Of a stretch of 64,000 nucleotides of DNA, positions 1 through 64,000 are shown in pieces. Every line of letters begins with the position of its first letter. The stretch's first letter is position 1. The notes beneath the pieces are model-generated. The model ran no database searches, was not told the DNA's origin, and saw only the letters and a program-made list of their open reading frames with translations. Source of the DNA: Bacilli bacterium (GTDB lineage Bacteria; Bacillota; Bacilli; Bacillales; Amphibacillaceae); the NCBI GenBank assembly GCA_012838505.1, contig DUPD01000037.1:3687-67686 (forward strand), written 5' to 3'. A program made the translations under genes and the position numbers.

Positions 1-6
1 AATAAG

Positions 7-786
7 ATGAAGTTCAATTTAATCACAGAACAACTATACAATGAAAATGATCAAGTTGAAGCATTTTTATACCATGATAGTAAAAACAACCTTGTTGCAA
101 CAGCTAAAATTCCAACTGTCAGCTTTCAAACTTTTGATTGGGCTGAAGTGAAGCGAATTTACCGAAATCTGGGTGTTTTTGTTGCTATTGGATCGACCTT
201 TGAAGTGCTTGTATCAGTAGATGATTTACCACAACATCAAGCAGTTTGGCCAGAAGTAGGTGATCAGTTATATGTCATTTTAACACATGATAAGAAAGGT
301 CGTTTGCTGGCTCAACCGGTTAAAGAAGAGGACTTTGATGGTAGTTGGGATACTGCACCAGAATCACTTTTTAATCAAGATATTAGTGGTCGTGTCTTCA
401 GATCAGGTAAAGAAGGGGCTGTGATCATCAGCGAAGACGGTTATCGCGGTTTTATTCATTATAGTGAACGCAAAGAAGAACCTCGTGTGGGAGAGTGGGT
501 TGATGGACGCGTCATTGAGGTTAAAAAAGACGGCACATTAAATGTTTCATTATTACCCAGAAAACAAGAAGCTCGACTCGAAGATTCTGAAACTATTTTA
601 ACGTATTTAAAAGAAAACAATGGAGAAATGTCACTTGATAATCAATCTTCGCCCGAAGAAATCAAAGCAACTTTTGATCTCAGCAAGTCTGCTTTTAAAC
701 GTGCAATCGGAAAGCTATATAAAGATCGCTTAATTAAGCAGGAAGAGGGAAAAACGATCTTACAGACGAAAGAGGCTGACAAGTAG
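7..786 (+). CDS. cvfB: CvfB/YitL-family S1-domain RNA-binding protein (probably 5'-truncated by the window edge)
   Basis: Repeated S1-like segments (GVFVAIG, GFIHYSER, GRVIEVKKDGTLNVSL) and C-terminal winged helix SSPEEIKATFDLSKSAFKRAIGKLYK; frame is open back to position 1. Confidence 0.85.
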   Translation: MKFNLITEQLYNENDQVEAFLYHDSKNNLVATAKIPTVSFQTFDWAEVKRIYRNLGVFVAIGSTFEVLVSVDDLPQHQAVWPEVGDQLYVILTHDKKGRLLAQPVKEEDFDGSWDTAPESLFNQDISGRVFRSGKEGAVIISEDGYRGFIHYSERKEEPRVGEWVDGRVIEVKKDGTLNVSLLPRKQEARLEDSETILTYLKENNGEMSLDNQSSPEEIKATFDLSKSAFKRAIGKLYKDRLIKQEEGKTILQTKEADK

Positions 787-883
787 TCAAAGAATAGGTA
801 AAAAGTCATTTTCTCAGTTTTTTTGATCTGTTCTTTCCTATATTAAATGAGAAGAATGTATTTAATTATTTAACTCAAAACAT

Positions 884-912
884 TTGAGCCGGTGCTATAT
901 AAGCGATATAAT
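884..912 (+). promoter_or_regulatory. sigmaA-like promoter of the ntp operon
   Basis: TTGAGC-N17-TATAAT upstream of the RBS GAAGGGGG at about 961. Confidence 0.55.
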
Positions 913-977
913 AGTTATGTTCGAGGTTTATAAATCTGTGAATGATGCTTGCTACCAAATGAAGGGGGTGTCAATAG

Positions 978-1290
978 ATGAGTGTTAAGACAATAGAAAA
1001 AGTAAAAGAAATAGAACGACAAGCTGAAGCCCTTGAGCGTGATTATGATCGGCAACTTCTTGAGCTGAAAAAAGAAACAGCTACAAAAATCGAACAAATG
1101 AAAGAGACATTAGCGAGTGAAGTTGCAACTTTCAATGAAAAAGAAATAGAGAAACTCGATAAGAAGTTGCAGATCTTAAAGAAATCAAATCAACAAGAGT
1201 TAGAAGAGCAATTAAATCAGTTAGAAAGTGTTTTTGATAACAAAAAACAAGAACTGGTTAATGCGGTCGTTAAGGAGGTTATGAGAAAGT

Positions 1291-1304
<14 letters not shown>
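978..1304 (+). CDS. ntpF: V-type ATPase peripheral stalk subunit (NtpF, G/H-like)
   Basis: Charged coiled-coil 108 aa, first gene of the operon, overlaps the ntpI start. Confidence 0.75.
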
Positions 1305-3752
<2,448 letters not shown>

Positions 3753-3780
3753 GATTAAATAAAGTGAGAGGATGGAGTGT

Positions 3781-4359
3781 ATGGAAGATATTAAAGTTTT
3801 GTCTGAACAAATTTTGACAAGAGCTAAAAAACAAGGTCAAATGAAACTGGATGATTATGAAAAAGTTGCTGAAGCTAAGCTTAAAGAAACTCGTGAAAAG
3901 ATTGAAGAAAGTGAAAAACGACAAAAAGAGCAAATTATTCAGCAGTTAAACAATGATTATGAGCGTCAGACTCAAACGATGAAAAATAAGCAAAGAAATC
4001 AGATTTTAGCTAAAAAACAAGAGCTATTAAACACCGTTTTTGATCAAGCAGCTACTGAACTAGAAAAATTAAATGACATACAATTTAGTCAATTATTATC
4101 TGGTGTGCTAAGTAAAATAGACGCGAAAAAAGAGTGGTCACTTGTTCCCGGTGAGCTATCACTGGAATTAATGCAATCTGATCAAATAAAAAATATTTTG
4201 ACTCAATATTCATTCGTCACAGTGTCTGACCAGACGATTAATAATAAAGCGGGCTTTATTTTAGATCAAGGTGGAATTAATTATAACTTCTGCTTTGATG
4301 CCCTAATCAATGAACTAAAAAGAGACTTTTCTCCACAACTTGCGACACTAGCATTTTAA
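3781..4359 (+). CDS. ntpE: V-type ATP synthase subunit E
   Basis: Coiled-coil N-terminus, GFIL..GGINYNF C-terminus, operon position; ATG at 3781 preferred from RBS spacing. Confidence 0.88.
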   Translation: MEDIKVLSEQILTRAKKQGQMKLDDYEKVAEAKLKETREKIEESEKRQKEQIIQQLNNDYERQTQTMKNKQRNQILAKKQELLNTVFDQAATELEKLNDIQFSQLLSGVLSKIDAKKEWSLVPGELSLELMQSDQIKNILTQYSFVTVSDQTINNKAGFILDQGGINYNFCFDALINELKRDFSPQLATLAF

Positions 4360-4405
4360 GAAACATTGCTATTCGTTCAAATTAATGAGTAAGGGGGGAG
4401 AATAA

Positions 4406-5410
4406 ATGCAAGATACTGAATATAAAGGGATTAACACACAAATTCGCGTGGCTGAGACAAAGTTGTTCACACGAGAAGACTATGAAAAAATGCTTCGAGC
4501 AGAAGGACTTCGTGGTGCTTTAGATGTTTTGAAGGGCACGGACTATTATTTTGATGAACAGGAAGTGCTAGATACGAAGAACTTTGATCAGTTTTTGATG
4601 GCTCGATTGAAAACAGTTTATGATGAACTTTTTGAGATGACACCAAATCGTGAAGTAGTCCAAATATATACGTTACGTTACAGTTACCACAATCTTAAGG
4701 TGTTGCTCAAACAAAAGGTTAAAGAAGTTGAACTTGAACATTTATTAATCCCAATTGGGAACGAATCAATTTCGACATTACGTAACTTGGTTCAAACTGG
4801 GCAATCGGAAATACTCGACCCAATTATCGTCGAGGCTGTTCAACATGCTTTAGATGATTACAATACATTTGAACGAGTTGAAGCAATTGATGTTTTTATG
4901 GACACGTATTATTACAAGCATATCCGTGCGATTGCTGATGAATTAAATAATGCGACTATATCTAAGGTCGTTGATGTCATGATTGATTTAGACAACTTAT
5001 CAACAGTGATTAGAAGTTTAAATCAACAGAAATCACGGTCATTTCTCCATACGGTGCTATCGAGCTCTGGCTCAATTGCTAAACAAGCCATTATTGATGC
5101 AGCTGATCAAGGTAAGGGAGCTTTAAGTGAACTTTATTTAAGTCAGCCTTATGCAAAAGATTTAGAAGCTATTCTAGCTGACTCTAGATCTGAGATCAAT
5201 CCGATGATGCTTGACCGAGTTATCGAAGAAATTATTGATGAATTAATGGGCGAAGGAAAGTATCAAGCTTTCGGTCCAATGCCAGTAGTGGCTTATATAT
5301 TTGCAATTGAAAAAGAAATTACAAATATTCGTTTAATTCTTGTCGGTAAAGATAATCAAATCGATGAAGAAATTTTAAGGGAAAGGATGCGACCTATTTA
5401 TGGCTCATAA
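4406..5410 (+). CDS. ntpC: V-type ATP synthase subunit C (d)
   Basis: [35 protein letters not shown] motifs. Confidence 0.93.
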
Positions 5411-5711
5411 AATAGCAGTAGTTGGAGACAAAGATTCGGTGCTTCCTTTTAAAATCCTTGGGTTTGATGTGTTTGCAGCTGATACAGGTAAAAAAGCAAG
5501 GCAAACAATTGATTCTTTAGCAGAGCAAAGCTACGGAGTGATCTATTTGACTGAAACAGTTGCTAAAGAAATACCAGATACAATTAAGCGATATGACGCA
5601 GAAGTTAAGCCTGCGATTATCTTAATTCCAAATCATAAGGGATCACTAAATATCGGGAAAAACCGAATTGAAAAAAATGTTGAAAAAGCAGTAGGACAAA
5701 ATATTTTATAA
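5400..5711 (+). CDS. ntpG: V-type ATP synthase subunit F (NtpG)
   Basis: [18 protein letters not shown] ... [10 protein letters not shown]. Confidence 0.95.
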
Positions 5712-5727
5712 CTAGGAGGGGACTTAT

Positions 5728-7521
5728 TTGAAAAAAGGAAGAATTGTCAAGGTTTCCGGTCCTTTAGTTATGGCAGAGGGTATGGAGCAAGCGAATATCC
5801 AAGACCTTTGCTATGTAGGGGACATGAGATTAGTCGGTGAAATCATTGAAATGCGTAATGATGTCGCCTCTATTCAAGTATACGAAGAAACCTCTGGACT
5901 CGGCCCTGGCGAACCGGTCGAAACGACTGGTGAAGCTTTATCTGTAGAATTAGGTCCTGGAATCGTTTCACAAATGTTTGACGGGATTCAACGACCACTT
6001 GATACGTTTAAAGAAAAAACTGAAAGCGACTATCTTGTTAGGGGCGTTAATATTTCAAATTTAGATCGTGATAAAAAATGGTCTTTTACAGCGACAAAAT
6101 CAGTTGGTGATCAAGTTGAGACCGGTGATATTGTCGGTACGATTCAAGAGACAAAAGTTATTGAACACCGAATTATGGTTCCTCATGGTGTGAAAGGGAC
6201 AATTAAATCGATTGAAAGTGGCGATTACACATTAAATGATATCGTTTATACAATTGAAACAGAAGATGGCGTTAAAGAATTAACACTGCTTCAAAAATGG
6301 CCCGTTCGTCGTGGTCGTCCATTTAAGAAAAAGTTAAATCCAAATCAGCCAATGGTCACTGGTCAACGTGTCATTGATACATTTTTCCCAATTACAAAGG
6401 GTGGCGTGTCTGCTGTACCTGGACCGTTTGGTGCTGGTAAAACAGTTGTACAGCACCAAATTGCGAAATTCAGTGACGTTGATCTTGTTGTTTACGTTGG
6501 ATGTGGTGAACGTGGAAATGAGATGACAGACGTTCTGAATGAATTTCCTGAGTTGATTGACCCAAACACTGGTGAATCATTGATGGAACGGACAATCTTA
6601 ATTGCGAACACGTCAAACATGCCAGTAGCTGCACGTGAGGCATCAATTTATACAGGTATAACAATTGCTGAGTATTTCCGTGACATGGGTTATAGTGTTG
6701 CGATTATGGCTGATTCTACTTCACGTTGGGCTGAAGCACTTCGTGAAATGTCAGGTCGTTTAGAAGAGATGCCAGGGGATGAAGGTTATCCAGCCTATTT
6801 AGGAAGCCGTATCGCTGAATATTATGAGCGTGCTGGTCGTGTGATTTCAGTTGGATCTGATGATCGTGAAGGAAGTATTACGGCAATTGGTGCAGTTTCA
6901 CCTCCAGGTGGAGATACATCAGAGCCCGTGACACAAAATACATTACGTGTCGTAAAAGTTTACTGGGCACTTGATTCAGCTCTATCACAAAAGCGTCATT
7001 TCCCGTCAATAAACTGGTTAACATCTTACTCACTTTACCTAACAGAAGTTGGTGAGTACATGGATGAAGCTTTAAAAACAGATTGGTCGAAAATGGTTCA
7101 GCACTCAATGAATCTATTACAAGAAGAGGCTGAGCTAGAAGAGATTGTTCGTCTTGTTGGGATTGAATCGCTATCAGAAAAAGACCGCTTAACAATGGTC
7201 ATCGCGCAATCACTAAAAGAAGATTATCTCCAGCAAAACGCTTTTGACGATGTGGATACATACACTTCACGTCAAAAACAATTCGTCATGCTTGATTTGA
7301 TCTTATCGTTTGAAAAAGAAGCGCGTGAAGCGATGAAGCTCGGTGCTTATTTTGATGAAATTATTGAGGGTACAGATGAACTCCGTGATCGAATTGCCCG
7401 AGCTAAATATATAAGTGAAGATCAAATCGATCAAATTAAAGCAATTAAGGAAGATACAAAAGAAATAATTCATCAGATTATTTCTAGAGGAGGGATGACA
7501 GAAAATGCTGAAGGAGTATAA
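5728..7521 (+). CDS. ntpA: V-type ATP synthase catalytic subunit A
   Basis: P-loop [29 protein letters not shown]; TTG start after AGGAGG; no intein. Confidence 0.98.
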
Positions 7522-8881
7522 AACAGTTAGTGAAGTCATTGGACCTCTAATGGCGGTCGAGCAAGTCGAAGGTGTTAAGTATGATGAACTTGTTGAAGTC
7601 CAAATGCAAACAGGTGAAATCAGACACGGTCAAGTACTTGAAGTTGATGGCGATAAAGCGATGGTGCAAATTTTTGAAGGGCCAAGTGGAATCAATATTA
7701 AAGATACAAAAGTTCGCTTCCGAGGAAAACCACTTTCTCTCGATGTCTCTGAAGATATGGTGGGGAGAGTTTTTGACGGAATGGGTCAACCGATGGATGA
7801 TGGCCCAGCGATTATCCCTGAGGCGAGTTTAGATGTAAATGGTCAAGCGATTAATCCAATTGCCCGTGACTATCCGGATGAGTTTATTCAAACGGGGATC
7901 TCGTCAATTGATCATTTGAACACACTCGTTCGTGGTCAAAAATTGCCTGTATTCTCTGGATCAGGTCTACCACACCGTGATTTAGCTGCTCAAATTGCAC
8001 GTCAAGCATCTGTGTTAAACAGTGATGAAAAATTTGCAGTTGTTTTTGCGGCGATGGGGATCACTTTTGATGAAGCTGAGTTCTTCATGGAAGATTTCCG
8101 TAAAACAGGTGCGATTGATCGTTCAGTTATGTTTATTAACTTAGCGAATGACCCTGCGATTGAGCGGATTGCGACACCAAAAATGGCATTGACTACAGCT
8201 GAGTACTTAGCTTTTGAAAAAGATATGCACGTACTCGTAATTATGACGGATATGACTTATTATTGTGAGGCATTACGTGAAATCTCTGCAGCTCGTCGTG
8301 AGGTTCCAGGTCGACGCGGTTATCCCGGGTATCTGTATACGAACCTTTCAACATTATATGAGCGTGCAGGACGTTTAGTTGGCAAAAAAGGATCAGTCAC
8401 GCAAATTCCAATCCTGTCAATGCCAGAGGATGATATTACACATCCAATTCCAGATTTAACAGGTTATATTACTGAAGGGCAAATTATTCTTTCTCGTGAA
8501 TTGCACAATGCGGGTGTGAAGCCACCGATTGACGTGCTTCCATCGCTATCACGATTAAAAGATAAGGGAACAGGTGAAGGGAAAACCCGTGTTGACCATG
8601 CACCAACAATGAACCAATTATTTGCTGCATACGCAAAAGGGAAAGAAGCAAAAGAATTAGCGATTGTTCTTGGAGATTCTGCTCTATCAAAAACTGATCG
8701 ATTATACGTTGAATTTACTGATCGTTTTGAAGAAGAATATATCAATCAAGGTTTTTACACAAACCGTACAATTGAAGAAACATTAGATTTAGGCTGGAAG
8801 TTGCTTTCAATCTTGCCTAAGTCTGAATTGAAACGGATTAAGAGTGATATGATTGAAAAGTTTATGCCGGAAGGAGAGTGA
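7505..8881 (+). CDS. ntpB: V-type ATP synthase subunit B
   Basis: [31 protein letters not shown]-like motif, [16 protein letters not shown]. Confidence 0.98.
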
Positions 8882-8888
8882 TTAGGTC

Positions 8889-9518
8889 ATGGCGAGATTA
8901 GATGTCAAGCCAACTCGGATGGAATTATCCAACCTTAAAGACCGTTTAGCCATTTCAACTCGTGGTCATAAGCTTTTAAAGGATAAGCAGGACGAACTGA
9001 TGCGTCAGTTCATTACGTTAATTCGTCAAAATAATGAATTGCGTGCAGAAGTGGAGGAAGAACTAACAGAAGCGATGCGTGCTTTTGTTGTGGCGAAATC
9101 TTTATTAAATGAATCCTTTATTGAAGAATTATTTGCTGTTCCAAATACGTCGGTTACTTTAGATATACAAGAGAAAAACATTATGAGCGTAATCGTGCCT
9201 CAAATGGATTTCATGGTTGATGAAGCTGTTAAAGAACTAGAAATGCAATATGGATTTCTAAACTCAAATAGTGAGCTTGATCTAGCAATTGATCGAATTA
9301 AAACGATTTTACCTAAACTCTTAAAGCTTTCTGAAATCGAGAAAACCTGTCAGTTGCTAGCTGATGAGATTGAGAAAACTCGACGTCGAGTGAATGCGCT
9401 TGAGTATTTAAAGATTCCAGAACTAGAAGAAACAATTTATTATATCGAAATGAAGCTTGAAGAAAATGAACGTGCCAATATTACTCGAATTATGAAAGTT
9501 AAAGATATGGGGCAATAA
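8889..9518 (+). CDS. ntpD: V-type ATP synthase subunit D
   Basis: [29 protein letters not shown]. Confidence 0.97.
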
Positions 9519-9522
9519 GCTC

Positions 9523-9559
9523 AAAAAACCATTCGTTGTTAATCGACGGATGGTTTTTT
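9523..9559 (+). terminator. Intrinsic terminator of the ntp operon
   Basis: AAAAAACCATTCGTTG / CGACGGATGGTTTTTT hairpin with U tract. Confidence 0.85.
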
Positions 9560-9671
9560 AGTGAAGCAATATAGTTGACACTTCTCGGCTTAATGATTAG
9601 AATGATTTTTAACTATAAAATATGATAATTCATATTATTCAGTTAATTTAAACTAAAGGTGGTGTCAAAGC

Positions 9672-10001
9672 ATGGATAAAGTAAAAAGAAAGCAGATAAT
9701 GATTGGTGATTGGGTTAACTTAAGATCAAGTAAGGGTGAACAGATTCATGGTTATGTTGAAAAAACGACGGGTGATCATGAAGTCGTCCAATTACGTGTC
9801 GTTTCTAGTGAGAATCAAATCTTAGTTGGTCAGAGCATCCAGGTTCAAGTGAACAAAGTAACGAAAGAAGATGAGATCGAACAATATAGTGCTGGGGAAT
9901 TAAAGCAGTTAATTGATCTTGCCCTACTAACAAATGATAAAGCATGGTTTGGCTCACTGATGACAAAATATCAAAAGTTGAAGATTAAACAAAATAATTA
10001 A
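9672..10001 (+). CDS. IDEAL-domain protein
   Basis: C-terminal LKQLIDLALLTNDKAWF motif; RBS AAGGTGG; upstream TTGACA-N17-TAGAAT. Confidence 0.75.
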   Translation: MDKVKRKQIMIGDWVNLRSSKGEQIHGYVEKTTGDHEVVQLRVVSSENQILVGQSIQVQVNKVTKEDEIEQYSAGELKQLIDLALLTNDKAWFGSLMTKYQKLKIKQNN

Positions 10002-10020
10002 TTTTAAAATTTTAATTATG

Positions 10021-10057
10021 AAAAAGGAATTCAGTTGCTGAACTGGATTCCTTTTTT
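10021..10057 (+). terminator. Intrinsic terminator
   Basis: AAAAAGGAATTCAGTT / AACTGGATTCCTTTTT. Confidence 0.85.
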
Positions 10058-10116
10058 CATATCATTATAATTTAAATAGATTTACTTCTACTTAAATGGT
10101 TTAGAGGTGACACTCC

Positions 10117-10247
10117 GTGATCTGCACTCTGGGTGGACGCTTTCCGCGGGATCGGCCTCAACTTTTATTGTTCCACTACCGTGTCACAATAAGGATTTTC
10201 GGACTCGATCTTGTCCCGCTGGAGTCGCCACCCGTCGTTCCAATCAC
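10117..10247 (-). repeat. Bacillaceae-1-type palindromic repeat / structured RNA element
   Basis: GC-rich island in an AT-rich intergenic region; nested inverted repeats GTGAT/ATCAC, GGGTGG/CCACCC, GCGGGA/TCCCGC, TTATTG/CAATAA; minus strand reads GATTGGA...GACTCCAGCGGGA...CCCGCGGAAAGCG as in Bacillaceae repeats. Confidence 0.75.
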
Positions 10248-10514
10248 TTGGTTGGCGCTTTTGATAATGAATTATAAATTGATTATTTTTTGAAAAAGAC
10301 TTGAATTATTTGATGTTATTTTAAATGTAAAATTAAAACATACAAAGGAAATTCTAATAATTCTAAGACTTCAAAGAATCCAAAAGATTATAAAAATATA
10401 ATTGATTCTATTTACGAGAAAACCTTAAATAGAATCTTTTTACTTAGTAAGACTAGGTGGTGTCTCAGATTTTTTTAATTTGATTAGATCGATCAAGCTA
10501 ATCACGCACTTCAA

Positions 10515-10577
10515 TTGACATCATTCAAAATCTATGTTAAAAAATATATGTTAGCACTCTAACTGTCTAAGTGCTAA
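10515..10577 (+). promoter_or_regulatory. htpG sigmaA promoter plus CIRCE (HrcA) operator
   Basis: TTGACA (10515)-N17-TAAAAA; TTAGCACTC-N9-AAGTGCTAA at 10551-10577, one mismatch to the CIRCE consensus. Confidence 0.85.
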
Positions 10578-10601
10578 TTACATATTTAGAAAGAGGAGAT
10601 A

Positions 10602-12482
10602 ATGATGGCAAAACAACAATTTGAAGCAGAATCAAAACGATTATTAGATTTAATGATCAACTCGATTTACTCAAAGAGAGAAGTTTTCTTAAGAGAATTG
10701 ATTTCAAATGCAAGTGATGCAATTGACAAAATGTATTACTTAGCACTTACTGATGATTCAATTACGTTTGATCAAAGTGATTACTACATACGAATTGACG
10801 TTGACAAAGAGAAACGTCAATTAACGGTTACCGACACTGGAATTGGGATGACAAAAGAAGAGTTGGCATCTAATCTAGGTGTGATTGCTAAAAGTGGTTC
10901 GTTAGCATTTAAAAATGAGAATGAAATTAAAGATGGGCATGACATCATTGGTCAATTTGGGGTTGGTTTTTATGCAGCTTTTATGGTCGCTGATCATGTA
11001 ACCGTTCAGTCGAAAGCGCACGGAGAAGAACAAGCTTATCAGTGGTATTCTGAAGGTGCTGAAGGCTTTACGATTGAACCATGTGAGAAAGAAAGCGTAG
11101 GAACGACGATTACTTTAAAGATTAAAGAAAATGCTGATGAAGAGGATTTTGATCAGTTTTTAGAGCCTAGTCATCTACAATCGATCATTAAGAAGTATTC
11201 AGACTTTATTCGCTATCCAATCAAAATGGAACTTTCAGAACAAAAACTTAAAGCAGATTCTGACGATGAATATGAAACAGTAATTGAAGAGAAAACTGTT
11301 AATAGTATGGTTCCGATTTGGAAGAAAAATAAGTCAGAACTAACAGATGATGATTATATTCAATTTTATCAAGAGAAGCATTATGGATTTGATCAGCCAC
11401 TTAATCATATTCACATAAGTGTGGATGGGAATATTCGCTATCAAGCGATTCTTTATATTCCTGAAACAGCACCATATGATTACTATTCAGCTGAATATGA
11501 AAAAGGTTTAGAACTCTATTCGAGTGGTGTATTAATCATGAACAAAGCTCCTGAATTATTACCCGATTACTTCAGCTTTGTGAAAGGATTAGTTGATTCT
11601 GAAGATCTATCATTAAATATTTCTCGTGAAATGCTCCAGCACGATCGTCAATTGAAATTGATTGAAAAGAATTTAACACGTAAAATTAAACAAGAATTAT
11701 TAAAAATGTTACGTAATGACCGAGAAAAATATGAGAAATTTTACGAAGCATTTGGTCGTCAATTAAAATTTGGTGTCTATAATGACTTTGGTCAACATAA
11801 AGAGACATTAAAAGATCTGTTGCTCTTCTATTCTTCAACTGAGAAAAAATTAGTGACATTAAAAGAATATGTTGAGCGAATGAAAGAGGGGCAAGACTCA
11901 ATTTTCTATGCAACTGGTGAATCAAATGCTCGAATTGAACGATTACCACAAACAGAATTGGTTCAAGAAAAGGGATATGAAATCTTATATTTAACAGATG
12001 ATATTGATGAGTTTGCAATTAAAATGTTAGTTGATTATGATGAAAAAACTTTTAAATCTGTATCGAGTGGGGATCTTAATTTAGTAGATGATCAAGATGA
12101 AGAGTCAGCTGAATTAACAGATGAAGAACAAGCATTGTTTAATAAAATGAAAGAAATTCTAAAAGATAAGGTGACGGATGTTCGACGTTCGAAACGATTA
12201 AAATCACATCCGGTTTGTTTAACAAATGAAGGTGAAATTTCAATTGAAATGGAAAAGGTATTAAGTATGATGCCTGATAACCAAGGAATCCAAGCAAATA
12301 AAGTACTTGAAATTAATACGGATCATGCCATTTTCCAATCATTAAAAACAATTGAGCAAAATGAAGCAGACAAGCTTGAAAAATACGCAAACATATTATA
12401 CAATCAAGCACTCTTAATTGAAGGGTTACCAATTGAAGATCCACTAAGCTTTACGAATGATGTGTGGGAAGTTTTAAAATAA
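10602..12482 (+). CDS. htpG: Chaperone HtpG (Hsp90)
   Basis: [39 protein letters not shown]. Confidence 0.98.
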
Positions 12483-12554
12483 GCTACAATTTACACCTAA
12501 GTAATGTATAATTTTGTCGAATCGTGCCATCCTAATGCTATTGGAGGTGTTAGG

Positions 12555-12992
12555 ATGGAACACGTAAAATTAATTATGATTAAGTATTTTGCAACGTTCG
12601 TATTACTCTACTTAGTGTTAGGAATTGCTTACGGACTGACAACAAGTCAAATTTTCTTCGTTAGCTTGATTAGTTTGGCGCTCTATTTTCTTGGAGATCT
12701 CTTTATTTTAGATCAAACGAACAATTTTATCGCAACATTTTCAGATGTTGTCATTAACTTTATCGTAATCTATCTCCTATTGGGTGTAGTAGGTTTTGCT
12801 GGTGACCGATTAATCGCAGCATTCATCTCATCGATCGTACTTGGCTTTTATGAAATCTTTTTTCATCTATACGTCACAGAAGAATTCAGTTATGAACATG
12901 AACCGATTTCAATCGGACGCTATGACTATTTGATGGAGTTGTCAGAAGAATTTGAGCCGTTTATTGACGATGAGGAAGATGATTATTACTAG
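12555..12992 (+). CDS. YndM/DUF2512-family membrane protein
   Basis: Four TM segments, Y-LGDLFIL, ATFSD, E-FFH-Y, acidic tail with ELSEE; ATG 12555 after GGAGGTG; sigmaG-like GTATA-N17-CATCCTA at 12506-12534. Confidence 0.75.
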   Translation: MEHVKLIMIKYFATFVLLYLVLGIAYGLTTSQIFFVSLISLALYFLGDLFILDQTNNFIATFSDVVINFIVIYLLLGVVGFAGDRLIAAFISSIVLGFYEIFFHLYVTEEFSYEHEPISIGRYDYLMELSEEFEPFIDDEEDDYY

Positions 12993-13024
12993 ATAATCAA
13001 CTAATTAACAATTTAATGACTGAG

Positions 13025-13065
13025 AAAAAGCACTGGGTTTCTATTTGAAATCACAGTGCTTTTTT
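13025..13065 (+). terminator. Intrinsic terminator
   Basis: AAAAAGCACTG...CAGTGCTTTTTT. Confidence 0.85.
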
Positions 13066-13151
13066 AGAGAATATGATTTGACAATCGGATCATTAATCCG
13101 TAAGCTTTTAGTAGTATTTGCTTGTTAGAGCTATTGAATGGGGGAAATCGT

Positions 13152-13697
13152 TTGAAACTATTAATTGACTTATTTTTTACATTCTCACGAGTAGGGTTGC
13201 TAACCTTTGGTGGTGGTTATGCAATGCTACCTATTTTACAAAAAGAAGTTGGCGAAACAAAAAAATGGGCTACCGAGGAAGAAATGATTGACTATTTTGC
13301 GATCGGTCAAACGACACCAGGCATAATCGCTGTTAATACGGCCACATTTATCGGTCAAAAACAGCGAGGAATACTTGGTGGAATTGCTGCAACACTGGGT
13401 TTAGTTTTTCCATCATACATAATCATCACAATCATCGCCATGTTTATGCGTAATTTCTCAGATTCAGTAATTTTACAAAATGCATTTGCAGGAATCAGGG
13501 TCAGCGTCTATGTGCTCATTTTAAATGCTGTACTTAAATTATGGAAAAGTTCTGTCGTTGATAAAATCGGTTTGCTGATCTTTTTACTCGTCTTTACATT
13601 GTCTATTTTCACGAATTGGTCACCAGCAGTTTTTGTAGTTATTGCAGGTGTTATTGGTGTAATTGTGAAGTGGCAAGAGAGGAGGCAAGTTAAATGA
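13152..13697 (+). CDS. Short-chain chromate transporter (CHR family), first half
   Basis: FGGGYAMLP, GQTTPGIIAVNTATFIG; TTG start after GGGGG RBS. Confidence 0.9.
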   Translation: MKLLIDLFFTFSRVGLLTFGGGYAMLPILQKEVGETKKWATEEEMIDYFAIGQTTPGIIAVNTATFIGQKQRGILGGIAATLGLVFPSYIIITIIAMFMRNFSDSVILQNAFAGIRVSVYVLILNAVLKLWKSSVVDKIGLLIFLLVFTLSIFTNWSPAVFVVIAGVIGVIVKWQERRQVK

Positions 13698-14272
13698 TCT
13701 ATTTACAGTTATTTTATGAATTTTTTAAAACAGGTTTGTTTGCGGTTGGTGGTGGCCTTGCCACATTACCATTCTTATACGATATGTCTGATTCAACAGG
13801 CTGGTTTACTCATGAACAGTTAGCAGATATGATTGCAATCTCGGAATCAACTCCAGGTGCGATCGGGATTAATATGGCTACCTATACAGGGCATTTAACG
13901 GCTGGATACCTTGGTGGGCTCGTTGCGACAATTGGACTTGTGACACCTTCGATTATTATTATTTTAATTATTGCACGTGTGTTAACCAAATTTAGAGAAA
14001 ATCAGATTGTTGAAGCAACTTTTTACGGTTTAAGACCGGCTTCAACAGCATTAATTGCAGCAGCTGGTTTTTCAGTTGTCTGGCTTGATTTGTTTGACTT
14101 TTCTCATTTAGTTAATACAAATGACTGGCTTGGTTTTATTAATTTAAAAGCACTTGTTTTAGCTGTCATTCTTTTTTTCTTAATGAGACATAAACTTGTG
14201 AAGCATTTACATCCGATCTTTTTCATTGCTCTATCAGCAATTGTTGGGATGATCTTTCAATTCGCTCAATAA
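13694..14272 (+). CDS. Short-chain chromate transporter (CHR family), second half
   Basis: GLFAVGGGLATLP, SESTPGAIGINMATY; coupled to the upstream gene. Confidence 0.9.
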   Translation: MIYLQLFYEFFKTGLFAVGGGLATLPFLYDMSDSTGWFTHEQLADMIAISESTPGAIGINMATYTGHLTAGYLGGLVATIGLVTPSIIIILIIARVLTKFRENQIVEATFYGLRPASTALIAAAGFSVVWLDLFDFSHLVNTNDWLGFINLKALVLAVILFFLMRHKLVKHLHPIFFIALSAIVGMIFQFAQ

Positions 14273-14309
14273 AAAAAGTAATAAATTCTAATTTAAAAGG
14301 ACGATTAAT

Positions 14310-14819
14310 ATGTCTAGAAAATCAATTTATTATACAACTATATATGTGAATCTTTATCAATTGACATTGTACAAAACTGACCAAGGGCTTGTTTTGATCA
14401 CAACAAAAACGGATCAACCGGAAAATTTTGCTGAGGAATGGTTAACTAAAACATTCAAAGACTATCAACTCATTCATGATGATCAATTTTTCAATCATGA
14501 ACGCGATCAATTTACTGCTTATTTTAATGGACAGTTAACAAGATTTGATTTTACACTCGATCTGCACGGGACGTTATTTCAAAAATCAATCTGGCAACAG
14601 CTTCAGCAAATTCCGTACGGAGAGACTTGGAGTTATAGTGAACTTGCTGATTCAATTAATCGTCCAGAAGCTGTTCGTGCAGTGAGCCGAGCGATTGGTC
14701 AAAATCCATTACTGATCGTTGTACCGTGTCACCGAGTGATCGGTAAAAATAAACAACTGACTGGTTTTCGATCGGGCTTAGCATTAAAAAAATCATTACT
14801 ACAACTTGAATCAAATTAA
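14310..14819 (+). CDS. ogt: Methylated-DNA--protein-cysteine methyltransferase
   Basis: IPYGETWSY, AVRAV, active site PCHRV. Confidence 0.93.
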   Translation: MSRKSIYYTTIYVNLYQLTLYKTDQGLVLITTKTDQPENFAEEWLTKTFKDYQLIHDDQFFNHERDQFTAYFNGQLTRFDFTLDLHGTLFQKSIWQQLQQIPYGETWSYSELADSINRPEAVRAVSRAIGQNPLLIVVPCHRVIGKNKQLTGFRSGLALKKSLLQLESN

Positions 14820-14823
14820 ATTC

Positions 14824-14867
14824 AAAAGGCTAAAGAAAGCGTGTGAAATCGCCCTTTAGCCTTTTTT
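14824..14867. terminator. Bidirectional terminator between ogt and thiolase
   Basis: AAAAGGCTAAAG / CTTTAGCCTTTT between convergent genes. Confidence 0.85.
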
Positions 14868-14871
14868 ATAC

Positions 14872-16053
14872 TTATTTTTCAACTAGCATCGAGACACCAA
14901 TGCCTCCACCAACACAGAGACTGGCAATTCCTGATTTAGCATCAGTCTTATTCATTTCGTGGATTAAAGTGGTCAATATTCTTGCGCCGGAAGCACCGAT
15001 TGGGTGACCGAGTGCAATTCCACCACCGTTAACGTTGACTTTCTTAGGATCGAGATTAAGATCACGCACAACGGGAATACTTTGAGCCGCAAATGCCTCG
15101 TTAATTTCGAATAAGTCAATTTGATTTAAATCAAGCTCAGATTGTTGAACAAGTTTATTAATCGCCTGATATGGACTATAGCCCATTATACTTGGATCAA
15201 TACCAACTTCGGCGTATTCTTTTATTGTTGCTAAATAGCTAAGACCGCGTTTTTCAGCAGTTGATTTTTTCATTAAAATAAGAGCAGCTGCACCATCGTT
15301 AATTCCGGATGCACTACCTGCCGTTACTGTACCATTCTCAAGAAATGGCGTTCTTAATTTCTCTAAGTCTTCGATTTTAACATCTTTTCGGATATGTTCA
15401 TCTTGATCAAATAGAATTGTTTCACCTGATTCATTTTTTACCGGAACAGGAACGATTTCATCTTTAAAACGACCGGACTCCTGGGCGTATTGAGCTTTAT
15501 GTTGTGAGTTTAATGCAAATTGATCTTGTTCCGCTCTCGAGACATTAAACTGCTTCGCTACATTTTCAGCTGTAATGCCCATATGTTTTTGACTAAATGC
15601 ATCTGTCAGACCGTCATGAATCATCGAGTCGATCAGCTTATCTTGGTCAAGTTCTTTTTCAAAACGATAGTTCGGCAGTAGGTGAGGGGCGTTACTCATA
15701 CTCTCAACACCACCGACAACGACGATTTCAGCTTGATTTAGTTGAATTTGTTGACTACCAAGAATGACTGCTTTTAAACCTGATCCACAAACTTCATTAA
15801 TTGTCATTGCTGGCTTCTCGTAGGGAACGCCGGCATCAACTAAAATTTGTCGAGCGACATTTTGACCAACTCCAGCTTGTAATACTTGTCCAAAAATACC
15901 TTGATCAACCTCTGACGGCTCAATGTGAGCACGCTTAATTGCTTCTTTAACAACGATTGTTCCTAACATACGCGCACTATGATTTTTTAAAGCACCGCCA
16001 AACTTGCCAATTGGTGTTCTGACAGCACTAACAATAACGATTTCTTCCATCAT
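14872..16053 (-). CDS. Acetyl-CoA acetyltransferase (thiolase)
   Basis: NEVCGSG, NEAFA, GHPIGASG, CVGGG motifs; ATG after AAGGAG. Confidence 0.96.
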   Translation of the reverse strand: MMEEIVIVSAVRTPIGKFGGALKNHSARMLGTIVVKEAIKRAHIEPSEVDQGIFGQVLQAGVGQNVARQILVDAGVPYEKPAMTINEVCGSGLKAVILGSQQIQLNQAEIVVVGGVESMSNAPHLLPNYRFEKELDQDKLIDSMIHDGLTDAFSQKHMGITAENVAKQFNVSRAEQDQFALNSQHKAQYAQESGRFKDEIVPVPVKNESGETILFDQDEHIRKDVKIEDLEKLRTPFLENGTVTAGSASGINDGAAALILMKKSTAEKRGLSYLATIKEYAEVGIDPSIMGYSPYQAINKLVQQSELDLNQIDLFEINEAFAAQSIPVVRDLNLDPKKVNVNGGGIALGHPIGASGARILTTLIHEMNKTDAKSGIASLCVGGGIGVSMLVEK

Positions 16054-16255
16054 AAACAACTCCTTATTTTTTACTTAGAAGTTACCACTTTAGTTTAACA
16101 GATCTTTTCTAGTTAATCATTTATTAATTATAAATAGGCAAGAAAAATTAGTGAAATTAACCCATTCGTGTTAAAGTATTAGATAAGAATCAAAAAAGAC
16201 TGTTATTTAGTATTAAATAGTTTTTTAAAAGAATGAACCAAAGGAAGTGGTTAGA

Positions 16256-17428
16256 TTGAAAATAGGAATTGATAAAATCGGTTTTTACACACCAGCTATG
16301 TACATTGATACGGGAGATTTAGCTGAAGCGCGTGGTGTTGAACCAGCTAAATTTAAAGTGGGTATCGGTCAAGATAAAATGGCAGTAGCACCTAAAACTC
16401 AAGATGCTGTTACATTAGCAGCAAATGCTGCCCTAAATATATTGACTCAAGCAGATATTGATGCAATTGATTACGTCATTTTTGCAACTGAAACGGGCGT
16501 CGATCACTCAAAAGCTGCTGGTATTTTTGCTCATGAATTATTAGGATTAAAAAAATCAGCACGTTCGATTGAAATTAAACAAGCTTGTTATAGTGCTACG
16601 GCTGGGATTCAAATTGCCAAAGGCCATATCGCATTGAATCCAGATAGCCGTGTTTTAGTACTGGCTTCTGATATTTCACGTTATGGTTTAAAAACTGGTG
16701 GAGAAATCACACAAGGGGCTGGTGCGGTGGCGATGGTTATTGCTCGTGATCCTAAGCTAATGACGATTGAAAGTCCAAGTGTTTATCAAACAGATGATGC
16801 GATGGATTTTTGGCGTCCGCTATACTCAGATACAGCTCATGTACAAGGAAAATTCTCAGTGATCCAATACATTAATTTCTTCAAAGATTTATTTGCTCAA
16901 TATCAGGAGCAAACAAAGACAAGCTTAAAAGACTTTGAAGCACTCGTTTTCCATACACCTTATACAAAAATGGGCTTAAAAGCATTGCAATCAGTCCTTG
17001 AAGATGCAGATGAAGCAGACGAAAAACGTTTATTAGATTACTATGAGGTCGGAAAATATTATAATGCGATTGTTGGTAATATTTATACAGGTTCTTTATA
17101 TTTGAATTTAATCTCATTACTTGAGCAAAATCAAACTCTTGAAGCCGGAGCGACAGTCGGTTTATTCAGTTACGGATCTGGTTCGGTTGGTGAGTTTTTC
17201 ACAGGAATTTTACAACCTGGCTACCGCGATCATTTAAATAAAGAGTACCATGAGCAAATGCTTGAAGAACGTGAGCAAATTTCAATTGAGCGTTATGAAA
17301 CAGTGTTCATGGATACAATTCCAAATGGTGTAGGGGATATTGAACTTGATATCGATTCAGATCCAGCACCGATTTGTTTAGTCGGGATTAAAGACCATAT
17401 GCGTCAATATGTGAATAAACAACAATAA
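16256..17428 (+). CDS. mvaS: Hydroxymethylglutaryl-CoA synthase
   Basis: KIGIDKIGFY, KQACYSAT (catalytic Cys), DFWRP, FHTPY, GNIYTGSL, SYGSG; start TTG 16256 or GTG 16247. Confidence 0.96.
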   Translation: MKIGIDKIGFYTPAMYIDTGDLAEARGVEPAKFKVGIGQDKMAVAPKTQDAVTLAANAALNILTQADIDAIDYVIFATETGVDHSKAAGIFAHELLGLKKSARSIEIKQACYSATAGIQIAKGHIALNPDSRVLVLASDISRYGLKTGGEITQGAGAVAMVIARDPKLMTIESPSVYQTDDAMDFWRPLYSDTAHVQGKFSVIQYINFFKDLFAQYQEQTKTSLKDFEALVFHTPYTKMGLKALQSVLEDADEADEKRLLDYYEVGKYYNAIVGNIYTGSLYLNLISLLEQNQTLEAGATVGLFSYGSGSVGEFFTGILQPGYRDHLNKEYHEQMLEEREQISIERYETVFMDTIPNGVGDIELDIDSDPAPICLVGIKDHMRQYVNKQQ

Positions 17429-17431
17429 TCG

Positions 17432-17472
17432 AAAACTCGTTAATCTCTAAGTTGAGACTAACGAGTTTTTTT
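17432..17472. terminator. Bidirectional terminator mvaS/mvaA
   Basis: AAAACTCGTTA-TCTC / GAGA-TAACGAGTTTT. Confidence 0.85.
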
Positions 17473-18760
17473 ATCTTCGTAAATCTTTTAAAATTGCTTC
17501 AGCGGTTTGTAAATTCATATGTTTTTCTTTTCTTAAGAGGCGAGCGACTTTTTGAATTTCATCGCCAGTTGCACCAGCGTTAATTGCAAGTGATTTTGCC
17601 TGGAGCGCCATGTGGCCTTTTTGAATGCCATCGGTTACGAGTGCACGTGTTGCCGCAAAGTTTTGTGCTAAACCGACGGAGACAATAATTGATTCTAATT
17701 GCTTTGCATCAGGAGAACCGAGCATTTTGTGGGTGAATTTAGCACCTGGATGAATGTTAATTGAGCCACCGACAGTTCCAATTGGTAGAGGGATCGTCAG
17801 CTCGCCAATTAAATCGCCATCTTCTGATTTTGACCATTTTGTCAATGAACGGTATTGACCTGATCGTGCTGCATAGGCGTGAGCTCCCGCTTCAATAGCT
17901 CTCGTATCATTGCCGGTTGCTAAAACAAGTGCAGATATTCCATTCATGATGCCTTTGTTATTTGTTGTTGCCCTGTATGGATCGGCAATCGCAAATTGAT
18001 TTGCTTCAATTATTTTGTCACGAACTTCAGTCCCAGACATTCCACGTCGCTCTAATATAGTGATAGGAACCTTACATCTTGCGGTTGCAAGGCATTCTGT
18101 CGCATAATTTGATAAAATGCCCATCAAAGCATTAGCTTCTGTTATTTCTTCTAAAAACGGTTTAACCGCTTCAGCCATCGTATTAATCATATTTGCACCC
18201 ATTGCTTCTAGTGTCTCAACATGTAAATGGACGACTAGAAAAGCAGGAGTACCATATTCAGCATCTGCTTCGAGCCAACGAACATCGATTGATCGTGCAC
18301 CACCACCGCGTTTAACAATTGATGGATGTGCGTTATTGGCAATCGAGATGATTTTTGCTTCAGCTTCTGAAATTGCCCGAATTGCTTCGTCTTTATTATT
18401 AATATCCTTCAAAGCGATTTGTCCAATCATCGTTCGATGACTAATTTCAGTTGTAAAACCGCCAGCGAGGCGAATCGTTTTTGCGGCAAAACTTGCTGCT
18501 GCGATAACTGAAGGCTCTTCGGTTGCCATTGGAATTAAGTAATCTTTACCATCAATTAAAAAGTGCAGTGCTAATCCCAATGGAAGCTGATAAGTCCCAA
18601 CGACATTTTCAATCATGTGGTTGCTAATTTCTTCTGGTAAACTAAATGATTGTTTGAAGTTGTTTATTGGTTCAGTCTCAAGGTAATTCCCATTCATTAA
18701 CGCTTCAATCCGTTGATCAATTGTCTTGTTATAAAATTTATCTAATCGGTTTTTTTTCAT
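17471..18760 (-). CDS. mvaA: HMG-CoA reductase, class II
   Basis: IENVVG, ATEEPSVIAA, AMGANM, NKGIMNG, GLAQNFAA, GIQKGHM. Confidence 0.96.
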   Translation of the reverse strand: MKKNRLDKFYNKTIDQRIEALMNGNYLETEPINNFKQSFSLPEEISNHMIENVVGTYQLPLGLALHFLIDGKDYLIPMATEEPSVIAAASFAAKTIRLAGGFTTEISHRTMIGQIALKDINNKDEAIRAISEAEAKIISIANNAHPSIVKRGGGARSIDVRWLEADAEYGTPAFLVVHLHVETLEAMGANMINTMAEAVKPFLEEITEANALMGILSNYATECLATARCKVPITILERRGMSGTEVRDKIIEANQFAIADPYRATTNNKGIMNGISALVLATGNDTRAIEAGAHAYAARSGQYRSLTKWSKSEDGDLIGELTIPLPIGTVGGSINIHPGAKFTHKMLGSPDAKQLESIIVSVGLAQNFAATRALVTDGIQKGHMALQAKSLAINAGATGDEIQKVARLLRKEKHMNLQTAEAILKDLRR

Positions 18761-18894
18761 GTTGAACCTCCAATCGATTATCTGTGTCTCATTGTATCAT
18801 AATCGAAATTTATTGGGCTAGATCGAAGTATGAAATCGCTAAATAAGCTTAAAATAGTTTCAGTACTTAAATGCGGATGAATGGATGTTATCAA

Positions 18895-19618
18895 ATGGAA
18901 CGAAAAAAATTAGATTTACTTGCCTTAGCATCAATCCCACTCGTTATGACACTTGGTAATTCAATGTTAATCCCTGTATTACCGATGATTGAAAGTGTTT
19001 TAAAAATCAGTCAACTACAGTCGAGCTTGATTATCACTGTGTATTCAATTGTTGCAATTATTTTAATCCCGATAGCAGGTTACTTGTCCGATCGCTTTGG
19101 ACGGAAAAAAGTTATCATTCCAAGTCTAATTCTGACGGCAATTGGTGGGGGAATAGCGGCCTTTGCTTCTTGGCAAATTGCTGAACCTTATTTATTCATT
19201 ATATTAGGTCGACTCTTGCAAGGAGTAGGTGCATCCGGAGCTTTTCCAGTCACGATCCCAACTGTAGGAGATATGTATCAAGCTGAAGAAGATGTGAGCA
19301 GAGACTTAGGAATTATCGAAACAGCCAATACATTCGGTAAAGTATTAAGTCCAATTTTAGGGGCGTCACTTGGACTCGTTATTTGGTATTTACCGTTTAT
19401 TTTTGTGCCAATCTTTTCAATTCTGTCATTATTGCTTGTGATTTTCTTACTAAAAGTTCCTCAGCAAAAACAAACGACAAAACCAAAATTTAGGTGTTGG
19501 ATCTGGACCGCCAATTGTCGCGGTAATAGAGGGGAATATGCGGGTGCTTTATATCACTTTAGTAATCTTAAGTGGAGTTGCAATGATTGTTTGTTTATTT
19601 TTGATCAAACCTAAATAA
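18895..19618 (+). pseudogene. YitG-like MFS transporter with a large internal deletion and frameshift
   Basis: TM1-6 intact (LASIPLVMTLGNSMLIPVLP, GYLSDRFGRKK); from about 19490 another frame encodes the MFS C-terminus LGVGSGPPIVAVI...CLFLIKPK* ending at 19618. Confidence 0.8.
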
Positions 19619-19707
19619 GTGTCGAACAGTAATAGTATGGGGTGATATATTTTGAATTATGCGATAAAATAGAATAATATCATCTAGAACAGAAAGGTAC
19701 GTGAGAT

Positions 19708-20862
19708 ATGGACAAGTACAAATTGATTGACAAATTAATTATGAAATATTTGCTCATCGGTGCGGTTGTTATCTTACTCATTACGAATTATCAACATATA
19801 TTTGATTGGCTCTCGCTAATTTGGGTCATTATTCGTCCGATCATTATGGGTGCAATTATTGCTTATGTTATCAATCTATTAATGATCCAGATAGAAAAGC
19901 TCTATTTTCCTAATAAAACGAGCAAGTGGGTTCAATTAACACGACGTCCTATTAGTATTTTAGTTGGCTTTGTTGTGATTATTTTTATTTTGGTTTTTGT
20001 AGTCAGTTTAATCGCACCACAATTGATTTCTGTTATTATGACGATCATTGAAACGATTCCTGAATTGTTTTCGATGGTTGAAACCTGGATTGTTGAATAT
20101 GAAGATTTATTTCCGCAAGTTGCAGAAATGGTACAAGAAGCGGATATTGATTGGCAAGGTATCGCCACACAAGTTTTGAATTTCGTCAATAATTTTACAG
20201 GTAATATTATTGAAACAACCGTTGCAACACTCGGTTCTGTCTTCAGCTTTATTGTTAATATATTTATTGCGTTTATTATTTCAATCTATATTTTATTAAC
20301 AAAAGAAAAGTTAGCAGAACAATTTAAACGATTGCTACGTGCTTACTTACCAAAACGAATGGATAAAGGGATTCGATATGTTGCACATGTTGTCAATGAT
20401 TCATTTAAAAACTTCCTTGTTGGGGAAACAATTGAAGCGGTCATTCTTGGTTCATTAGTGGCGATCGGTATGTGGATTTTTAGATTTCCATATGCGGGTA
20501 TGATTGGTGCATTAACTGGTGTTACGGCATACATCCCGTACATTGGGGCCTATATTTCTGCCTCAGTTGGTTTTCTGTTGATTTTAGTCGAGTCACCATT
20601 ACAAGCTGTTTTCTTTCTCGTTATGATTATCGCGATCCAACAAATTGAAGGTAATGTCATTTACCCACGTGTTGTTGGTCAATCAATCGGGTTATCTGGA
20701 TTATGGGTCATCGTTGGTGTAACGATTGGTGGGGGTCTCTGGGGTGTTCTAGGAATGTTAATTGGTGTTCCTATTTCATCAGCACTCTATCGATTACTAA
20801 AAGATAATGTTGTGATGAGAGAAAAAAGAAAAAATAATTTACAGCTCAAAAGTCGATCTTGA
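19708..20862 (+). CDS. AI-2E family transporter
   Basis: IPYIGA, QQIEGNVIYPRVVG, GGLWGVLGMLIGVP. Confidence 0.92.
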   Translation: MDKYKLIDKLIMKYLLIGAVVILLITNYQHIFDWLSLIWVIIRPIIMGAIIAYVINLLMIQIEKLYFPNKTSKWVQLTRRPISILVGFVVIIFILVFVVSLIAPQLISVIMTIIETIPELFSMVETWIVEYEDLFPQVAEMVQEADIDWQGIATQVLNFVNNFTGNIIETTVATLGSVFSFIVNIFIAFIISIYILLTKEKLAEQFKRLLRAYLPKRMDKGIRYVAHVVNDSFKNFLVGETIEAVILGSLVAIGMWIFRFPYAGMIGALTGVTAYIPYIGAYISASVGFLLILVESPLQAVFFLVMIIAIQQIEGNVIYPRVVGQSIGLSGLWVIVGVTIGGGLWGVLGMLIGVPISSALYRLLKDNVVMREKRKNNLQLKSRS

Positions 20863-20906
20863 ATTAAATTTTGATTGATTGAGATAATAAAGAGGGAGAG
20901 ATACAG

Positions 20907-21824
20907 ATGCGTATTTTAGTTTTAGGAGCCGGGGGAATTGGTGGTTACTTTGGAGGTCGTTTAGTCGAAAAAGGCGAGAATGTTGTTTTTCTAGTCCGCG
21001 ATAAGCGAAAACAACAACTTGAAAGTAATGGGTTAATCATTCATAGTACAAAAGGTGACTTTTCTTTTCAACCACAATTAGTTACGAAAGATCAGAAGAC
21101 AGAGCCATTTGATATCGTCCTCTTTTCCACAAAAGCTTATCATTTATCAGAAGCGATCGAAGATTTACAACCTTTTGTTGGTGATCGAACAGTGATTATT
21201 CCATTATTAAATGGTATTTCTCATCTCGATAAATTAACGGATGCTTTTGGAGAGGAGAAAGTGGTTGGCGGACTATGCCAAATAGAAACAACATTAAATG
21301 AAGCGGGTGAAGTGGTTCATTCAAGTCAATTTGATAAGCTTGTTTTTGGTGAATTGAATAAGCAAAAATCAAATCGGATTAACAGAATCGCAAACGCATT
21401 TAGCGGAACAAAAGCTGAATTTATTTTAAGTGAGGCTATTTTACAGGATATGTGGCACAAGTATTTACGGATTACAGTCTTATCTGGCCTGACAACTTTA
21501 ATGCGTGCGCCAATTGGCCCGATCAGAGAAAGTGATGGTGGGATGACTTATATCAAGCAACTATACGAAGAAGTGACAGCGATTATGCGAGCAAATCATG
21601 CACCGATTGCTGCTAATGTTGAAATTGAGCAATTAGCATCGATTGAAACGCTTGGGTATGATTTTAAAACATCGATGCAGCGCGATATGGAAAAACGTTC
21701 ACAAATCGAAGGTGATCATATTCAAGGCTATCTTTTAAGCCTGGCGAAAAATGCACAAATCAATGCACCTTATTTAACTTCAATTTATCAAAACTTAAAA
21801 GTTTTCGAGCAGACATTACCATAA
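20907..21824 (+). CDS. panE: Ketopantoate reductase family protein
   Basis: GAGGIGG Rossmann motif, KAY, LLNG, MWHKY, TSMQRD, EGDHI. Confidence 0.9.
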   Translation: MRILVLGAGGIGGYFGGRLVEKGENVVFLVRDKRKQQLESNGLIIHSTKGDFSFQPQLVTKDQKTEPFDIVLFSTKAYHLSEAIEDLQPFVGDRTVIIPLLNGISHLDKLTDAFGEEKVVGGLCQIETTLNEAGEVVHSSQFDKLVFGELNKQKSNRINRIANAFSGTKAEFILSEAILQDMWHKYLRITVLSGLTTLMRAPIGPIRESDGGMTYIKQLYEEVTAIMRANHAPIAANVEIEQLASIETLGYDFKTSMQRDMEKRSQIEGDHIQGYLLSLAKNAQINAPYLTSIYQNLKVFEQTLP

Positions 21825-21905
21825 GAGACGTTTACTGAATTTAATATTTTGTTTAAAATAATCTTACATTATACGATAATCAAAATGGGATTGTCAATGA
21901 CTAAT

Positions 21906-21934
21906 TTGCAATTGACTTTAATCTATGATAAAAT
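21906..21934 (+). promoter_or_regulatory. sigmaA-like promoter
   Basis: TTGCAA-N17-TAAAAT with extended -10 TG. Confidence 0.55.
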
Positions 21935-22066
21935 AAGGACAGAATCACAGTCAGGATTAGCTATTCGTAATCGTACGCAACTTCTTATTGACAGAACTTG
22001 AGTGCGATTTTTATTTGTTTTACTTATGTCTGTATATTGAAAAAATTTTAATAGGAGAGTGAGTTA

Positions 22067-22906
22067 GTGAATTTAGTCAATGAGATGATTACTCATAAGG
22101 TTTTCGGTAAAGGACAAATCATTGAACAAGATGACGCTTTTATTACGATTGACTTTGAAGAGGACACGAAGAAATTTGTTTATCCTGATGCATTGGGTAA
22201 TTTTATCCACTTAAAAGATCGAGAAGTTGCTGAATCATTAGAAAAAATATTAATTCAAACAAAAAAAGAAAAACAATTACGCGAACAAGAACTAGAAGAA
22301 GAACAGAGACAATTAGCTGAAGAAGCTTATCGTCGCGAAAGATTAAAGAACTTAAAAATTCATGAAAGTTCTCAAATTGTCTTTTGGCTAGACGAAGAAG
22401 AACAAACCAATGTCTTCGAAGATTGGACCGTATTTACTGGTGAAGTCCAAAGTGGTAAAAATAAAGGAAAACCAAATATCGTTGCAAGGTTACGACCAAA
22501 TAGTTCGGTACTGCTAACTGTTAGAGAAGCTGATCAAGAAGAGACGGAAAGAAAAGTGATCGGTCTCTACATGGTTCCAGAAACATTTTCTGGTGATGAT
22601 AATGAGGATGGAATGATTGAAGCACATGAGGGATACCGGATTAAGTTAACAGAAACAGAAGCTGAAAAAATCTTATTCTGGAATTACTATCTCAATAAAA
22701 ACTACCCACATCGAACAACATGGAATTCTGGTAAGTATCGCTATTTTGATAATGTGATTACAGCACAAATATTGAAAGATATTATCACATTAAAAACAGA
22801 TGAAGATGAAATTAAACAAGCTGAAGACTTTCTTAACTATTTCAGTGAGATGAATCTACTTGATCTTTCGGATCTTCCAAAAGCAAGTGGTGCATTGAAG
22901 CAATAA
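22067..22906 (+). CDS. Conserved hypothetical protein (Tudor/SH3-like N-terminus, coiled coil, globular C-terminal domain)
   Basis: GTG start after AGGAGA; ITHKVFGKGQI...ITIDF N-terminus; charged coil; Trp/Tyr-rich C-domain; own terminator. Confidence 0.85.
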   Translation: MNLVNEMITHKVFGKGQIIEQDDAFITIDFEEDTKKFVYPDALGNFIHLKDREVAESLEKILIQTKKEKQLREQELEEEQRQLAEEAYRRERLKNLKIHESSQIVFWLDEEEQTNVFEDWTVFTGEVQSGKNKGKPNIVARLRPNSSVLLTVREADQEETERKVIGLYMVPETFSGDDNEDGMIEAHEGYRIKLTETEAEKILFWNYYLNKNYPHRTTWNSGKYRYFDNVITAQILKDIITLKTDEDEIKQAEDFLNYFSEMNLLDLSDLPKASGALKQ

Positions 22907-22924
22907 TTAAATAGATCGAATATC

Positions 22925-22974
22925 AAAGGTTGTTCAACATAGCTAGAGTATGCTATAGTTGGACAACTTTTTTT
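22925..22974 (+). terminator. Intrinsic terminator
   Basis: AAAGGTTGTTCAAC-ATAGC / GCTAT-AGTTGGACAACTTTTTTT. Confidence 0.8.
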
Positions 22975-23055
22975 ATTTTTTAAGGGGATATTCTGTTTAA
23001 GATAGGAAATTATATCAATATGATCTTATCTTTTTTACGGAGAGGAATGTTGAAT

Positions 23056-24366
23056 ATGATTAATGATGATAAAACGTACAAAAGTTTACCGGATGTGAGT
23101 GAATCTTATTGGATTAATTCGATATCATTACCCTCGTTCCCTAAGTTAAATAGCGATATAACTGTGGATGTTGTCATTATAGGCGGTGGGATTACTGGTC
23201 TAACAACGGCCTTCCTTTTGGCTAAAAAAGGGTTTAAAATTGCACTTTTAGAATCAGACAGGCTATTAAATGGAACAACCGGACATACGACTGCCAAAAT
23301 CACCGCTCAGCATGGTTTAATTTATCATCAATTAATTAAAAATATTGGCATTGAGCAAGCGAAGCTATATTATCAGGCTAATCTGGATGCGTTAAATTTT
23401 ATTCGTGAAACGATTGATCATTTTGAAATTGACTGTGAGTATAGTGATCAAGATGCTTGGGTTTATGCAGTGACAAAGAAAGATCAAGAAAAAATTGAAC
23501 AGGAAGCAAAAGCTTATAACGATCTAGGTATTAAAGGAACTTTAGTTGATTCTACCCCCCTTGATATAACGGTTAATAATGCTTTAATTATGAAAGATCA
23601 GGCGCAATTTCACCCGCTGAAATATTTAAAGCCATTAGTTGACCAAGTGACTAAAATGGGGGGTCAAATTTTTGAAAAAACAACTGCTGTTGATATTAAG
23701 AAAGGTAAACAACCAGTTGTTTTAACCCGTGATCAGGAAAAGGTTACTGCAAACCATGTGATCATCTGTTCTCACTTTCCGTTTTACGAAGGCTTTGGTC
23801 TTTATTCCGCCAAAATGTATGTTGAGCGCTCATATGCAATAGTTGCAAAAACAAATAAAAAGATACCTGCAGGGCTATTTATTAATGCCAATAGTCCCAC
23901 TCGTTCATTAAGAAAAGTATCGATAAATGGGGAAGAAATGGCCTTAATCGTAGGAGAAAATCATAAAACAGGTCAAGGAATTGATACGATTAAACACTAT
24001 CAAGCTTTGGAGAGTTTTGGTCAGACGATTTTGGATATTGATTCGATAAAATACCGTTGGTCAGCTCAAGATTTAACTACACTTGATCAAATTCCTTACA
24101 TTGGAAGAATCACTTCGGGAAATCCAAATATATTAATTGCTACTGGTTATCGTAAGTGGGGAATAACGAATGGAACTGCAGCATCACTGTTATTAGCTGA
24201 TCTTGTTAATGATGAAAGCAATAAGTACGAGGAACTTTTTAAGCCATCGAGATTTAATCCGATCCCTAGTATAAAAAATCTCGTTGTTCAAAATCAAGAA
24301 GCGATTAGGTGTGATCACCATGTTTATTCTATCTATGATTACGTTTTAAAATACAAAAAACCTTAA
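23056..24366 (+). pseudogene. YhfW-like FAD-dependent oxidoreductase lacking its C-terminal Rieske domain
   Basis: SYW, IIGGGITG, GTTGHTTAKITAQHG, WSAQD, TGYRKWG; similarity ends at PSIKNLVVQN (about 24294); no CTH..C/CPCHGS Rieske motifs follow. Confidence 0.7.
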
Positions 24367-24391
24367 GATTTTCTAATCTTGAGGTTTTTTT
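24355..24391 (+). terminator. Intrinsic terminator
   Basis: AAAAAACCTTAAGATT / AATCTTGAGGTTTTTTT. Confidence 0.8.
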
Positions 24392-24449
24392 GTTCGTATA
24401 AAAGAGTTATCTCTAGGTTTAGACCTTGTTGCATAAAACTTCAGTTAAC

Positions 24450-24579
24450 TTTCATCAAATTTTCACAACAGTCAGCTATAGTTGGTATGTACATTGTAAA
24501 GGTAATTAATAATCGTTTGGAGGAGAGATTTTGTTGCTTCGATTATTTTCATGAAATTTTCACATAGGTTAAGTATAAT
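24450..24579 (+). promoter_or_regulatory. Two tandem promoters, each with a putative OmpR-family binding site
   Basis: TTTCATCAAATTTTCACA-N9-TATAGT (24450-24482) and TTTCATGAAATTTTCACA-N9-TATAAT (24547-24579). Confidence 0.65.
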
Positions 24580-24610
24580 TGTAGCCATAGAAAATATGGA
24601 GGAGCCTGTT

Positions 24611-25258
24611 ATGGTAATAGTAAGTCGAATGATATCAATTGGCATTATTACAAGTAGTTTGATAATTGGGTGCATTTCTTTCTTAATATTCAGCGATTTA
24701 AAAAAAGAAGAAAAAAAAGCACAAATCGAAACATTAACTTCGCAACTAATCAATTTCATAATTTATCTTTGGCTCGGAAAAATTCTCTTAAATATAACCT
24801 TATTTGTACGAGATCCACTTGCTGTTCTAGCCTATCCAGCAAATTCAGATGCATTTTACTTAGCGACACTATTTACAGTAATCACAGTTATTTATCAATC
24901 TTATCGAAAAAGGTTGAATATATTAGCATTTTCAGAAGGGATTATACATGTAATTTTAGTAGGACTATTTTTTTACGAATTTATTCAAATGATTTTTGAA
25001 GGTAATCCGTACTCATTTGGATACATTGTTTTAGTATTCTGTCTTCTTATTGTCTTCTTTTTTATTCGAGGATGGACAAATTCGTTTACATTGGTGATAA
25101 CGATCTTGATCGGATGGACGATAGGCTTGCTACTATTGAATCTACTATATCCTTTTGTTACGTTATTTGGCTATTTAATCGAGACATGGTTTATTATTGC
25201 CTTTTTTATTACTTGTTTATTAATCTTAATCATTAATGAGAGGAAGCGAATATCATAA
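24611..25258 (+). CDS. Multi-pass membrane protein (ccdA-associated hypothetical)
   Basis: About 7 TM segments, DPLAVLAYP motif; ATG 24611 after GGAGGAG; stop overlaps the ccdA start. Confidence 0.75.
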   Translation: MVIVSRMISIGIITSSLIIGCISFLIFSDLKKEEKKAQIETLTSQLINFIIYLWLGKILLNITLFVRDPLAVLAYPANSDAFYLATLFTVITVIYQSYRKRLNILAFSEGIIHVILVGLFFYEFIQMIFEGNPYSFGYIVLVFCLLIVFFFIRGWTNSFTLVITILIGWTIGLLLLNLLYPFVTLFGYLIETWFIIAFFITCLLILIINERKRIS

Positions 25259-26016
25259 TGGGAATTATAGAAGCTGATACGATGCTGTTGACGGGAATTA
25301 TTTTAGCGCTTGGTGCAGGGGCGCTCTCATTTTTGTCCCCATGTGTTTTACCGATTTTTCCTGCTTACATGTCGTACATTACTGGTATTAGCGTAAAAGA
25401 TCTTCTAGAAAACCAAAGTACAAAAATCCGTGGTAAATTACTAAGTCACTCACTTTTCTTTTTAATCGGTGTCTCTTTAGTATTTATTGGTCTAGGTGCT
25501 AGTGCTTCATTTTTAGGACAGTGGATTCAAAAATTATTGGTTGGTGACACAGGGTTGTTAATCCAAAGAATTGCAGGAATTTTTATTGTCTTTATGGGAC
25601 TATTTGTTGCTGGATGGATTACAGTCCCTGCATTAATGAAGGATAAACGACTACATCAGACAAAAAAACCAGTTGGATATGTTGGTACGTTCTTTGTAGG
25701 TTTGGGATTCGCTGCTGGTTGGACACCGTGTATTGGACCCATTTTTGGTTCGATTTTATTTTTAGCTGCTACAAATCCAGCCCAGGGGATTTTTTATACG
25801 ATTTTTTATGTGATTGGTTTTGCATTACCATTCATTATTTTGACCTTTTTCCTTGGATCGACAAAGTGGCTCGCTCGTCATACAGGTGTGATCATTAAGA
25901 TTGGTGGTTCACTTATGATTGCAATGGGGCTTGTCTTATTTTTTGGCTTAATGCCCCGTATTTCTGCTTTTTTATTAGAACTTATTCAAGATACTTGGTT
26001 GTCAAGACTAGGATAA
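25258..26016 (+). CDS. ccdA: CcdA/DsbD-beta family transmembrane thiol-disulfide reductase
   Basis: SFLSPCVLP and AGWTPCIGP redox cysteines. Confidence 0.93.
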   Translation: MGIIEADTMLLTGIILALGAGALSFLSPCVLPIFPAYMSYITGISVKDLLENQSTKIRGKLLSHSLFFLIGVSLVFIGLGASASFLGQWIQKLLVGDTGLLIQRIAGIFIVFMGLFVAGWITVPALMKDKRLHQTKKPVGYVGTFFVGLGFAAGWTPCIGPIFGSILFLAATNPAQGIFYTIFYVIGFALPFIILTFFLGSTKWLARHTGVIIKIGGSLMIAMGLVLFFGLMPRISAFLLELIQDTWLSRLG

Positions 26017-26034
26017 GATATAGGGGAGGGTACC

Positions 26035-26586
26035 ATGAAGAGAGTACTACCAATTATTTTAGTAATCGTTATGTTCGGCTGGGCAATAGTCGAATTTGTT
26101 AATTCAACACGAGACCAAGCTGAAGATGCTTTGTCATCAGATTCGGCGAGAGAAACTGAAGAAATTGGGTTGAAACGTGATTATATTGCTCCTGATTTTG
26201 AAATAATGACATTGGATGGTCAACAAGTACGTTTATCTGATTATCGAGGCGAGCGAATAATGCTCAATTTTTGGGCAACTTGGTGTCCACCTTGTCGCGC
26301 GGAAATGCCAGATATGGAGAGGTTCTACCAAGACACAGAAATTGAAGTTTTAGCTGTTAATTTGTTAGAAGCAGAAAGAACGATTGATGATGTCGATCAA
26401 TTTGTTGATGAATATGAGCTAACTTTTCCAATCTTATTAGATGAAATTATTGAAGTTGCGATGATCTACGAGATCCAACCAATTCCCACCACATTTATGA
26501 TTGACTCAGAAGGGACCATTCAATTTAAGTCAATCGGCCCGTTAACGTATGATCAAATGATCGAAGTGCTAGATAATATCAATTAA
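26035..26586 (+). CDS. Membrane-anchored TlpA/ResA-like thioredoxin
   Basis: N-terminal TM, APDF, NFWATWCPPCRAEMP, IPTTFMID. Confidence 0.93.
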   Translation: MKRVLPIILVIVMFGWAIVEFVNSTRDQAEDALSSDSARETEEIGLKRDYIAPDFEIMTLDGQQVRLSDYRGERIMLNFWATWCPPCRAEMPDMERFYQDTEIEVLAVNLLEAERTIDDVDQFVDEYELTFPILLDEIIEVAMIYEIQPIPTTFMIDSEGTIQFKSIGPLTYDQMIEVLDNIN

Positions 26587-26614
26587 TCACCTCTAATAGT
26601 ATAATGAAGTTGAG

Positions 26615-27307
26615 GTGAGTCTGTTGAAACAAACGCTATTAGTTGTCGAGGATGATCGGTTAACCCGTGAGCTGATTACAAAACATTTACGAAAGTCTGG
26701 ATATGATGTGATTGAGGCTGTAGATGGGGAAGAAGCGAAGACGGTCTTTTTGAATAACCATCCATGTATGATTGTACTTGACTTAATCCTCCCTAAACTG
26801 TCAGGTGAAGAGTTTTGTGCATGGGTGCGTGAACAGGAAAGAAATGAAGTGTCAATAATTATGGTGTCAGCTAAAGACCGTACAGAGGACAAAATTCGTG
26901 GCTTAAAGCTCGGAGCAGATGATTATTTAACTAAGCCCTTTCATCCAGAAGAATTGGTCGCACACGTTGAAGCTGTTTTAAGACGGACAGGTCAATATTG
27001 TCAAAAAATTGCCCATGATGGTTTATGTATTAAACCACGAAAAGGTGAAGTCGTTCTTTTTGATCGTGCGCTGCATCTCACAAAACATGAATTCAATCTG
27101 TTATATCACTTTATGGAAAACCCCAATATGATCATTTCCAGAGAGCGTTTACTCGATCAATTATATCCTTATGCCGATAAAATAGTATCCGATCGAACAA
27201 TAGATGCTCATATTAAAAAGTTACGCAAAAAGATAGAATGCGATTCAACGACACCAGAACGGATTATTACTGTGAGAGGCATGGGCTATAAATTTGTTAC
27301 GGAATAG
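26615..27307 (+). CDS. OmpR-family response regulator (orphan)
   Basis: VEDD, LDLILP, GADDYLTKPF, winged helix RTIDAHIKKLRKKI, TVRGMGYKF; no kinase follows. Confidence 0.93.
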   Translation: MSLLKQTLLVVEDDRLTRELITKHLRKSGYDVIEAVDGEEAKTVFLNNHPCMIVLDLILPKLSGEEFCAWVREQERNEVSIIMVSAKDRTEDKIRGLKLGADDYLTKPFHPEELVAHVEAVLRRTGQYCQKIAHDGLCIKPRKGEVVLFDRALHLTKHEFNLLYHFMENPNMIISRERLLDQLYPYADKIVSDRTIDAHIKKLRKKIECDSTTPERIITVRGMGYKFVTE

Positions 27308-27407
27308 ACTGAAAGACTCTTTTCCTAAAATATTCATGCCACATTTACACTTGTTGGCTTAATCATTTTAATATTTAACACTCAAAAAATAAATTATATT
27401 TTAACAT

Positions 27408-27455
27408 AAACAGGGTAATACAGTATGCTAGCCATACTTATTATGCTGTTTTTTT
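27408..27455 (+). terminator. Probable intrinsic terminator
   Basis: AAACAG-GTAATA-AGTATG / CATACT-TATTAT-CTGTTT followed by a T tract. Confidence 0.6.
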
Positions 27456-27489
27456 ATGTGTTTTTTAAAATAGTGAACAAAACACTTGC

Positions 27490-27556
27490 AAATCGTAATA
27501 GTTACGATTTATAATGTAGAAGTTCACTTAAATTTAAAACGTAATGATTACGATTT
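27490..27556 (+). promoter_or_regulatory. Two Zur boxes overlapping the znuA promoter
   Basis: AAATCGTAATAGTTACGATTT (27490-27510) and AAAACGTAATGATTACGATTT (27536-27556) vs Bacillus Zur consensus AAATCGTAATnATTACGATTT; TTGCAA-N18-TATAAT promoter. Confidence 0.92.
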
Positions 27557-27632
27557 AAAATTGGGGGTGCAAAATTTAGTAGCGCAATTAAATGAAATCG
27601 AAACAATTTTGTGAATAAATATTGAGAGGCGG

Positions 27633-28889
27633 TTGAAAGCGGTGAAAAGACAATTTTTTAAGTTTGTAAGTTTATTATTATTAAGTTTAACCTTAATAGC
27701 ATGTCAAGAAGCAGAAGTTAACCAAGGGGATAGTATAAAGGAAGGTGATAAGATTTCTGTTGTCACATCTTTTTTTCCAATCTATGAATTTACTAAACAA
27801 GTGGCGGGTGACCAGGCAGATGTCTCGATAATGGTTTCTGCTGGAGAAGATGCTCATCATTATGAACCAAGCGCTAAAGATGTAGCAAGTGTTAATGAAG
27901 CCGACGTGTTTGTATACAGTAGTGAATTAATGGAGCATTGGGTAAAAAGTTTATTAAGTACAATTGAGAATGACCATCTCGTTATCGCCCGGACGGCCGA
28001 TGGTCTTGAATTGGATCATCACGATCATGGAGAACATGACCATAACAGTGGGGATGATGATCATGATCATGGCAGTAATGAAGATGATCAATCTATTGAA
28101 ATTATTGGATTGGCTGGACACTATCATACAGGAGATGTTGTTTCCCTGTTTGCTGATCCTGGTGAAGAGATCAGTTATGATCACTGGCATTGGTATACAC
28201 GTGAAGAACAGGATGAAGAGTGGCAAGTTGTATCTGGTCAAGAAACCGATCACTTTGAGTATAAAACAACTGGTGAAAGCTTTGAAGTAAAAGTAGCACT
28301 TTTTGATGATAACCCTCAGGTTTATGCAGAATCAGAACCCGTATCTGTTTTAATTGATGATCATGAAAATCAAGATCCCCATATTTGGTTAGACCCATTA
28401 TTGGCACAAGAGCAAGTGAACATTATTCGTGATGCTCTAATTAAAGCCGATCCAGACGGAAAAGATATTTATGAAGAAAATGCAGATTCCTTTAATAAAG
28501 AACTTCAAGCATTGCACGAAGAATATCAGGAAGCTCTTGCGGAAACAGAGAACCGTGTCTTTGTTGTGCAACACGAAGCTTTTGGTCATTTGGCAGAGCG
28601 ATATGATTTAGAACAGGTTGCTATTGGTGGTATCTCTACAGAAGTGGAACCAAGTCCATCACGGATTGCGGAGATTGGTGACTTAGTCGAAGCATATAAT
28701 GTACCAGTTATTTATTTTCAACAAGGTGCCAATTCTGCAATTGCTGAAACGGTAGCAAATGAAACAGAAACAAAGACAGTCATTTTGTATGACTTAGAGG
28801 TATTATCTAAAGAGCTAGAAGATAATGACCTAGGATACATCGGAGCAATGCGTGAAAATCTGAAAAATTTACAGTTAAGCATTCATTAA
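27633..28889 (+). CDS. znuA: Zinc ABC transporter substrate-binding lipoprotein with His-rich loop and extra inserted domain
   Basis: Lipobox LIAC, DAHHYEP, DPHIWLDP, HEAFGHLA, EPSP; start TTG 27633 or GTG 27642. Confidence 0.93.
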   Translation: MKAVKRQFFKFVSLLLLSLTLIACQEAEVNQGDSIKEGDKISVVTSFFPIYEFTKQVAGDQADVSIMVSAGEDAHHYEPSAKDVASVNEADVFVYSSELMEHWVKSLLSTIENDHLVIARTADGLELDHHDHGEHDHNSGDDDHDHGSNEDDQSIEIIGLAGHYHTGDVVSLFADPGEEISYDHWHWYTREEQDEEWQVVSGQETDHFEYKTTGESFEVKVALFDDNPQVYAESEPVSVLIDDHENQDPHIWLDPLLAQEQVNIIRDALIKADPDGKDIYEENADSFNKELQALHEEYQEALAETENRVFVVQHEAFGHLAERYDLEQVAIGGISTEVEPSPSRIAEIGDLVEAYNVPVIYFQQGANSAIAETVANETETKTVILYDLEVLSKELEDNDLGYIGAMRENLKNLQLSIH

Positions 28890-28939
28890 AAAATTAATTT
28901 CGTTTTAAAATAAAGGATTAGAAAGGTTGATTGATTGTG

Positions 28940-29644
28940 CACTATATTGAAGTTGAAGATCTTTCCTTTCAATATGAAAATGAACCCGTATTAGAGAATA
29001 TTTCATTTAAGGTAGAGCCAGGTGATTTTGTTATGTTGACTGGAGAGAATGGAGCAGCAAAGACGACATTGTTGCGAAATATTTTAGGACTTCTCAAACC
29101 ATCGAAAGGAAATGTTCACCTCTCAGCTAAAAATTATTTAGGTGAGCAACTAGTCGTTGGCTATGTTTCACAACAGATCGCTTCCTTTAATGCAGGTTTT
29201 CCAAGCACTGTCCTAGAATTGGTGCAATCCGGTCGTTATCAAAGAGGTAAATGGTTTAAAAAGTTGGATAAACACGACAAAGAACAAATCCGTCGCTCCT
29301 TAGAGTCAGTAGGGATGTGGGACATGCGTTTTAAAAAGATTGGAGAATTGTCAGGTGGACAAAAACAGAGAATTTCTATTGCGCGTGTATTTGCAACTGA
29401 TCCTGATTTGTTCATACTAGATGAACCGACTACTGGAATGGATGTTAATTCTCGAAAGGAATTTTATCAGTTGCTGAGACACAATAGTATGGAACATAAC
29501 AAGGGAATTTTAATGGTAACACACGATCATGAAGAGATTCGCCATTACGCGAACAAGCATATTGAATTAGTTCGAAAGGAGGGATCGCCTTGGAGATGTT
29601 TTTCTATGGATTCATGCAAAGAGCTTTCCAAGCCTCATTCTTAA
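28940..29644 (+). CDS. znuC: Zinc ABC transporter ATP-binding protein
   Basis: GENGAAKTT, LSGGQKQR, ILDEPT, C-terminal SPWRCF; start codon uncertain (28931-28940). Confidence 0.9.
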   Translation, partial: HYIEVEDLSFQYENEPVLENISFKVEPGDFVMLTGENGAAKTTLLRNILGLLKPSKGNVHLSAKNYLGEQLVVGYVSQQIASFNAGFPSTVLELVQSGRYQRGKWFKKLDKHDKEQIRRSLESVGMWDMRFKKIGELSGGQKQRISIARVFATDPDLFILDEPTTGMDVNSRKEFYQLLRHNSMEHNKGILMVTHDHEEIRHYANKHIELVRKEGSPWRCFSMDSCKELSKPHS

Positions 29645-30396
29645 TTTCATTAATTGCGCCAATATTAGGTTTGTTTTTAATTTTACAGAGACAATCATTA
29701 ATGGCTGACACTTTATCGCATGTTTCATTAGCAGGTGTCGCTTTAGGAATGTTGATTGGTATCAATCCAACATGGACCAATATTTTGGTGGTGATCGTCG
29801 TTGCGGTTTTACTTGAAGTTTTGCGTCAAATTTATCATACTTATTCAGAAATATCGATCGCCATTTTAATGTCAGCTGGAATGGCTGTAGCACTTGTGTT
29901 AATGGGAATCAGTGATGGTGGCGCCACATTAAGTATGACGCAATTTTTATTTGGCTCGATTGTGACCATTAATGAACAGCAAATATGGATGTTGCTCTTC
30001 TTAATGATTATTATTGTTGCCCTTTATATCATTTTCAGAAAGCCGATGTATATCTTAACATTTGATGAAGATACAGCTTTTACCGCAGGTTTACCGATTC
30101 GAACAATGTCGATTTTGTTTAATATTTTAACAGGTATAACGATAGCAATCATTATGCCTATTGTTGGAGCCCTTCTAGTTTCAGCAATTATTATTTTACC
30201 TGCGGCGATCTCTTTAAGGTTAAGTAAAAGCTTTAATGGTGTCATTTTGATTGGAATTGTCATCGCGATCATTGGCATGCTAAGTGGTTTAGTCACTTCC
30301 TATGAATTAGGTACGCCACCAGGAGCTTCGATTACATTAACTTTAATGTTGATTTTTTCTATTACAACAGTTGTAAAGCGTGTATTTCGACTCTAA
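29590..30396 (+). CDS. znuB: Zinc ABC transporter permease
   Basis: FMQRAF, ADTLSHVSLAGVA, FLFGSI, GALLVS. Confidence 0.93.
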   Translation: MEMFFYGFMQRAFQASFLISLIAPILGLFLILQRQSLMADTLSHVSLAGVALGMLIGINPTWTNILVVIVVAVLLEVLRQIYHTYSEISIAILMSAGMAVALVLMGISDGGATLSMTQFLFGSIVTINEQQIWMLLFLMIIIVALYIIFRKPMYILTFDEDTAFTAGLPIRTMSILFNILTGITIAIIMPIVGALLVSAIIILPAAISLRLSKSFNGVILIGIVIAIIGMLSGLVTSYELGTPPGASITLTLMLIFSITTVVKRVFRL

Positions 30397-30405
30397 TCTT
30401 GATAT

Positions 30406-30451
30406 GAAAAATAGCGCTAGTGGTTTGTTATATTCACTAGCGCTATTTTTC
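30406..30451. terminator. Bidirectional terminator znuB/nrdF
   Basis: GAAAAATAGCGCTAGTG / CACTAGCGCTATTTTTC perfect inverted repeat. Confidence 0.9.
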
Positions 30452-30480
30452 GTTTTATAATGGGTTCATTTTAGCTGGCT

Positions 30481-31491
30481 TTAAAAATCATAGTCATCTT
30501 CATCCATTGCTTCTGACTCGCCCATGAGGTAGCTATTTCCGACTTGTGAAAAGAAGTCATGGTTAGAAGACTCTGTTGAGATGCCATTCATAACAATTGG
30601 GTTGACGTTTTCAGCCATACCGTCTTGATAAAAAGCATCAAAGCCTAAGTTTTGTAATGCCTTATTTGCGTTATATTTAACAAATGTTTTCACATCATTT
30701 ATCCAGCCCACTTGTGAATAGATTTCCTCTGTAAATTTGTCTTCATTCGCCATTAGATCGAATAGTAATTCATACATCCAATCCTTTAATTCATTCGCTT
30801 CTTTTTCAGGTAATTCATTAAAGCCAAGCTGGAACTTGTAACCTAAGTATGTTCCATGGACCGACTCATCACGAATAATTAGCTTGATGATTTCTGCGAC
30901 GTTTTCTAATTTATTGTTGCCTAAATACCAAAGTGGTGCATAAAAGCCACTGTAAAATAAAAACGATTCTAAAAAGACACTGGCAATTTTCTTCTGTAAA
31001 GCTGTTCCATTCTGATAGATCTCGTTAATGCGTTTGGCTTTGTACTGAATTGTTTCGTTATTATTTCCCCAATCAAAAATTTTATCTATTTCATTCGATG
31101 TATTTAATGAAATAAAAATTGTTGAATAAGATTTGGCATGGACAGATTCCATAAATAAGATATTGTTTAAGACGGCTTCTTCATGTTGTGTTCTAACATC
31201 ATTGCGCATTACATTCGCGCCTTCTTCTGATTGAAGCGTGTCTAATAACGTTAGACCGACGAATGCTTTGTTGACGACATCTCGTTCAACGGTAGTTAAT
31301 GTGCGCCAATCGTTACGGTCGTTGCTGACAGGGATACGTGTATCTAGCCAAAATTGGCTCGTTAACTTTTCCCAAGTTGCCTTATCAATACTATCCTCAA
31401 TCTGATTCCAGTCAATCGATTTAAAGTAGTTGACCGAATGATTTGTTTCTTCACCGTTAATGATTTCATTAAAATAGCGTTTATTCATCAT
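30481..31491 (-). CDS. nrdF: Class Ib ribonucleotide reductase beta subunit
   Basis: TLLDTLQ, ESVHAKSY, LESFLFYSGF, DESVHG, HDFFS; all dimetal ligands present. Confidence 0.97.
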   Translation of the reverse strand: MMNKRYFNEIINGEETNHSVNYFKSIDWNQIEDSIDKATWEKLTSQFWLDTRIPVSNDRNDWRTLTTVERDVVNKAFVGLTLLDTLQSEEGANVMRNDVRTQHEEAVLNNILFMESVHAKSYSTIFISLNTSNEIDKIFDWGNNNETIQYKAKRINEIYQNGTALQKKIASVFLESFLFYSGFYAPLWYLGNNKLENVAEIIKLIIRDESVHGTYLGYKFQLGFNELPEKEANELKDWMYELLFDLMANEDKFTEEIYSQVGWINDVKTFVKYNANKALQNLGFDAFYQDGMAENVNPIVMNGISTESSNHDFFSQVGNSYLMGESEAMDEDDYDF

Positions 31492-31515
31492 TAGTACCTT
31501 CCCATCTATAGCTTT

Positions 31516-34086
31516 TTAAATAATGCAACTCTCGCACTGGTTAACACCAATTTCTTTACGATCATCACCAGTATGTGTCCGAATATAATAGATTGATTTA
31601 ATTCCTTTTGTCCATGCATAGTTACGCAATCTATTTAAATCACGTGTTGTCATATTTTTCGATTTACCATTTTTCCACTCATATAAACCCTCTGGAATAA
31701 CTGAACGCATAAATAACGTTAAGCTCATCCCTTGATCGATATGCTGTTGAGCAGTCGCATACGTATTGATCACATCACGCATATCGGTATCGTAAGCCGA
31801 CTTATAATAATCAATTGTCGTATTATCAAGACGTGGAGCAGGGTAGTAGATTGACCCAATATTTTCTTCCTGTCTATTTTCGATTAAATTAACAATTGGA
31901 TGAAGCGAGCTCGATGCTTCATTGATATATGAAATGCTTCCTGTTGGTGCAATTGCCAATAAATAAGCATTATATAGACCTGATTTGATAATCTGTTGAT
32001 TCAATTCTTTCCAATCCTCAATTGTTGGAATTGGTATGTTCTTGAATATTTCTCGAACTTTTTCTGATTGAATCGTAAATTCAGGTTGATTAATATATTT
32101 GTCCGTTAAATAAGACCCATCAGCATAAGCTGATTTTTCAAACTGATAAAAACTTTGTTGTTTCTCCTGAGCGATTTTATTGCTTGCTTTTAAAGCGTAG
32201 AATCTAACTGTTCTAAAATAGGCATCAGTAAATTCTAAAGCTTCCGCTGAACCATAATGAATTTGGTTTGTTGCAAGAGCAGTGTGTAATCCCATTGCAC
32301 CAAGACCAATTGAATGGTAAGCATTGTTTCCTTTTTCAACAGTTGGTACAGCTTTAATACTTGTCAGATCAGAAACAGATGTTAAAGCACGTACAGCGGT
32401 CTCAATTGACTGTTCAAAATCTTCTGATTGAATCATTTCAGTGATATTTGTTGATGCTAAATTACAACTAATATCATGGCCAACTTTTTGATATGAAATA
32501 TCTTCATTTAATTCAGAAGGGGATTGAACTTGCAGGATTTCACTACATAAATTACTCATAACAATTTGACCGTGGATCGGGTTATCTTTGTTGACTGTGT
32601 CTATATTTATGATGTATGGATAGCCAGACTCTTGTTGTAGTTTGGATATTTCTTGTTCCAATTCACGGGCATTAATTTTATACTTTTTAATCTGATCATT
32701 TTGAACAAGTTCATCATATTTTTCTGTAATATTAATGTAAGCAAAAGGCTCACCATAAATTCTTTCAACATCATATGGACTGAATAAATACATCGGAGCA
32801 TTAGTTTTTAACAATTCATAGTATTTATCAGGGACAACTAATCCTAAAGATAGTGTCTTGACTCGGACCTTTTCATCGGCATTTTCTTTTTTTGTTGATA
32901 AAAATTCATAAATATCGGGATGGAAAACATTCAAATAAACAGCGCCAGCGCCATTGCGCTGTCCTAGCTGATTCGCATAGCTAAAACTATCTTCAAAAAT
33001 TTTCATGACAGGAACAACACCTGAACTAGCATTAACAATTTTTTTGATTGGGGCACCAGCTTCTCTTAAGTTGCTTAAATTAATTCCGACACCGCCACCA
33101 CGTTTTGATAACTGGAGTGCAGAGTTAATCGTACGTCCGATTGATTCCATATTGTCCTGAATATCGAGCAAGAAACAACTAACGAGTTCACCTCTAGCTG
33201 TTTTTCCGGCATTTAAAAATGTTGGAGTCGCTAATTGGAGGCGTTGTTCAATATGTTCTTTCGCAATATTCCAAGCTAACTTTTCATCACCAGCTCCTAA
33301 ATATAACGAAGCAAAGCCAATTCGGTCCTCATAGCGTTCTAAATATTTGCTCCCATCATTTGTTTTCAATGCATATTGGTTATAGAACTTATATGCTCCC
33401 ATAAAACTATCAAAGCGAAACTTATGATCATATAAAAACTGAAATAATTCCTTAATAAACGAAAAATCATACTGATTAATAAATTCCTTTTCAATAAAGT
33501 CATGTTCGATTAAATAATCGATTTTTTCTTCAAGTGTATGAAAGAAGACGGTATTCGGATTAACTTTTTCTAAAAAATAAGCTCTTACAGCTTCTCGATC
33601 TTTATTTAATTGAATTTGATTATTTTCTGTCGGGATATTTACCATATTATTTAGTTTGAAATAGGTGATATCTTGAGGCTTTTCAATTGCTTGCTTTGTG
33701 AATTTAGTCAATTTATTTAGCTCCTCTTCTAATTTTTCTACATCAAAAGGGGTTCCTTGAAACTCGAGCTGATGTAGGAGTGGAAGCTTGTATTCTTTAG
33801 ACAGTAACTTTGCAGTAATACAAAATAAATTTGCAAAGTTTCGATTACCAACGCCAAATATCCCCTTGCAATAATTGATATTATTGGCTGTTTCTAAAAA
33901 ATCTGCTCCCGTATCAATGACGGTTGGATGCACATTCGGTTCGTATGAAGGCATCACTAATATAAAAGGTTCAGTCATTTCAATCTCGAAATTCGATGGT
34001 GTGATTTCAATTGCTTCAAACTTCGTTATTTTCTTGACATACTTTTTTGTTTGTCCTGTTTGTGAGTAATAAACAATTTTAGCCAT
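31516..34086 (-). CDS. nrdE: In-frame fusion of flavodoxin NrdI (codons 1-125) and class Ib RNR alpha subunit NrdE
   Basis: YYSQTGQT and GVGNRNF (NrdI); ATPTFLNAG, LVSCFL, SNLCSEI, SCNLAS, APTGSIS, KSIYYIRT, CESC (NrdE); internal GAGGAG-N9-TTG at 33711. Confidence 0.93.
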   Translation of the reverse strand: MAKIVYYSQTGQTKKYVKKITKFEAIEITPSNFEIEMTEPFILVMPSYEPNVHPTVIDTGADFLETANNINYCKGIFGVGNRNFANLFCITAKLLSKEYKLPLLHQLEFQGTPFDVEKLEEELNKLTKFTKQAIEKPQDITYFKLNNMVNIPTENNQIQLNKDREAVRAYFLEKVNPNTVFFHTLEEKIDYLIEHDFIEKEFINQYDFSFIKELFQFLYDHKFRFDSFMGAYKFYNQYALKTNDGSKYLERYEDRIGFASLYLGAGDEKLAWNIAKEHIEQRLQLATPTFLNAGKTARGELVSCFLLDIQDNMESIGRTINSALQLSKRGGGVGINLSNLREAGAPIKKIVNASSGVVPVMKIFEDSFSYANQLGQRNGAGAVYLNVFHPDIYEFLSTKKENADEKVRVKTLSLGLVVPDKYYELLKTNAPMYLFSPYDVERIYGEPFAYINITEKYDELVQNDQIKKYKINARELEQEISKLQQESGYPYIINIDTVNKDNPIHGQIVMSNLCSEILQVQSPSELNEDISYQKVGHDISCNLASTNITEMIQSEDFEQSIETAVRALTSVSDLTSIKAVPTVEKGNNAYHSIGLGAMGLHTALATNQIHYGSAEALEFTDAYFRTVRFYALKASNKIAQEKQQSFYQFEKSAYADGSYLTDKYINQPEFTIQSEKVREIFKNIPIPTIEDWKELNQQIIKSGLYNAYLLAIAPTGSISYINEASSSLHPIVNLIENRQEENIGSIYYPAPRLDNTTIDYYKSAYDTDMRDVINTYATAQQHIDQGMSLTLFMRSVIPEGLYEWKNGKSKNMTTRDLNRLRNYAWTKGIKSIYYIRTHTGDDRKEIGVNQCESCII

Positions 34087-34088
34087 TC

Positions 34089-34310
34089 TTATACTAATGC
34101 TTGCAATCTTTCTGGATGATAGCCAGAAAAGCTTTCTTCACCAACTTTAACGACTGGTAATGAACTATATCCTAGTGAAATGACTTCATCCAAATAGGAC
34201 TGATTTTGGTCGATTCTTTTTTCTTCAAATGGAATATTCTCAGATTGTAAATATTTTTTAGTAAAAACACATTCAGGACAGCCACTTTTCGAGTAAATTG
34301 TAATCGTCAT
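34089..34310 (-). CDS. nrdH: Glutaredoxin-like NrdH
   Basis: IYSKSGCPEC, GYSSLPVV, SGYHPE; ATG after GGAGG. Confidence 0.92.
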   Translation of the reverse strand: MTITIYSKSGCPECVFTKKYLQSENIPFEEKRIDQNQSYLDEVISLGYSSLPVVKVGEESFSGYHPERLQALV

Positions 34311-34420
34311 TTTGATTCCTCCATTTTTCATTCGAATATTAATGTAACTAAGGTTTAGTCGTTTTATTTTTGGGGGTAGTATATGTATTCTTGCTCTTTC
34401 GTTTTCCCTCCTTTTAAGAA

Positions 34421-34456
34421 AATAAAAAAGCCGTTTGGATAAGAATAAACGACTTG
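34421..34456 (-). terminator. Expression-platform terminator of the cobalamin riboswitch
   Basis: Minus strand AAGTCGTTT-loop-AAACGGCTT-TTTTATT between aptamer and nrdH. Confidence 0.8.
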
Positions 34457-34526
34457 AAAACGACAGAAAAATAAGCTTACACAGTTCTATCGTTTCTTCT
34501 TTTTCATCCCCGAAAAATAGAAACTA

Positions 34527-34695
34527 CAAGTAGTGGCAGGTCTCCTGGCTCGTGTTTCATCCTACTCTAGCCCTTCCCATATCAAAATATGGATACAGTG
34601 GTTTGCTAGTTCGTCGACACATACAGTTGCGGGGGCAGCTTCAGTATTTAACTGAATTCCCTTTTAAGACATCAAAATGTCACCAATACTCGAAG
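34527..34695 (-). ncRNA. Cobalamin (AdoCbl) riboswitch
   Basis: Minus strand GGTG...TAAAAGGGAA-TTCAGTTAAATACTGAA-GCTGCCCCCGCAACTGT...CCACTG...GGGAAG...GAGCCAGGAGACCTGCCA (B12 box). Confidence 0.96.
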
Positions 34696-34778
34696 TACTA
34701 TATTTTGTGTTATTCAGTTGTTAAATCAAAATCATATACTACATGTTGAAATTATAGCATAAAAGTTTATGATTGCAA
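34695..34778 (-). promoter_or_regulatory. Tandem NrdR boxes and nrd promoter
   Basis: GTACTATATTTTGTGT (34695-34710) and ATACTACATGTTGAAA (34736-34751) vs acaCwAtATaTwGtgt; minus-strand TTGCAA-N16-TATAAT with TG. Confidence 0.8.
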
Positions 34779-35096
34779 GTACGCAGATTTACGATTACCA
34801 TCTAACTAATCTACTCTTTCTTATTATAATGAACTTTATTTCTTAGTAATATCAGCCATACTAAATGGAGACAAATAATGGATGAAGCTGTTGCAGAAAA
34901 AGGATAGGTTGAAGATTCAAGAGCTAAGGCTTTTCACGACATTAATAAACATAATTTCATCGATTCAGTTAATCATACTTATGTTCTGTTATAAAGCTGG
35001 TTTCTTGATTATAAAGAAGGAAATGCTAAAATTATAAGAATGGGTTGCCACTGCTATTGAGGTGGTTTGATTTTTTGGAAAAAAGGGGGACATCTT

Positions 35097-36842
35097 GTGT
35101 TATATGTTTGGAGTTACGTTAAGAGACATAAGAAGTTATTATTTTTAAATTTAATTGGTGCGATTTGTTTTATGATTGTAAACCTGGGTTTACCGACGAT
35201 TTTGGCATTAATTATTAATGATGTACTCGTTAGCCAAGACACAGGTCGGTTGTATTTATTTGTAGGAATCATGGCAGTCATTATTATCTTTGGGTTATTA
35301 GGAAATATTCTTTTAACATATGCATCTAGCCGTTTAACAAATCAAACAACTAGGGATATTCGAAATGATTTGTATGACAAAATCAATGAATTTTCCCATG
35401 AAGAATATGAAAAAATAGGGGTTTCATCCTTAGTGACACGAATTACAAATGATGCATTTGTAATTTTGCAATTTGTTGAAATGGTGTTAAGAATCGGTTT
35501 TAACACACCGCTAATGTTTATCGGAAGTATTATCTTAATCATTCAAACAAGCCCATCACTATCATGGATTTTAGCTGCGGCTTTACCCGTTATTTTACTC
35601 GTAATTTATTGGATTGCTAAAAAATCTGGGCCTTTATCTGATCGAATGCAAAAAACTTTGGACAAACTAAATACTTACTCAAGAGAAAATTTAACTGGAT
35701 TACGCGTAATTCGAGCTTTTTCACGTGAAAAGTACCAAGAGGACAAGTTTTTTGGTGCCAATAAAGATTATGCAAATACTGCACAATCTCTTCATAAATT
35801 AATGGGTTCAGCGATGCCCATCTTTCATCACATTATGGCTGTTGTGATCACGTTTATATTTGTCTTTTCACTTGATCCAATTGGAGCAAGTGAGATGCAA
35901 GTGGGGACACTCGTTGCATTTGTAGAATATGCATTCCACGCACTATTTTCCGTGTTAATGTTCTCTCAAATTTTTATGATGTTTCCGCGGGCAAATGTTT
36001 CTGCTAATCGTCTAAAAGAAATTAATGATATGCCGATCTCAATTCAGAGTAAAGCTAATGCAATTACTGAAACAGAAACAAAAGGCTACATTGAATTTAA
36101 TGAAGTGTCGTTTGCCTATCCTGGTGAAACGGAAAATCCAGTACTTCATGATATTAGTTTTAAAGCAAAACCTGGTGAAATTATCGCTTTTATTGGAAGT
36201 ACTGGTAGTGGGAAATCAACTTTAGTTCAGTTAATCCCACGCTTTTTTGATGTGACATTCGGTCGAATTGTCATAGATGGTGTCGATGTTCGAGATTATG
36301 ATTTAGATACTTTAAGAAGTAAAATTGGTTTTATTCCGCAACGTGCTTTACTTTTCACTGGGACAATTGGTGAAAACCTACGTTTTGGAAAAGATGATGC
36401 GACAGATACAGAATTAGTAAAAGCGTCAGATGTTGCGCAAGCGCGAGAGTTTATTGAGAGAATGGAAAAAGAATACCATTCATATCTTAGCGAAGGTGGC
36501 AGTAATTTATCTGGAGGACAAAAGCAACGCCTGTCGATTGCCAGAGCAATTGTAAAACAGCCAGATATTTACGTATTTGATGATAGTTTTTCAGCCTTAG
36601 ACTATCGAACAGATGCAGAAGTTCGCCGACGTTTGAAAGAAGTAACAGGTGAATCAACGGTTATTATCGTCGCACAACGAATTTCCAGTATTAGAAATGC
36701 CGATCAAATTATTGTTCTAGAAGAAGGTAAAATTAAAGGACGCGGCACTCATGATGAGTTAATGAAAAACAACTCAATTTATCAAGCGATTGCGAAATCT
36801 CAATTAAAAGAAGAACAGGAGGAAGATTTCGATGAACTATGA
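35097..36842 (+). CDS. Heterodimeric ABC exporter, subunit with degenerate Walker B/switch (EfrA/PatA-like)
   Basis: TMD+NBD; GSTGSGKST, LSGGQKQR, YVFDD (E to D), AQR (H to Q); GTG after GGGGGA. Confidence 0.92.
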   Translation: MLYVWSYVKRHKKLLFLNLIGAICFMIVNLGLPTILALIINDVLVSQDTGRLYLFVGIMAVIIIFGLLGNILLTYASSRLTNQTTRDIRNDLYDKINEFSHEEYEKIGVSSLVTRITNDAFVILQFVEMVLRIGFNTPLMFIGSIILIIQTSPSLSWILAAALPVILLVIYWIAKKSGPLSDRMQKTLDKLNTYSRENLTGLRVIRAFSREKYQEDKFFGANKDYANTAQSLHKLMGSAMPIFHHIMAVVITFIFVFSLDPIGASEMQVGTLVAFVEYAFHALFSVLMFSQIFMMFPRANVSANRLKEINDMPISIQSKANAITETETKGYIEFNEVSFAYPGETENPVLHDISFKAKPGEIIAFIGSTGSGKSTLVQLIPRFFDVTFGRIVIDGVDVRDYDLDTLRSKIGFIPQRALLFTGTIGENLRFGKDDATDTELVKASDVAQAREFIERMEKEYHSYLSEGGSNLSGGQKQRLSIARAIVKQPDIYVFDDSFSALDYRTDAEVRRRLKEVTGESTVIIVAQRISSIRNADQIIVLEEGKIKGRGTHDELMKNNSIYQAIAKSQLKEEQEEDFDEL

Positions 36843-38625
36843 TGAATCAGTCAAAACCAATCAATCAATGTTAAAAAGTTTCAAGCGAATTTGGCCATAT
36901 CTTAAAAACTATAAAGGGCGTGTATTTTCATCCCTTTTTCTCGTTTTTACTCAGGTCATCACCAACGTGCTTGAGCCATTTATTTTCGGTTTGATTATTA
37001 CAGAAATCTCTTCGAATGTGATTGATATGATCAGAGGCGTACCAGCAGCTGGTTTAAACTACTCTTATATTTATACAGTGATTATTATTTATTTTGTTCG
37101 TGGTTTGATCAATCAGGCTTCCGGATTTGGATCGAATTACTTTATGACCGAAGCCGTTCAAAACATGACATTTGATTTAAGATCAGACATTACCCGTAAA
37201 TTGAACCGGTTACCAGTTTCTTATTTTGATCAGCATCAATTTGGAAATATTCTAAACCGAATTACAAATGATGTTGATACGATTGCGAATGCATTTCAGA
37301 TTTCTTTATTGCAAGTTTTTAATGCTGTTTTACAGTTGATTTTTGTCATTCTGATGATGATTTGGATTCAATGGCAGTTTGCTCTAATCATGGTAATTGT
37401 CATACCATTATCAGGCTATATAGCCAAATATATTATAAATAAATCTCAAAAGCATTTTAAAGAACAAGCGGATGTATTAGGACGAATGAATGGATTTGTT
37501 CAAGAGAACCTATCTGGTTTTAATGAAATTAAATTATACGGTAGAGAGCATCATGCAAATGAAGAATTTCGCACAATAACAACAAAACTGAGTGAGGTTG
37601 GCTTTAAAGCAAGTTTTATATCTGGATTAATCCGACCATTAATTACATTTGTTGCCCATAGCGCGTATGTAGTGATTGCATTATTTGGTGGGCTATTAAC
37701 GTTAACAGGTCGAATGACGATTGGAAACTTGCAGGCTTTTACCCAATATGTTTGGCAGGTGAACCAACCAATGCAGATGCTTTCGCAACTATCTGGTTTA
37801 ATCCAAAGTTCAGTAGCAGCGATCAATCGTGTTTTTGAGTTAATGGACGAGGAAGAGGAGACACGTGAATCCTCAAATACATTAGATCGAACAGGTGTTG
37901 GAGAGGTTTCATTCGAAAATGTTTCATTCAGTTATAACCAGGCGAATCCATTAATACAAAATTTTGATGTGAAAGTGGCACCAGGTGAAACGATCGCGAT
38001 TGTTGGACCAACAGGAGCCGGAAAAACAACGATGATTAATTTATTAATGCGATTTTATGATGTCAATCAAGGGAAAATTTTAATTGACGGTCAAGATATT
38101 AGAACTTTACCTCGTCAACAGTATCGATCGCTATTTGGTATGGTATTACAAGATACTTGGTTATTTGAAGGAACGATCAAGGAAAATCTACGCTTTGGTA
38201 ATTTACAAGCTACAGACAAAGAAATCATCGAGGCTGCCAAGGTAACAAACGTTGATCACTTTATTAGAACATTACCTGGTGGCTACGATATGCAAATAAA
38301 TCAGGAGTCAACTAATGTGTCCCAAGGCCAAAAGCAGTTACTCACAATTGCTCGTGCGCTATTATCTGATCCAAAGATTTTAATCTTGGATGAAGCGACA
38401 AGTTCTGTTGATACTCGATTAGAAATTTTAATCCAAAGGGCGATGGATCGGTTAATGGAAGGGCGTACAAGCTTTGTCATCGCTCACCGTTTGTCAACAA
38501 TCCAAGATGCTGATCGAATTTTAGTCATGGATCAAGGACAAATCATCGAACAAGGAAACCATAAGGAGTTATTAAAGCAAGGTGGCTTTTACTTTAAACT
38601 TTATCAAAGCCAATTTGCAGAGTAA
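36832..38625 (+). CDS. Heterodimeric ABC exporter, consensus-site subunit (EfrB/PatB-like)
   Basis: GPTGAGKTT, VSQGQKQ, ILDEATS, AHRL. Confidence 0.92.
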   Translation: MNYDESVKTNQSMLKSFKRIWPYLKNYKGRVFSSLFLVFTQVITNVLEPFIFGLIITEISSNVIDMIRGVPAAGLNYSYIYTVIIIYFVRGLINQASGFGSNYFMTEAVQNMTFDLRSDITRKLNRLPVSYFDQHQFGNILNRITNDVDTIANAFQISLLQVFNAVLQLIFVILMMIWIQWQFALIMVIVIPLSGYIAKYIINKSQKHFKEQADVLGRMNGFVQENLSGFNEIKLYGREHHANEEFRTITTKLSEVGFKASFISGLIRPLITFVAHSAYVVIALFGGLLTLTGRMTIGNLQAFTQYVWQVNQPMQMLSQLSGLIQSSVAAINRVFELMDEEEETRESSNTLDRTGVGEVSFENVSFSYNQANPLIQNFDVKVAPGETIAIVGPTGAGKTTMINLLMRFYDVNQGKILIDGQDIRTLPRQQYRSLFGMVLQDTWLFEGTIKENLRFGNLQATDKEIIEAAKVTNVDHFIRTLPGGYDMQINQESTNVSQGQKQLLTIARALLSDPKILILDEATSSVDTRLEILIQRAMDRLMEGRTSFVIAHRLSTIQDADRILVMDQGQIIEQGNHKELLKQGGFYFKLYQSQFAE

Positions 38626-38672
38626 GCGAACATTTTCGGAATTGATGCTCTAATAAATTCGATTCAAAGATC

Positions 38673-38716
38673 ACAGGTAAGCTTCATGTCTAATTTCCAC
38701 TAGCTTATCTGTTTTT
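38673..38716 (+). terminator. Intrinsic terminator
   Basis: ACAGGTAAGCT / AGCTTATCTGT-TTTT. Confidence 0.7.
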
Positions 38717-38806
38717 CCTTGTTTAATTGTTTTACATCTTCCTTATTTTAATAGTAATATGATATATGTGAGCGTGTTTAATTCAATAATTATTGGAGGC
38801 TAATCA

Positions 38807-39661
38807 ATGAGTATCGCAATTGTAACAGATACAGGTTGTAATATTTCACCTGAAATGGCTGAGGAACTTGGTATTCACTTATTGCCAATTGAAATCATAT
38901 TTGAAAATCAAACTTTTAAAGATGGATTTGAATTAACGAACCAAGAATTTTATCAAAAAATGGCTGTTTCTAATAAGATTCCAACGACTTCACAGCCTAA
39001 ACCTAGTGATGCTTATCAACTTTATGACAAATTGAGCAAAACATATGATGAGATTTTAAGTATCAATTTAGGATCAACAGTCTCTGGCACAATTCAGACT
39101 TTAAAGCTAGTTGCAGAAGAAATTAAACAGGCAAAGGTGACTGTTTATGATACTAAACTGGTTTCTATTCCAGCAGGTTACTTAGCTATTGAAGCTAAAC
39201 GTCTCGCCGATCAAGGAAAAACTGTAGCTGAAATCGTTGAATCTCTAGATGATTTACGCGGTAAGTCAGTTGCCTTTGCTTCTATACATGAGTTGGATAA
39301 TTTAGTTGAAAGCGGTCGTGTTCCAGCAGTTTTAGGGACTGTTGCAAAACTTGCAAAAATTAAACCGATTATTAAAATCGAAGCGAAAAATTCAAAAGGT
39401 TTAGAAATAATCGAGAAAATTCGGACGAACAAGCGAGCAATTAATAAATTGATTGATCTAGCAAGCGCACATATTGAATCAATTAACTATCCATTTCATC
39501 TCGATGTTGCCCACGGTAATATACCTCAAGTTGCGGAAGAGGTGCGTCAATTTTTATCGGAACGATATCCAGACCAGCAAATTAAAATACACCGGTTAAC
39601 AAGTGTGATCGGAGTCCATTCTGGTCCAAATATTGTTGGTATATTTATTGGAGCAAAATAG
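38807..39661 (+). CDS. DegV/FakB fatty-acid-binding protein
   Basis: IAIVTDT, PTTSQP, VSGT, SGRV, KIKPII, VIGVHSGP. Confidence 0.95.
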   Translation: MSIAIVTDTGCNISPEMAEELGIHLLPIEIIFENQTFKDGFELTNQEFYQKMAVSNKIPTTSQPKPSDAYQLYDKLSKTYDEILSINLGSTVSGTIQTLKLVAEEIKQAKVTVYDTKLVSIPAGYLAIEAKRLADQGKTVAEIVESLDDLRGKSVAFASIHELDNLVESGRVPAVLGTVAKLAKIKPIIKIEAKNSKGLEIIEKIRTNKRAINKLIDLASAHIESINYPFHLDVAHGNIPQVAEEVRQFLSERYPDQQIKIHRLTSVIGVHSGPNIVGIFIGAK

Positions 39662-39804
39662 TTTAGCGATCTGTAAAATCAATTTTTTAAATAACAGTAG
39701 AAATTTTCTTGAAAATAGTTCGAATTGATAGTAAACATTTAAAACAACTTCGTAACTTTATCTTGATATACTTCGACTGATGATATGATCTGGAGGTTAT
39801 TAAG

Positions 39805-40363
39805 ATGAAAAAAGTTCTTGATTGTTTCACAATTAATTTTTTTCACAAGTTTTCTTTTGGGGTGTCAAATAGATGAAGATACAATATCAGACTCAGTTAA
39901 AAGTGAGCTTGCACAACAATATGGAGGCTTTATTAACCCTGATTTAGCAGAGCTTGAAACTAATCATCAATCAGAAGAGAGCTGTAAATTACAATTTGAT
40001 AGTGAAATTGTCAATATTAGTGTTTTAGATTTAAAACAAAATGATAAAATAATTTTTGAAGATGATAAATCGATTGAAATTCTTAGCAGTGCATTTATAA
40101 GTGCTGTTAAAGTAAATGGAATAGTGAATATAGCAGCTCCAGAGATTAGAATAAATGTTGTTTTGGAGAATAAAAATGAGCAAAATTTTTATTTGTGGAT
40201 TGGTCAACAGGGTGAAAAGAGCACGATAATGAAAACAGATGATACTCTTAGAGTCTATACGATTCCAGAGGCAATGACAGACAAGCTAAATGATTTAATT
40301 AGCTACTATCGAATAATCAATTCTAGCAACGATATAAAGTTGTTAGATGATAAATATGATTAA
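39805..40363 (+). pseudogene. Lipoprotein (YhfM-like) frameshifted right after the start codon
   Basis: GGAGG-N8-ATG AAAAAAG TTC; removing one A gives MKKFLIVSQLIFFTSFLLGC (lipobox) in frame with ORF 39818-40363. Confidence 0.7.
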
Positions 40364-40413
40364 GACATTTGCACTGGTTCATCAACATCTTTAATGATTA
40401 TAAACGAGGGTTA

Positions 40414-40437
40414 TGTTACAATAAGAACATAAGTTCG
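40414..40437 (+). promoter_or_regulatory. Extended -10 promoter plus LexA (SOS) box
   Basis: TGTTACAAT (40414-40422) followed by AGAACATAAGTTCG (40424-40437), matching Firmicutes GAAC-N4-GTTC. Confidence 0.8.
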
Positions 40438-40460
40438 TAAATTAATTTGGAGGTGCTGAT

Positions 40461-41444
40461 GTGAGTAAACGATCAAGAAAAAGGACTTTAGAAGTTAGTG
40501 AAATTATTAGATTATATCAAGAAGGAGAAAGCACAACTAACATTGCAGCAAAAGCAAATATTTCTTCAAGATACGTGCTTATGATTTTAAAAGACAATGA
40601 TGTTAAACTGCGTCCAAGAGGTAGCTGGAAGCGCAAATATACGTTAAATGAGGACTATTTTAAAGTCTGGTCAAACAATATGGCGTATATATTAGGATTT
40701 TTAATCGCAGACGGAACTGTATCAAGGGAAGGCCAGTTTGTAAGTATAGCGCAGAAGGAAAAATACATTTTGGAGAATATAAAACAGGAATTAGGATCTA
40801 ATCAACCACTTTATCAAAACAAGCAAACAGGTGTTTATATACTAAACATTAACAGCAAAATTATTAAGCATGATTTGATTAATATTCATGGAGTCATACC
40901 GAACAAATCAAGTACAATTAAATTTCCTCACGTACCAAATGAGCACATGAGTCATTTTGTCAGAGGGTATTTTGACGGAGATGGATACGTTAACTATAAT
41001 CAATATACAGTAACATTTGTTGGAGGTTCAAAATCTTTTATGCTAAGATTAATTAATATTTTAACAACAAATGGCTTTATAACACAATTCCAACAGCAAG
41101 ATAAAAATTTTCGTGTTCATATACGAGGTAGAAAGTCTATCAAATTGTTCTCTGACTGGATTTACAAAGATAAAGCTGAAGATCTTTACTTGATAAGAAA
41201 GTATGATGTATTCAAAAAAGAGAAATTAGAAGCACATCAACTTGTAGACAGTAAACATTCTAATGAAATTAAAGCAGTTTTTAAACGAAAATTAAACTTT
41301 TTAGTGATTTATGCCATAACAAATTCATTTGAATATACATGCACCTGTATCAACATTTCACCGAAAACTGTAAGGGGATGGATTAGAAAAGATAAATCAT
41401 TCGAAACTAACTTTAACTTTCTAAATAAGAATCAAAGTGCCTAA
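40461..41444 (+). CDS. Free-standing double-motif LAGLIDADG endonuclease-family protein with N- and C-terminal HTH domains
   Basis: AYILGFLIADG and HFVRGYFDGDG motifs, PNKS, RKY; HTH-like termini; GTG after GGAGGTG; no intein or intron flanks. Confidence 0.88.
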   Translation: MSKRSRKRTLEVSEIIRLYQEGESTTNIAAKANISSRYVLMILKDNDVKLRPRGSWKRKYTLNEDYFKVWSNNMAYILGFLIADGTVSREGQFVSIAQKEKYILENIKQELGSNQPLYQNKQTGVYILNINSKIIKHDLINIHGVIPNKSSTIKFPHVPNEHMSHFVRGYFDGDGYVNYNQYTVTFVGGSKSFMLRLINILTTNGFITQFQQQDKNFRVHIRGRKSIKLFSDWIYKDKAEDLYLIRKYDVFKKEKLEAHQLVDSKHSNEIKAVFKRKLNFLVIYAITNSFEYTCTCINISPKTVRGWIRKDKSFETNFNFLNKNQSA

Positions 41445-41751
41445 ATTTGATTCTCTTATTTTCCTTATCGAGTTAACATAATATAAATTATCTGAAGTTG
41501 TGTGTAAATAGTGAATTAATTATATTAAATTGTGAGTGTCAGCTAATTCCTGAATATTCACAGCTTTTATTAATCAAATCTATCTGCACCTTCATTATAG
41601 CTGCTATTTTTACGCAATTAGATGAACAACTTGCCCATAAAATTAATCTAATTAGCTTAAAATGCTCGCTAGAAACTCTAATATTTTCACTTATACGTGA
41701 TCATCATTATATTTGCTATGCAAAACTCTCATTTAAATGGCGAACCGATTT

Positions 41752-41791
41752 AAAAAATCCTTACTCACTTGAATTGTTGAGTAAGGATTTT
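41752..41791 (-). terminator. Terminator of the GH43 gene
   Basis: AAAATCCTTACTCA / TGAGTAAGGATTTT. Confidence 0.85.
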
Positions 41792-41802
41792 AATATTGGT
41801 AA

Positions 41803-43212
41803 TTAAGCTAAAGTAAATGAAGCTAAACTTGGTCTACCATGACCTCTATACGTGATATAAATTGAGTGAATGCCATTTGGAATATTAATATCAGATTCCA
41901 CTTCAGTCCAGATATTTTTATTACTTACTGGGAATGTTGCAAGTGCTTCGCCATCCCATGATGTCTTCACCTCAAAATGACCATTGCCATAGCCCCGATA
42001 TTTGATGCTGAACTTTGTTACATCTTGAATGTCAAAATACTTAAATCCTGCCGTTGAAGAATCAGTCATATTTCGAATGTATCCAATCTCTTCATCGCCA
42101 TCTTTACCCTCTTGTGTAATGATTGGGAATTGTGTGTCCATTCCTAAATCACCAGAATAAGCTTGTCCATCTTTATGAAATAAGTGGCAAGCAATATAAG
42201 TTGGATACTCTCCCCGTCCCTCTAACGGTCCGCCGTTAGATCCACAAGATGTGATCTCTACCTGTGGAATTGATCCATCTTCTAAAACTTTAATTGGCTC
42301 CATACATGCTTGACGACTAAAGTTTTGTCCATTTGAATGTCTGTGGTAGAAAATATACCAATTTCCTTCAATTTCAACAATACTACCGTGGTTATTTCCG
42401 CCATAAGCCATTGGTTTATTAGCAGGTTTATAAGTATCAATGTGCATATCATTATTACTTACAATCACACCTTGGAACTCATATCCTTTTGTTGGGTGCT
42501 TGCTTGTCGCATAGCAAAGTTCATGGAAAACAGTTGAAGAATAGATAATGTAATACGTATCGCCAATTTTTCTTGGTGATGGCGCCTCAAAAAACTCATG
42601 TCCTTCAAAACCACTGCCTTTAGCGTATGGTTCACTTGGTAATACTGTCACTGTTTCTTCTACAATCGTAATCATATCAGGTCCAAGGACTGTTGCCATC
42701 GCACCTGTACGTGACTTATCGCCAACTGCACAAAAACCTGTTAATAAGAGTGTTTTGTCACCCTCAGTTAATACGCCTGGATCAAACTGTGGCTCATCTC
42801 CTGGTCTCTCACCTAGACGATTTCCCTCTTTATCTTGGACATAGCCATAGAACTCAAACTTACCAGCTGGTGAATCAGAAACCGCTACTGAAACAAGTGG
42901 AGTTTTATCTAAATTATAATATAGGTAATAACGTCCATCTGGCCCTACTGTCACATCAGGTGCATAAAGACACATGCTTCCGTCAGGATTGATCGGATCA
43001 TCCGTCTTTTTATAAATTACGCCCTCATAACGCCAGTCAGTTAAATCGTCAACTGGTGCTGACCATGTCACGTAGTCATTAAGACAATAAACTTCGCCGT
43101 TGAATTTGTCATGAGATCCATAAATATAAACACGACCATCAAATACGTAAGGTTCTGCATCTGGAATGTACTCCCATGATGGCAGATAAGGGTTAAATCC
43201 TTGCTTTTTCAT
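41803..43212 (-). CDS. GH43 glycoside hydrolase (xylosidase/arabinofuranosidase-like) with C-terminal CBM6-like domain, no signal peptide
   Basis: YIPDAEP, YGSHD, LYAPD, FDPG, FFEAPS, NNHGS, FYHR motifs. Confidence 0.9.
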   Translation of the reverse strand: MKKQGFNPYLPSWEYIPDAEPYVFDGRVYIYGSHDKFNGEVYCLNDYVTWSAPVDDLTDWRYEGVIYKKTDDPINPDGSMCLYAPDVTVGPDGRYYLYYNLDKTPLVSVAVSDSPAGKFEFYGYVQDKEGNRLGERPGDEPQFDPGVLTEGDKTLLLTGFCAVGDKSRTGAMATVLGPDMITIVEETVTVLPSEPYAKGSGFEGHEFFEAPSPRKIGDTYYIIYSSTVFHELCYATSKHPTKGYEFQGVIVSNNDMHIDTYKPANKPMAYGGNNHGSIVEIEGNWYIFYHRHSNGQNFSRQACMEPIKVLEDGSIPQVEITSCGSNGGPLEGRGEYPTYIACHLFHKDGQAYSGDLGMDTQFPIITQEGKDGDEEIGYIRNMTDSSTAGFKYFDIQDVTKFSIKYRGYGNGHFEVKTSWDGEALATFPVSNKNIWTEVESDINIPNGIHSIYITYRGHGRPSLASFTLA

Positions 43213-43290
43213 CAATAAACACCACCATTTATAATTTTAGGGTAAAGCTCTTAAAACTTTAAGTAAATAACGCATTTTTAGAAATTCCCT

Positions 43291-43357
43291 ATACTAGCAT
43301 TGTAATTCTAAAACGCTTACATAAACAAGACATTTTCGATATAACAATAGACATTTT
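43291..43357 (-). promoter_or_regulatory. GH43 promoter with cre-like site and 21-bp-spaced direct repeats
   Basis: Minus strand TGCTAGTAT -10; TGTAAGCGTTTTAG (43308-43321); AGACATTTT at 43328 and 43349. Confidence 0.6.
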
Positions 43358-43467
43358 TCATCGATGAATGGTGTGAAATTATTACTAATATTTAATCAAT
43401 AATTTAGCCCTCATGTATTGGATTGTACAGATAAATTAGCTGATCCTTTTTAGATTTATCCAGTATT

Positions 43468-43968
43468 CTATTTAATTAAATATTGATAAACATAATCGTC
43501 CATATAATAACCGTTACCAATATCGATTTTCTCTTGATCGATTTTAATCATGCCAAGTTTCTCATATGCTCGAATGGCAACCGTATTATTTTTATTAACA
43601 TTGAGTACAATTGATGAGAATCCTAACTGCTTTGCTTGATTTTTAATGAATTCAAACATTTCCTTAGCAATCCCCTTACCTCGATGGTTCTTTTTTAGAT
43701 AAAACTTACTCAAATAGAGATCATTTTCTCTTGGATAATAACCGACAAAACCAACTTTTTCATCAACTTCGTTACAGACAAAATAGTAGTGATAATTTTG
43801 CTCAAATTGCTTAGTTAGCGCATCAACTGATTGAAATTTCTTGATCATATAATCATTCTGTCTTCCTCCGATAATTGGATCATAATGTTCTTTTAAAATA
43901 GTAGTTGCTAAATTCGATAGTTCTTGTATTGCAGGTTTATTTTGTTTCATTATTTCTATGAACTTCAA
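43468..43968 (-). CDS. GNAT family N-acetyltransferase
   Basis: LSKFYL, RGKGIA, LNVNKNN, AIRAYEKLG, DIGNGYYMDDY. Confidence 0.92.
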   Translation of the reverse strand: MKFIEIMKQNKPAIQELSNLATTILKEHYDPIIGGRQNDYMIKKFQSVDALTKQFEQNYHYYFVCNEVDEKVGFVGYYPRENDLYLSKFYLKKNHRGKGIAKEMFEFIKNQAKQLGFSSIVLNVNKNNTVAIRAYEKLGMIKIDQEKIDIGNGYYMDDYVYQYLIK

Positions 43969-43980
43969 TAAAATAGCCCC

Positions 43981-44349
43981 CTATTCTTTTTCTAATAACT
44001 CAATTCGATTTCCAAATGGATCATCAATAAAAATCCGCTTGACTCCTGGCAAATCATTATCGAGTTAATAAATAACTTTTTTGTCGGTTAAATGTTGTTT
44101 TAGTGCTTCAATATCACTTACTTCAAATGCTGGATGCGCTTTTTTGGCTGGCAAAAATGGCTCTTCAATCCCAATATGAAGTTGTTAATTGCCAAGTTCA
44201 AACCAGACACCACCTCGCTTTTTTAACATTGGTGGTTTTTCTATTTCTTTCAGGCCTAAAACATCGGCGTAAAATGTTCTTGCGAGATTTTCAGATCCTC
44301 TCGGTGCAGCTAATAAAACATGATCAATTTGTAATAATGAAAAATTCAA
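43981..44349 (-). pseudogene. VOC/glyoxalase-family gene with two in-frame TAA stops
   Basis: IDHVLLAAP...RGGVWFELGN*QLHIG...KAHPAF...VIY*LDNDLPG...DDPFGNRIELLEKE; stops at 44185-44187 and 44065-44067. Confidence 0.88.
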
Positions 44350-44380
44350 ATTCAACACCCCATTCTTCATTTAATTAACT

Positions 44381-44788
44381 TCAATCTTCAAAAAGACGAT
44401 CGATGGCATCAATGTTGATTTTACTTTCTTTAGCGGTGTAAAAAAAGCCTCGGTATCTGATCGTGTCATCACCATTAATCATTAAATAGAGCTCGACTTT
44501 GTTATTTTTATTATAAATTGTTAACTTGTAGCCGTAACCAAGATGAAATAAACTCGGCTTACTATTTTGGGGAGTAATTCCATTTAAATTTGAGACAATT
44601 TGTTCTACCTCTGTTTGATCAGTAATTATTAAAGCTTCACCAGTATTACCGCTGAACAATTCAAGCTTGCTGACGTCTTCCAGCTTACATTAACAAGATT
44701 ACGTAGAGTATATGTAAGTGCAAAAAATGATGATCAGAAGACTAACGATTACTGAAAAAATAATTAGTGGTTTGTTTCTTTTTTTCAA
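44381..44788 (-). pseudogene. Degraded membrane-anchored/exported hypothetical protein
   Basis: TTG 44788 MKKRNKPLIIFSVIVSLLIIIF signal anchor, then two in-frame stops near 44690-44701, then the same frame continues into ORF 44381-44659. Confidence 0.65.
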
Positions 44789-44918
44789 AGCTCTTCACTT
44801 CTGACGCGGTATTTAACGATGATCAATTTCACGATGTTAACTTTCTATATGTTTACATTCTACCTCAAAAAATTAAAAAATGAAGTCATAATTTTGACTA
44901 ATTTCAATCTAGAATTAG

Positions 44919-44967
44919 AAAAAGACAGTGAATTTGTTAGCTAAACCAAGCAAATTCACTGTCTTTT
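44919..44967 (-). terminator. Terminator of the trhP operon
   Basis: AAAAGACAGTGAATTTG / CAAATTCACTGTCTTTT. Confidence 0.9.
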
Positions 44968-44976
44968 ATTAAAATA

Positions 44977-46206
44977 TTATTTCCCTTTACGCATCATATT
45001 GAATTTCTCTACTGGCTGATCTACTTTAACTTTCGTAATCATCATCGCATGTTTAGCACGCTCAATTGGTTCGTCATTTTCATCCCAAATCGCAGTAATC
45101 GTTTGTTTGAAATGATAAAAGTTTGGTCCGAAGAATTCAACTTCATCACCAATACCAAAGTTATTTCTCTGTTGGATCGTTGCCATTTGAGTCTCTTCAT
45201 CATAATCTAAAACAAGTCCAGCAAAATCATATTTAGGAATTCGATTTGGTCGACCAAATAATTGGTCTTTTTCAGTTGGTTCATCATAATAAAAACCACT
45301 TGTTAAAGAGCGTTGAGCTGCTTTCCAAATTTCATCGATCCACTCTTGCTGAATTTGATAATTTTCTGGATCTTCAAAGTAAGTATCAATAATTTTTCGA
45401 TAAACGTTTACAACAGTCGCAACGTAATGAATACTTTTCATGCGTCCTTCAATTTTTAACGAATCGACTCCTGCTTCGATTAAATCTGGTAAGTGCTCTA
45501 CCATGCTTAAGTCTTGTGAACTCATCGTATATTGTTCATCAGATTCATCTGAGACTGCAACTGTTCCATCCGTTCCGTCCTCAAATAAATCATATTTCCA
45601 ACGGCAAGATTGGGCACATCCTCCCCTATTCGCATCTCTTGCAGACATGTGGTTTGATAATACACAACGGCCTGAATAAGAAATACACATCGCACCATGA
45701 ATAAATGCTTCAATTTCAATATCCACTTTTTCTTTCATTTCACGAATTTCTTCAACGGAAACTTCTCTAGCCAAAACAACACGTGGCAAGCCTTCATTTT
45801 TCCAAAATTCAGCCGTTTTCCAGTTGGCGACAGATGCTTGCGTACTAATATGAACTTCTAAATCAGGTGCAGCTTCTCGACTCGCTTGGATTAAAGCTGG
45901 ATCAGCGACGATGACTCCTGAAATTCCTATCTCGTACAATTCTTTAAAAAATTCATGTAATCCCTCTAAGTTTTCATTGTGTGCGATGATATTAGCTGCA
46001 ACATAGACTTTAGCATTGTATTTATTAGCAAACGCAACACCTTCACGCATTTCGTCATAAGAAAAGTTTCCTGCATTTGAGCGGAGTCCAAATTGTTGAC
46101 CTCCAATATAGACCGCATCAGCACCGTAGTGAATTGCAAATTTAAGTTTTTCTAAATTACCTGCTGGTGCAAGCAATTCTGGTTTCGTTCTCGTTCTTGT
46201 AGTCAT
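44977..46206 (-). CDS. trhP2: U32 family protein, tRNA U34 hydroxylation (YrrO)
   Basis: PELLAPAG, HGAMCISYSGRC, RDANRGGCAQSCRW, LKIEGRMK. Confidence 0.9.
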   Translation of the reverse strand: MTTRTRTKPELLAPAGNLEKLKFAIHYGADAVYIGGQQFGLRSNAGNFSYDEMREGVAFANKYNAKVYVAANIIAHNENLEGLHEFFKELYEIGISGVIVADPALIQASREAAPDLEVHISTQASVANWKTAEFWKNEGLPRVVLAREVSVEEIREMKEKVDIEIEAFIHGAMCISYSGRCVLSNHMSARDANRGGCAQSCRWKYDLFEDGTDGTVAVSDESDEQYTMSSQDLSMVEHLPDLIEAGVDSLKIEGRMKSIHYVATVVNVYRKIIDTYFEDPENYQIQQEWIDEIWKAAQRSLTSGFYYDEPTEKDQLFGRPNRIPKYDFAGLVLDYDEETQMATIQQRNNFGIGDEVEFFGPNFYHFKQTITAIWDENDEPIERAKHAMMITKVKVDQPVEKFNMMRKGK

Positions 46207-46224
46207 TTATGTTTACTCCTCTGA

Positions 46225-47148
46225 TTAATCAATCTGTTCTTTAAAATAAAATCCTGTATTTAATTGACGATCATCTGGTTGAATATCAGCAATCATTTGT
46301 TTGAATGCTGTCTTTTTTGTTTCAAACGCAGCAGGATCAGCTAAATAAGTATCAATAGCTTCACGATAAAGTGCAACAATTTTTTCATTATAATCAATCG
46401 TTTTCAAGATTCCCTCGATATAGAGTCCATCAATTTTGGCGTCAATAATTTGATCGAGATATTCAATCATTGCTAGATCTTCATTACTCATAATATGTGT
46501 CCCGTTGAGATCTTCAAAAATCGGATAATGTGTTTCGGGCTTTCGATTTTCTTTAATAAATCGGGTTTTCGATCGATCGTAAGTCTCATCAATCTGAGCA
46601 TAATAGTTGCGGACAAGTTTTCGTTTTGAGTGGAAAATATTTGTCATGCCATGAATTTGCATTTCAATTGGGAAGTGAACATTTTCTTTAATTTTAATTA
46701 CAGCATCGAGCGATAATTCGTTTGATAATGTCGCACGACTTAAACCTCGTTGAGCCCAAAAATTCAGCGTTTGATAATTCGTAGATAATGTTTCAGGATC
46801 CCATGTTAATGGGAGCGAACATTTGATATCACGCAAAATTTGATAAATCGACTGATCACCCGCAACGATACCATCAACCTTTAGTTGTTCTAAATCTTTT
46901 AAATATGTCGGTAATGATTCTAAGTGTTCGTTATGATAGATCGCATTAACCATTACATAGATTTTTTTACCTTGACTATGTAGCCATTCTGTTGCCTCTT
47001 TAATTTCGAATAAACTAAAATCGCCAGGTTGTCGATTGGCGAATTGCTGATTTCCAACAAAAATTGCATCGGCACCTGCTTGAGCTAATCGCTTAACTTC
47101 TTCAAGGTTTCGAGCTGAAACTTGTAGCTCTGGTTTATATGAACTCAT
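46225..47148 (-). CDS. trhP1: U32 family protein, tRNA U34 hydroxylation (YrrN)
   Basis: WDPETL, ELSL, QIHG, FHSKR, EDLNGTHI, TGFYFK; precedes yrrO; ATG after AAGGAG. Confidence 0.85.
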   Translation of the reverse strand: MSSYKPELQVSARNLEEVKRLAQAGADAIFVGNQQFANRQPGDFSLFEIKEATEWLHSQGKKIYVMVNAIYHNEHLESLPTYLKDLEQLKVDGIVAGDQSIYQILRDIKCSLPLTWDPETLSTNYQTLNFWAQRGLSRATLSNELSLDAVIKIKENVHFPIEMQIHGMTNIFHSKRKLVRNYYAQIDETYDRSKTRFIKENRKPETHYPIFEDLNGTHIMSNEDLAMIEYLDQIIDAKIDGLYIEGILKTIDYNEKIVALYREAIDTYLADPAAFETKKTAFKQMIADIQPDDRQLNTGFYFKEQID

Positions 47149-47384
47149 AATAAAATTCTCCTTTAAAATAACTGATAGGGTCAATTAAAATTAGAAAAAT
47201 TTTAGCTCAGATCAGCTAAAATCATCTCCTCATTCCTATCAAAAGATCGTCTATAATTATTATGAACGGAATGATTTAAAAATCAGTGACATTTCTCACA
47301 CTTTGATAAACTTTCTCTTATTTTTAAGATAAAAAAGTCTAAATTCTCAGATTGTACATCGAGAATTTAGACTTATAAAAGTGA

Positions 47385-47762
47385 CTAACGCCAGAATTTT
47401 GTTGCATCGGCTTTATCTTCAATATTAAACTGAATGATTTCTTTGAGTAAATGATAATCGACTGGTTGTTCCCAACCGATTCGAAATAGCTGTTTGGAGT
47501 GTGTATATCCAGCCTTTGAAATCTGTTCAGAGAACTTAGCAATTGTTACACCCTCAGGAGCGACAGCCAGATGTTGTTTTGCTAAACTAAATCCGATAAT
47601 ATACGTGCCATGATCAATAAACATCGGTTGATTCCATTTAATTTCTTTGTTTAGTTGTGGAAAAGTCTCACTAATCCAACTTAATACTTCCTCTATACGT
47701 TCGCGCTGACTAGGATGATCAATTTTTGTTAAAAACTCGTTAAATGCATCGATAGTAATCAC
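47385..47762 (-). CDS. DUF1801/YdhG-family protein
   Basis: IKWNQPMFIDHGTYIIGFS, PVDYHLL, KADATKFWR. Confidence 0.9.
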   Translation of the reverse strand: MITIDAFNEFLTKIDHPSQRERIEEVLSWISETFPQLNKEIKWNQPMFIDHGTYIIGFSLAKQHLAVAPEGVTIAKFSEQISKAGYTHSKQLFRIGWEQPVDYHLLKEIIQFNIEDKADATKFWR

Positions 47763-47909
47763 TCCTTTTCCTCTTTTTTTAAAGTGTATAACATATATAT
47801 TTGATAGTCTAATCAGCTGGCCTATTCTTAGTCACTTAACTAATGAAAAGTTTGCTCGATTGTTATGATGGGTATCGACAAGCGATCAGTTAAATCATTA
47901 CCGTTATTT

Positions 47910-48281
47910 TTATTGTGTCACTGTTTTCTGTCGAACAGAAGATTTCAAATAAAGTGACATTGCACTAAGTCCAGCTACAAACGAGACGATTGTTGTTACG
48001 ATCAGATAAACCAATCCGCCGGGGCCACCGTGATTATAATATTGACCTTGGGGATAATAGATGATACGAATCATAACTGCTGATATCACTAATATCACGA
48101 CTAAACAAACACTTATGCCAATTAACAAATTCGATCTTGATAGAGTTTCTTGATAGGATAGCAATAACTTACTAAGAGGTAGAACAAAAAATAACAATAA
48201 AATAGCGATTAAACCAATGATTAAGACTGGTTCTTCAATCAGATCAGTAAATATCGTAGAGAAAAAATCTAGTAAGTACAT
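47910..48281 (-). CDS. Hypothetical membrane protein (3 TM)
   Basis: ATG after GGAGGT; three hydrophobic segments. Confidence 0.7.
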   Translation of the reverse strand: MYLLDFFSTIFTDLIEEPVLIIGLIAILLLFFVLPLSKLLLSYQETLSRSNLLIGISVCLVVILVISAVMIRIIYYPQGQYYNHGGPGGLVYLIVTTIVSFVAGLSAMSLYLKSSVRQKTVTQ

Positions 48282-48356
48282 AAAAATACCTCCAGTAAAA
48301 AAATGACTATTTATATGGGTCAATTATACATGTAAATAAACAGGATGTAATGCATT

Positions 48357-48389
48357 AAAAAACCGTCACCTATTTTCAGGTAACGGTTT
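48357..48389 (-). terminator. Terminator after ferredoxin
   Basis: AAACCGTCACCT / AGGTAACGGTTT with A tract on the plus strand. Confidence 0.8.
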
Positions 48390-48400
48390 GATCATTCATC

Positions 48401-48640
48401 TTATTTTTCTTCAAAGAAGCGACGATTTAATGCAATATATTCGTGCTCTTCATCTGGTACTTCATCCTCCATAAAGATTGCTGTGACTGGGCATACCGCT
48501 TCACAAGCACCACAGTCAATACAAATATCAGGGTCAATAAAAAACATCTCTTCCCCTTCTTCGATACAATCTACTGGACAAACTTCTACACAATCACCAT
48601 GCTTTTCTCCAATACATGCTGATGTTATGACAAATGCCAT
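48401..48640 (-). CDS. Ferredoxin, 7Fe ([3Fe-4S]+[4Fe-4S]) type
   Basis: C-x7-C-x3-CPVDC and CIDCGACEAVCP; ATG after GGGGGAGG. Confidence 0.92.
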   Translation of the reverse strand: MAFVITSACIGEKHGDCVEVCPVDCIEEGEEMFFIDPDICIDCGACEAVCPVTAIFMEDEVPDEEHEYIALNRRFFEEK

Positions 48641-48675
48641 TTTCTTTCCTCCCCCAAACGATTCAAAAGTAACGC

Positions 48676-49218
48676 TTACCAAATATGTTCAAGTTGATGA
48701 AAATCCTGATCATGCTCGATCACAAACACATCTGGTTTCTTTAATAAACGCCATTGCTTAAAGCCATAATTATTATCAAAATGTGTCAAGAGAATCATCA
48801 GTAAATTACCATGAGTCACTAGAGCAACTGTTTCACTGTCAGATTGCTTAATTTCTTCAATTAATTCTAAAACACGGCTTAATGCTTCATTAGAAGATTC
48901 GCCACCTGGCAAGGCATAGTCCATATCTTCAAAAGAAATATCGATCGCCTCTAACCGATCTTCCACAGGTTCAGCACTTAAAACACGTTCTGTTAATCGC
49001 TGATCGACCTCAATCTTAATTCCAGTTTTTTTGGAGTAAGGTCTGACTGTTTCAAGTGAGCGCATATAAGGACTAGAAAAGATTTTGTCGATTTGATAAT
49101 GATGTTGTTCAAAATACTCGGCGAGTCGGTGTGCTTGATTGACTCCATGATTCGTTAATGGCGAGTCCCGATGCCGCCCTTCAGCTTGACAATTTCTAAT
49201 CAAAACGAGTTTCTTCAT
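48676..49218 (-). CDS. Histidine phosphatase family protein (catalytic His replaced by Asn)
   Basis: LIRNC instead of RHC/RHG, SSPYMRS, LTER, PGGES, VTHGN. Confidence 0.88.
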   Translation of the reverse strand: MKKLVLIRNCQAEGRHRDSPLTNHGVNQAHRLAEYFEQHHYQIDKIFSSPYMRSLETVRPYSKKTGIKIEVDQRLTERVLSAEPVEDRLEAIDISFEDMDYALPGGESSNEALSRVLELIEEIKQSDSETVALVTHGNLLMILLTHFDNNYGFKQWRLLKKPDVFVIEHDQDFHQLEHIW

Positions 49219-49285
49219 TAGATCATCTCCTAAACAAGCATTATACTTACCGTTGTTATATGAATGTTAAAAAGTAGATCGAAAA

Positions 49286-49492
49286 TTAAATTGTTTCAGT
49301 GAAATAGTCTTTTTTGAAACCACCAATTCGATTTGAATTGTCGATAATAAAATAAAATTCATCGGTTTCATTTTTTACTTGATAGCTTTGGCCTGGTGTT
49401 AGCATATGATTGACGACAAATTTCTTTGCATCAGCATGCACACACTTGATTGTTTTAATTGTTTGTCTATTTTCCCAATTTTTATGAATCAA
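49286..49492 (-). CDS. Small conserved Bacillales protein (DUF6501-like)
   Basis: MIHKNW, KCVHADAKKF, VKNETDEFYFIIDNS; TTG after AGGAGGG. Confidence 0.75.
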   Translation of the reverse strand: MIHKNWENRQTIKTIKCVHADAKKFVVNHMLTPGQSYQVKNETDEFYFIIDNSNRIGGFKKDYFTETI

Positions 49493-49568
49493 CGTGTACA
49501 GCCCTCCTTATTATGTCTCTATACATCTATCTTAGCACGTTTTGATCAAAAAAATAACCATTGTTAGC

Positions 49569-49640
49569 AAAAAAGCGACATTTTAATTGAATATCTATAC
49601 TTTAGTGACAAAATCAGCGCTGTAGAGATTAAAATGTCGC
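49569..49640 (-). terminator. Long hairpin terminator after msrAB
   Basis: GCGACATTTTAAT / ATTAAAATGTCGC with A tract on the plus strand. Confidence 0.65.
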
Positions 49641-49663
49641 ACAATATTTAATTAAAATTGAAT

Positions 49664-50626
49664 TCAATCAAACAGTTTTTTTAATCTGCCGTAACCTTCT
49701 TCGTCTAGTTTAGCTAAAGGAACAAACCTTAGTGCTGCTGAATTAATACAGTAACGCATACCACCTTCTTCAATAGGTCCATCGTCAAAAATATGACCTA
49801 AATGACTATCGGCTGCTTTGCTTCTTACCTCAATTCGTCTCATGCCGTGTGAGGTGTCTAACAATTCATCGAGTTCATTTCGGTTAATTGGTTTTGTAAA
49901 GCTTGGCCAACCACAGCCCGCATCATATTTATCTAATGAAGAAAACAATGGTTCACCACTGATAATATCTACATAGATGCCCTCTTCTTCTAAATCATGA
50001 TATTCATTTTGGAATGGACGCTCCGTACCATTTTCCTGAGTAACATGGTATTGGATCGGTGTTAACTTTTCTTTCAATTCAGCTTGTGAAAACTTAGCTT
50101 TCCAATGTTGATTGATAAAATCCTCTCGACCAGATCCTTTTTTATAAAGTTGGTAGTGAAAGCGATTTTTTTTATAATAATCTTGATGACTTTCTTCTGC
50201 GGGGTAAAAGATTTTTGCAGGTAAAATTTTTGTGACAATCGGTTGATTAAATTTACCCGAATCTTCTAGCGTTTGTTTGGATTGTTCGGCGATTTGTTTT
50301 TGTGCTTCATCGTGGTAAAATATTGCCGTTTGATAGGATTGGCCACGATCATTAAATTGCCCTCCTGGATCAGTTGGGTCAATTTGTTGCCAAAAGAGTT
50401 CAACTAATTTTTGATATGGAAATAGCTCCGGATCATACGTAATCTGTACCGCTTCATAATGTCCAGTTGTATGAAGAGAGACTTCCTCATATGTCGGATT
50501 TACTTTATCTCCACCAGTGTAACCAGAAATGACTGAAATAATTCCTGGTTGTTGATCGAAAGGTTCAACCATGCACCAAAAACAACCGCCAGCAAATGTA
50601 GCTATTGCTTGATCATTGTTTGTCAT
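49664..50626 (-). CDS. msrAB: Fused peptide methionine sulfoxide reductase MsrA/MsrB
   Basis: [15 protein letters not shown] (MsrA); GTERPF, GCGWPSF, HLGHIF, RYCINS (MsrB). Confidence 0.96.
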
Positions 50627-50682
50627 GTCTTTTCCCTCATTTCCTCAAGTTTCTTTTATTGTATGTTGATTAGTCATGATTA

Positions 50683-51252
50683 TCAAATAAATAGCATGGG
50701 TTGGTCATACTTTGGCTTTACATAGGCTGAGACTGTTTCAATTTTAAATAGATTATTTCCTTGATCCTTGTCATGTTTGGTTTGAATCGGTTGCTTTTGT
50801 TCTTCTTTGGCACTTAATTGTTTATCCTCTACTACATCTAAACCTAAGATTCGATCAAGCTCATCTGTTGAATCGTCTTCTGTAGTTAATCGATTATCGT
50901 CAGTCTCTTCACTTTCCTCTTCATCACTAAATTCTTTCATAAGTGCCAGCATCGTAGGTAAGTTTTTGATTAACGGCCCGTATTCTTGGATTTTCGGAGC
51001 AATTGATTGTGACATTTTTAAGAAGCCTTGAATTTTATCAAGTGTTTCAAATAGACTACCACCAGAGGGGTTCAGCTTTTTCAACAGACCTAAAAGTCCA
51101 GAACTTGAACTTGAGTTTGTTGTTAGTCCTGGAGTGACTGTTTGCTGTATAGCTTGTTGAGCAATTGGTTGGTATCCGCCCCAGGGAGGCATCATTGCTC
51201 GAGTTTGTTGAATTGGAAATTGCGGATTAAAAAATGCAGGCATTTGTTTCAT
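50683..51252 (-). CDS. YqfQ/VrrA-like protein
   Basis: Gln/Pro/Ser-rich N-terminus, QEYGPLIKNLP motif, acidic tract, P-LFI C-terminus. Confidence 0.75.
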   Translation of the reverse strand: MKQMPAFFNPQFPIQQTRAMMPPWGGYQPIAQQAIQQTVTPGLTTNSSSSSGLLGLLKKLNPSGGSLFETLDKIQGFLKMSQSIAPKIQEYGPLIKNLPTMLALMKEFSDEEESEETDDNRLTTEDDSTDELDRILGLDVVEDKQLSAKEEQKQPIQTKHDKDQGNNLFKIETVSAYVKPKYDQPMLFI

Positions 51253-51422
51253 AAACTGTCCCTCTTTTCAGATTTTCCCGTACAATAGTCTACGTGAGAA
51301 TCATGAAAACGTGCTTCAATAAGTAGAGATTCGTTCTGTTAAAATGAGCAAATGCCTGCGAATATTTCCCCGGTAAGCGCAGAAATCACGCTTATCGGAC
51401 ATATAGCTTATTTTATTTGTTA

Positions 51423-51671
51423 CTAATTGACGCTTTGTAGTGAAGTGAGTCGATATAGACACGTTGTTTGCTGATTACGCCAAGTAAATTCAATAATTTC
51501 GCCAAATCCGATATGACCTTTATTATGATTGCGCTTAATTTCAATCACCTGATCAATCGGAAATAAATGATAACCATCAAGTGTTAATTTGAAGCAGTTT
51601 GGTTGATTTGGAACGCGTTCTTGTTTACCTTCTGTGACAAGTGTCCATTCGAACATAACCGGCATTGACAT
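51423..51671 (-). CDS. DUF2584-family protein
   Basis: MSMPV, GYHLFP, YRLTSLQSVN. Confidence 0.78.
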   Translation of the reverse strand: MSMPVMFEWTLVTEGKQERVPNQPNCFKLTLDGYHLFPIDQVIEIKRNHNKGHIGFGEIIEFTWRNQQTTCLYRLTSLQSVN

Positions 51672-51703
51672 CGGGTCAACCTCCTTTTATCTTATAAAAT
51701 CAG

Positions 51704-54700
51704 TTAAATGTTAAATCGTGCTGTTGAGCCTTGTGGTGTTGGATTGATTTCTAATTTAGCGTGAATTTCTTCTTTCAATTGATTCACATGTGAGATGATA
51801 CCGAGTACTCGATTTGATTGCTGTAAACCTTTCAGTGTATTGATTGCCTGCTCAAGTGAGACGTCGTCAAGTGTCCCGAACCCTTCATCGATAAAAAGTG
51901 TGTCGAGTTGGACACCACCTGCATAAGACTGAACGACATCTGCCATCCCTAATGCCAAACAGAGTGATGTTTGAAACCCTTCGCCACCAGATAACGTTTT
52001 CACTGAACGTTGTTTTCCAGTATGTTGATCAAAAACTTCTAAATCAAGTCCACTTTTTGCACCATGCTTGGCAAGTTGATCACTAATTTTTAGCTCGTAA
52101 CGATGATCGGTCAATGTATTGAGTCGTAAATTTGCTTGATACAAAATTTCTTCTAAAAAGGCAGACAAAACGTAACGTTCAAATGATAGTTTTAAATGAT
52201 TATCTCCATTTGCCATATCGGCTAATGCAGACAGATCACGATAATCTTGATCAAGCTCGACAAATAACGCTTTCAAGTTAGTGACTTTATCAAAAATAGT
52301 CACATGTTTTAAGTGTTTTTCTTTCAATTGTTCTAACTGACGGATTTGATTTTCATAGTCGGCTTGAGTTTGATCTAATTCAGCTTGTAATTTGTTCAAA
52401 TCCGGCTTGATTTTCCCAGCAAGCTTTTCGGTTAATTTGCTGATTTGTGTTGTTACTTGAGTCTGTTTCTCTTCATACTGCTTGATCTGTTCTTGCAACT
52501 GTTCACGTTCTGTTGCGGTTCTTTTTGCGATCATGTACGCATTCTGATCTTGAAAGCCAACGTTAGACAATTGTTGCTCAAATGCATCTTGTGCTAATGC
52601 TAATTTTTCTTTTAGCTGGATCGTAAATTGTTGTTGAGATTCATATCGTGTCACTAATTGATTAACACTTTCTTTTAATCGATTATATTCAGCCTCATGA
52701 TCTGTAAATACTTTGAACCAATGATCTAACTTCTCCTGTTTGTCAATTAGATGCATTTGCCATTCGTTAAAGGTCAACGTTGTCTTAGGGCAGTTTTGTT
52801 GATAGCTAGTCATTTCTCCCATTCGACGAGAAAGTTGTTGTTCTACTTTATTTAATTCAGTTGTTTGGTGCTCAATTGCTTGCTCAAGCTTCTCTAATTT
52901 TTTAGCCAATACTTGTTTCTCTGTCTCGAGCTGTTTTGATTGAGCCATTTCTTGATCGACTTTATCAATCAGTCGTTTTTGTGTTGTCACTTGTTCTTGC
53001 CAGTTTAGTAACAGCTTTTCAATCGCTTCTTTCGATAATTGTTCAATTGAGTAATTAAACACTGCAGCTTGTTCGGCTAAAGATTGTTGTTTTGTTCGAT
53101 AATTAGCTTTATGTTCAAGCCATTCTTCTTGAACCGTTAGCACTTGCTTTTCAATTTGCTCGATTTCGATTTGATAGCTTTCTTTTTGCTGATCTGACTG
53201 ATTAAACGCTACTCTTTGCACCGGATTTGGGTGTTCAATTGAACCACAAACCGGACAAGCCTCTCCAGCTTTTAATTCTGCGGCTAGGTGGCTAGCTAAA
53301 TGATGTTGCTGCTCTTGTACAAAAACTTTTAATTTATTTTTCTGCTCAACTAATTGCTGTTGAAGCTCTTGATAAGTTTGGTCGATTTCCTTTGTTTGTT
53401 GCTCGAATTGAATCGATTCAAAATAAGTTTTTTCAAGTTGCTTAACTTTGGTTAATTGCTCCTTTATTAAAGTATATTCATGATTTAACTTTAGTGATTG
53501 TTCTGTTCGCTCAATTCGTTGCTCCAGCTTCTGATTAATTTGCTTTATTTTTTCTTTGATCTGCTGGATGGTTGCTTTATTTGTCTGGACTTGATTGGCG
53601 ATGCTCTGTTGTACTTCTTGATCCTGTTTAATCATCGACTCAATTTCAATCAGCTTTGCCCACGATTGTGTCTGATTGTTTTCTTCCTTCAATTGCTCTT
53701 TTTCGTTAACCTTTTCAGTATGCTGATCTTGAAAACGTCTAAAAATTTGCTCATTTAAGTCCAGTTTTTCTTGATCAACCGCTAAAGCTTGCCCCAGTTG
53801 GTTTTGCTTCAATTCTTCCGCTTTAGCTTCACTCATCCTTGCCATCAATTGATCTTCATATAATTCAATTTTAGCAGCTTTTTCTGCTTCATTAAATGTT
53901 TGTTTAATTTGGTTGATATCATCTTCTTGTTGAGCTAATTGTAATTTCAGCTCTTGTTGTTCGGCAAGCTGGTTAAAGTCATCAGCCAATTGTGTTTGTT
54001 CACGAAAATTCTTTTGTGCTTTTGAATAAATTTGCCTCTGTTTTTGATAATCTTTATCTGCTTCTAGACAAGTTAACTCTAGCTGTTTGATCAGAGATTT
54101 TAATTGGTTAATCGATTCTTCAGTTGTCCAATTTTCTCGACTCTCTGCTCCTTGCTCCCATTCAACATTGTCAAGCTGATCGGTGATTTGACTTTGAGTT
54201 TGCATTAATTGATGCTTCATTTCATTTGACTGGATTTGCAGTTGTTTTGTTATCGCCTGATAAATATGGGTGTGAAATATTTTTTGTAAAATCTTCTCTC
54301 GATCATGGCTATTTTCGCTGATTAACTTTCTAAACTCACCTTGTGGAATCATAATCATTTTTAAGAATTGATCGTAGTCAAGCCCGATTAACTGTTCAAT
54401 TGTTTCGTTAACATCCTTGATCCGACTGGATATTAAAACTTCTTGCCCATCAGTTTCTTGATAAAGGGTTGCTGTTTGAGGTTCTTCAACAAGGCCTTCT
54501 CCTCGTGCTTTCGGACGCAGTTGTTTTGGCTTGCGCTTAATCAAATAAGTTGTTTGCTTTAATTCAAAGCGTAAACTGACTTCTGTTTGTTGATCCACAG
54601 AAGCAAAATCACTTCTTAAACTATCATGATCGCGATCACTGCCACTCGCTTTTCCATATAAAGCATAGCAAATCGCATCGAATATCGTTGTTTTACCAGC

Positions 54701-54814
54701 ACCAGTCGGTCCAGTAATTAAGAATATTGTCTCATTTCCAAGTCGGGTAAAGTCAATCCGTTCTGTTTCTTTAAAGGGACCAAAGGCCGTCAAAGTTAAT
54801 TGGAGTACTTTCAT
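51704..54814 (-). CDS. sbcC: Exonuclease SbcC (SMC-like ATPase)
   Basis: GPTGAGKTT, IPQGEF, Zn-hook CPVC, LSGGE, LFIDEGFG, ISH; ATG after GAGGGG. Confidence 0.95.
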   Translation of the reverse strand: MKVLQLTLTAFGPFKETERIDFTRLGNETIFLITGPTGAGKTTIFDAICYALYGKASGSDRDHDSLRSDFASVDQQTEVSLRFELKQTTYLIKRKPKQLRPKARGEGLVEEPQTATLYQETDGQEVLISSRIKDVNETIEQLIGLDYDQFLKMIMIPQGEFRKLISENSHDREKILQKIFHTHIYQAITKQLQIQSNEMKHQLMQTQSQITDQLDNVEWEQGAESRENWTTEESINQLKSLIKQLELTCLEADKDYQKQRQIYSKAQKNFREQTQLADDFNQLAEQQELKLQLAQQEDDINQIKQTFNEAEKAAKIELYEDQLMARMSEAKAEELKQNQLGQALAVDQEKLDLNEQIFRRFQDQHTEKVNEKEQLKEENNQTQSWAKLIEIESMIKQDQEVQQSIANQVQTNKATIQQIKEKIKQINQKLEQRIERTEQSLKLNHEYTLIKEQLTKVKQLEKTYFESIQFEQQTKEIDQTYQELQQQLVEQKNKLKVFVQEQQHHLASHLAAELKAGEACPVCGSIEHPNPVQRVAFNQSDQQKESYQIEIEQIEKQVLTVQEEWLEHKANYRTKQQSLAEQAAVFNYSIEQLSKEAIEKLLLNWQEQVTTQKRLIDKVDQEMAQSKQLETEKQVLAKKLEKLEQAIEHQTTELNKVEQQLSRRMGEMTSYQQNCPKTTLTFNEWQMHLIDKQEKLDHWFKVFTDHEAEYNRLKESVNQLVTRYESQQQFTIQLKEKLALAQDAFEQQLSNVGFQDQNAYMIAKRTATEREQLQEQIKQYEEKQTQVTTQISKLTEKLAGKIKPDLNKLQAELDQTQADYENQIRQLEQLKEKHLKHVTIFDKVTNLKALFVELDQDYRDLSALADMANGDNHLKLSFERYVLSAFLEEILYQANLRLNTLTDHRYELKISDQLAKHGAKSGLDLEVFDQHTGKQRSVKTLSGGEGFQTSLCLALGMADVVQSYAGGVQLDTLFIDEGFGTLDDVSLEQAINTLKGLQQSNRVLGIISHVNQLKEEIHAKLEINPTPQGSTARFNI

Positions 54815-54815
54815 A

Positions 54816-55970
54816 TTATTGTCCCCTCTCTTGTTGTTTAATGTGATCAATGACCGTTCTTAGCATCTGTTTTCGCTTTTCAGATAACGGCTCATCTGTC
54901 ATCTCAAGATAAAAATCTTCAAATAACTCAAGTTCAGTTCGCTGCTGATTTTTCTTAACACGAGCTAATTCATTCAAACCACGATCTGATTTTTTAATCA
55001 CCTTTTCTAGTCTTAAAATGTTTGGGAATTTTTTACGTAACTGTGTAATCGGATCGAGAATTTGTCCGTCATCTAATAATTGAATATGTAAGTAATCTTC
55101 TGATGCCTGATAATGATCTGCTGATAACAAGTGATCAAAATAATCAGTCATTACCCGTAGATCATGTTTTGGTTGCAACGGAATTCGCTCAAAAAAAACT
55201 TGTCCTTGCTGATCAAGATCAATCAACGTCATCGACTTCTTTTGACTAGCTTCAGAAAACGAATACTTTAATAATGAACCACTATATTGAACGCGATCGC
55301 TACTAATCTTTTGCGGTTGATGCAGGTGTCCAAGTGCGACATAATTAAATGCTTCAAATAGATTCACATCAACATATGGACTGCCACCAATCATCGATAA
55401 GCGATCCTCAGAATCAGACTCCATCCCTCCTGCTAAAAAAGCATGCGCAATACAAACGTGACGTTCATTCGGATTGATATTTTCTTTAATTGATTCAATC
55501 ACTGCTGACATCGCAGCTTGATGGGTCGTAATTTTCTGGTCTAGATAATAGCTTTGAACATCTGCTGGTTCAAAATATGGAATCAAGTAAAAATGAACAG
55601 GACCAGTTTCATCTGTAAATGTGACCGGTTCGATTGGTAAATGAAATTTCGACTGAATATATAATTGATGATTACGAAAAAGTTGACTACCAAAATGAAG
55701 ACGGTCAGGACTATCGTGGTTACCAGAAATCATTAGCATTGGAATCTGATAATCTGTCATTAAGCGTGTCAATGTTTGATCTAATAGGTCTACCGCTTCT
55801 TTTGGTGGGATAGCGCGGTCATAAATGTCGCCTGCATTAATAATAAGATCTGGTGAATAACGCTCGATTATTTCAAAAAACTGTTCTAACACGTATGCTT
55901 GGTCATCCGTCATATGAATCCCATTGACAATTTTACCTAAATGCCAATCGGCAGTATGTAAGATCCGCAT
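54816..55970 (-). CDS. sbcD: Exonuclease SbcD
   Basis: HTADWHLG, AGDIYD, GNHDS, ALGHLH. Confidence 0.95.
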   Translation of the reverse strand: MRILHTADWHLGKIVNGIHMTDDQAYVLEQFFEIIERYSPDLIINAGDIYDRAIPPKEAVDLLDQTLTRLMTDYQIPMLMISGNHDSPDRLHFGSQLFRNHQLYIQSKFHLPIEPVTFTDETGPVHFYLIPYFEPADVQSYYLDQKITTHQAAMSAVIESIKENINPNERHVCIAHAFLAGGMESDSEDRLSMIGGSPYVDVNLFEAFNYVALGHLHQPQKISSDRVQYSGSLLKYSFSEASQKKSMTLIDLDQQGQVFFERIPLQPKHDLRVMTDYFDHLLSADHYQASEDYLHIQLLDDGQILDPITQLRKKFPNILRLEKVIKKSDRGLNELARVKKNQQRTELELFEDFYLEMTDEPLSEKRKQMLRTVIDHIKQQERGQ

Positions 55971-56054
55971 TAACAATCACTCCTCATCTAAATAAAGACT
56001 TCAGCACTTGTTTGATCATCATCTGCTGAAGCCTTGGTTGCTTTACTTATCCGT

Positions 56055-56273
56055 CTAATGTTTTGTTTCTAAATAGTCATCCCAGAGCCGGTCAAATAAC
56101 GTGATTGCTTCGTTAAAAGGACTCGTCCACTCTAAATATTGACTAATTTCATCATAAGATTCGCTCTGCTTGGGAAAATCGTGATCATGATACATCCAGT
56201 CGGCAAGTTTACGTTCAGCTAGATTTTTGTTTGCTCCACGGTATTGCATCATATATTTATAAAAGGATGGCAT
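56055..56273 (-). CDS. yozE: YozE family protein
   Basis: SFYKYMM, DHDFPK, EISQYLE, FDRLW. Confidence 0.88.
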   Translation of the reverse strand: MPSFYKYMMQYRGANKNLAERKLADWMYHDHDFPKQSESYDEISQYLEWTSPFNEAITLFDRLWDDYLETKH

Positions 56274-56288
56274 ACTTAACCTCCGACT

Positions 56289-56777
56289 CTAGTTGCGATC
56301 ATATTGAAGAAAATAATAATCATATGGATTTTCTTCATTTTTGATCCCTTTTTCTTTTGATGTCAGTTGCCAATTCGATAAATCAAATTCAGGTAAATAC
56401 GTATCGCCTTCAAACTCTGCATCGATATATGTGATGTAAAGTCTGTCAGCATATTTCAGAAACTGTTGGTAAATTTCAGATCCACCAATCACAATCACTT
56501 CTTGATCAGAAAATGGCTTAATATAGTCAAGCACATCCTCAATTTGATGAAAAACGACACATCCATCAGCTTGAAAATCTTTATTTCGTGTTAAAACAAC
56601 ATGGTGACGATTCGGTAAAGGTTTACCAAAAGATTCAAATGTTTTGCGTCCCATTATAATCGTCTTTCCTGTTGTTATCGCTTTAAAATAACCTAAGTCA
56701 TTTGGAATATCCCAAGGAATCCAGTTATCTTTTCCAATTAAATAATTGCGATCATTGGCAAAAATCATTGATAGCAT
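56289..56777 (-). CDS. folA: Dihydrofolate reductase
   Basis: IGKDN-IPW, IMGRKTFES, PLPNR, IGGSEIY, GDTY. Confidence 0.96.
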   Translation of the reverse strand: MLSMIFANDRNYLIGKDNWIPWDIPNDLGYFKAITTGKTIIMGRKTFESFGKPLPNRHHVVLTRNKDFQADGCVVFHQIEDVLDYIKPFSDQEVIVIGGSEIYQQFLKYADRLYITYIDAEFEGDTYLPEFDLSNWQLTSKEKGIKNEENPYDYYFLQYDRN

Positions 56778-56788
56778 CTGTTCGCCTC

Positions 56789-57748
56789 CTAAACAGCAAT
56801 CGGTGCTTTAATCGCTGGATGTGATTGATAATTTTTCAACGTGATATCACTTAGCTCAACATCAAATACGGATGTTAACTCAGGATTTAACTCGATTCTA
56901 GCTAATGGTAAACTTTTCCTTGAGAGCTGTTCCTTTATTTGGTCAACGTGGTTAGAATAAATGTGCGCATCGCCTAACGTATGAACAAACTCACCTACCT
57001 CTAACCCACACTCATGGGCAATTAGATGTGTCAACAATGCATAACTTGCAATGTTGAATGGTACACCCAAGAAAATATCTGCACTTCTTTGATAAAGCTG
57101 GCAAGATAATTTTCCATCAGCAACATAAAATTGAAACAGTGCATGACAAGGTGGTAAGGCCATATTTTTCGGAACATCTTCAGGATTCCAAGCACTAACG
57201 ATATGACGGCGTGAATCAGGATTTGTTTTAATTTGGTCAATGACATCTTTTAGTTGGTCGATTGTTTCGTTTGTTGATGTTTTCCATTCACGCCATTGTT
57301 TCCCGTAAACAGGGCCTAGCTCACCATATTTTTTAGCAAACGCATCGTCTGAAACGATCCGTTCTTTAAAGCTCTGCATTTCGGCTTGATATTGTTCATT
57401 GAATGCTTGATCAGTTAAACTTCGATTACCGAAATCCGTCATATCTGGTCCCTGATATGCATCACTCTCAACCCATCTTTTAAATGCCCACTCATTCCAA
57501 ATGTTGTTGTTATTTTTTAATAAATATTGAATATTTGTATCGCCTCTAATAAACCAAATTAATTCTGTCGCGATTAAATTAAAGTTGACTTTCTTTGTCG
57601 TAAGTAACGGAAAGCCTTCTTGTAAATCAAAGCGCATTTGTGCGCCGAATATTGAACGTGTTCCAGTACCTGTTCGATCTTCTTTCGTTGTTCCTTGATC
57701 GAGGACTTTTTCACATAAATCTAAATATGCTTGTTCATTTTTTGACAT
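56789..57748 (-). CDS. thyA: Thymidylate synthase (long form)
   Basis: [40 protein letters not shown]. Confidence 0.98.
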
Positions 57749-57898
57749 TTGTATTCCTCCCAAAAATCATATCGCTTAGTTTCATATTACAGAAGTTTAA
57801 CATTTCATTCAAGAATCATTTCTTATTGAACACGTGAATACAATTAAATGAATACCCCTATTTAATCAGGTCAATATACAAAGGAGGCATTTTGTTTA

Positions 57899-58912
57899 AT
57901 GGCTAAAAATATTGTCAAGCAATCTGTTGCTTACAGCTACATTCTCAGTCAACCTTTTGCCACATACATCGATGCCTATCCGATGCTACAAAGTCAATGG
58001 TTAGCAGAGCAAGATATTCAACACATCGCGTATGGTGATCACAGTCAAGTTGTGCGTGTCATTCAGCATAAACTCAATAACTTAAAGTATTACGATGAAG
58101 CAATTGATGGTGAATATGGATTGTTTACTGAGTATGCATTGAAAAAATTCCAAGCTGATCACAAAATTATTCCTGATGGATCAATTAATCGGAAAACAAT
58201 TGACGCAATTATTGATGTCGAGCAAAGCTATTATTTAGCTAAATTGACATCGATTGATGAGCCAATTTATTATGGTATGACAAATACTGATATCGAAGCA
58301 CTTCAGCGTGCACTCTACTACTTAGGTTTTTATGACGATAAATTGGATGGCATTTTTGGATCGATTACAGAGACAGCATTGTTAACTGCACAACGAGCTT
58401 ATAATCTAGAAGAGACTCCAGCAGTTTCGTTTGAACTTGTGGAAACAATTCACCAGGAAGTAGAAACTAAATCAAAAGAAGCACCACTAATCGACCAACA
58501 AACTTCTTCTAACCAAAAAGAAACTATCCAAATTAATACTGACAACTCACAAATTGAGCTTGTGATTCAAGCTGCCAAGCAACAAACAGGTGTACGTTAT
58601 CAATGGGGGGGCACGACACCTGATGGATTTGATTGTAGTGGTTTCATCCAATATGTTTTTCAACAACATGGGATATCGATTCCACGTACTGTATCAGAAA
58701 TATGGAACCAAACGGCAAATATCGATCAACCTTCTATTGGTGATTTAGTTTTCTTTGAAACGTATAAAAAAGGTCCTTCACATATCGGCATTTATCTTGG
58801 TAATGATCAGTTTATTCACGCTGGCGAGTCAAGTGGTGTCACAACATCGACTCTAAGTCAGGACTATTGGCAATCCCGATACCTAGGTAGTCGTCGGGTT
58901 TATCTTGACTAA
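57899..58912 (+). CDS. NlpC/P60 (C40) peptidase with two peptidoglycan-binding domains
   Basis: IDGEYG..TE and LDGIFG..TE PG-binding repeats; YQWGG, FDCSG, GDLVFF, HIGIY, FIHA. Confidence 0.92.
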   Translation: MAKNIVKQSVAYSYILSQPFATYIDAYPMLQSQWLAEQDIQHIAYGDHSQVVRVIQHKLNNLKYYDEAIDGEYGLFTEYALKKFQADHKIIPDGSINRKTIDAIIDVEQSYYLAKLTSIDEPIYYGMTNTDIEALQRALYYLGFYDDKLDGIFGSITETALLTAQRAYNLEETPAVSFELVETIHQEVETKSKEAPLIDQQTSSNQKETIQINTDNSQIELVIQAAKQQTGVRYQWGGTTPDGFDCSGFIQYVFQQHGISIPRTVSEIWNQTANIDQPSIGDLVFFETYKKGPSHIGIYLGNDQFIHAGESSGVTTSTLSQDYWQSRYLGSRRVYLD

Positions 58913-58977
58913 ATTGGTTTTATAAATATCTCTAATACCTAATTAAACCTAGTTATTGAAAAAAAGGTTAAATTCAC

Positions 58978-59006
58978 TTGACGGAATTTACTGAATAAGC
59001 TACCAT
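58978..59006 (+). promoter_or_regulatory. sigmaA-like promoter of the cold-shock gene
   Basis: TTGACG-N17-TACCAT, giving a 5' UTR of about 150 nt. Confidence 0.6.
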
Positions 59007-59160
59007 TATAACTAGCAAAGAAGATGTCTGGGATCTATTTTCACCTTATTTGAAGCAGTATAGGAATCGATCCTATCCTTCAGTAAGGTTTTTTTAGCTC
59101 ATCTTGTTTGTAGTACAGATCTCAAGTTAAGCTTTGAGAAAACTTAGGAGGATTATTTAC

Positions 59161-59361
59161 ATGCAAAACGGAATTGTAAAATGGTTTAACGCAGAAAAAG
59201 GGTATGGCTTTATTCAACAAGAAGAAGGCGACGATGTATTCGTACATTACTCTGCAATTCAAGATGAAGGCTTTAAGACTCTTGAAGAAGGCCAGGAAGT
59301 ATCCTTTGAAATTGTCGAAGGAGATCGTGGACCACAAGCAGCAAATGTTGAAAAAAGATAA
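59161..59361 (+). CDS. Cold-shock protein (CspD-like)
   Basis: [32 protein letters not shown]; ATG after AGGAGG. Confidence 0.97.
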
Positions 59362-59369
59362 TATTCTGT

Positions 59370-59400
59370 AACGGTGGCTATTAAGTCACCGTTTTATTTT
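59370..59400 (+). terminator. Terminator after csp
   Basis: AACGGTGGC / GTCACCGTT-TTATTTT. Confidence 0.85.
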
Positions 59401-59430
59401 GTTATCCAATCATTTAAAGGGTGTGTGATT

Positions 59431-59850
59431 ATGCTAGAAATCTATATTGACGGTGCTACAAAAGGTTATCCAGGTCCAAGTGGGATTAGCTTCATTATTA
59501 AGCAAGGAAAGTCACGGGTCGAGGCTTACAAATATATTGGTCAAAGTACAAATCATGAAGCGGAATTTCAAGCATTACTCTATCTGCTTGATTATTGTGC
59601 CAAGCATTATCCCGACCAAATCTTATCGATTCGATCAGATTCAAAGCTAGTTGTCGATCTTATTGATCGTGGCTCATATAAGAAAGAACCATTTTCAAGT
59701 CTTGTCAACAAAGCGATGGACAAAATGAATACGTTTACCCATTGTTTTATAAAATGGGTGCCTGAGAGTCACAATAAGCAAGCAGACAAGTTAGCGAAAC
59801 TAGCGATTCAAACTAAAAATGAATTGATCAAAAAATACCCTTCTGTTTAA
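59431..59850 (+). CDS. RNase HI-family protein (YpdQ-like)
   Basis: IYIDGA, TNHEAEF, SDS, NKQADKLA; acidic catalytic residues present. Confidence 0.88.
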   Translation: MLEIYIDGATKGYPGPSGISFIIKQGKSRVEAYKYIGQSTNHEAEFQALLYLLDYCAKHYPDQILSIRSDSKLVVDLIDRGSYKKEPFSSLVNKAMDKMNTFTHCFIKWVPESHNKQADKLAKLAIQTKNELIKKYPSV

Positions 59851-60100
59851 GCAGATGAACAATTTCTTTTCTTGTCCCTACTTGATATTCATTGAGTAAT
59901 TCTAACAAGCTGATATAAAAAGACCCATTGAAATGATATTTTAATTTCAATGTATTTTCAAGTGCCACACAAGCATGCCATTCACTTGAATTTGTAAACT
60001 TTTTTGCAAAATAAATAAACCGAACTTGTTCATCTGTCAGTTTGAAGCCTTTATCCCATAACTTTTCTAAATAATCTGCTAGAGATTGATAGTATTTCAC
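59828..60100 (-). CDS. Conserved small protein (DUF6123-like)
   Basis: KGFKL, FIYF, ALENTLK, FNGSFYISLLE; GTG after AGGGG. Confidence 0.75.
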   Translation of the reverse strand: MKYYQSLADYLEKLWDKGFKLTDEQVRFIYFAKKFTNSSEWHACVALENTLKLKYHFNGSFYISLLELLNEYQVGTRKEIVHLLKQKGIF

Positions 60101-60288
60101 AATCGATCCCCTACTCTCACGCTCAAATAATCAATTAATCCAACCTCATTATAATACAATTCATTAAAAAAGCAAAGCAAATACAAACGAATGTTCTGTT
60201 TCTGTTTAAAAAATTTGCTTTATCACAAGTTGAGATAAAGCAAATTTTCATTTAATCATTTTATCTACTTACATCAGAAACACTATCT

Positions 60289-61782
60289 CTATCTTAGTTG
60301 ATAAATTTCAGTGTATTTGTTTGTTAAATATTGAATCAGGTAATCAGGATTTAATCCTTCTCCAGTCACTTGTTCGATTAATTCGAGTGGTTGCTTCATT
60401 TTACCGTGGCGATGAATCTTCTCAGTTAACCATGCTTTGATCGGTTCGAAATCTCCAAATCGAATCATTTGATCAAGATTAATATCCGCCTTAATTGCAT
60501 TATATATCTGTGCTGCATACATATAGCCTAATGCATAAGTTGGGAAGTAGCCGATATCACCTGCAGCCCAATGAATATCTTGTAATAGACCTTCTAGATC
60601 ATTTTCAGGACGAATTCCGAGATATTCCTCCATCTTCGTATTCCATGCCTCCGGTAAATCTTTAACTTGCAGATCGCCATTAATTAATTCTTTTTCAAGC
60701 TCATAACGGATAATAATATGCAATGAATACGTTAATTCATCAGCTTCAATCCGAATCATACTCGGTTTAACTTCATTAATTGCTCGGTAAAAACTCTCGA
60801 ACTCTAATGACTGAAAGCTCTCAGGTGCATATTTTTTAAACAAGTCAAAGTGACTCTCCCAAAAAGAGTGGCTTCGTCCAACAAAGTTTTCCCAAAAAAG
60901 TGACTGTGACTCATGAATCCCCATTGATGCTCCTGAAGCAAGTACAGTTTGATATAAATCAGGATCAATATTTTGTTCATAAAGTGCATGTCCACCTTCG
61001 TGAATCGTACCAAAAATAGCCGTTCTAAAGTCCATTTCATCATAACGCGTCGTCACCCGAACATCGTTTGAGTTTATCCCGATCGCAAATGGATGAATCG
61101 TTTCATCTAAACGACCCGCTTCAAAGTCATAACCCATTTTATCGAGAACAGCTAAAGAGAAGTCTTTCTGTGCTTGTTTAGGGAACCGTTTTAATAATAA
61201 ACTTGAATCTACCTCAACATTTGATTGATTAATCTTTTTAACGAGATCAATTAATACAGGTTTCAGTTGATTAAAGACACGATCTAAAATTTCTGTCGTT
61301 AAACCTGGTTCATAATCGTTTAAGAGACCGTCATACTTATTGTCTGTATAACCCTGGTATTCAGCAAACTTCTTATTGAATTCAACGAGTTTTTCTAAAT
61401 ATGGTGCCAAAATCGAAAAATCATGTTTTTCACGAGCCTCTTGCCATGCTGTTTCAGATTTTGAACTAAGACGAATAAATTCAACATATTCATCAGTTGG
61501 AATGCTTTGTTGTTTTTGATAAATCCGCTCACATTCTTCAACTGATTTTTGAATAACTGGTGATGTTTTATTTCCTTTTAATTCAGTTATACACTGCTTC
61601 ATTTGTTCAGATCGTTTAAGTTCTGTTACTTTTTCTGATAATAAACTGATCGTTTCTGATCGTTGTTCCATCCCTTTTTGAGGAATGTGAGTTCTTAAAT
61701 CCCAATGGATTAAACTGATTGCCTCTGAGTAGGCTGATATTTGTTTCATTAAATCAAGAAAATTTTGTTCTGTACTTGTCAT
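60289..61782 (-). CDS. ypwA: Carboxypeptidase, M32 family (YpwA)
   Basis: HPF, DVRVTT, HEGGH, HESQS, IRIEADE, QDIHW, GYFPTY. Confidence 0.95.
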   Translation of the reverse strand: MTSTEQNFLDLMKQISAYSEAISLIHWDLRTHIPQKGMEQRSETISLLSEKVTELKRSEQMKQCITELKGNKTSPVIQKSVEECERIYQKQQSIPTDEYVEFIRLSSKSETAWQEAREKHDFSILAPYLEKLVEFNKKFAEYQGYTDNKYDGLLNDYEPGLTTEILDRVFNQLKPVLIDLVKKINQSNVEVDSSLLLKRFPKQAQKDFSLAVLDKMGYDFEAGRLDETIHPFAIGINSNDVRVTTRYDEMDFRTAIFGTIHEGGHALYEQNIDPDLYQTVLASGASMGIHESQSLFWENFVGRSHSFWESHFDLFKKYAPESFQSLEFESFYRAINEVKPSMIRIEADELTYSLHIIIRYELEKELINGDLQVKDLPEAWNTKMEEYLGIRPENDLEGLLQDIHWAAGDIGYFPTYALGYMYAAQIYNAIKADINLDQMIRFGDFEPIKAWLTEKIHRHGKMKQPLELIEQVTGEGLNPDYLIQYLTNKYTEIYQLR

Positions 61783-61783
61783 T

Positions 61784-62929
61784 TTAGTCATCCTTTTTAA
61801 TAAATTTCCCAAAATACTGATAGTAATCGACCTTGATAAAGCCATTAAATAATTTTCGCTTTTTCGTTGCTTTTTTCCCATATAATTTTTCGAAGTCTTC
61901 GTTAGATGTTAAAATATAGTTACTCCAACTCGTGTTTTGCTTCATTGTTTGACCAAGCTTGCGATAGAGTTGTTCGACTTCTTGTTGATCACTCAAGCGC
62001 TCACCATACGGTGGATTACTAATTAAATAGCCATTATTCTTTTTTGGATGAAAATCTTGCGCAGCCATTTGCTTCCACTCTATTAAATCAGCGAGTCCAG
62101 CTTCAATCGCGTTTTGTTTAGCGATTTGGATCATTTTTGGATCGATATCCGTTCCTGTTATGTCTAGCTTTTGATCATAATTAGCAAGCTGTTCTGCTTC
62201 ATCAAATGCTGCATCCCAAAGTTTTTGCTCGACAAACTGCCAGTTCTCACTAGCAAATTCGCGGTTAAATCCTGGCGCGATATTTTGACCGATTAAAGCC
62301 GCTTCAATTAAAATTGTTCCCGATCCACAAAACAGGTCTACTAATGGATATTCTGGACGCCAGTTTGTTAATTGTACAAGAGATGCTGCTAGGGTCTCTT
62401 TAAGTGGTGCCTCACCTTGTCCAATTCGATAACCGCGTTTATGAAGACCTTGTCCAGATGAATCAAGTGTTAAAGTGACTTTATCTTTTAACAGCGCAAC
62501 TTCAATTCGATACATTGCCCCAGTTTCAGGCATATTTGTTGCCACACCATATTTTAGTTTTAACTTTTCTGCTACTGACTTTTTAACAATTCTTTGACAA
62601 TCTGACACGCTATACAATGTTGACTTAACTGATTTTCCAATGACAGGGAATTTTCCATCTTCCGGTATATAGTTATGCCAATCCAATGCTTTTGTTGCTT
62701 CAAATAATTGATCAAACGTTTTTGCTTCAAACTCACCGACGATCACTTTGACACGATCAGCAGATCTTAGCCAAAGATTACAACGTGGAATTGCAGAAAC
62801 GTCTGCTTCGAAAATCACTTTACCATTATCGACAGTCACATCATTGTACCCAAGTGCTCGAACCTCGTTTGCAACAACCGACTCTAAACCCATTGCAGCA
62901 GTAGCTAATAATTTTACTCTATTTTTCAT
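61784..62929 (-). CDS. ypsC: THUMP-domain rRNA methyltransferase (YpsC/RlmL-like)
   Basis: GLHKRGYR, APLKETLAA, CGSGT, NPPYGER. Confidence 0.92.
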   Translation of the reverse strand: MKNRVKLLATAAMGLESVVANEVRALGYNDVTVDNGKVIFEADVSAIPRCNLWLRSADRVKVIVGEFEAKTFDQLFEATKALDWHNYIPEDGKFPVIGKSVKSTLYSVSDCQRIVKKSVAEKLKLKYGVATNMPETGAMYRIEVALLKDKVTLTLDSSGQGLHKRGYRIGQGEAPLKETLAASLVQLTNWRPEYPLVDLFCGSGTILIEAALIGQNIAPGFNREFASENWQFVEQKLWDAAFDEAEQLANYDQKLDITGTDIDPKMIQIAKQNAIEAGLADLIEWKQMAAQDFHPKKNNGYLISNPPYGERLSDQQEVEQLYRKLGQTMKQNTSWSNYILTSNEDFEKLYGKKATKKRKLFNGFIKVDYYQYFGKFIKKDD

Positions 62930-62961
62930 AAATGAACATCTCTTTTCAAAAAGTTTTTATT

Positions 62962-63002
62962 AAAAAACCTTCCATCTGACTAGAATTGTCATTGGAAGGT
63001 TT
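62962..63002 (-). terminator. Terminator of rnpB
   Basis: AAACCTTCCA-TGAC / GTCA-TGGAAGGTTT. Confidence 0.8.
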
Positions 63003-63021
63003 AAATAAACATCGTAAGACC

Positions 63022-63429
63022 AATGAATGTTTTGTAAGCCATGTTCTGTGCTAACGTACTTATACGGTGGTCAGCCTCGTACAGTTAGTCGTAACCATCT
63101 ATCTACAAATCATTCTCACGTGATTTGTCCTTGTTTCGGTTTAATTCCCTAATCCAAGATGCCCCTACCATTATTTGGGTTGCTCGCTCGTGGGGTTTAC
63201 CCGTTCCACCTAAATTGTTTCCAACTTAGCTACGTCACTGTGGCACTTTTATGGGATCAAAGCATATCTATTGTTAGACTTAGCTTAAATCCCTGCCGTC
63301 AGTTGAATCTTCAACTGCCTTGATTTATGATTTCATCAAGCACGAACACTACAAGCGTCTCAGCCTGTGCGAGCATGGACTTTCCTCTATAAACATCAAA
63401 TGTTTATAGCGATTACGCAAACATTCATT
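63022..63429 (-). ncRNA. rnpB: RNase P RNA, bacterial class B
   Basis: Minus strand TAATCGC...GAGGAAAGTCCATGCTCGCAC...GTGCCACAGTGACG...GGTAAACCCCACGAGCGAGCAAC...ACAGAACATGGCTTAC; P1 AATGAATGTTT/AAACATTCATT; lies between gpsB and ypsC. Confidence 0.97.
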
Positions 63430-63506
63430 TCAACGATGTTGTCTTAGACTAACGCTTATTATAACATATTTAATTTGATTCATCATTAAGTAAAAAATAC
63501 CATCAA

Positions 63507-63803
63507 TTATTCTTCACTATATTTCTTGCCAAAAACCGCTTTTTCAAGATTTGAGACTCGCTTTAAAATATCATAGTTTACTTGGTGATTTGATGTTGTC
63601 ACTCGTTTTCTTGGTTGCTCACTTCTCGATCTCAATGTTTCATTTTCTTTCATTAATTGCTCAATCGTTTGATTAAATAGCTCATAGTCTTGAATAATTG
63701 AGTCCAGAAAGTGATCGACTTCTTCTTGGTTATACCCTCTCATCGCAGTTTTAAAATTTTTATCTAAAATATCTTTAGTCGTTAATTGACTCTTAATCGC
63801 CAT
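63507..63803 (-). CDS. gpsB: Cell division regulator GpsB
   Basis: DILDKNFK, RGYNQEEVDHFLD, NYDILKRVSNLEKAVFG. Confidence 0.96.
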   Translation of the reverse strand: MAIKSQLTTKDILDKNFKTAMRGYNQEEVDHFLDSIIQDYELFNQTIEQLMKENETLRSRSEQPRKRVTTSNHQVNYDILKRVSNLEKAVFGKKYSEE

Positions 63804-63874
63804 TATTTTTCACCTCATATTTAACAAAACTCTTCTTTCATTTTTTCAAACTTTAAGCTAAATGTCAATCACAA

Positions 63875-64000
63875 TTAAAATGTTTGATTATTTTCCTGTA
63901 ATTCTCTTATCATGTCATTTAAATCAAATGGAGTAATATAATAAATCGGATAGTTGTTTCGCTCACTATAATTAATTGCACGTTCCATAAAGTACTTAAC
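63875..64000 (-). CDS. ypsA: 3' end of a YpsA/DUF1273-family gene (partial)
   Basis: Minus strand VKYFMERA...YPIYYITPFDL...*; conserved position upstream of gpsB. Confidence 0.7.
   Translation of the reverse strand, partial: VKYFMERAINYSERNNYPIYYITPFDLNDMIRELQENNQTF

Follow-up and report, generated by a model that had tools for sequence, protein, structure and literature searches.

A free-standing HTH-LAGLIDADG gene of Bacillales with a putative LexA operator and an exchangeable C-terminal half

The locus

The window discussed here is a stretch of 64,000 nucleotides from an Amphibacillaceae genome (contig DUPD01000037.1, assembly GCA_012838505.1), and all positions are counted from its first letter. 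It contains a lone gene for a two-domain LAGLIDADG protein, with the following features at and around it.

40414..40422, + strand: extended −10 element TGTTACAAT, read from the sequence; the −35 is poor
40423..40438, no strand assigned: putative LexA (SOS) operator AAGAACATAAGTTCGT, core GAAC-N4-GTTC at 40425-40436, over the expected transcription start
40449..40455, + strand: ribosome-binding site GGAGGTG, 5 nt before the GTG start, read from the sequence
40461..41444 (stop codon included), + strand: coding sequence of the HTH-LAGLIDADG endonuclease, 327 aa, GTG start
40494..40595, + strand: N-terminal helix-turn-helix (HTH), aa 12-45 (Pfam HTH_58 and HTH_28, AlphaFold helices)
40686..40715, + strand: first LAGLIDADG motif, YILGFLIADG, with catalytic Asp84
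40959..40985, + strand: second LAGLIDADG motif, VRGYFDGDG, with catalytic Asp174
40986..41475, + strand: exchangeable 3′ cassette (beta-sheets of the second half-domain, C-terminal tail, stop and a 31 nt trailer)
41226..41441, + strand: C-terminal helical tail, aa 256-327, HTH-like
41476..41505, no strand assigned: conserved right-border element ACATAATATAAATTATCTGAAGTTGTGTGT, seen in the window (WIN) and in G062, G009, L070, L068, L069 and L002

The gene is free-standing, without an intein, an intron or an interrupted host gene. Its flanks are whole, independent genes, namely degV and a YhfM-like lipoprotein gene upstream and a convergent GH43 gene downstream. An intein-encoded endonuclease could be rejected because Pfam found no Hint/intein domain in the protein, the gene has its own ribosome-binding site, start and stop, and the neighbours are whole. 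A group I intron-encoded endonuclease was rejected likewise, as no Rfam family matches positions 39500-42000 at up to E = 1 and no host gene is interrupted.

The gene is present in a single copy in its genome. Silent cassettes or relics that could serve intragenomic switching were considered and rejected, as blastx returned nothing below E = 0.2 for either the flanks or the entire window. A conserved partner or immunity gene was also rejected, because the neighbours vary by genus and none is shared (YhfM-like and GH43 genes here, an MBL hydrolase and a DUF1963 gene in the Bacillus cereus group, and an MFS gene in Sporosarcina).

Domain structure of the protein

The Pfam family LAGLIDADG_3 (PF14528) matches the protein in two stretches (5.5e-17), and its score of 62.2 bits against a cut-off of 22.5 meets the criterion for membership of the superfamily. 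Position 8 is still acidic in both motifs (ILGFLIADG and RGYFDGDG). When 48 homologues are aligned, Asp84 and Gly85 show no variation, and at least 90% of the proteins have Asp174. An acidic residue ends each LAGLIDADG helix, which meets the metal-binding criterion of the superfamily. An AlphaFold model built with the homologue alignment has a mean pLDDT of 91.5 and shows the elements in the expected order: a three-helix N-terminal unit at aa 12-45 (helices 12-20, 25-32 and 36-45), a two-domain LAGLIDADG core at aa 72-234, and then a C-terminal helical bundle. The anatomy of the gene and the conservation of its catalytic residues can be regarded as shown.

Structure comparison with Foldseek retrieved the TliVMA intein endonuclease domain, I-Tsp061I, PI-PfuI and I-DmoI as the best structures (E 1e-9 to 1e-6 for I-Tsp061I, I-DmoI and PI-PfuI), with WhiA at rank 4, and a profile search of PDB sequences was concordant. 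The phage family phrog_4645 ('endonuclease') matches aa 4-253 with an E value of 1.5e-45, and the generic homing-endonuclease model 'HEase' of PADLOC also matches the protein (4e-08).

The two terminal modules are less firmly identified. HTH_58 matches aa 13-58 with 24.6 bits, just above the cut-off of 23.8, and the DNA-binding domain of gamma-delta resolvase gives a profile match to the N-terminal HTH at E 0.036. The C-terminal tail, which is missing from the 'type B' alleles described below and from phage relatives, reaches a pLDDT of 86 when folded alone. No Foldseek match to it was found below E = 1; that it forms an HTH is plausible as a model prediction and remains unproven. The weak Foldseek list for the tail consists mostly of HTH regulators.

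A preliminary description, made from the sequence alone, had proposed most of this anatomy. Its 327-aa protein with two LAGLIDADG helices that keep their acidic residues was borne out by Pfam, the alignment and AlphaFold, and so was its N-terminal HTH, by the narrow HTH_58 match and the AlphaFold helices. The C-terminal HTH-like segment was upheld only as a helical tail. The claimed absence of an intein junction, an interrupted host gene and an intron core also stood, and no remnants of an intron or intein, which would have refuted that reading, were found in the flanks.

A LexA-type box over the promoter

The box AGAACATAAGTTCG occupies positions 40424-40437, starting 1 nt past the −10 element, and its core GAACATAAGTTC lies at 40425-40436, 2 nt past that element. 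The same layout of TGTTATAAT plus box recurs in the Amphibacillus locus L070. The extended −10 was not listed by a consensus promoter scanner, because the −35 is weak.

The GAAC-N4-GTTC core occurs once in the whole window. At least one such site is also found in 45% of shuffled windows, and the single site is therefore weak evidence when taken alone. The 2.33 Mb assembly has 15 exact sites, six of them intergenic; the other exact intergenic sites precede, among others, a Y-family (DinB-like) polymerase gene and a 46-aa membrane ORF. The genome contains lexA, with the box CGAACTAACGTTTG, and its uvrB carries the box CGAATATTTGTTCG. These boxes of lexA, uvrB and the dinB-like gene are comparable to, or weaker than, the one considered here. 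A recA gene was not found in the assembly, which is 86% complete.

The main evidence for the operator is comparative. Homologous loci were scanned for GAAC-N4-GTTC with at most one mismatch within 200-220 nt upstream of the gene. A first set of 31 homologue loci had the box in 25 cases, and another 19 loci, all from the window's own family, had it in 18, giving a total of 43/50 across at least four families of Bacillales, against a background of 13 among 192 neighbouring ORFs in the same loci (about 7%). In every lineage inspected it overlaps the core promoter, either at the −10 or in the spacer: it directly follows the −10 in Amphibacillus and Virgibacillus, and lies in the spacer before TATAAT in Geobacillus, Thermolongibacillus, Sporosarcina thermotolerans and the allele of the sister species G062. 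That allele is only 36% identical to the window's protein and occupies the same site; the box is found also before Sporosarcina genes of 31-34% identity, and persists across a range of 31-75% protein identity. Among relatives in phage contexts and on plasmids, at most one weak site was found in seven loci.

The criteria for membership of a LexA regulon, namely an operator of the host's type over the promoter and its conservation upstream of orthologues, are both met. Conservation of the operator is shown, and control by LexA is strongly supported by comparison and likely; binding of LexA and induction by damage are inferred, without experimental data. The preliminary description had placed a LexA box just past an extended −10 and over the expected transcription start, which held; it had also proposed looking for the box upstream of homologues, where the absence that would have counted against it was not met. 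We found no paper linking a LAGLIDADG gene to LexA or the SOS response in Bacilli in the open-access literature, subscription journals and regulon databases being outside the search.

Distribution, descent and selection

There are 1,190 close homologues, almost all of them in Bacillales (B. cereus group, Oceanobacillus, Gracilibacillus, Virgibacillus, Lentibacillus, Geobacillus, Metabacillus and others), and their annotations go no further than "LAGLIDADG family homing endonuclease" or similar. This distribution is shown, and it is patchy. Among the genomes sampled from the window's own family, 26 of 151 had a match, spread over 11 of 57 genera, and more than half of the 26 matches carried stops or were fragments. 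Truncated members also abound in the clusters from the B. cereus group and Geobacillus.

The genomic position is stable within a genus and differs between genera. Identity to the window's protein is 75% in Amphibacillus, about 59-69% in Gracilibacillus, Lentibacillus, Oceanobacillus and Virgibacillus, about 55% in the B. cereus group, about 53% in Geobacillus and about 32% in Sporosarcina. Identity thus falls with taxonomy, which suggests largely vertical descent with loss, unlike the rapid horizontal spread predicted for homing. Intact copies are under purifying selection, with dN/dS of about 0.15-0.2 overall; the ratio is 0.05-0.10 in the N-terminal half and highest, at 0.22-0.49, in the C-terminal tail.

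A wider superfamily, sharing aa ~10-255, comprises 3,251 clusters at 50% identity (E <= 1e-30). It is typical of phages, where relatives reside inside split DNA-polymerase genes or have terminase and lysis genes as neighbours. No relative above 35% identity was found in phages or plasmids. On the strength of the phrog_4645 match and of the relatives in split DNA-polymerase genes and phage modules, ancestry among phage homing endonucleases is likely.

Exchange of the C-terminal half

In several pairs of homologues the N-terminal halves (aa 10-175) are 96-100% identical whereas the C-terminal halves (aa 176-255) are only 44-49% identical. These discordant pairs are as follows.

Amphibacillus: P0002 / P0008
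Gracilibacillus: P0003 / P0013
Oceanobacillus: P0010 / P0061
Sediminibacillus: P0067 / P0094
B. tianshenii: P0089 / P0108

Two more pairs, in the B. cereus group and in Sutcliffiella, show a less sharp discordance. Swaps of the C-terminal half at GYFDGDG were found in at least seven lineages, and the break falls directly after this motif in 10 of the 10 discordant pairs inspected. The 3′ end of the second motif is the left border of the cassette, also at the nucleotide level in A2. In Amphibacillus, the long and short alleles occupy one locus with flanks of 96-98% identity; their nucleotide sequences are identical up to ...GATGGCGACGGCT, about 60% identical from there to the stop, and near-identical again from ACATAATATAAATTAT. 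Swapping of cassettes among alleles is shown by these comparisons.

At 55% identity the C-terminal halves fall into 23 types, and 9 of 22 clusters of N-terminal halves hold two types. Type B proteins are about 280 aa long and have no tail; their C-terminal halves are constrained (pN 0.15-0.29, with synonymous sites saturated). Approximately unbiased (AU) tests reject a type B clade on the N-terminal half (p = 4e-73), whereas type B is a clade on the C-terminal half. Conversely, the genus groups are clades on the N-terminal half, and the C-terminal half rejects them for Amphibacillus (7e-5), Gracilibacillus (1e-6) and Oceanobacillus (0.003); it does not reject the Sediminibacillus group. The groups for these tests were picked after the identity matrix had been seen, and the C-half result excludes the B. 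tianshenii pair.

Within types, the divergence of the N-terminal half is correlated with that of the C-terminal half (r = 0.67 and 0.57, Mantel p about 5e-4). A comparison of type A with type B gives 68.5% identity for the N-terminal halves, the same level as within a type, and only 47% for the C-terminal halves. An old dimorphism carried along with the lineages fits this pattern better than a recent spread from genus to genus. The surroundings of the gene hold no silent cassettes, so the exchange takes place between genomes.

Two candidate extensions of this pattern were not upheld. In the B. cereus group the short forms have another origin, a deletion from about aa 250 in which three neighbouring genes are also lost. 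A role of the second motif's coding stretch as a recombination or target site is not supported, as the window and L070 differ at most of its third positions. In the open-access literature (subscription journals were outside the search) we found no paper on natural allelic exchange of half-domains in this family.

The right border and the locus in related genomes

The nearest species, G062, is 92-97% identical to the window's genome at the uvrB and lexA loci. Left of its GH43-GNAT genes it carries the 36%-identical LAGLIDADG gene mentioned above, which is broken by an early TAA and has its own LexA box. Homology between the window and G062 resumes at a single point, ACATAATATAAATTAT (41476; also given as 41475), 31 nt past the stop codon. 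The sequence ACATAATATAAATTAT is the 5′ 16 bases of the border element and is found genus-wide, whatever adjoins it on the left. The border element was considered as a repeat or a known RNA and rejected on both counts, being unique in the genome, where no second copy was found, and without an Rfam hit. Since it occurs both with and without the gene, it does not stand out as a homing site.

The Amphibacillus relatives L002 and L070 share the gene order ABC-ABC-YhfM-LAGLIDADG-(GH31)-GH43-GNAT. Both YhfM and the LAGLIDADG gene are missing from G009, in which degV and GH43 are separated by 760 bp of other sequence. The preliminary description had suggested comparing this interval in relatives for an empty site; the interval in G009 was rejected as a clean one, as it holds a glyoxalase-like fragment and a small ORF. 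Neither a clean empty site nor a candidate target was found in the loci of the relatives or in the window. Polymorphism both for presence or absence and for allele is seen at this one locus.

A proposed mechanism

The explanation that we prefer, with moderate confidence, is that the gene encodes an active nuclease repressed by LexA, descended from phage homing endonucleases and behaving as a selfish or conflict element; binding, induction, cleavage, target and role are all inferred. It would be a single-gene unit, a monomeric site-specific endonuclease with two LAGLIDADG domains and an N-terminal HTH, whose ancestors would have been free-standing or intron-associated homing endonucleases of phages and whose present home is the chromosomes of Bacillales. 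LexA would occupy the operator overlapping the −10 and the transcription start and keep the gene repressed. Upon DNA damage, or other activation of RecA, LexA would be cleaved and the gene transcribed. Each LAGLIDADG half-domain would then read one half of an asymmetric site of ~20 bp, assisted by the HTH, and the two conserved aspartates would make a staggered double-strand cut, to be repaired by RecA-dependent recombination while the SOS response is on. Limiting expression to the SOS response would ensure that RecA repair is available and would otherwise avoid the cost of leaky cutting. The second DNA-reading half comes as a set of old, exchangeable allelic cassettes, a swap of which should change one half of the target site.

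A selfish or conflict role is preferred to a housekeeping one because the gene is patchy and often decayed, its intact copies are under purifying selection, and its C-terminal half is swapped. Against this explanation stand the missing recA, the lack of an empty site or target, and a descent that looks vertical; a specificity of ~20 bp is also narrow for a general role in defence. The preliminary description had offered a homing endonuclease or a domesticated nuclease or regulator, a choice that is left undecided here, although the data disfavour a WhiA-like regulator and favour a selfish or conflict nuclease.

Alternative explanations

The most serious rival, which remains possible, is that the nuclease serves its host against phages or mobile elements. 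In this scenario prophage induction, infection or incoming DNA would provide the SOS signal, the enzyme would cut a conserved site in the invader, and an arms race would diversify the C-terminal half. Patchiness, frequent loss and an allelic diversity confined to the DNA-recognition module are traits of defence genes, both alleles are under purifying selection, the ancestors would be phage endonucleases that target phage polymerase genes, and the PADLOC homing-endonuclease model was matched (4e-08). However, 'HEase' is merely a generic model, the gene's surroundings showed no sign of a defence island, the ~20 bp specificity of LAGLIDADG enzymes is narrow, and no phage target was identified. 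Between homing or allele competition on the one hand and an anti-phage or anti-mobile-element nuclease on the other, the data do not decide. A domesticated, WhiA-like DNA-binding regulator or repair factor that no longer cuts and serves the SOS response is less credible, and we regard it as unlikely. It could draw on the fourth rank of WhiA among the structural matches, with alignment over 305 columns, on the extra DNA-binding modules at both ends of the protein, and on the mostly vertical descent with strong purifying selection on the N-terminal half (dN/dS 0.05-0.10). Yet both catalytic aspartates are conserved here and lost in WhiA (PMC3384342), the WhiA LAGLIDADG model PF14527 reaches 15.6 bits against a cut-off of 23.2 with no hit to the WhiA HTH, and the polymorphism is confined to the DNA-reading module. 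Moreover, about 83% of the genomes in the window's family do without the gene and its copies are frequently broken, which would not be so for a core regulator.

It is very unlikely that the LexA-like palindrome is incidental, be it an AT-rich promoter palindrome or another operator, and that the gene is a decaying relic of a homing endonuclease. The chance occurrence of the core in 45% of shuffled windows and the many pseudogene copies speak for this view; against it, the box is found in 43/50 loci compared with about 7% in the background, persists over 31-75% identity and differing promoter layouts, and is essentially absent from phage relatives (at most one weak site in seven), and intact copies are under purifying selection.

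A bolder reading, which also remains possible, would take the types of the C-terminal half as an old trans-species polymorphism kept by mutual targeting or by targeting of rival DNA. The chimeric enzyme would read a shared left half-site and a type-specific right half-site and, under SOS or competence, would cut the competing allele or invader, leading to conversion by recombination. If true, this would be a bacterial chromosomal counterpart of yeast HO/WHO with the damage response as its timer.

Implications

If control by LexA is confirmed, the SOS regulon of Bacillales would include a conserved site-specific enzyme that makes double-strand cuts, and the DNA-damage programme would itself turn on a DNA breaker. 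This would be relevant to the question of how a selfish nuclease keeps its cost low and acts when the capacity for recombination is at hand. The swap of half-domains at the motif border is a natural version of the chimeric meganucleases made by engineers, and natural pairs with the same N-terminal half and different C-terminal halves offer material for rules of specificity. The gene also provides a testable bacterial system for the question of what preserves allelic types of a nuclease, mutual targeting or conflict with phages.

Comparison with known systems

An architecture of N-terminal HTH and two LAGLIDADG domains is shared with the free-standing or intron-associated phage endonucleases of phrog_4645 (e.g. 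ORF036 of Bacillus phage 0305phi8-36 and gp137 of Brevibacillus phage Jenst), which correspond to aa 4-253 with 25-33% identity to the window's protein. The phage genes form part of phage modules or are found within or next to split DNA-polymerase genes, essentially without a LexA box, whereas members of the chromosomal clade are lone genes behind a putative LexA operator, and chromosomal type A adds a C-terminal tail of ~70 aa. In having a GAAC-N4-GTTC operator of the Bacillus type over the promoter, the gene resembles the LexA (SOS) regulon genes of Bacillales, including lexA, uvrB and the dinB-like gene of its own genome.

I-DmoI, I-Tsp061I, PI-PfuI and TliVMA share the two-domain fold and the acidic residues that end both LAGLIDADG helices. 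They are encoded by introns or inteins and are only 16-23% identical to the window's protein, whose gene is free-standing and adds flanking DNA-binding modules. WhiA/DUF199 proteins resemble it in being chromosomal, in Gram-positive bacteria, and in tethering a LAGLIDADG core to an extra HTH-type module. However, nearly all Gram-positives have WhiA, its only HTH is C-terminal, and it has lost the catalytic acids and is unable to cleave DNA (PMC3384342); the gene described here is patchy and keeps its acids. Membership of WhiA/DUF199 is not met, the acids being conserved and the WhiA models below cut-off or unmatched.

The closest functional analogue that we found is the yeast WHO/HO family, by analogy in possible working and not by membership. 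In yeast, a WHO element puts an alternative version in the place of a gene's 3′ half, in an arms race with many allelic types (bioRxiv 10.64898/2026.08.13.744650). Relic clusters like those of WHO were not found near the window's gene. Like that gene, HO and WHO are free-standing LAGLIDADG genes outside introns and inteins; in contrast to the yeast elements, the 3′ half replaced here belongs to the endonuclease gene itself.

Gene turnover around the LAGLIDADG locus

The LAGLIDADG gene (window 40461-41444, plus strand) lies in a neighbourhood whose gene content differs between relatives. In G009, a relative without the LAGLIDADG gene, the interval standing in place of this gene and the adjacent YhfM-like lipoprotein gene (L065:8560-9400) contains a fragment that looks like a glyoxalase/lactoylglutathione lyase, together with a small hydrophobic ORF. 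The spot occupied by the YhfM and LAGLIDADG genes has undergone repeated turnover. The downstream GH43 gene (window 41803-43215) is intact in the window and in the Amphibacillus locus L070, which also carries a GH31 gene, and is reduced to mere remnants in a second Amphibacillus locus, L002. The upstream degV gene is present in the window and in G009, and is missing from both L002 and L070. The LAGLIDADG neighbourhood is a hotspot of gene turnover.

In the Bacillus cereus group loci (L003, L005, L006, L012 and others), the LAGLIDADG gene is oriented divergently from an MBL-fold hydrolase gene and adjoins a second paralogue of the DNA polymerase III beta clamp, itself flanked by two small ORFs. 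A three-gene segment of 2.7 kb, including one RidA-like gene, is variably present or absent immediately downstream.

The nearest species, G062, carries an allele of 36% identity (L062:5336-6513, contig C85) which ends early and has an in-frame TAA as its codon 23. Between this allele and the border element common to both genomes there is a further, independent ORF, 125 aa long, whose family is unknown.

Identity step and promoter-like hexamers at the 3′ border

Sequence identity between the window and G062 steps up as the LAGLIDADG gene's 3′ border is crossed. Window positions 41475-64000 are collinear with G062 over at least 22 kb at 98-99% identity, whereas positions 1-41474 match at 80-96%, with the matches dispersed across other G062 contigs. 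The step at 41475 could reflect a recent recombination tract ending at the LAGLIDADG locus; alternatively, the metagenome contig may be chimeric. The 358-bp spacer leading to GH43 shares 99% identity with its G062 counterpart.

On the minus strand of the conserved border element (window 41480-41508), promoter-like hexamers (TTTACA-17-TATATT) face leftwards into the LAGLIDADG gene at its 3′ end. Judged from sequence alone, they might allow an antisense transcript.

SOS features elsewhere in the assembly

No match to RecA (PF00154) was found in the whole assembly containing the window (G000; 111 contigs, 86% complete); RecA has probably been lost from the assembly rather than being truly absent from the organism. 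Outside the window, at C100:2962, an exact LexA box (AAGAACAAATGTTCTA) immediately follows a TATAAT hexamer upstream of a 46-aa hydrophobic ORF. From sequence alone, this ORF is a candidate YneA/SosA-type inhibitor of cell division in the SOS response.
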